10,071 bases of DNA, taken from NCBI GenBank assembly GCA_964583985.1, contig CAZOYD010000061.1, positions 11,631 through 21,701 on the forward strand, written 5' to 3'. This DNA comes from an uncultured archaeon (GTDB lineage Archaea > Asgardarchaeota > Lokiarchaeia > Sigyniarchaeales > SOKP01). Both the position numbers and the translations under genes were made by a program. Positions 1-10,071 of the stretch are shown piece by piece (the stretch's first letter is position 1; the number at the start of each line of letters is the position of its first letter). A model generated the notes under the pieces. That model was given only the letters and a program-made list of their open reading frames with translations. It was not told the DNA's origin and ran no database searches.

Positions 1-3000
1 TTCTTTAATCTTCAACTCATTTTCACGTTCTTTTATCAATATTTCTTTTTTCCTAAGTTTCTCTTGTTCAACATTATTTTGACTTGTTATTTGGTTTTGA
101 AATTCAAATTCTTCTCTTTCCATTTCGATTTTTTTATGCAATTCTTGTTGCTTTTTTATAAGAGCATTTTGTTTCTTCGATTGGATTTCAATGATTGAAG
201 ATCTTATAAGCTTTAATTCCTCAATCCACTGTATTTCTGCAAAAATTTCTTCAATCTGAAGATATATATCAATGGCATCATCAAACTTTCCTTGCTCAAT
301 TAATTCATTAGCAGTATCCATTAATTTGAATGCTTTTTCCTTGCGTTGTTCTCTAAATTGGAATTCTTCTTTCTGTTTTCTAATTGCAATCTCCTTAGCT
401 CTCAATTCCTTCTTTTCCTGCTCTAGTTGTTGAAATAATGTATTTTGAAATTCAATCTCTTCTTTTTCGTGTTTAATTTTTGCTTCTTCTAATTTTTGGT
501 TTGAAATTTGTTGTTGCTTCTTTCTAAGTAGAAAATCTGAAATTGATTGCTTAATCAATGGTAATTCATCATTCCACCCTATTATCTTAAAAATCTCTTC
601 TACTTTCTGATAATCAACAATACCACCATCAAAATCACCAATCTTTGCTTTAATTTGTGCTTTATCTATGAAAGAAAAAGCTAGCTTTCGTTGTTCCTCT
701 AATTCTTTTGAGATAGCCTCCTTTTTTGATAATGATATGGCCTTTTCATTTAATCTTTCTCTTTCTTTTCGTATTTGCAAGGATTGTTGCTTTTGGAATA
801 AATATTCTTCCCTTTCTTTTTCTAATTGATGTTCTATTGCTTTTTGCTTTCTAAGTTCTTCTTGGGATTGTTTTTCACGTATTGCTAACCTTGTTTCTTT
901 TATTAAATCGGTAGGGAATTGTATTTCATTTAAAATAAGTTCTGCTTTTCTATACATTTCAAGTACTTCAGCATAATTACCTTTACTAACAAGTTTTTCT
1001 GCCTTTTCCAATATATCAAATGCTTCTTCTTTTTTCTGTTTCAAATAGTTCTTTCTTTCCTCTTCCTGTTTAACTTGAATCTGCTTCAATCGTATCCTTT
1101 TTGCTTCATCTTGCATTATTGTTTGAATCTTCTCTTGAAATATTCTATTTTCTTGTTCTTGTTTTAAGTTTTCCTCCAATTCTTTTTGTTTTAGCAATTC
1201 ATCCTCTCTTTTCTTTGCTTGGATTTTATGGATCATCACTTCTACGATATCGGTTGGAAAATCAATTTCACTTAAAATGAGCCCTGCTTGCCGATAAGTT
1301 TGCATTGATAAATCATATTCACCTTTATTCAATAATTCTCCCGCATTATCTAATAAATCAAATGCTTTAACGCGTTGCAATTCCATTCTCACTTTAGCCT
1401 CTTCTTGTTTTTGCACTTCTATTTGTTTTAGTTGTAATCGATTTTGTTCGCGTTCCATTTGTTCCTTGATACTCTTATTGAAAAGCTCTTCTTCTCTCAT
1501 TCCTTCTTGAATTAATTTTTCTTGTCTAGCTTTTTCGTATTCTTTCTCTGCTTTGCGAGAATAAATGGATTCCAAAGTTTCTTTTAATAATTTTAAATAT
1601 CCTCCCGTCCATCCAATTTTTTCTAAGATACTGATGGATTCTACATAATTGGATACGGCGTCTTCATATTTTTCTTGTTTTATCAAGTCATCAGCAGTTT
1701 CTATTAATTTTAATGCATTTTCTTGCTTTTTCAGATTTTCTGCACTGAGTACTTTTTTCTTCTCTAATTCTTCCATTTCTTTCTGAATTTTGATTTTTTC
1801 AACTTCTCTCTGACGTTTAACTTGATCTATAAAGCGCTTATATGTAGTTTCCCGTTTGATACCTTCCTCAACGGTTTTTTGTTTCCATGCTTCTCTCTCG
1901 GCTTTTTTAGATCTTATCTCATTTATAGCTTGATTTATCAATGGTAGTTCTTCCTTCCATTGGATTTGGGCAAATATTTTTGCTACTTCATGATATAAAT
2001 CTATAGCCTCATCATACTTAGCCTGTGAAATCAGATCTTGCGCCTTATTAATCAAAGTAAAAGCTTCATTTTTCCGTGATTCACGATGTTCCAACTCTTT
2101 TTCATACTCTCGAAAGATAAGATCTTGTTTTTTCAACTCTTCTTGTTGCATTCTAATTTGATCAACTAATTGAATTTGAAATTCTCTCTCACTTTGCTCT
2201 TTTAAAAGTCTATTTCTCAGTTCTCTTTCCTTCTTTTCTTGTACATTACGTTTTTTTTGTTCAATTTCTAATATCGAATTCTGGATTAATTCAATTTCGT
2301 CATACCATTGAATGTCCGCAAAAATATTTACTATAGATTTATATATATCACTGGCAGAATCAAAATCCCCTTCCATTAGTTGAACCTGTGCTTCATCCAT
2401 GAGCTGAAATGCCTCCTCTTTTCGCTTTTCTCGATATTCTAATTCGTTTGCTCTTTCTCTCATTTTGATGTCTTGTTGTTTCAACTTCATGCGTTCAATT
2501 TCTAATTGTTGCGATATTTTTTCCTGAAATTCTTGTTCTTTTTGAAGACGAATTAAAGATTTTTCTCTTTCTTCTTGAATAAGTCTTGCTTTTTCTTTCT
2601 TTTTCATTTCAAGTTCTTTAATTGAATTTTCAATGAGAGGTAATTCATCAGTCCAATGGATTTCAGCGAAAATGTTACTTGCATTTGTATAAGCAATGAT
2701 AGCTTTATCTAAATCCCCTTCTCTAATGTATTTTTGCGCTTTTTCTAATATTACAAACGCATCATTTTTCCTTTCTTCTCGGATTTTTAGCTCTTCATTC
2801 TTACTCAACATTACAATTTCTTGCTTTTTTATCTTCACTCTTTCACGATCTAATAGCTCAGAAATTTGTTGTTGAAAAACTAAATGACTTTCTTTCTTCT
2901 CATCTTGTCTTCTGCGTTCTTCATATTCTACTTTTAATTGCTGTTCCTTTAATATATTTACATTATCAATCGTTGTTTTGATGATATTCTTATAAGATTC

Positions 3001-4310
3001 CCATTCACTCCCCAAATTTTCAAGAAAATCTAAAGCTTGTTTGTATTTTAGAATTCCTTGATCAAAATCCCTTTTATTTTGCAATATATCATCAGCATCT
3101 TCAAGGATTTTTAGGAATTCTTGTTCTTGAAGTTCTTCTTTTCTCCTTTTGCCTTCATATCTTAAACGGCGTTCTTCCAATTCCTTATGGGTTCGTTCAA
3201 TGTCTTTACCCTCCTTGGATGTTAAAGTCTTTTGAATCTCATCTATTTTTTCTTCTCTTTTTTTCTTTTGACTTTCGACAGATTTTTCTAATTCTTTTCT
3301 ATTCTCAATATCTTTAATGAAATTCTTGATAGGCTGAATATAGGAATCCCAATCAATTAATTTAAACATTTCAATGGCTTGTTGATATTTTTCAATCGCC
3401 TTATCATAACTTTTTTCTCGTTCCATCCTTTTTCCAATGTCAATAAGAGTAAAAGCATCTGATTGGATTTGCTCTTCATTTAATTTTGCAGCTTCAAGTT
3501 TTTTAGCTGAATATTCATATGCTTGTTCTTTTTTTATAGCTCTATCATCAGCATCATCTTTCACTTTAGTAGATTTAGACTTTTGATATGTATCGAGCGT
3601 TGCTTTATCTTGCTTTAGTTTTTCAACAATTGTTTGTAATTTAATGGTTTGCTCTTGCCACCCAATTGAATTTAGAAGCTCAATTGCATTCTGATAGCTT
3701 AAAATCGCCTCATTATATTTTCTATCTTTTTCATAGAATTTTGCATTATCAATAAAAGCAAACGCATCATTTTGGATTTGTTCTTCTTTCTCTTTTGCGT
3801 ACTTAAACTTGATCAGTTCCTCAGCTTTAGCATCGCCCTTTTTCTGACCAAATACTCCCACAACTTGAGGTTGTGAAGTTTTAGGTATACTTTGAACTTG
3901 TTGATCCTTTAATTTTACTGACAATGCTTGAAGCTTACTCCTTAAATTATCTAATTGTGTATCAGACCAGCCCGCTTGAAAAAGTAAATTGATAGCGGAG
4001 TTATATTGCTCTATAGCATTATTATATTGACCATTCTTTTCAAATTTATTTGCAGCATCCATTAAGGAAAATGCTTGATCTTGGAGACTCTCTAATTGAA
4101 CTTTTAATTCTGCTTGTTGCATTAAACGGTCATTTTTAAGACTCTCTTTTAATCGCTCAACTCGTTCATATATGTCATTAATGCGAAGAGACATATAGCC
4201 ACTTTGTTTCAATAACTCAGCAGCACTTAAATAATTCTCAATCGCATTGTTAAAATCTCCACTTTCTTCATAAAGCTGTGCGGCATCTAAAATCCTTATG
4301 ACCTCTTGAG
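1..4310 (-). repeat. 13 degenerate protein-level repeats, period 76, then 103, then about 116 aa
   Basis: Consensus AFxL(I/M)(D/E)xAxxxxxxGx(Y/F)DxAIxxYxxAxxI(F/L)xxIx(W/F). Anchor aromatic codons start at 4195(Y), 3967, 3658, 3349, 3001, 2653, 2305, 1957, 1609 (all W), 1258(F), 916(F), 574(W) and 226(W). Spacings are 228, 309, 309, 348, 348, 348, 348, 348, 351, 342, 342 and 348 nt. Confidence 0.92.
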
Positions 4311-4332
4311 CAATACTTTCATTTTTTTCCAT
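1..4332 (-). CDS. Giant tandem-repeat helical protein (MIT/TPR-like helical heads plus charged helical linkers), >=1444 aa, C-terminus beyond the window
   Basis: Translated by hand. ATG at 4332 (MEKNESIAQEVIRILDAAQLYEESGDFNNAIENYLSAAELLKQSGY...) and no in-frame stop down to position 1 (...KEILIKERENELKIKE). An in-frame TGA at 4339-4341 bounds it upstream. It is probably absent from the ORF track because it has no stop in the window. E/K/Q/R/I/L-rich, with no signal peptide or TM segment seen. Confidence 0.95.
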   Translation of the reverse strand, partial: MEKNESIAQEVIRILDAAQLYEESGDFNNAIENYLSAAELLKQSGYMSLRINDIYERVERLKESLKNDRLMQQAELKVQLESLQDQAFSLMDAANKFEKNGQYNNAIEQYNSAINLLFQAGWSDTQLDNLRSKLQALSVKLKDQQVQSIPKTSQPQVVGVFGQKKGDAKAEELIKFKYAKEKEEQIQNDAFAFIDNAKFYEKDRKYNEAILSYQNAIELLNSIGWQEQTIKLQTIVEKLKQDKATLDTYQKSKSTKVKDDADDRAIKKEQAYEYSAKKLEAAKLNEEQIQSDAFTLIDIGKRMEREKSYDKAIEKYQQAIEMFKLIDWDSYIQPIKNFIKDIENRKELEKSVESQKKKREEKIDEIQKTLTSKEGKDIERTHKELEERRLRYEGKRRKEELQEQEFLKILEDADDILQNKRDFDQGILKYKQALDFLENLGSEWESYKNIIKTTIDNVNILKEQQLKVEYEERRRQDEKKESHLVFQQQISELLDRERVKIKKQEIVMLSKNEELKIREERKNDAFVILEKAQKYIREGDLDKAIIAYTNASNIFAEIHWTDELPLIENSIKELEMKKKEKARLIQEEREKSLIRLQKEQEFQEKISQQLEIERMKLKQQDIKMRERANELEYREKRKEEAFQLMDEAQVQLMEGDFDSASDIYKSIVNIFADIQWYDEIELIQNSILEIEQKKRNVQEKKERELRNRLLKEQSEREFQIQLVDQIRMQQEELKKQDLIFREYEKELEHRESRKNEAFTLINKAQDLISQAKYDEAIDLYHEVAKIFAQIQWKEELPLINQAINEIRSKKAEREAWKQKTVEEGIKRETTYKRFIDQVKRQREVEKIKIQKEMEELEKKKVLSAENLKKQENALKLIETADDLIKQEKYEDAVSNYVESISILEKIGWTGGYLKLLKETLESIYSRKAEKEYEKARQEKLIQEGMREEELFNKSIKEQMEREQNRLQLKQIEVQKQEEAKVRMELQRVKAFDLLDNAGELLNKGEYDLSMQTYRQAGLILSEIDFPTDIVEVMIHKIQAKKREDELLKQKELEENLKQEQENRIFQEKIQTIMQDEAKRIRLKQIQVKQEEERKNYLKQKKEEAFDILEKAEKLVSKGNYAEVLEMYRKAELILNEIQFPTDLIKETRLAIREKQSQEELRKQKAIEHQLEKEREEYLFQKQQSLQIRKERERLNEKAISLSKKEAISKELEEQRKLAFSFIDKAQIKAKIGDFDGGIVDYQKVEEIFKIIGWNDELPLIKQSISDFLLRKKQQQISNQKLEEAKIKHEKEEIEFQNTLFQQLEQEKKELRAKEIAIRKQKEEFQFREQRKEKAFKLMDTANELIEQGKFDDAIDIYLQIEEIFAEIQWIEELKLIRSSIIEIQSKKQNALIKKQQELHKKIEMEREEFEFQNQITSQNNVEQEKLRKKEILIKERENELKIKE

Positions 4333-4553
4333 ATACTCTCAACTCATCAAACAAATCCATTATATTAGAAAGAAGTTGATTTTAAAAAAATAATCACTAA
4401 TTACAATAAATTAAGCGATTCTTTAATTAAATTTTTTATATTGCACGAATTATTAGTAATAAAAAGATTAAGTAAATGGGGATTTACTCTCTAACATTGC
4501 CATAGCTGAAAATAATGACAAATTATTTAAAAACAAAAGATCATAATTAAACG
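4333..4553. promoter_or_regulatory. Divergent AT-rich promoter region with candidate archaeal TATA boxes
   Basis: TTTAAAAA at 4526-4533 lies 28 nt upstream of the 4554 ATG, consistent with a leaderless transcript. Minus-strand TTTTAAAA at about 4387-4380 lies about 50 nt upstream of the 4332 ATG. AT richness makes individual box calls weak. Confidence 0.45.
4471..4488. promoter_or_regulatory. Perfect inverted repeat AGTAAAT-GGGG-ATTTACT, candidate transcription-factor operator
   Basis: 7-bp perfect arms with a 4-nt spacer, located between the divergent genes and about 40 nt upstream of the candidate TATA box of the ASKHA gene. Confidence 0.3.
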
Positions 4554-6515
4554 ATGACAACCAATCACAACAATATCGTTATTGATTTTGAACCAATATC
4601 ACGAAGAATTTATTATTCCGATAGTAAAACTATTTATCATGCATTGACCAAGGCTGGTATTCGAATTAAATCTATTTGTGGAGGAAAAGGAACTTGCGGG
4701 AAATGTAAACTCTTAATACAAAAAGGGATGGACCTTTTTAATGTTCCTACTAATGCAGAAATAGAAAATCTTTCAAAAAGAGAAATACAGCAAGGATGGA
4801 GATTAGCTTGTCAAGTCATGCTTGATTCAAAAAAGATTGAACGGTTAAATAATCCGCAAGATCAGGATGCACGTATTTTTTTACCTGACGATTTATTGGT
4901 TGAAGATTTTAAAATCTTAACATCTGGAGTCGATAAAGGCGTTCAATTAAATCCTAACGTGATAAAATTAACAGTTCTTCCAGAAAAACCATCATTAGCT
5001 AAACCAATTCCTGATTTTGAAAGAATTCTAAAGGCTTTACCTCCTGATAAATTAAAAACAAGAAGCAATCTTGACATTGAATATAACATCTTAAAAAATC
5101 TTCCGGATCTGATACGAAATCAAGAAGATGAACTTACCCTTACCATTTTAAACCAAAAAAATATAATCGATTGCGAACCGGGAAATACACTTGAGAAGAA
5201 TTTTGGAATTGCATTTGATATCGGAACAACCACGATTGTAGGTTATCTAATGAATCTTAATGACGGTAAAATATATGCCGTATCTTCTCTTTTAAATCCT
5301 CAAACAGCTTATGGCGAGGATGTCATTACAAGGATTACTTATATCAAGGAGAATGAAGATGGACTAACTCAACTCAATACAGCAGTAATAGATGCTCTCA
5401 ACATTATCATAGATAAAACCTGCAAGAATGCAAAGATTGAAAAATCGAACATCTATGAAATTTCCATTGTTGGCAATTCGGTCATGCATCACATCTTTTT
5501 AGGCATTACTCCAATTTACATAGGTTTAAGTCCATATGTTCCAGCGATACAACGAAACCTGAATTACACATCTCAAAATTTGGGATTAAAGACTTCTAAG
5601 CAAGCTAATGTTTATGTTCTCCCCGTGATTGCCGGGTTTGTCGGAGCGGATACAGTGGGTGTTATCTTATCCTCTCAAATTGAAAAAGAGTCCGAATTAA
5701 CACTTGCAATTGATATTGGAACTAATGGAGAAATTGTCATTGGGAATAAAGACGTACTAGCAACCGCATCATGTGCGGCGGGATCTGCTTTAGAAGGCGC
5801 ACACATCAAACATGGCATGCGGGCAGCAGCAGGGGCCATTGATACAATCAGAATCGACCCAAAAGATTTCTCGGTTGATTATACAACCATTCAAGATAAA
5901 AAACCAATGGGTATTTGTGGATCTGGACTGATAGATGTTGTAGCAGAATTATTAAAAGCAAGAGTTCTGACTCGTAGCGGTAATTTTAATAAAGAATTGG
6001 TCGGAAACGGAAGGGTAATTAAAATGGGAAATACGATCGAATTTGTCATTGCCGAAAAAGACGAAACATCAATAGGAAAACAGATCACCCTCTCTCAACA
6101 CGATATACGAGAATTACAAATGGCAAAAGGAGCTTTTTATTCAGGCACGCGATTAATTTTATCCTACTTGGATCGCACAAGAAAAAAAAAGCATTCCATT
6201 CAACAAATATACTTGGCTGGTGCGTTTGGTAATTACATTAGCAAGGCGAATGCGAAATTTATTGGAATGATACCTGATATATCTGACGAAAACATATTTC
6301 AAATTGGTAATGCTGCTGGAATGGGAGCTCAACACTGTTTGATTAATAAAAGTCTTAGGCAAAAAGCTCAAGACCTATTAAAATCAATCGAGTATGTAGA
6401 AATCGCCGTGGAGAAAGATTTTCAACAAGAATACGCTAAAGCTATGTATTTTCCTCATTTCAATCTTGATTATTTTCCTTCATTAAGAGAATATGACCAC
6501 ATCCCAAAGCGATGA
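4554..6515 (+). CDS. ASKHA-domain ATPase with N-terminal 2Fe-2S ferredoxin (DUF4445; RACo/AcsV-type ATP-dependent reductive activator of corrinoid proteins)
   Basis: Plant-type 2Fe-2S motif CGGKGTCGKC...RLAC. ASKHA/RACo motifs DIGTTT, NPQxxYGEDVITRI, GNSVMHH, GFVGAD, DIGTNGE, AAGSALEG, GICGSG, DIRELQMAKGA, LAGAFG and GNAAGMGA. The 653-aa length is typical of the family. Confidence 0.93.
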   Translation: MTTNHNNIVIDFEPISRRIYYSDSKTIYHALTKAGIRIKSICGGKGTCGKCKLLIQKGMDLFNVPTNAEIENLSKREIQQGWRLACQVMLDSKKIERLNNPQDQDARIFLPDDLLVEDFKILTSGVDKGVQLNPNVIKLTVLPEKPSLAKPIPDFERILKALPPDKLKTRSNLDIEYNILKNLPDLIRNQEDELTLTILNQKNIIDCEPGNTLEKNFGIAFDIGTTTIVGYLMNLNDGKIYAVSSLLNPQTAYGEDVITRITYIKENEDGLTQLNTAVIDALNIIIDKTCKNAKIEKSNIYEISIVGNSVMHHIFLGITPIYIGLSPYVPAIQRNLNYTSQNLGLKTSKQANVYVLPVIAGFVGADTVGVILSSQIEKESELTLAIDIGTNGEIVIGNKDVLATASCAAGSALEGAHIKHGMRAAAGAIDTIRIDPKDFSVDYTTIQDKKPMGICGSGLIDVVAELLKARVLTRSGNFNKELVGNGRVIKMGNTIEFVIAEKDETSIGKQITLSQHDIRELQMAKGAFYSGTRLILSYLDRTRKKKHSIQQIYLAGAFGNYISKANAKFIGMIPDISDENIFQIGNAAGMGAQHCLINKSLRQKAQDLLKSIEYVEIAVEKDFQQEYAKAMYFPHFNLDYFPSLREYDHIPKR

Positions 6516-6592
6516 TCATTCCAATTATCATTATATTGATAAAATAGATAGGTGGTACAAGAAATTTAATAAGTGGATTATTTTAAATGGGA

Positions 6593-6602
6593 ATTTTTCT
6601 TT
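6593..6602 (+). terminator. Possible oligo-T archaeal terminator after the ASKHA gene
   Basis: ATTTTTCTTT tract about 80 nt downstream of the stop at 6515. Weak evidence in an AT-rich context. Confidence 0.25.
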
Positions 6603-6783
6603 CCAATTCAAATTTAAATTGTGTAAAAATATTTAAGAAATAAAGATATTAATTTTTTAACAGATATAATATAAGCTTTAAAAGAGAATTAAATAAATTC
6701 TTAAATAACTATTAAGATAATAACTTATATACAAAGATAAATTTTTTAATACATATAAGAATAATTCAAGGAAAGGATATTCC

Positions 6784-7311
6784 ATGTCAAGTTTTAAACT
6801 CAAAATTCTTCTAACTGGTGCAGCAGCAGTAGGAAAAACCAGTTTGGTTCAAAGATTCATCAAGAATCGTTTTGCAGCTAATTATAAGCTCACCGTTGGA
6901 GTTGATATTTTAACTAAGGATGTAGAATTTAGACAAGGCGAAGTAGCAACTCTTTCTATATGGGATATTGGAGGACAACAAAGATTTGAGTTTATTCGAA
7001 GTACTTTTTACAAAGGAGCTGCAGGAGCCTTGTTAGTCTTTGATTTAACCCGTGAGCAAACATATATAGAAACTCGTAAATGGTTGACTGAAATTAGACA
7101 ATTCGCGGGAGAAAACATTCCCTTTGTTTTGATTGGCAATAAAGCAGATTTAGTCGAGGATGTCGGTGTGGTCATTGACCGTGAAGAAGCTAGAAAGTTT
7201 GCTGAGAGCGAAGGAAGCATTTACATTGAAACTTCAGCAAAAACAGGAGAACACGTAGATGAATCTTTTACCGAGTTAACTAGACGGATTATTGATTCTC
7301 GATCTCAATGA
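6784..7311 (+). CDS. Rab-like Ras-superfamily small GTPase (Asgard-type), 175 aa
   Basis: G1 GAAAVGKT, G2 YKLTVGVD, G3 WDIGGQ, G4 NKAD, G5 ETSAK. RabF-like motifs VGVDI, TLSIW, RFEFIR, FYKGA and LVFDLT. Purine-rich GGAAAGGA upstream of the ATG. No C-terminal Cys. Confidence 0.95.
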   Translation: MSSFKLKILLTGAAAVGKTSLVQRFIKNRFAANYKLTVGVDILTKDVEFRQGEVATLSIWDIGGQQRFEFIRSTFYKGAAGALLVFDLTREQTYIETRKWLTEIRQFAGENIPFVLIGNKADLVEDVGVVIDREEARKFAESEGSIYIETSAKTGEHVDESFTELTRRIIDSRSQ

Positions 7312-7340
7312 GATTTCCGAATTAATCTCTTCCAAAATCA

Positions 7341-7375
7341 ACTATTTTTACTTTAATTATTTCAAACTTTCTTCT
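7341..7375 (+). terminator. T-rich convergent intergenic tract, possible terminator for the GTPase gene
   Basis: ACTATTTTTACTTTAATTATTTTCAAACTTTCTTCT-like T-rich tract between the convergent stops at 7311 and 7394. Confidence 0.3.
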
Positions 7376-7393
7376 AAACGAAATAGATTCGTT

Positions 7394-8836
7394 TTATTTA
7401 GAAGTTTCAGAGATGCTGTCTAAATTCTCGTCCAAAGTCTTACATAAATATTTATGGACTATAAGGATTGCATCTTTTATGTTTTCATTATGAATCACGA
7501 GTGATAGGTTTAATTCTTCAGTGCTTTGAGACATTGCTATGACGGGGATTTTTTTCTCATCAAGAGCATTAAAAATCATTGCTTTTGTCTTGTTTTCTAA
7601 TATCTTCGCACCAGTAATGTTCAAGATTGCAACCATTTCGTGAGTAATTTTAAAAAATTCAGAAAAATATCCCGCTTTTTCCAATGCGTCTAAAGCTTTT
7701 TTGGAATCTTCTTTTTTCACAATAAAGGCTGTGCTAACTTCTGAGGCACTTTGTGCGACAAATGATACGCTTATATTATTTTTGCTCATTACTTTAAAGA
7801 TTTTTGCAAGAACTCCAGGGACATCTACTAAGCTTCCAGAAGACACGGTTATTATTGAGGAATTTTCTTCGCAAGAAATTCCCTTAATCTGTTCTCTATC
7901 AGATAGTTCCGAAATTCTCGTGTAGTTGAATTCTTCAAGTGGATTCTGAAAATTTCGTATCTCAAGAGGTAAATTCTTCTTTTCGATTGCTTCCAAGCAT
8001 TTTGGGTGAATAATTTTCGCACCAAAATTGGCGATGTGCATTGCCTCATTATAATCCAAGTTTCGAATAAGGGAGGATTTTGGATCATATTTTGGATTGA
8101 TTGTCAATAATCCATCTACATCTTTCCATAAAATAATTTTTATATCTTTATCTAATCCCACTTCATGAATGGAATGAGCTAGAATTGTTGCCGTGTAATC
8201 AGAACCCCCTCTTCCTAAAGTCGTAGTATATCCAATTTTATTCCTTCCGATGAACCCATTAATACAAATAATCGTATTTTTCAAGGGATTTTCGAGAACT
8301 GGAAGGATTAGATTTTGAATTCGTATATTAGTCAAACTATAGAGCGGATAAGCATTACTAAATTCGTCATTGGTGATGATGATCTTGTTTGCCGGAACGT
8401 ACACAGAATCAAACCCATGGCTTAATAAAAATTGATGTAATATATAAGTAGATAAAATCTCTCCAAAACTCAATACATAATCTTGGTAGTAAGGTTCTAA
8501 ACCAAATTCTCGAATATCCGCAAATATATCTTCCAATTCACTCAAACACTTATCAATATATTCCCTTGCATTATTATAATGATCCGAATCCTCTTCGAAA
8601 ATTTGCTCTATGATATCAAAGTGTTTCTTTTCTATTATAGCCATGTTATTATCAAGAATCTTACTATTCGAAGCATTTTGAGCAGTTGCTAATAATAAAT
8701 CCGTTATTCCATTAAGAGCCGAAGCGACATATACCTTCTTTGAATTAGCATAAAGCTCAGAAATCTTTAAAATCTTGTGAAACGCGTTTTGATCAACAAG
8801 ACAACTGCCACCAAATTTCATTATTACAATGGTCAT
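7394..8836 (-). CDS. lysC: Aspartate kinase with two C-terminal ACT domains
   Basis: N-terminal MKFGGS, then VASALNGITDLL, DYVLSFGEILS, TTTLGRGGSDYTA, WKDVDG and FGAKIIHP. ACT-like segments PGVLAKIFKVMSKNNISV and AMIFNALDEKKIPVIAMSQ. No fused homoserine dehydrogenase. Confidence 0.93.
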   Translation of the reverse strand: MTIVIMKFGGSCLVDQNAFHKILKISELYANSKKVYVASALNGITDLLLATAQNASNSKILDNNMAIIEKKHFDIIEQIFEEDSDHYNNAREYIDKCLSELEDIFADIREFGLEPYYQDYVLSFGEILSTYILHQFLLSHGFDSVYVPANKIIITNDEFSNAYPLYSLTNIRIQNLILPVLENPLKNTIICINGFIGRNKIGYTTTLGRGGSDYTATILAHSIHEVGLDKDIKIILWKDVDGLLTINPKYDPKSSLIRNLDYNEAMHIANFGAKIIHPKCLEAIEKKNLPLEIRNFQNPLEEFNYTRISELSDREQIKGISCEENSSIITVSSGSLVDVPGVLAKIFKVMSKNNISVSFVAQSASEVSTAFIVKKEDSKKALDALEKAGYFSEFFKITHEMVAILNITGAKILENKTKAMIFNALDEKKIPVIAMSQSTEELNLSLVIHNENIKDAILIVHKYLCKTLDENLDSISETSK

Positions 8837-8951
8837 TGGTTTTATTTTCCCACTTTTATTTTTAAAATAATGTGTTTATTAATTAATAGAATAAACCATT
8901 TTCTCTTTTTTAATAAAGAAATAATGGGTGATATTTTATCAAGTATCTTAT

Positions 8952-9000
8952 TCTTTTTAGATAAAAAGAGATAAAATGAAAATGTAAAAGATGAAATAAA
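8952..9000 (-). terminator. T-rich tract plus inverted repeat downstream of the Pro-rich gene
   Basis: The minus strand reads as multiple oligo-T runs immediately after the stop at 9002. TCTTTTTA-GA-TAAAAAGA is a perfect inverted repeat at 8952-8969. Confidence 0.3.
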
Positions 9001-9001
9001 A

Positions 9002-10071
9002 TTATTTCAAAATATCGGTTAATTCCTTGATTTGAGCATCGAGTTTTTGCTTAATGAGATCTAATTTCCCTTTCTTTTCTTCTAACTCATCAGCAGTGAT
9101 TTCTCCTGTTAATTCTTTCATATCGAAATCTAACGATATTTTTGATATGCTTGATTTCTTGATTTTTAAATCTAGTATCGCTTTTTCAATATTTGCTTTT
9201 TGTTGTGGTGTCATTTGCGAGTCCTTTAAAGGAATATCGCTTGATTCCGTCACGTCAGCAGCTATTTCTTTTTCAACAAGTTCTATTTTTGGAGGAGTTT
9301 TGATTTTTGATGTAGAAGTATTTAATTGAGTAGGATCAATTGGAGTTGGAACAGCATCCTTTTCAACTTGCAAATTAGGAGTAACTTGGACGGATGGAGG
9401 TTTAGTAGGAGTTTGAATGGAGGACGGGGGTTTTACGTTTGATTCAACTAGCTTGACAGGTGACACGATTTTCGGAGGTAAATTATTCAAGGGATTTGAG
9501 ACCTGAGCAAATGGAGAGGTTTTTAATTTATTTCTTGCATCTTTTGGTACCATAGAAATAGTCTTGGGTCTTTGTTTAATCATAAAGTCTTCTGGATTCA
9601 AATCTAAACCACTCTCACTGAGATCTATATTTGGTTGGATAATTGATTCTTGTTCATTCGCTAATTTTTCAGGTGCTTTTTCTGGCATACTAGGCGGAAC
9701 GGTTATTTTTGAAGGTGAAGGGGGGAGAATCGGCTTTTTAAGTTGCTCTGGTTGTTCTTCTTTAATAATTGGTTGCGGTTTCATTTGAGGTGTTTCTGAA
9801 GTGTTTACAACATTCGAATGTGGAGGAGAATTAGATGGAGGAGGGCTCAATGTAGCTTTCGGAGGAATATCTTTAATCGCGTCCTCTTCTTCAATAGCTC
9901 GTTCAACGTGTGTAAATAATGGTGAAGGGGTTGTTTTTGGGGTTTTTTCCATTGATGATGTCTTTTTTGTTGGCAAAGGTAATGGTGGGGGCTTTCTTTC
10001 TATAGATTTTGGAAGTGTTGTTGGTATTGGTTTTTCTTCTATAGGTGTTGTTGGTATTGGTTTTTCTTCTA
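9002..10071 (-). CDS. Hypothetical Pro/Ser/Thr/Lys-rich disordered protein with C-terminal coiled coil / SHOCT-like motif; N-terminus beyond the window (>=355 aa)
   Basis: The ORF-track start at 9976 (TTG) is probably internal, since the frame stays open to the window edge (...EEKPIPTTPIEEKPIPTTLPKSIERKPPPLPLPTKK...). C-terminus: IEKAILDLKIKKSSISKISLDFDMKELTGEITADELEEKKGKLDLIKQKLDAQIKELTDILK*. Confidence 0.85.
   Translation of the reverse strand, partial: EEKPIPTTPIEEKPIPTTLPKSIERKPPPLPLPTKKTSSMEKTPKTTPSPLFTHVERAIEEEDAIKDIPPKATLSPPPSNSPPHSNVVNTSETPQMKPQPIIKEEQPEQLKKPILPPSPSKITVPPSMPEKAPEKLANEQESIIQPNIDLSESGLDLNPEDFMIKQRPKTISMVPKDARNKLKTSPFAQVSNPLNNLPPKIVSPVKLVESNVKPPSSIQTPTKPPSVQVTPNLQVEKDAVPTPIDPTQLNTSTSKIKTPPKIELVEKEIAADVTESSDIPLKDSQMTPQQKANIEKAILDLKIKKSSISKISLDFDMKELTGEITADELEEKKGKLDLIKQKLDAQIKELTDILK
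10015..10071. repeat. Perfect 30-bp tandem repeat (at least 1.9 copies) encoding PIEEKPIPTT on the minus strand
   Basis: GTGTTGTTGGTATTGGTTTTTCTTCTATAG at 10015-10044 is repeated without mismatch or spacer from 10045 to the window end. Confidence 0.9.

Follow-up and report, generated by a model that had tools for sequence, protein, structure and literature searches.

Precursors of the architecture of eukaryotic cells are being sought in Asgard archaea. Eukaryotes use the MIT fold for reading ESCRT-III tails, and the rods of spectrin, alpha-actinin and plakins are built from contiguous three-helix bundles that share a helix between repeats, one spectrin repeat comprising about 106 aa. Long charged Pro-free helices whose length is fixed, and strictly kept periods, are known from the ER/K spacers of myosin VI/X and caldesmon as well as from molecular rulers such as nebulin and CCDC39/40 of the 96-nm axonemal repeat. 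Here we analyzed a stretch of 10,071 nucleotides (the window) from an uncultured archaeon of the Lokiarchaeia (order Sigyniarchaeales, contig CAZOYD010000061.1), which encodes a large part of a giant repeat protein conserved in one Loki-type lineage. This protein, with a mass of about 280 kDa as taken from a 2331-aa orthologue, appears to unite MIT/TPR-like modules, spectrin-like helix continuity and a ruler-like exactness of period. A literature search retrieved no paper or named family with such a design, and neither Pfam nor Foldseek returned a full-length match to any characterised family.

The preliminary description of this DNA had reported a 4.3-kb stop-free frame on the minus strand encoding more than 1444 aa. 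Both statements are confirmed: the frame starts with an ATG and stays open at its 3′ end (Table 1), because the window opens right after a scaffold gap of 100 N that directly precedes base 1. Beyond this gap the gene runs for 788 aa more to a stop codon (L001:9166-11529(-)), by which the C-terminus is recovered. Aligned to the orthologue P0003 (2331 aa), the N-terminal 1444 aa pair with its residues 1-1444 at 77% identity and without gaps, and P0002 is 76% identical to the final 788 aa of P0003, likewise ungapped. These gapless matches to 2331-aa orthologues imply that ~99 residues are hidden by the gap and that the full protein would comprise ~2331 aa with ~20 heads; head 14 is located inside the gap. 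The 2232 assembled residues contain no Cys and no membrane segment (top 19-mer Kyte-Doolittle mean 1.21). Orthologues in public records are annotated as 'hypothetical protein' or 'tetratricopeptide repeat protein'. By eye, TATA-like runs were spotted 30-60 nt upstream of the giant-gene ATG.

Table 1. Features of the giant repeat gene in the window.
Feature	Residues (aa)	Window position	Strand	Remarks
Giant repeat gene, N-terminal 1444 codons	1-1444	1..4332	-	single stop-free frame; ATG at 4332-4330; cut by the gap at window base 1
Head 1	6-66	4135..4317	-	MIT/TPR-like three-helix bundle
Head 2	82-143	3904..4089	-	most MIT-like in sequence; best Pfam MIT stretch 85-133
Head 3	185-246	3595..3780	-	followed by the second variable-length linker
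Head 4	288-349	3286..3471	-	onset of the fixed-length part; interval 113
Head 5	401-464	2941..3132	-	weakest head (head HMM 17.6 bits); interval 119
Head 6	520-581	2590..2775	-	single-head model with three helices, pLDDT 86.4, pTM 0.69
Linker 6	582-635	2428..2589	-	charged, Pro-free centre of a predicted 91-residue helix; EFQ motif
Head 7	636-697	2242..2427	-	head HMM and AlphaFold2 model
Head 8	752-813	1894..2079	-	head HMM and AlphaFold2 model
Head 9	868-930	1543..1731	-	'IGW..YLKLL' type; 117-aa unit
Head 10	985-1044	1201..1380	-	'FPT' type; 114-aa unit
Head 11	1099-1158	859..1038	-	'FPT' type; 114-aa unit
Head 12	1213-1274	511..696	-	unit 1 of the duplicated six-unit block; closest orthologue paralogous unit is 6
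Head 13	1329-1390	163..348	-	unit 2 of the duplicated block, with unit 7 as its closest
Divergent intergenic region		4333..4553	.	221 bp, AT-rich; between the giant gene and a RACo-like gene

Using a head HMM made from the giant protein itself, we located 13 heads in the window, in agreement with the 13 or more three-helix heads previously counted. They are spaced by 76, 103, 103, 113, 119, 116, 116, 116, 117, 114, 114 and 116 aa. A spacing of exactly 348 nt, which had been stated for six of the last nine intervals, applies to four of them, the range being 113-119 aa for the rest. The periodicity lies far outside what chance would give. This series of intervals is repeated position by position in about 120 homologues at 35-77% identity, most of which also keep the 76-aa spacing between heads 1 and 2 (102 intervals of 76). 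Over a 421-aa stretch with four heads, 91 sequences align in 421 columns with zero gaps at ~45% identity. Intervals 2 and 3 range from 89 to 120 in the same homologues, which argues that indels do arise where they are tolerated; the linker after head 2 contains Pro, Gly and Ser and varies in length (interval 103-120 among orthologues). The proposal of selection on length is thus strongly borne out, as the unit lengths of orthologues are position-specific and free of indels: linkers of freely variable length are confined to two N-terminal positions and do not occur in the core.

Copy number changes in equally discrete steps. The homologues fall into classes with 10, 14, 17, 18, 20, 21 and 25 heads, the differences corresponding to whole blocks of units. 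Units 12-17 of the 20-head form correspond to units 6-11 of the 14-head form, and the genus to which the window belongs has both forms, which occupy the same syntenic locus. Taken together with this quantised change in copy number, the absence of indels over hundreds of residues at ~45% identity points with unusual clarity to selection on the distance and phase between modules. Since Tandem Repeats Finder detected no long-period DNA repeat and the units within the protein are only 20-41% identical to each other, the array is old and not the product of recent duplication. The heads are non-equivalent to one another as sequences, with a mean column identity of 62% among orthologues at one position versus 39% among units within the protein. 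All strong matches come from a single GTDB family within the order of the window, and about 250 other genomes from the phylum gave none, so the family is narrower than the Asgard-wide one that had been envisaged.

AlphaFold2, supplied with the 91-sequence alignment, predicts two long helices of 91 and 93 residues in the four-head stretch (model residues 50-140 and 163-255, pLDDT 80-88, pTM of the model 0.31), a result which, like all structural statements made here, refers to a monomer model by a program that is prone to draw charged segments as single helices. In these helices, helix 3 of one head passes through the linker into helix 1 of the next, as had been proposed, and the bundles stand isolated on long helices instead of stacking into a compact solenoid. 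Within the modelled stretch a helix break is predicted at one place only, in the linker after head 8 (model residues 346-349, low pLDDT), where it may represent a hinge. The linkers are charged and Pro-free as described before: their 50-aa cores consist to 61% of E, K, R and Q, with 0 Pro and 2 Gly in the 650 residues of 13 units. They are nevertheless no plain spacers: a conserved hydrophobic stripe runs along them, and an aromatic residue stands exactly 40 residues ahead of every core head, exemplified by the Phe of the conserved EFQ motif in linker 6 and the AF-motif Phe of the following head. A classic ER/K single alpha-helix was also considered for the linkers and rejected because of the low number of opposite-charge i/i+4 pairs (only 0.15 per residue by simple counts) and the conserved hydrophobic face.

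As a whole, the protein is best explained, with moderate confidence on our part, as a cytoplasmic all-alpha segmented rod of ~20 bundles that acts as a periodic scaffold. From head 4 on, helix 3, a charged segment of ~45-55 residues and the next helix 1 would form one continuous helix of ~91-93 residues, and since such helices link the bundles, the rod would be segmented, its bundles following one another at intervals of 113-119 residues. Shorter linkers would join the first three or four of them; two of these linkers are variable in length, contain Pro or Gly and are presumably flexible. The most likely role of such a rod would be to display non-equivalent, putatively docking bundles at fixed distance and rotational phase, in the manner of a long periodic spacer or scaffold, and its length may have been tuned in evolution by gain or loss of whole blocks of units. 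From the models we infer an advance of ~10-11 nm per unit (91 residues x 0.15 nm, less the overlap within the bundle) and an overall rod length of ~0.2 micrometre.

The hydrophobic linker stripe raises the question of whether the rod stands alone, and it may be paired with another chain or partner. If rods dimerised or packed side by side in a staggered manner through the stripe and the fixed aromatic, the protein would self-assemble into a filament or paired rod. The fixed period would then reflect the register of packing, and the protein would be no single-chain scaffold but a cytoskeleton-like polymer. Hydrophobic residues are indeed conserved at positions that include 0, +4, +8, +15, +22, +29 and +40 from the linker Phe (core units, 91-sequence alignment), and by helical-wheel arithmetic these positions share one helix face that runs into the core face of helix 1. 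In all 13 checkable core units the distance from the aromatic residue (12 Phe, 1 Tyr) to the head Phe that follows is exactly 40 residues, the hydrophobic periodicity of the long helices amounts to 3.50-3.54 residues, and a staggered assembly would require a constant period. However, only a single position per heptad is filled (+8, +15, +22, +29) while the would-be 'd' sites are polar or charged, such as a near-invariant Glu-Arg at +11/+12, so that a canonical two-stranded coiled coil was rejected, and a parallel homodimer would have no need of fixed unit lengths. We therefore consider a filament of this kind possible but unlikely.

The protein had not been recognised as a described family, yet the fold of its heads is recognisable: Pfam, profile and structure comparisons identify them as MIT/TPR-like three-helix bundles. 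The head 6 model superimposes on the Vps4 MIT domain with a VIA-align Z of 10.6 (rmsd 1.5 Å, 71/82 residues), and the katanin p60 N-domain, calpain-7 MIT and Sulfolobus Vps4 MIT reach 9.8 (rmsd 1.2-1.6 Å), values near 10 for helical bundles being within the range that VIA-align calls common. TPR fragments score about as well, hence a three-helix bundle as such cannot separate MIT from TPR. In Pfam, the whole protein scores 85.5 bits for MIT summed over many heads (E 2.7e-24, cut-off 30), and MIT is also the family matched by the largest number of single heads (8/19 at E<=0.01, best 5.2e-7), the top single-head score being 28.6 bits for head 2. Matches to TPR_1, TPR_2, TPR_11 and TPR_12 are likewise found in the whole protein, and a head profile search is topped by consensus TPR designs via a 22-residue 'GdYdeAIeyYqkA' stretch.

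If the heads were true MIT domains that bind the MIM tails of two ESCRT-III paralogues, the protein would be a multivalent ESCRT-III binder whose rod templates, bundles or measures ESCRT-III polymers. The rank of MIT as the best Pfam family for whole protein and single heads alike is in line with this, as are the Foldseek and VIA lists, which are dominated by MIT domains covered over their whole length, and the presence of Vps4 and two Snf7-family genes in the genome. Yet the 30-bit cut-off is reached by no single head, TPR fragments tie structurally and TPR designs lead the profile search, the Vps4 and ESCRT-III genes are unlinked on other contigs (C10 and C2), and the residues common to all heads are core or TPR-signature positions without an evident common groove. 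A protein of this kind also goes unmentioned in PMC10936438, a comprehensive survey of ESCRT. Such a function seems quite unlikely to us. As a distinctly unlikely specialization, the periodic scaffold rod would serve Loki-type Asgard archaea as a molecular ruler or template on which a periodic cellular polymer is measured or built (e.g. ESCRT-III or actin-like filaments), with unit advance and residue-exact phase matching the lattice and length tuned in quantised steps of 4-6 units; if true, it would be a prokaryotic counterpart of the nebulin or CCDC39/40 rulers made of MIT-like modules.

The neighbouring genes suggest still another function, namely a scaffold of the ubiquitin pathway that would work together with the eukaryote-like E1 next to it and an E2 close by, for instance by arraying enzymes or substrates. 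In all 64 loci with enough flank, the giant gene is followed on the same strand by an E1-like ThiF gene no more than 2.5 kb downstream (in this genome L001:5985-7568(-)), often at a distance of only ~100-300 nt, and many of the loci also contain a UQ_con E2 within 2-6 kb. Nevertheless, these 64 loci come from a single clade of close relatives whose RACo, Ras and aspartokinase genes are syntenic too, so the gene order may be merely inherited. Furthermore, a convergent S8 peptidase gene lies between the giant gene and ThiF here and in many genomes, and the loci of three distant relatives with other periods contain no E1, two of the three adjoining UPF0182 genes. We thus regard a ubiquitin-related role as very unlikely. 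An ordinary TPR repeat protein forming a compact superhelix is hardly credible, for although the four Pfam TPR families and the 22-residue matches to consensus-TPR designs speak for it, each 113-119-aa unit has a single motif instead of adjacent 34-aa repeats, a third helix and ~55-60 residues of charged linker come after its one TPR-like hairpin, the AlphaFold2 model contains no solenoid, and Foldseek found no TPR solenoid at E below 1e-3.

If partners of the segmented rod are found, the protein could show how membrane-remodelling or cytoskeletal machinery is organised in these cells over 0.1-0.25 micrometre. On the practical side, such repeats break assemblies, as the gap at the window illustrates, and annotation pipelines tag the gene as 'hypothetical' or 'TPR protein'.

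When compared to MIT proteins (PF04212: Vps4/CdvC, katanin p60 N-domain, NRBF2/Atg38, calpain-7, USP8, spartin, MITD1), the heads share the asymmetric three-helix bundle of ~70-80 residues and the signature A..l...A....G.Y..A...Y..A. Known members carry one or two copies, usually beside an enzyme or AAA ATPase, whereas in the giant protein the bundle would occur ~20 times, a catalytic domain is absent, and helices 1 and 3 are predicted to run on into helices of 91-93 residues. Helices 1 and 2 of the heads also fit the helix-turn-helix signature of TPR (G8/Y11/A20/Y24/A27-type), but the motifs are isolated, ~116 residues apart, with neither 34-aa stacking nor a superhelix. With spectrin, alpha-actinin and plakins the protein has periodic bundles in common, the continuity of the last helix with the next first helix being an AlphaFold2 prediction here; the spectrin family is absent from the Pfam matches at E<=0.1. 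Spectrin bundles are contiguous, while in the giant protein helix 2 has just 17 residues, which would leave ~45-55 residues of each long helix outside any bundle. Finally, the long charged Pro-free helices and the strict period resemble ER/K spacers and rulers, and axonemal 96-nm-repeat chains are among the weak structural matches; the linkers differ from ER/K helices by fewer i/i+4 salt-bridge pairs and by their conserved hydrophobic stripe.

The window corresponds to C61:11631-21701, and the giant minus-strand repeat gene runs off its base 1, which lies directly after a run of 100 Ns in the scaffold of contig C61. Past this gap, another minus-strand frame continues for a further 788 codons before reaching a stop. 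When compared to a 2331-aa orthologue, the 1444-aa fragment from the window aligns without gaps to residues 1–1444 (77% identity) and the 788-aa fragment, likewise ungapped, to the final 788 residues (76% identity). Since both fragments match in this way, the intact protein should comprise about 2331 residues, and about 99 residues, corresponding to one repeat unit, would be concealed by the gap. The orthologue's mass is 280 kDa and its pI close to 9. The assembled 2232 residues contain no cysteine and 13 prolines, and none of their 19-residue windows reaches membrane-grade hydrophobicity; a membrane or secreted protein is ruled out as there is no hydrophobic segment. The protein ends in a conserved polybasic tip, AKDKEK..EIKKMLKE..KKKK(K), which is a possible membrane- or nucleic-acid-binding end.

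Features of the giant gene, its surroundings and a distant relative (L001, DNA beyond the scaffold gap; P0002, the 788-aa protein fragment encoded there)
Feature	Position	Strand	Remarks
Giant gene, first part	window 4332..1	-	one open frame, 1444 codons, ATG at 4332
Giant gene, remainder	L001:9166-11529	-	ends at the stop
Final head and tail	P0002:657-788 (L001:9166-9561)	-	~193 aa, length kept in 112 proteins
100-N scaffold gap	C61:11531-11630		inside repeat array
100-N scaffold gap	C61:4563-4662
RACo-like protein, 653 aa	window 4554-6515	+	Fer2 and RACo linker/middle/ASKHA C-terminal domains; divergent from giant gene
Ras/Rab-type small GTPase, 175 aa	window 6784-7311	+	Pfam Ras, E 5.6e-49
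Aspartokinase-like gene	window 7394-8836	-	AA_kinase and ACT domains
355-aa frame, open at window end	window 9002-10069	-	no significant Pfam match
E1-like ThiF-family protein, 527 aa	L001:5985-7568	-	downstream of giant gene, same strand
S8 subtilase (peptidase)	L001:7648-9156	+	convergent; stop just 6 nt from giant gene's stop
1624-aa all-helical protein	L094:2544-7418 (contig C32)	+	distant relative of giant protein

A head-profile search recovered 13 heads in the window and six beyond the gap, which together with one head hidden in the gap gives 20, matching the orthologues. Successive heads are 76, 103, 103, 113, 119, 116, 116, 116, 117, 114, 114 and 116 aa apart in the window and 117, 114, 114, 114 and 119 aa apart beyond the gap. 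The near-constant period noted in the preliminary description is thus borne out, with all window intervals from the fourth onward measuring 113–119 aa, while its count of exactly 348 nt in six of the last nine intervals has to be corrected to four of nine. Identity from unit to unit is just 20–41%, and mean column identity amounts to 62% among orthologues versus 39% between units. Since Tandem Repeats Finder did not detect a long-period DNA tandem repeat in the giant gene, recent duplication can be rejected as the source of the constant period. The linker cores consist of 61% E/K/R/Q, with no proline and two glycines in 650 residues; the two short N-terminal linkers are unlike them, that of unit 2 containing Pro, Gly, Ser and Thr. 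The array occurs on C61 only, which rules out that the genome carries another canonical paralogue. The large relative encoded on C32 has five irregularly spaced head-like modules (intervals of 92, 766, 238 and 116), with a weak MIT match and no informative Pfam domain.

Out of 5.8 billion proteins searched, 137 homologues came back at E<=0.001. The best 120 of these, 32–78% identical to the query, share an interval series that agrees at every position (76, variable, variable, 113, 118/119, 116, 116, 116, 117, 114, ..., 114, 114, 119) and closes with the last head and tail of ~193 residues; the named ones among them are 'hypothetical' or 'tetratricopeptide repeat' proteins, all from Promethearchaeota MAGs. 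For a 421-residue stretch of four heads, 91 non-redundant sequences (39–83% identity to the query) align in exactly 421 columns with zero gaps. As intervals 2 and 3 range from 89 to 120 residues in the same proteins, insertions and deletions do arise and are purged from the core only. Copy number, in turn, changes in whole blocks only, giving classes of 10, 14, 17, 18, 20, 21 and 25 heads: the 20-head form repeats units 6–11 of the 14-head form as its units 12–17, units 7–10 are duplicated in the form with 18 heads, and the 10-head form is without units 7–10. The assembly probably broke at the gap inside the array because of this six-unit block duplication. Forms of ~1645 aa and ~2312–2357 aa both occur in the genus of the window and at one syntenic locus, so rod length shifts in quantised steps between close species. 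More distant relatives found with a unit profile have other fixed periods (127, about 120, 76–78 and 72), and in one of them 17 intervals measure 116–117, which points to a broader superfamily of head-and-helix rods with fixed periods.

We modelled aa 515–935, spanning four heads, with AlphaFold2 and the 91-sequence alignment. The model has a mean pLDDT of 81.7 and a pTM of 0.31, a low value that is expected for an elongated chain. Its predicted helices comprise residues 2–24, 27–43, 50–140, 143–159, 163–255, 259–275, 279–345, 350–371, 375–392 and 397–420. The earlier proposal that helix 3 of one head continues through the linker into helix 1 of the next as a single helix is reproduced here, with continuous helices of 91–93 residues. 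The sole break, at residues 346–349 ahead of head 9, has low pLDDT and may represent a hinge. From 91 residues at 0.15 nm per residue, less the overlap inside the bundle, we infer an advance of ~10–11 nm per unit and a length of ~0.2 micrometre for the whole rod. Both the anatomy and the model exclude an ordinary compact TPR solenoid. Foldseek retrieved no match to the four-head model in the PDB at E<1e-3, and an ESM-Atlas shape search gave nothing above TM 0.33, its matches being bacterial TPR and unrelated proteins. Scores in an Atlas feature search were <=0.85, to unnamed or TPR clusters, and fall inside the tool's stated chance range. We lean, if only modestly, towards a single-chain segmented helical rod that displays ~20 non-equivalent MIT/TPR-like bundles and serves as a periodic docking scaffold or spacer. 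Strong selection acts on the distance and rotational phase between bundles, and the overall rod length can be adjusted by blocks of units.

The linkers are more than passive spacers. In the orthologue alignment, the bare part of the long helices shows hydrophobic residues at conserved positions, together with an (E)FQ motif that is nearly invariant. In all 13 checkable core units, the AF-motif Phe of the next head is preceded by an aromatic residue at a distance of exactly 40 residues (12 Phe, one Tyr); counted from this linker Phe, hydrophobic conservation is seen at positions including 0, +4, +8, +15, +22, +29 and +40. By helical-wheel arithmetic (100 degrees per residue), these positions line up on a single side of the helix, which extends into the core face of helix 1. 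This stripe may accommodate a second chain, a neighbouring rod or a partner helix, in which case the protein could be a filament, paired or self-assembling, that the stripe holds together; we regard this as rather unlikely. Only one position of the linker heptads is occupied, the would-be d positions are charged, and opposite-charge i/i+4 pairs number just 0.15 per residue; the linker hence fits neither the canonical coiled coil nor the ER/K single helix of the textbooks.

The bundles that the favoured scaffold or spacer would display resemble both MIT and TPR modules. Across the whole protein, Pfam reports MIT (85.5 bits, E 2.7e-24) and several TPR families; among single heads, 8/19 match MIT (best E 5.2e-7), which exceeds every TPR family. 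The top single head reaches 28.6 bits, slightly below the cut-off of 30, while the genuine Vps4 of this genome scores 54 bits. Against PDB sequences, phmmer with the 1444-aa fragment found a designed TPR alone (E 1.4e-3). The head profile ranked consensus-TPR designs first, via a 22-residue stretch, followed more weakly by the MIT domains of VPS4A (50 residues), Atg38 (32 residues) and an archaeal Vps4-like protein. A lone head modelled with AlphaFold2 (pLDDT 86.4, pTM 0.69) had no Foldseek match at E<1e-3, and MIT domains filled ~16 of the top 25 ranks. In VIA-align, the head superposed on Vps4 MIT with Z 10.6 (1.5 Å, 71 residues), on NRBF2 MIT with Z 10.6, on katanin p60N, calpain-7 MIT and Sulfolobus Vps4 MIT with Z 9.8 (1.2–1.6 Å), and on TPR fragments of LGN, Cpr7, CHIP and Sti1 with 9.5–10.3. 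Since Z under ~13 is common among helical bundles, the heads are best called MIT/TPR-like three-helix bundles, with MIT as the nearest named family rather than a proven assignment. A multivalent binder of ESCRT-III (MIM) would fit the MIT likeness, and we consider this reading improbable. The genome encodes Vps4 and two ESCRT-III proteins on contigs C10 and C2, and linkage of the giant gene to ESCRT genes is ruled out.

Scanning 185,579 species genomes with a pattern gave 103 loci; all of the 80 listed are Promethearchaeota or 'uncultured archaeon' records, some labelled Hermod-, Hod- or Odinarchaeota by submitters. When 399 genomes of the phylum were searched with a profile (E<=1e-10), matches occurred in 119/133 genomes of the window's GTDB family and in 9/19 from three sister families within its order, and the ~250 remaining genomes had none. 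Two single-contig genomes from a sister family, 4.4 and 6.0 Mb in size, yielded nothing better than E 1e-12 or no match at all.

Related loci share the gene order aspartokinase, Ras-like GTPase, RACo-like protein (divergent), giant gene, E1-like ThiF (same strand), HAD hydrolase and E2. RACo lies upstream in 59/63 loci and E1 within 2.5 kb downstream in 64/64. In many relatives E1 follows after 100–300 nt and a UQ_con E2 2–6 kb further, and in the present genome the S8 peptidase gene sits between giant gene and E1. Most related loci also keep the gene of the Ras/Rab-type GTPase in synteny with the giant gene; this GTPase is typical of the eukaryote-like signature proteins of Asgard archaea. 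Because three distant relatives are encoded at loci without E1, adjacency to E1 is not a family-wide rule. Two of these three, P0131 and P0154 (loci L095 and L096), with strict periods of 116 or 127, adjoin a large UPF0182 membrane-protein gene instead. As the loci with E1 all come from closely related genomes, in which unrelated genes show the same degree of synteny, a functional link to E1 is a lead only, and a scaffold for the adjacent ubiquitin-like conjugation enzymes appears very doubtful.

Full-text literature searches and a comprehensive ESCRT survey (PMC10936438) did not describe a protein of the kind we favour, a segmented rod with periodic bundles, and the giant Asgard genes of PMC8813620, which code for aloposon proteins longer than 3000 aa, are unrelated. 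The modules belong to known folds; the architecture is without match in any described family found, in that it combines isolated MIT-like bundles on continuous helices with a residue-exact period and block-wise change in copy number.

Follow-up and report, generated by a model that had tools for sequence, protein, structure and literature searches.

Why should a phenylalanine be held at exactly the same distance before head after head of a giant repeat protein, in the linkers that join the heads? The question is raised by a 10,071-nucleotide stretch of an uncultured archaeal genome (GCA_964583985.1, CAZOYD010000061.1:11631-21701), hereafter the window. A preliminary description of this DNA had read the repeated residue as a register code for self-assembly, with the Phe patch of one chain docking onto a head or onto the linker of another. 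Our analysis bears out the register and its conservation, points to a one-sided hydrophobic stripe that opens at the phenylalanine, and tentatively favors an intermolecular role for that stripe, at a place other than the head groove that had been proposed.

A giant gene of MIT-like heads

The minus-strand open reading frame at 1..4332 runs off the left edge of the window into a gap of 100 N and resumes past it. Its 1444 residues make up 13 small helical heads (Table 1). The 100 bases immediately left of the window are all N, most likely a scaffold gap, and beyond them the reading frame is open right up to the N run and starts within a repeat unit. P0004, an orthologue of 2331 residues, is colinear with both pieces (residues 1-1444 at 77% identity and 1629-2331 at 75%), and the apparent stop 46 codons past the window and the separate downstream frame of 703 residues are artefacts of the gap. 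P0004 contains 19 heads, the last 14 of which are preceded by an aromatic residue at position -40 (13 Phe and one Tyr); its first five heads have shorter linkers of another kind, without an aromatic at this position. The neighboring genes in the window encode a corrinoid activase of the RACo/AcsV type, a Ras-family small GTPase and an aspartate kinase.

Table 1. Coordinates, in the window, of the repeat protein gene, its heads and the codons of the linker phenylalanines
Feature	Position	Strand	Remarks
Giant MIT-like repeat protein gene, first 1444 of ~2300 codons	1..4332	(-)	ORF list, translation, Pfam MIT, P0004 colinearity
Five N-terminal heads, residues 10-456	2965..4305	(-)	Shorter, different linkers; no Phe at -40; best individual MIT scores
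F486 codon	2875..2877	(-)	Opens stripe 2788-2877; head F526 40 residues downstream
Head, residues 525-577	2602..2760	(-)	MIT/TPR-like three-helix bundle
F602 codon	2527..2529	(-)	Opens stripe 2440-2529; invariant in 120 orthologues
Head, residues 641-693	2254..2412	(-)	Modelled single unit, pLDDT 94.3; best fold matches MIT of NRBF2, Sulfolobus Vps4, katanin p60
F718 codon	2179..2181	(-)	Opens stripe 2092-2181; 99% conserved in 120 orthologues
Head, residues 757-809	1906..2064	(-)	
F834 codon	1831..1833	(-)	Next residue I, not Q; head starts A-L at 873/874; invariant in 120 orthologues
Head, residues 873-925	1558..1716	(-)	GWTGGY loop type; helix 2-helix 3 loop one residue longer
F951 codon	1480..1482	(-)	
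Head, residues 990-1042	1207..1365	(-)	FPTD loop type; loop two residues shorter
F1065 codon	1138..1140	(-)	
Head, residues 1104-1156	865..1023	(-)	FPTD loop type
F1179 codon	796..798	(-)	
Head, residues 1218-1270	523..681	(-)	
F1295 codon	448..450	(-)	
Head, residues 1334-1386	175..333	(-)	
F1411 codon	100..102	(-)	Own head inside assembly gap; orthologue P0004 has A1450-F1451

Over the whole protein, the match to the Pfam MIT family (PF04212) amounts to 85.5 bits (cut-off 30, E 2.7e-24), as the sum of several weak stretches. Single heads lie below the threshold, the best being the second N-terminal head with 29.6 bits, and those within 100-2877 reach at most 18.1 bits or have no match. TPR_2 (48.4 bits) and TPR_1 (42.9 bits) also match over the whole protein, scores that correspond to one TPR-like motif per head. 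We rejected a contiguous superhelical array of 34-residue TPR helix-turn-helix units, since the motifs are isolated, one per 114-117 residues, with free helices between them.

When a single unit was modelled with AlphaFold2 from an alignment of 150 diverse units (pLDDT 94.3, pTM 0.65), the top Foldseek matches were MIT domains, with TM scores by target of 0.57-0.74 and rmsd of about 2-4 Å at an E of only ~0.2. The best of these was the MIT domain of NRBF2 (4zey, TM 0.67, rmsd 1.9 Å); others were 2w2u (Sulfolobus Vps4), 5lb7, 5ow5 and 8uc6, with katanin p60 and VPS4A/B among the proteins matched. VIA Z scores of 8-9.2 for NRBF2, USP8, katanin, Vps4 and calpain-7 are mixed with those of TPR proteins and designed bundles and lie below the level where helical matches discriminate. 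Foldseek with a three-head model returned no global match, only local MIT/TPR matches; a sequence search of solved structures with one unit gave none below E 0.1; and in the ESM Atlas all feature scores were below 0.9, with only generic helix-TPR-helix proteins matching by shape.

The likeness to MIT domains (Vps4/CdvC, NRBF2/Atg38, katanin p60, MITD1 and USP8/STAMBP, and in tandem calpain-7, Vta1/LIP5 and ULK3) would lie in the small, asymmetric three-helix heads predicted here and their TPR-like A/Y/A packing, in which Y69 (unit numbering) presumably occupies a core position of the TPR/MIT consensus. MIT proteins known to date have one or two domains, whereas here there are about 19, spaced with single-residue precision and joined by helices predicted to run unbroken for 92 residues. 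NRBF2 joins its MIT domain to a helical dimerisation segment, and we know of no MIT protein in which a conserved Phe stripe precedes helix 1 by 40 residues. The genome also encodes Vps4, adjoining a Snf7-family gene, and a further Snf7 paralogue. At the C-terminus of each of the two ESCRT-III proteins stands L-x3-[LI]-x2-L-[KR], with the 4,3 spacing of MIM1-like tails; the MIM1 consensus is (D/E)xxLxxRLxxL(K/R), in which hydrophobic residues are spaced by 4 and then 3 and are followed by a basic residue. Judged from these motifs, binding of the ESCRT-III tails by the heads is a plausible, putative activity of the protein.

Register and conservation of the linker phenylalanine

All nine phenylalanine codons are in frame in the minus-strand reading frame. 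In the first eight, the aromatic or leucine of the head's A-F/L (L at residue 874) follows exactly 40 residues later, so that the in-frame translation upholds the described register at 8 of 8 testable sites. From the ninth, F1411, a further head had been predicted about 20 nt past the left edge; the genome itself has the N gap there, and in P0004 the head is present at the expected place, with A1450-F1451 following F1411. The distances from one Phe to the next are 116, 116, 116, 117, 114, 114, 116 and 116 residues. Pairwise identity among the eight units is only 29%, and six columns are invariant across them: the linker Phe and the head core residues A46, A53, Y69, I75 and I79. The Phe is thus the sole invariant column outside the head. 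Differences in unit length within the window are gaps confined to the loop between helices 2 and 3 of the head, which places the length variation outside the 40-residue segment, as had been noted.

More than 120 homologous proteins of 1640-2340 residues come from Promethearchaeota/Lokiarchaeota, all of them carrying the annotation hypothetical or TPR. When the orthologous three-head fragment is aligned (120 sequences, 331 columns), the mean column identity is 64%, and 9 of the 331 columns are invariant. F602 and F834 are among these, and F718 is conserved in 99%. The preliminary description had allowed that the residue might vary among homologues; in these 120 orthologues it is conserved. An alignment-free count over 1806 heads gives the same picture: Phe is found at offset -40 in 66% and at every other linker offset in 10% or less, while Gln takes offset -39 in 53% of the heads and Ile takes offset -36 in 56%. 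Judged from these comparisons, the conservation of the Phe register probably reflects more than repeat ancestry.

Beyond this core, a profile of the unit, searched against 1.84 billion proteins, matched 447 cluster representatives at E <=1e-10. In proteins less than 30% identical to this one, taken from the best 150 of the 447 matches, 116 residues is still the commonest spacing, and offset -40 is occupied by L in 17%, I in 12% and F in 11%. Because these remote relatives keep the 116-residue period with so few phenylalanines, the Phe is specific to the core family, where it would be a refinement of a generally hydrophobic position and not an architectural requirement. The protein itself was found in 65 of the 67 genomes sampled from one taxonomic family, in 1 of 7 of a sister family and, with this query, in 0 of about 225 sampled genomes from other families of the phylum. 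A full-text literature search found no description of a giant multi-MIT Asgard protein, and the family appears to be undescribed in the searchable literature.

A predicted long helix with a one-sided stripe

A three-head AlphaFold2 model built on the alignment of 120 orthologues (pLDDT 83.8) has continuous helices at 45-135 and 158-250; the single-unit model has helices at 2-58, 62-78 and 82-124. The prediction is thus of one continuous helix of 91-93 residues, which begins as helix 3 of one head, runs through the linker and ends as helix 1 of the following head. The possibility had been raised that the Phe is buried within a single-repeat fold. In neither model is this seen, and in neither is the FQ segment folded back onto a head. 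A linker that folds back on its head or forms a helical hairpin was rejected, being absent from both models and leaving no antiparallel ladder in the coupling map described below. In 1594 segments running from head to head, insertions and deletions are confined to the loops between helices 1 and 2 and between helices 2 and 3; any one column of the long helix carries them in fewer than 2% of the segments. The fixed 40-residue segment is therefore part of a larger indel-free helix of about 92 residues. From the helix lengths alone, each unit would rise by about 11 nm and the whole rod would measure about 0.2 micrometre.

The phenylalanine opens a conserved hydrophobic stripe, F-x3-I-x3-L-x6-L-x6-L, made up of F, I at +4, L/M at +8, L at +15 and L/I at +22. 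On a helical wheel (100 degrees per residue) with Phe at 0, I+4 falls at 40, L+8 at 80, L+15 at 60 and L+22 at 40 degrees, and the head residues F118 (the F of A-F), L121 and L128 fall at 40, 340 and 320 degrees, so that the stripe and these three residues occupy a single arc of 120 degrees (320 to 80). The stripe shares its phase with the side of helix 1 that faces the core; 80-180 degrees is taken up by the core face of helix 3 and its extension. This phase offers a reason for the fixed spacing of 40 residues, since each residue gained or lost would turn the stripe, as seen from the head, by 100 degrees.

Charged residues account for 48-54% of the free helix and large hydrophobic ones for 21-28%, with 0-1 Gly/Pro, and the Fourier peak of hydrophobicity in the linker lies at 3.5 residues. 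At i+3 and i+4, charge pairs in the linker helix are more often attractive than repulsive (0.15-0.17 versus 0.08), an excess that is absent at i+5 and i+7. At particular orthologous sites, several charged linker residues, for example E613 and R614, show complete or almost complete conservation. As for a two-stranded parallel coiled coil, the 3.5-residue peak and the 7-spaced stripe would suit one, but the d-type heptad positions are mostly charged (E/K/R), and the g-to-e' pairs of a parallel in-register dimer are about as often attractive as repulsive and show no complementarity. Composition, stripe and charge pairing set the linker apart from a clean single alpha-helix (SAH) and probably also from a canonical parallel coiled coil. 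We read it as a helix stiffened by salt bridges that carries a narrow conserved stripe from the Phe onward.

The earlier view that the linker is no passive SAH spacer is in keeping with this make-up. It shares with the spacers of myosin-10, myosin-6 and INCENP a long, proline-free, E/K/R/Q-rich predicted free helix and the excess of attractive i+3/i+4 pairs, and differs from them in being about 50% charged and 21-28% large hydrophobic, with a one-sided stripe of 3.5-residue periodicity; to our knowledge SAH domains lack such a stripe. An SAH domain was rejected on these grounds, the salt-bridge excess notwithstanding. In spectrin and plakin rods, as is predicted here, the last helix of one bundle runs unbroken into the first helix of the next, and a plakin spectrin-repeat fragment (2odv) aligns over model residues 1-107 with a Z of 8.4. 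Spectrin repeats, however, consist of three long helices and are bundled over their whole length of ~106 residues, whereas helix 2 here has only 17 residues, which leaves about 60 residues of the connecting helix free. We accordingly rejected a spectrin repeat: the bundle is short, no spectrin family is among the Pfam matches, and only the continuity of helix C into helix A is common to both. As in nebulin and tropomyosin, a short conserved motif returns at fixed register in each repeat of a very long helical protein, which is how a molecule lying along a periodic partner would look; our comparison with them is by analogy, without homology, the present repeat being 114-117 residues long with globular heads between the helices. 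Short ligand motifs were considered as well. The FQ segment was rejected as a MIM1-like MIT ligand by its hydrophobic spacing (4,4 for F, I+4 and L+8, versus 4,3), and we take it that neither the Ala/Ser of a UIM nor the extended-strand i+3 spacing of an LIR fits it.

A possible docking surface, stiffener or rail

A free helix with this number of large, conserved hydrophobic residues would hardly keep them in solvent, and we infer that the stripe would be a surface for packing between molecules. The reading that we favor, tentatively and at somewhat less than an even chance, is that the stripe would form an intermolecular docking surface on a stiff, phase-locked helix. The Phe is the first residue of a one-sided hydrophobic stripe on a helix predicted to be long and rigid, i+3/i+4 salt bridges stiffen that helix further, and helices of different molecules would pack at the stripe, at a repeat of ~11 nm along a rod of ~0.2 micrometre. 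That the partners are the rods themselves, paired in staggered or antiparallel fashion through the stripe, is rather unlikely when taken as a claim of its own, and we place it slightly ahead of pairing with a heterologous partner. Several observations run against a docking stripe: the AlphaFold2 monomer shows the stripe simply exposed; the d-type positions are mostly charged, g-to-e' complementarity is absent and linker couplings are local only; remote relatives keep the 116-residue period without the Phe; and a ladder of F, I and L at i, i+4 and i+8 could merely stabilise the helix.

The last of these leads to the main rival, which we also regard as rather unlikely, namely that the rod is monomeric and that the Phe ladder and the salt bridges act within the chain, making the helix rigid and so fixing the distance and azimuth between heads while the heads do the binding. 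AlphaFold2 predicts, at high confidence, a helix that is straight and free, the charge pairs are enriched where such a stiffener would have them, an indel-free helix fits selection on the geometry between heads, and remote relatives do without the Phe. The couplings of the Phe are strongest locally, which agrees with it too. What an intrachain stiffener accounts for less well is the make-up of the helix, whose large hydrophobic residues (21-28%) lie on one face with a periodicity of 3.5 residues, unlike known SAH domains; nor does it explain why the near-invariant residue is an aromatic and not just any aliphatic. A heterologous partner, in turn, would make the rod a docking rail, with each linker stripe binding a partner helix or surface, such as an ESCRT-III polymer or another filament, at ~11 nm spacing. 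We consider this unlikely, if by little more so than the stiffener. A conserved, one-sided stripe and a period fixed to the residue are what a rail would need, the invariant or near-invariant charged residues such as E613 and R614 suggest specific recognition, and Vps4 and two Snf7-family proteins are encoded in the genome. The analysis, however, turned up no candidate partner, and the evidence from the conserved neighbors (RACo, a Ras-like GTPase and an E1-like ThiF) is one of gene order within one taxonomic family.

Docking into a head was assessed with a mean-field coupling analysis of 1594 two-head segments (about 1012 effective sequences), which recovers the helix packing in both heads as a positive control. 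Couplings within the linker are confined to i+1, i+3, i+4 and i+7, those of the Phe being strongest with Q+1, E-3, I+4 and E-4, and couplings between linker and head are limited to residues that abut a bundle. The residues 3-5 before a head's own AF couple with the W-carrying loop (unit columns 78-84; W81 is in no listed pair). We set aside the top long-range pair, columns 24-117, which derives from a few orthologous unit types, as a phylogenetic artefact. The analysis is confounded by unit-type and phylogenetic signal and blind to the contacts of an invariant residue, so that these couplings argue weakly against a groove for the Phe on the head and are silent on contacts between like positions of two chains. 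The preliminary description had the Phe patch of one chain plug into a W/Y groove of a head, or into the linker of another chain, to give staggered dimers, filaments or a lattice. An exposed and highly conserved Phe in the monomer models would suit this idea, and half-staggered parallel packing would, by geometry, bring the start of the stripe near a neighbor's head. The proposed groove itself finds little room, however: its tyrosine, Y69, presumably matches a core position of the TPR/MIT consensus, and its tryptophan loop couples just before the head's own AF and not with FQ. In addition, no couplings between linker and head extend beyond the bundle edges, AlphaFold2 leaves the FQ segment off the head although one is available in cis, and the 4,4 spacing of FQ is unlike the 4,3 of the genome's MIM1-like ESCRT-III tails. 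Docking of this kind is therefore improbable in our view. What probability remains goes to explanations other than pairing of rods, a heterologous partner, intrachain stiffening and docking on heads.

If the docking stripe that we favor does act between rods, a larger and quite improbable picture can be drawn, in which the rods would self-assemble through their Phe stripes into a staggered bundle or lattice with ~11 nm spacing. Such an assembly might be a cytoskeletal or membrane-skeleton element confined to one Lokiarchaeia-type Asgard family, with hundreds of MIT-like heads capturing polymerised ESCRT-III by its MIM1-like tails.

No known organisms are more closely related to eukaryotes than the Asgard archaea, whose cell architecture is for the most part unexplained. 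The family described here joins a predicted MIT-like fold, of the ESCRT-binding kind familiar from eukaryotes, with a rod of ~0.2 micrometre whose geometry is set to the exact residue. As the one conserved feature outside the heads, the Phe stripe provides a precise handle on what the rod is for, be it self-assembly, binding of a partner or service as a stiff ruler. Should the stripe mediate assembly, these proteins would add a new type to the archaeal scaffolds, one made up of MIT-like modules; should it have no role in assembly, they would offer an example of helical phase constraining the length of a repeat.

Higher-order repeat and assembly gap

Altogether the spacing of the heads, which are MIT-like three-helix bundles, and the order of their loop types reveal a six-unit super-repeat of ~693 aa in the giant protein. 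Across the window and P0004, a colinear full-length orthologue, the head spacing runs 116, 116, 116, 117, 114, 114 and then recurs in the same order. The loop types keep step with it: three units with W.(D/E)E come first, GWTGGY/GWKGSY comes next and (F/Y)PT closes the series. This arrangement is kept even in the clades with proteins of 1653 aa and 2122 aa.

The giant gene (~2300 codons) is cut by a run of exactly 100 N directly left of the window and thus appears as two ORFs of 1489 and 703 aa. Beyond the run the reading frame stays open up to the gap edge and, relative to P0004, ~99 residues including one head are absent at the gap.

Within the first FQ linker, the helix that carries a phenylalanine ahead of its head, lies the motif L-x-x-E-R-x-K-L; its Glu, E613, never varies among 120 orthologues, and its Arg, R614, is kept in 94% of them. 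E613 occupies a core-type heptad position, and the site is less strict in the other linkers.

Coordinates of the features described
Feature	Location	Strand
Super-repeat, part in window	window 1-2877	
E613/R614 codons	window 2491-2496	
355-aa open frame	window 9002-10069	-
Tandem repeat	window 10015-10071	
100-N run	L003:11531-11630	
Conserved gene order, locus under study	L003:5985-7568	
P0124	L015:4544-9418	+
Snf7-family protein, first	L008:1423-2058	
Snf7-family protein, second	L009:1384-2037	

Gene neighbourhood

The gene order around the giant gene is common to three clades (homologue loci L004, L005 and L007). On one flank lie, in conserved order, an aspartate kinase, a Ras-like GTPase and RACo; the opposite flank has genes for a ThiF-type E1-like protein of 527 aa and a HAD hydrolase, and often one for a UQ_con E2 as well. 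Since all genomes compared belong to one family, this conservation may be plain synteny. A perfect 30-nt tandem repeat (1.9 copies) marks the contig's right-hand end, where a 355-aa open frame without a match in Pfam or NCBIfam continues past the edge.

Other proteins of the genome and the C-terminal tail

A second giant repeat protein, P0124 (1624 aa, contig C32 of the same genome), repeats with a period of ~120 aa but has a different type of head. Several of its units are almost identical to one another, the FQ motif is absent, and the units towards the C-terminus are similar to those of the main giant protein. The genome also encodes two Snf7-family (ESCRT-III) proteins, one adjoined by Vps4. 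The C-terminus of each is L-E-D-E-[LI]-x-K-L-[KR], preceded by an acidic stretch; the spacing is MIM1-like.

Full-length giant proteins (P0003, P0004 and others) share a conserved, head-free C-terminal tail of ~120 aa, closed by a polybasic K-x-K-K(K) in all four clades inspected. This end of the protein could serve to bind membranes or nucleic acids.
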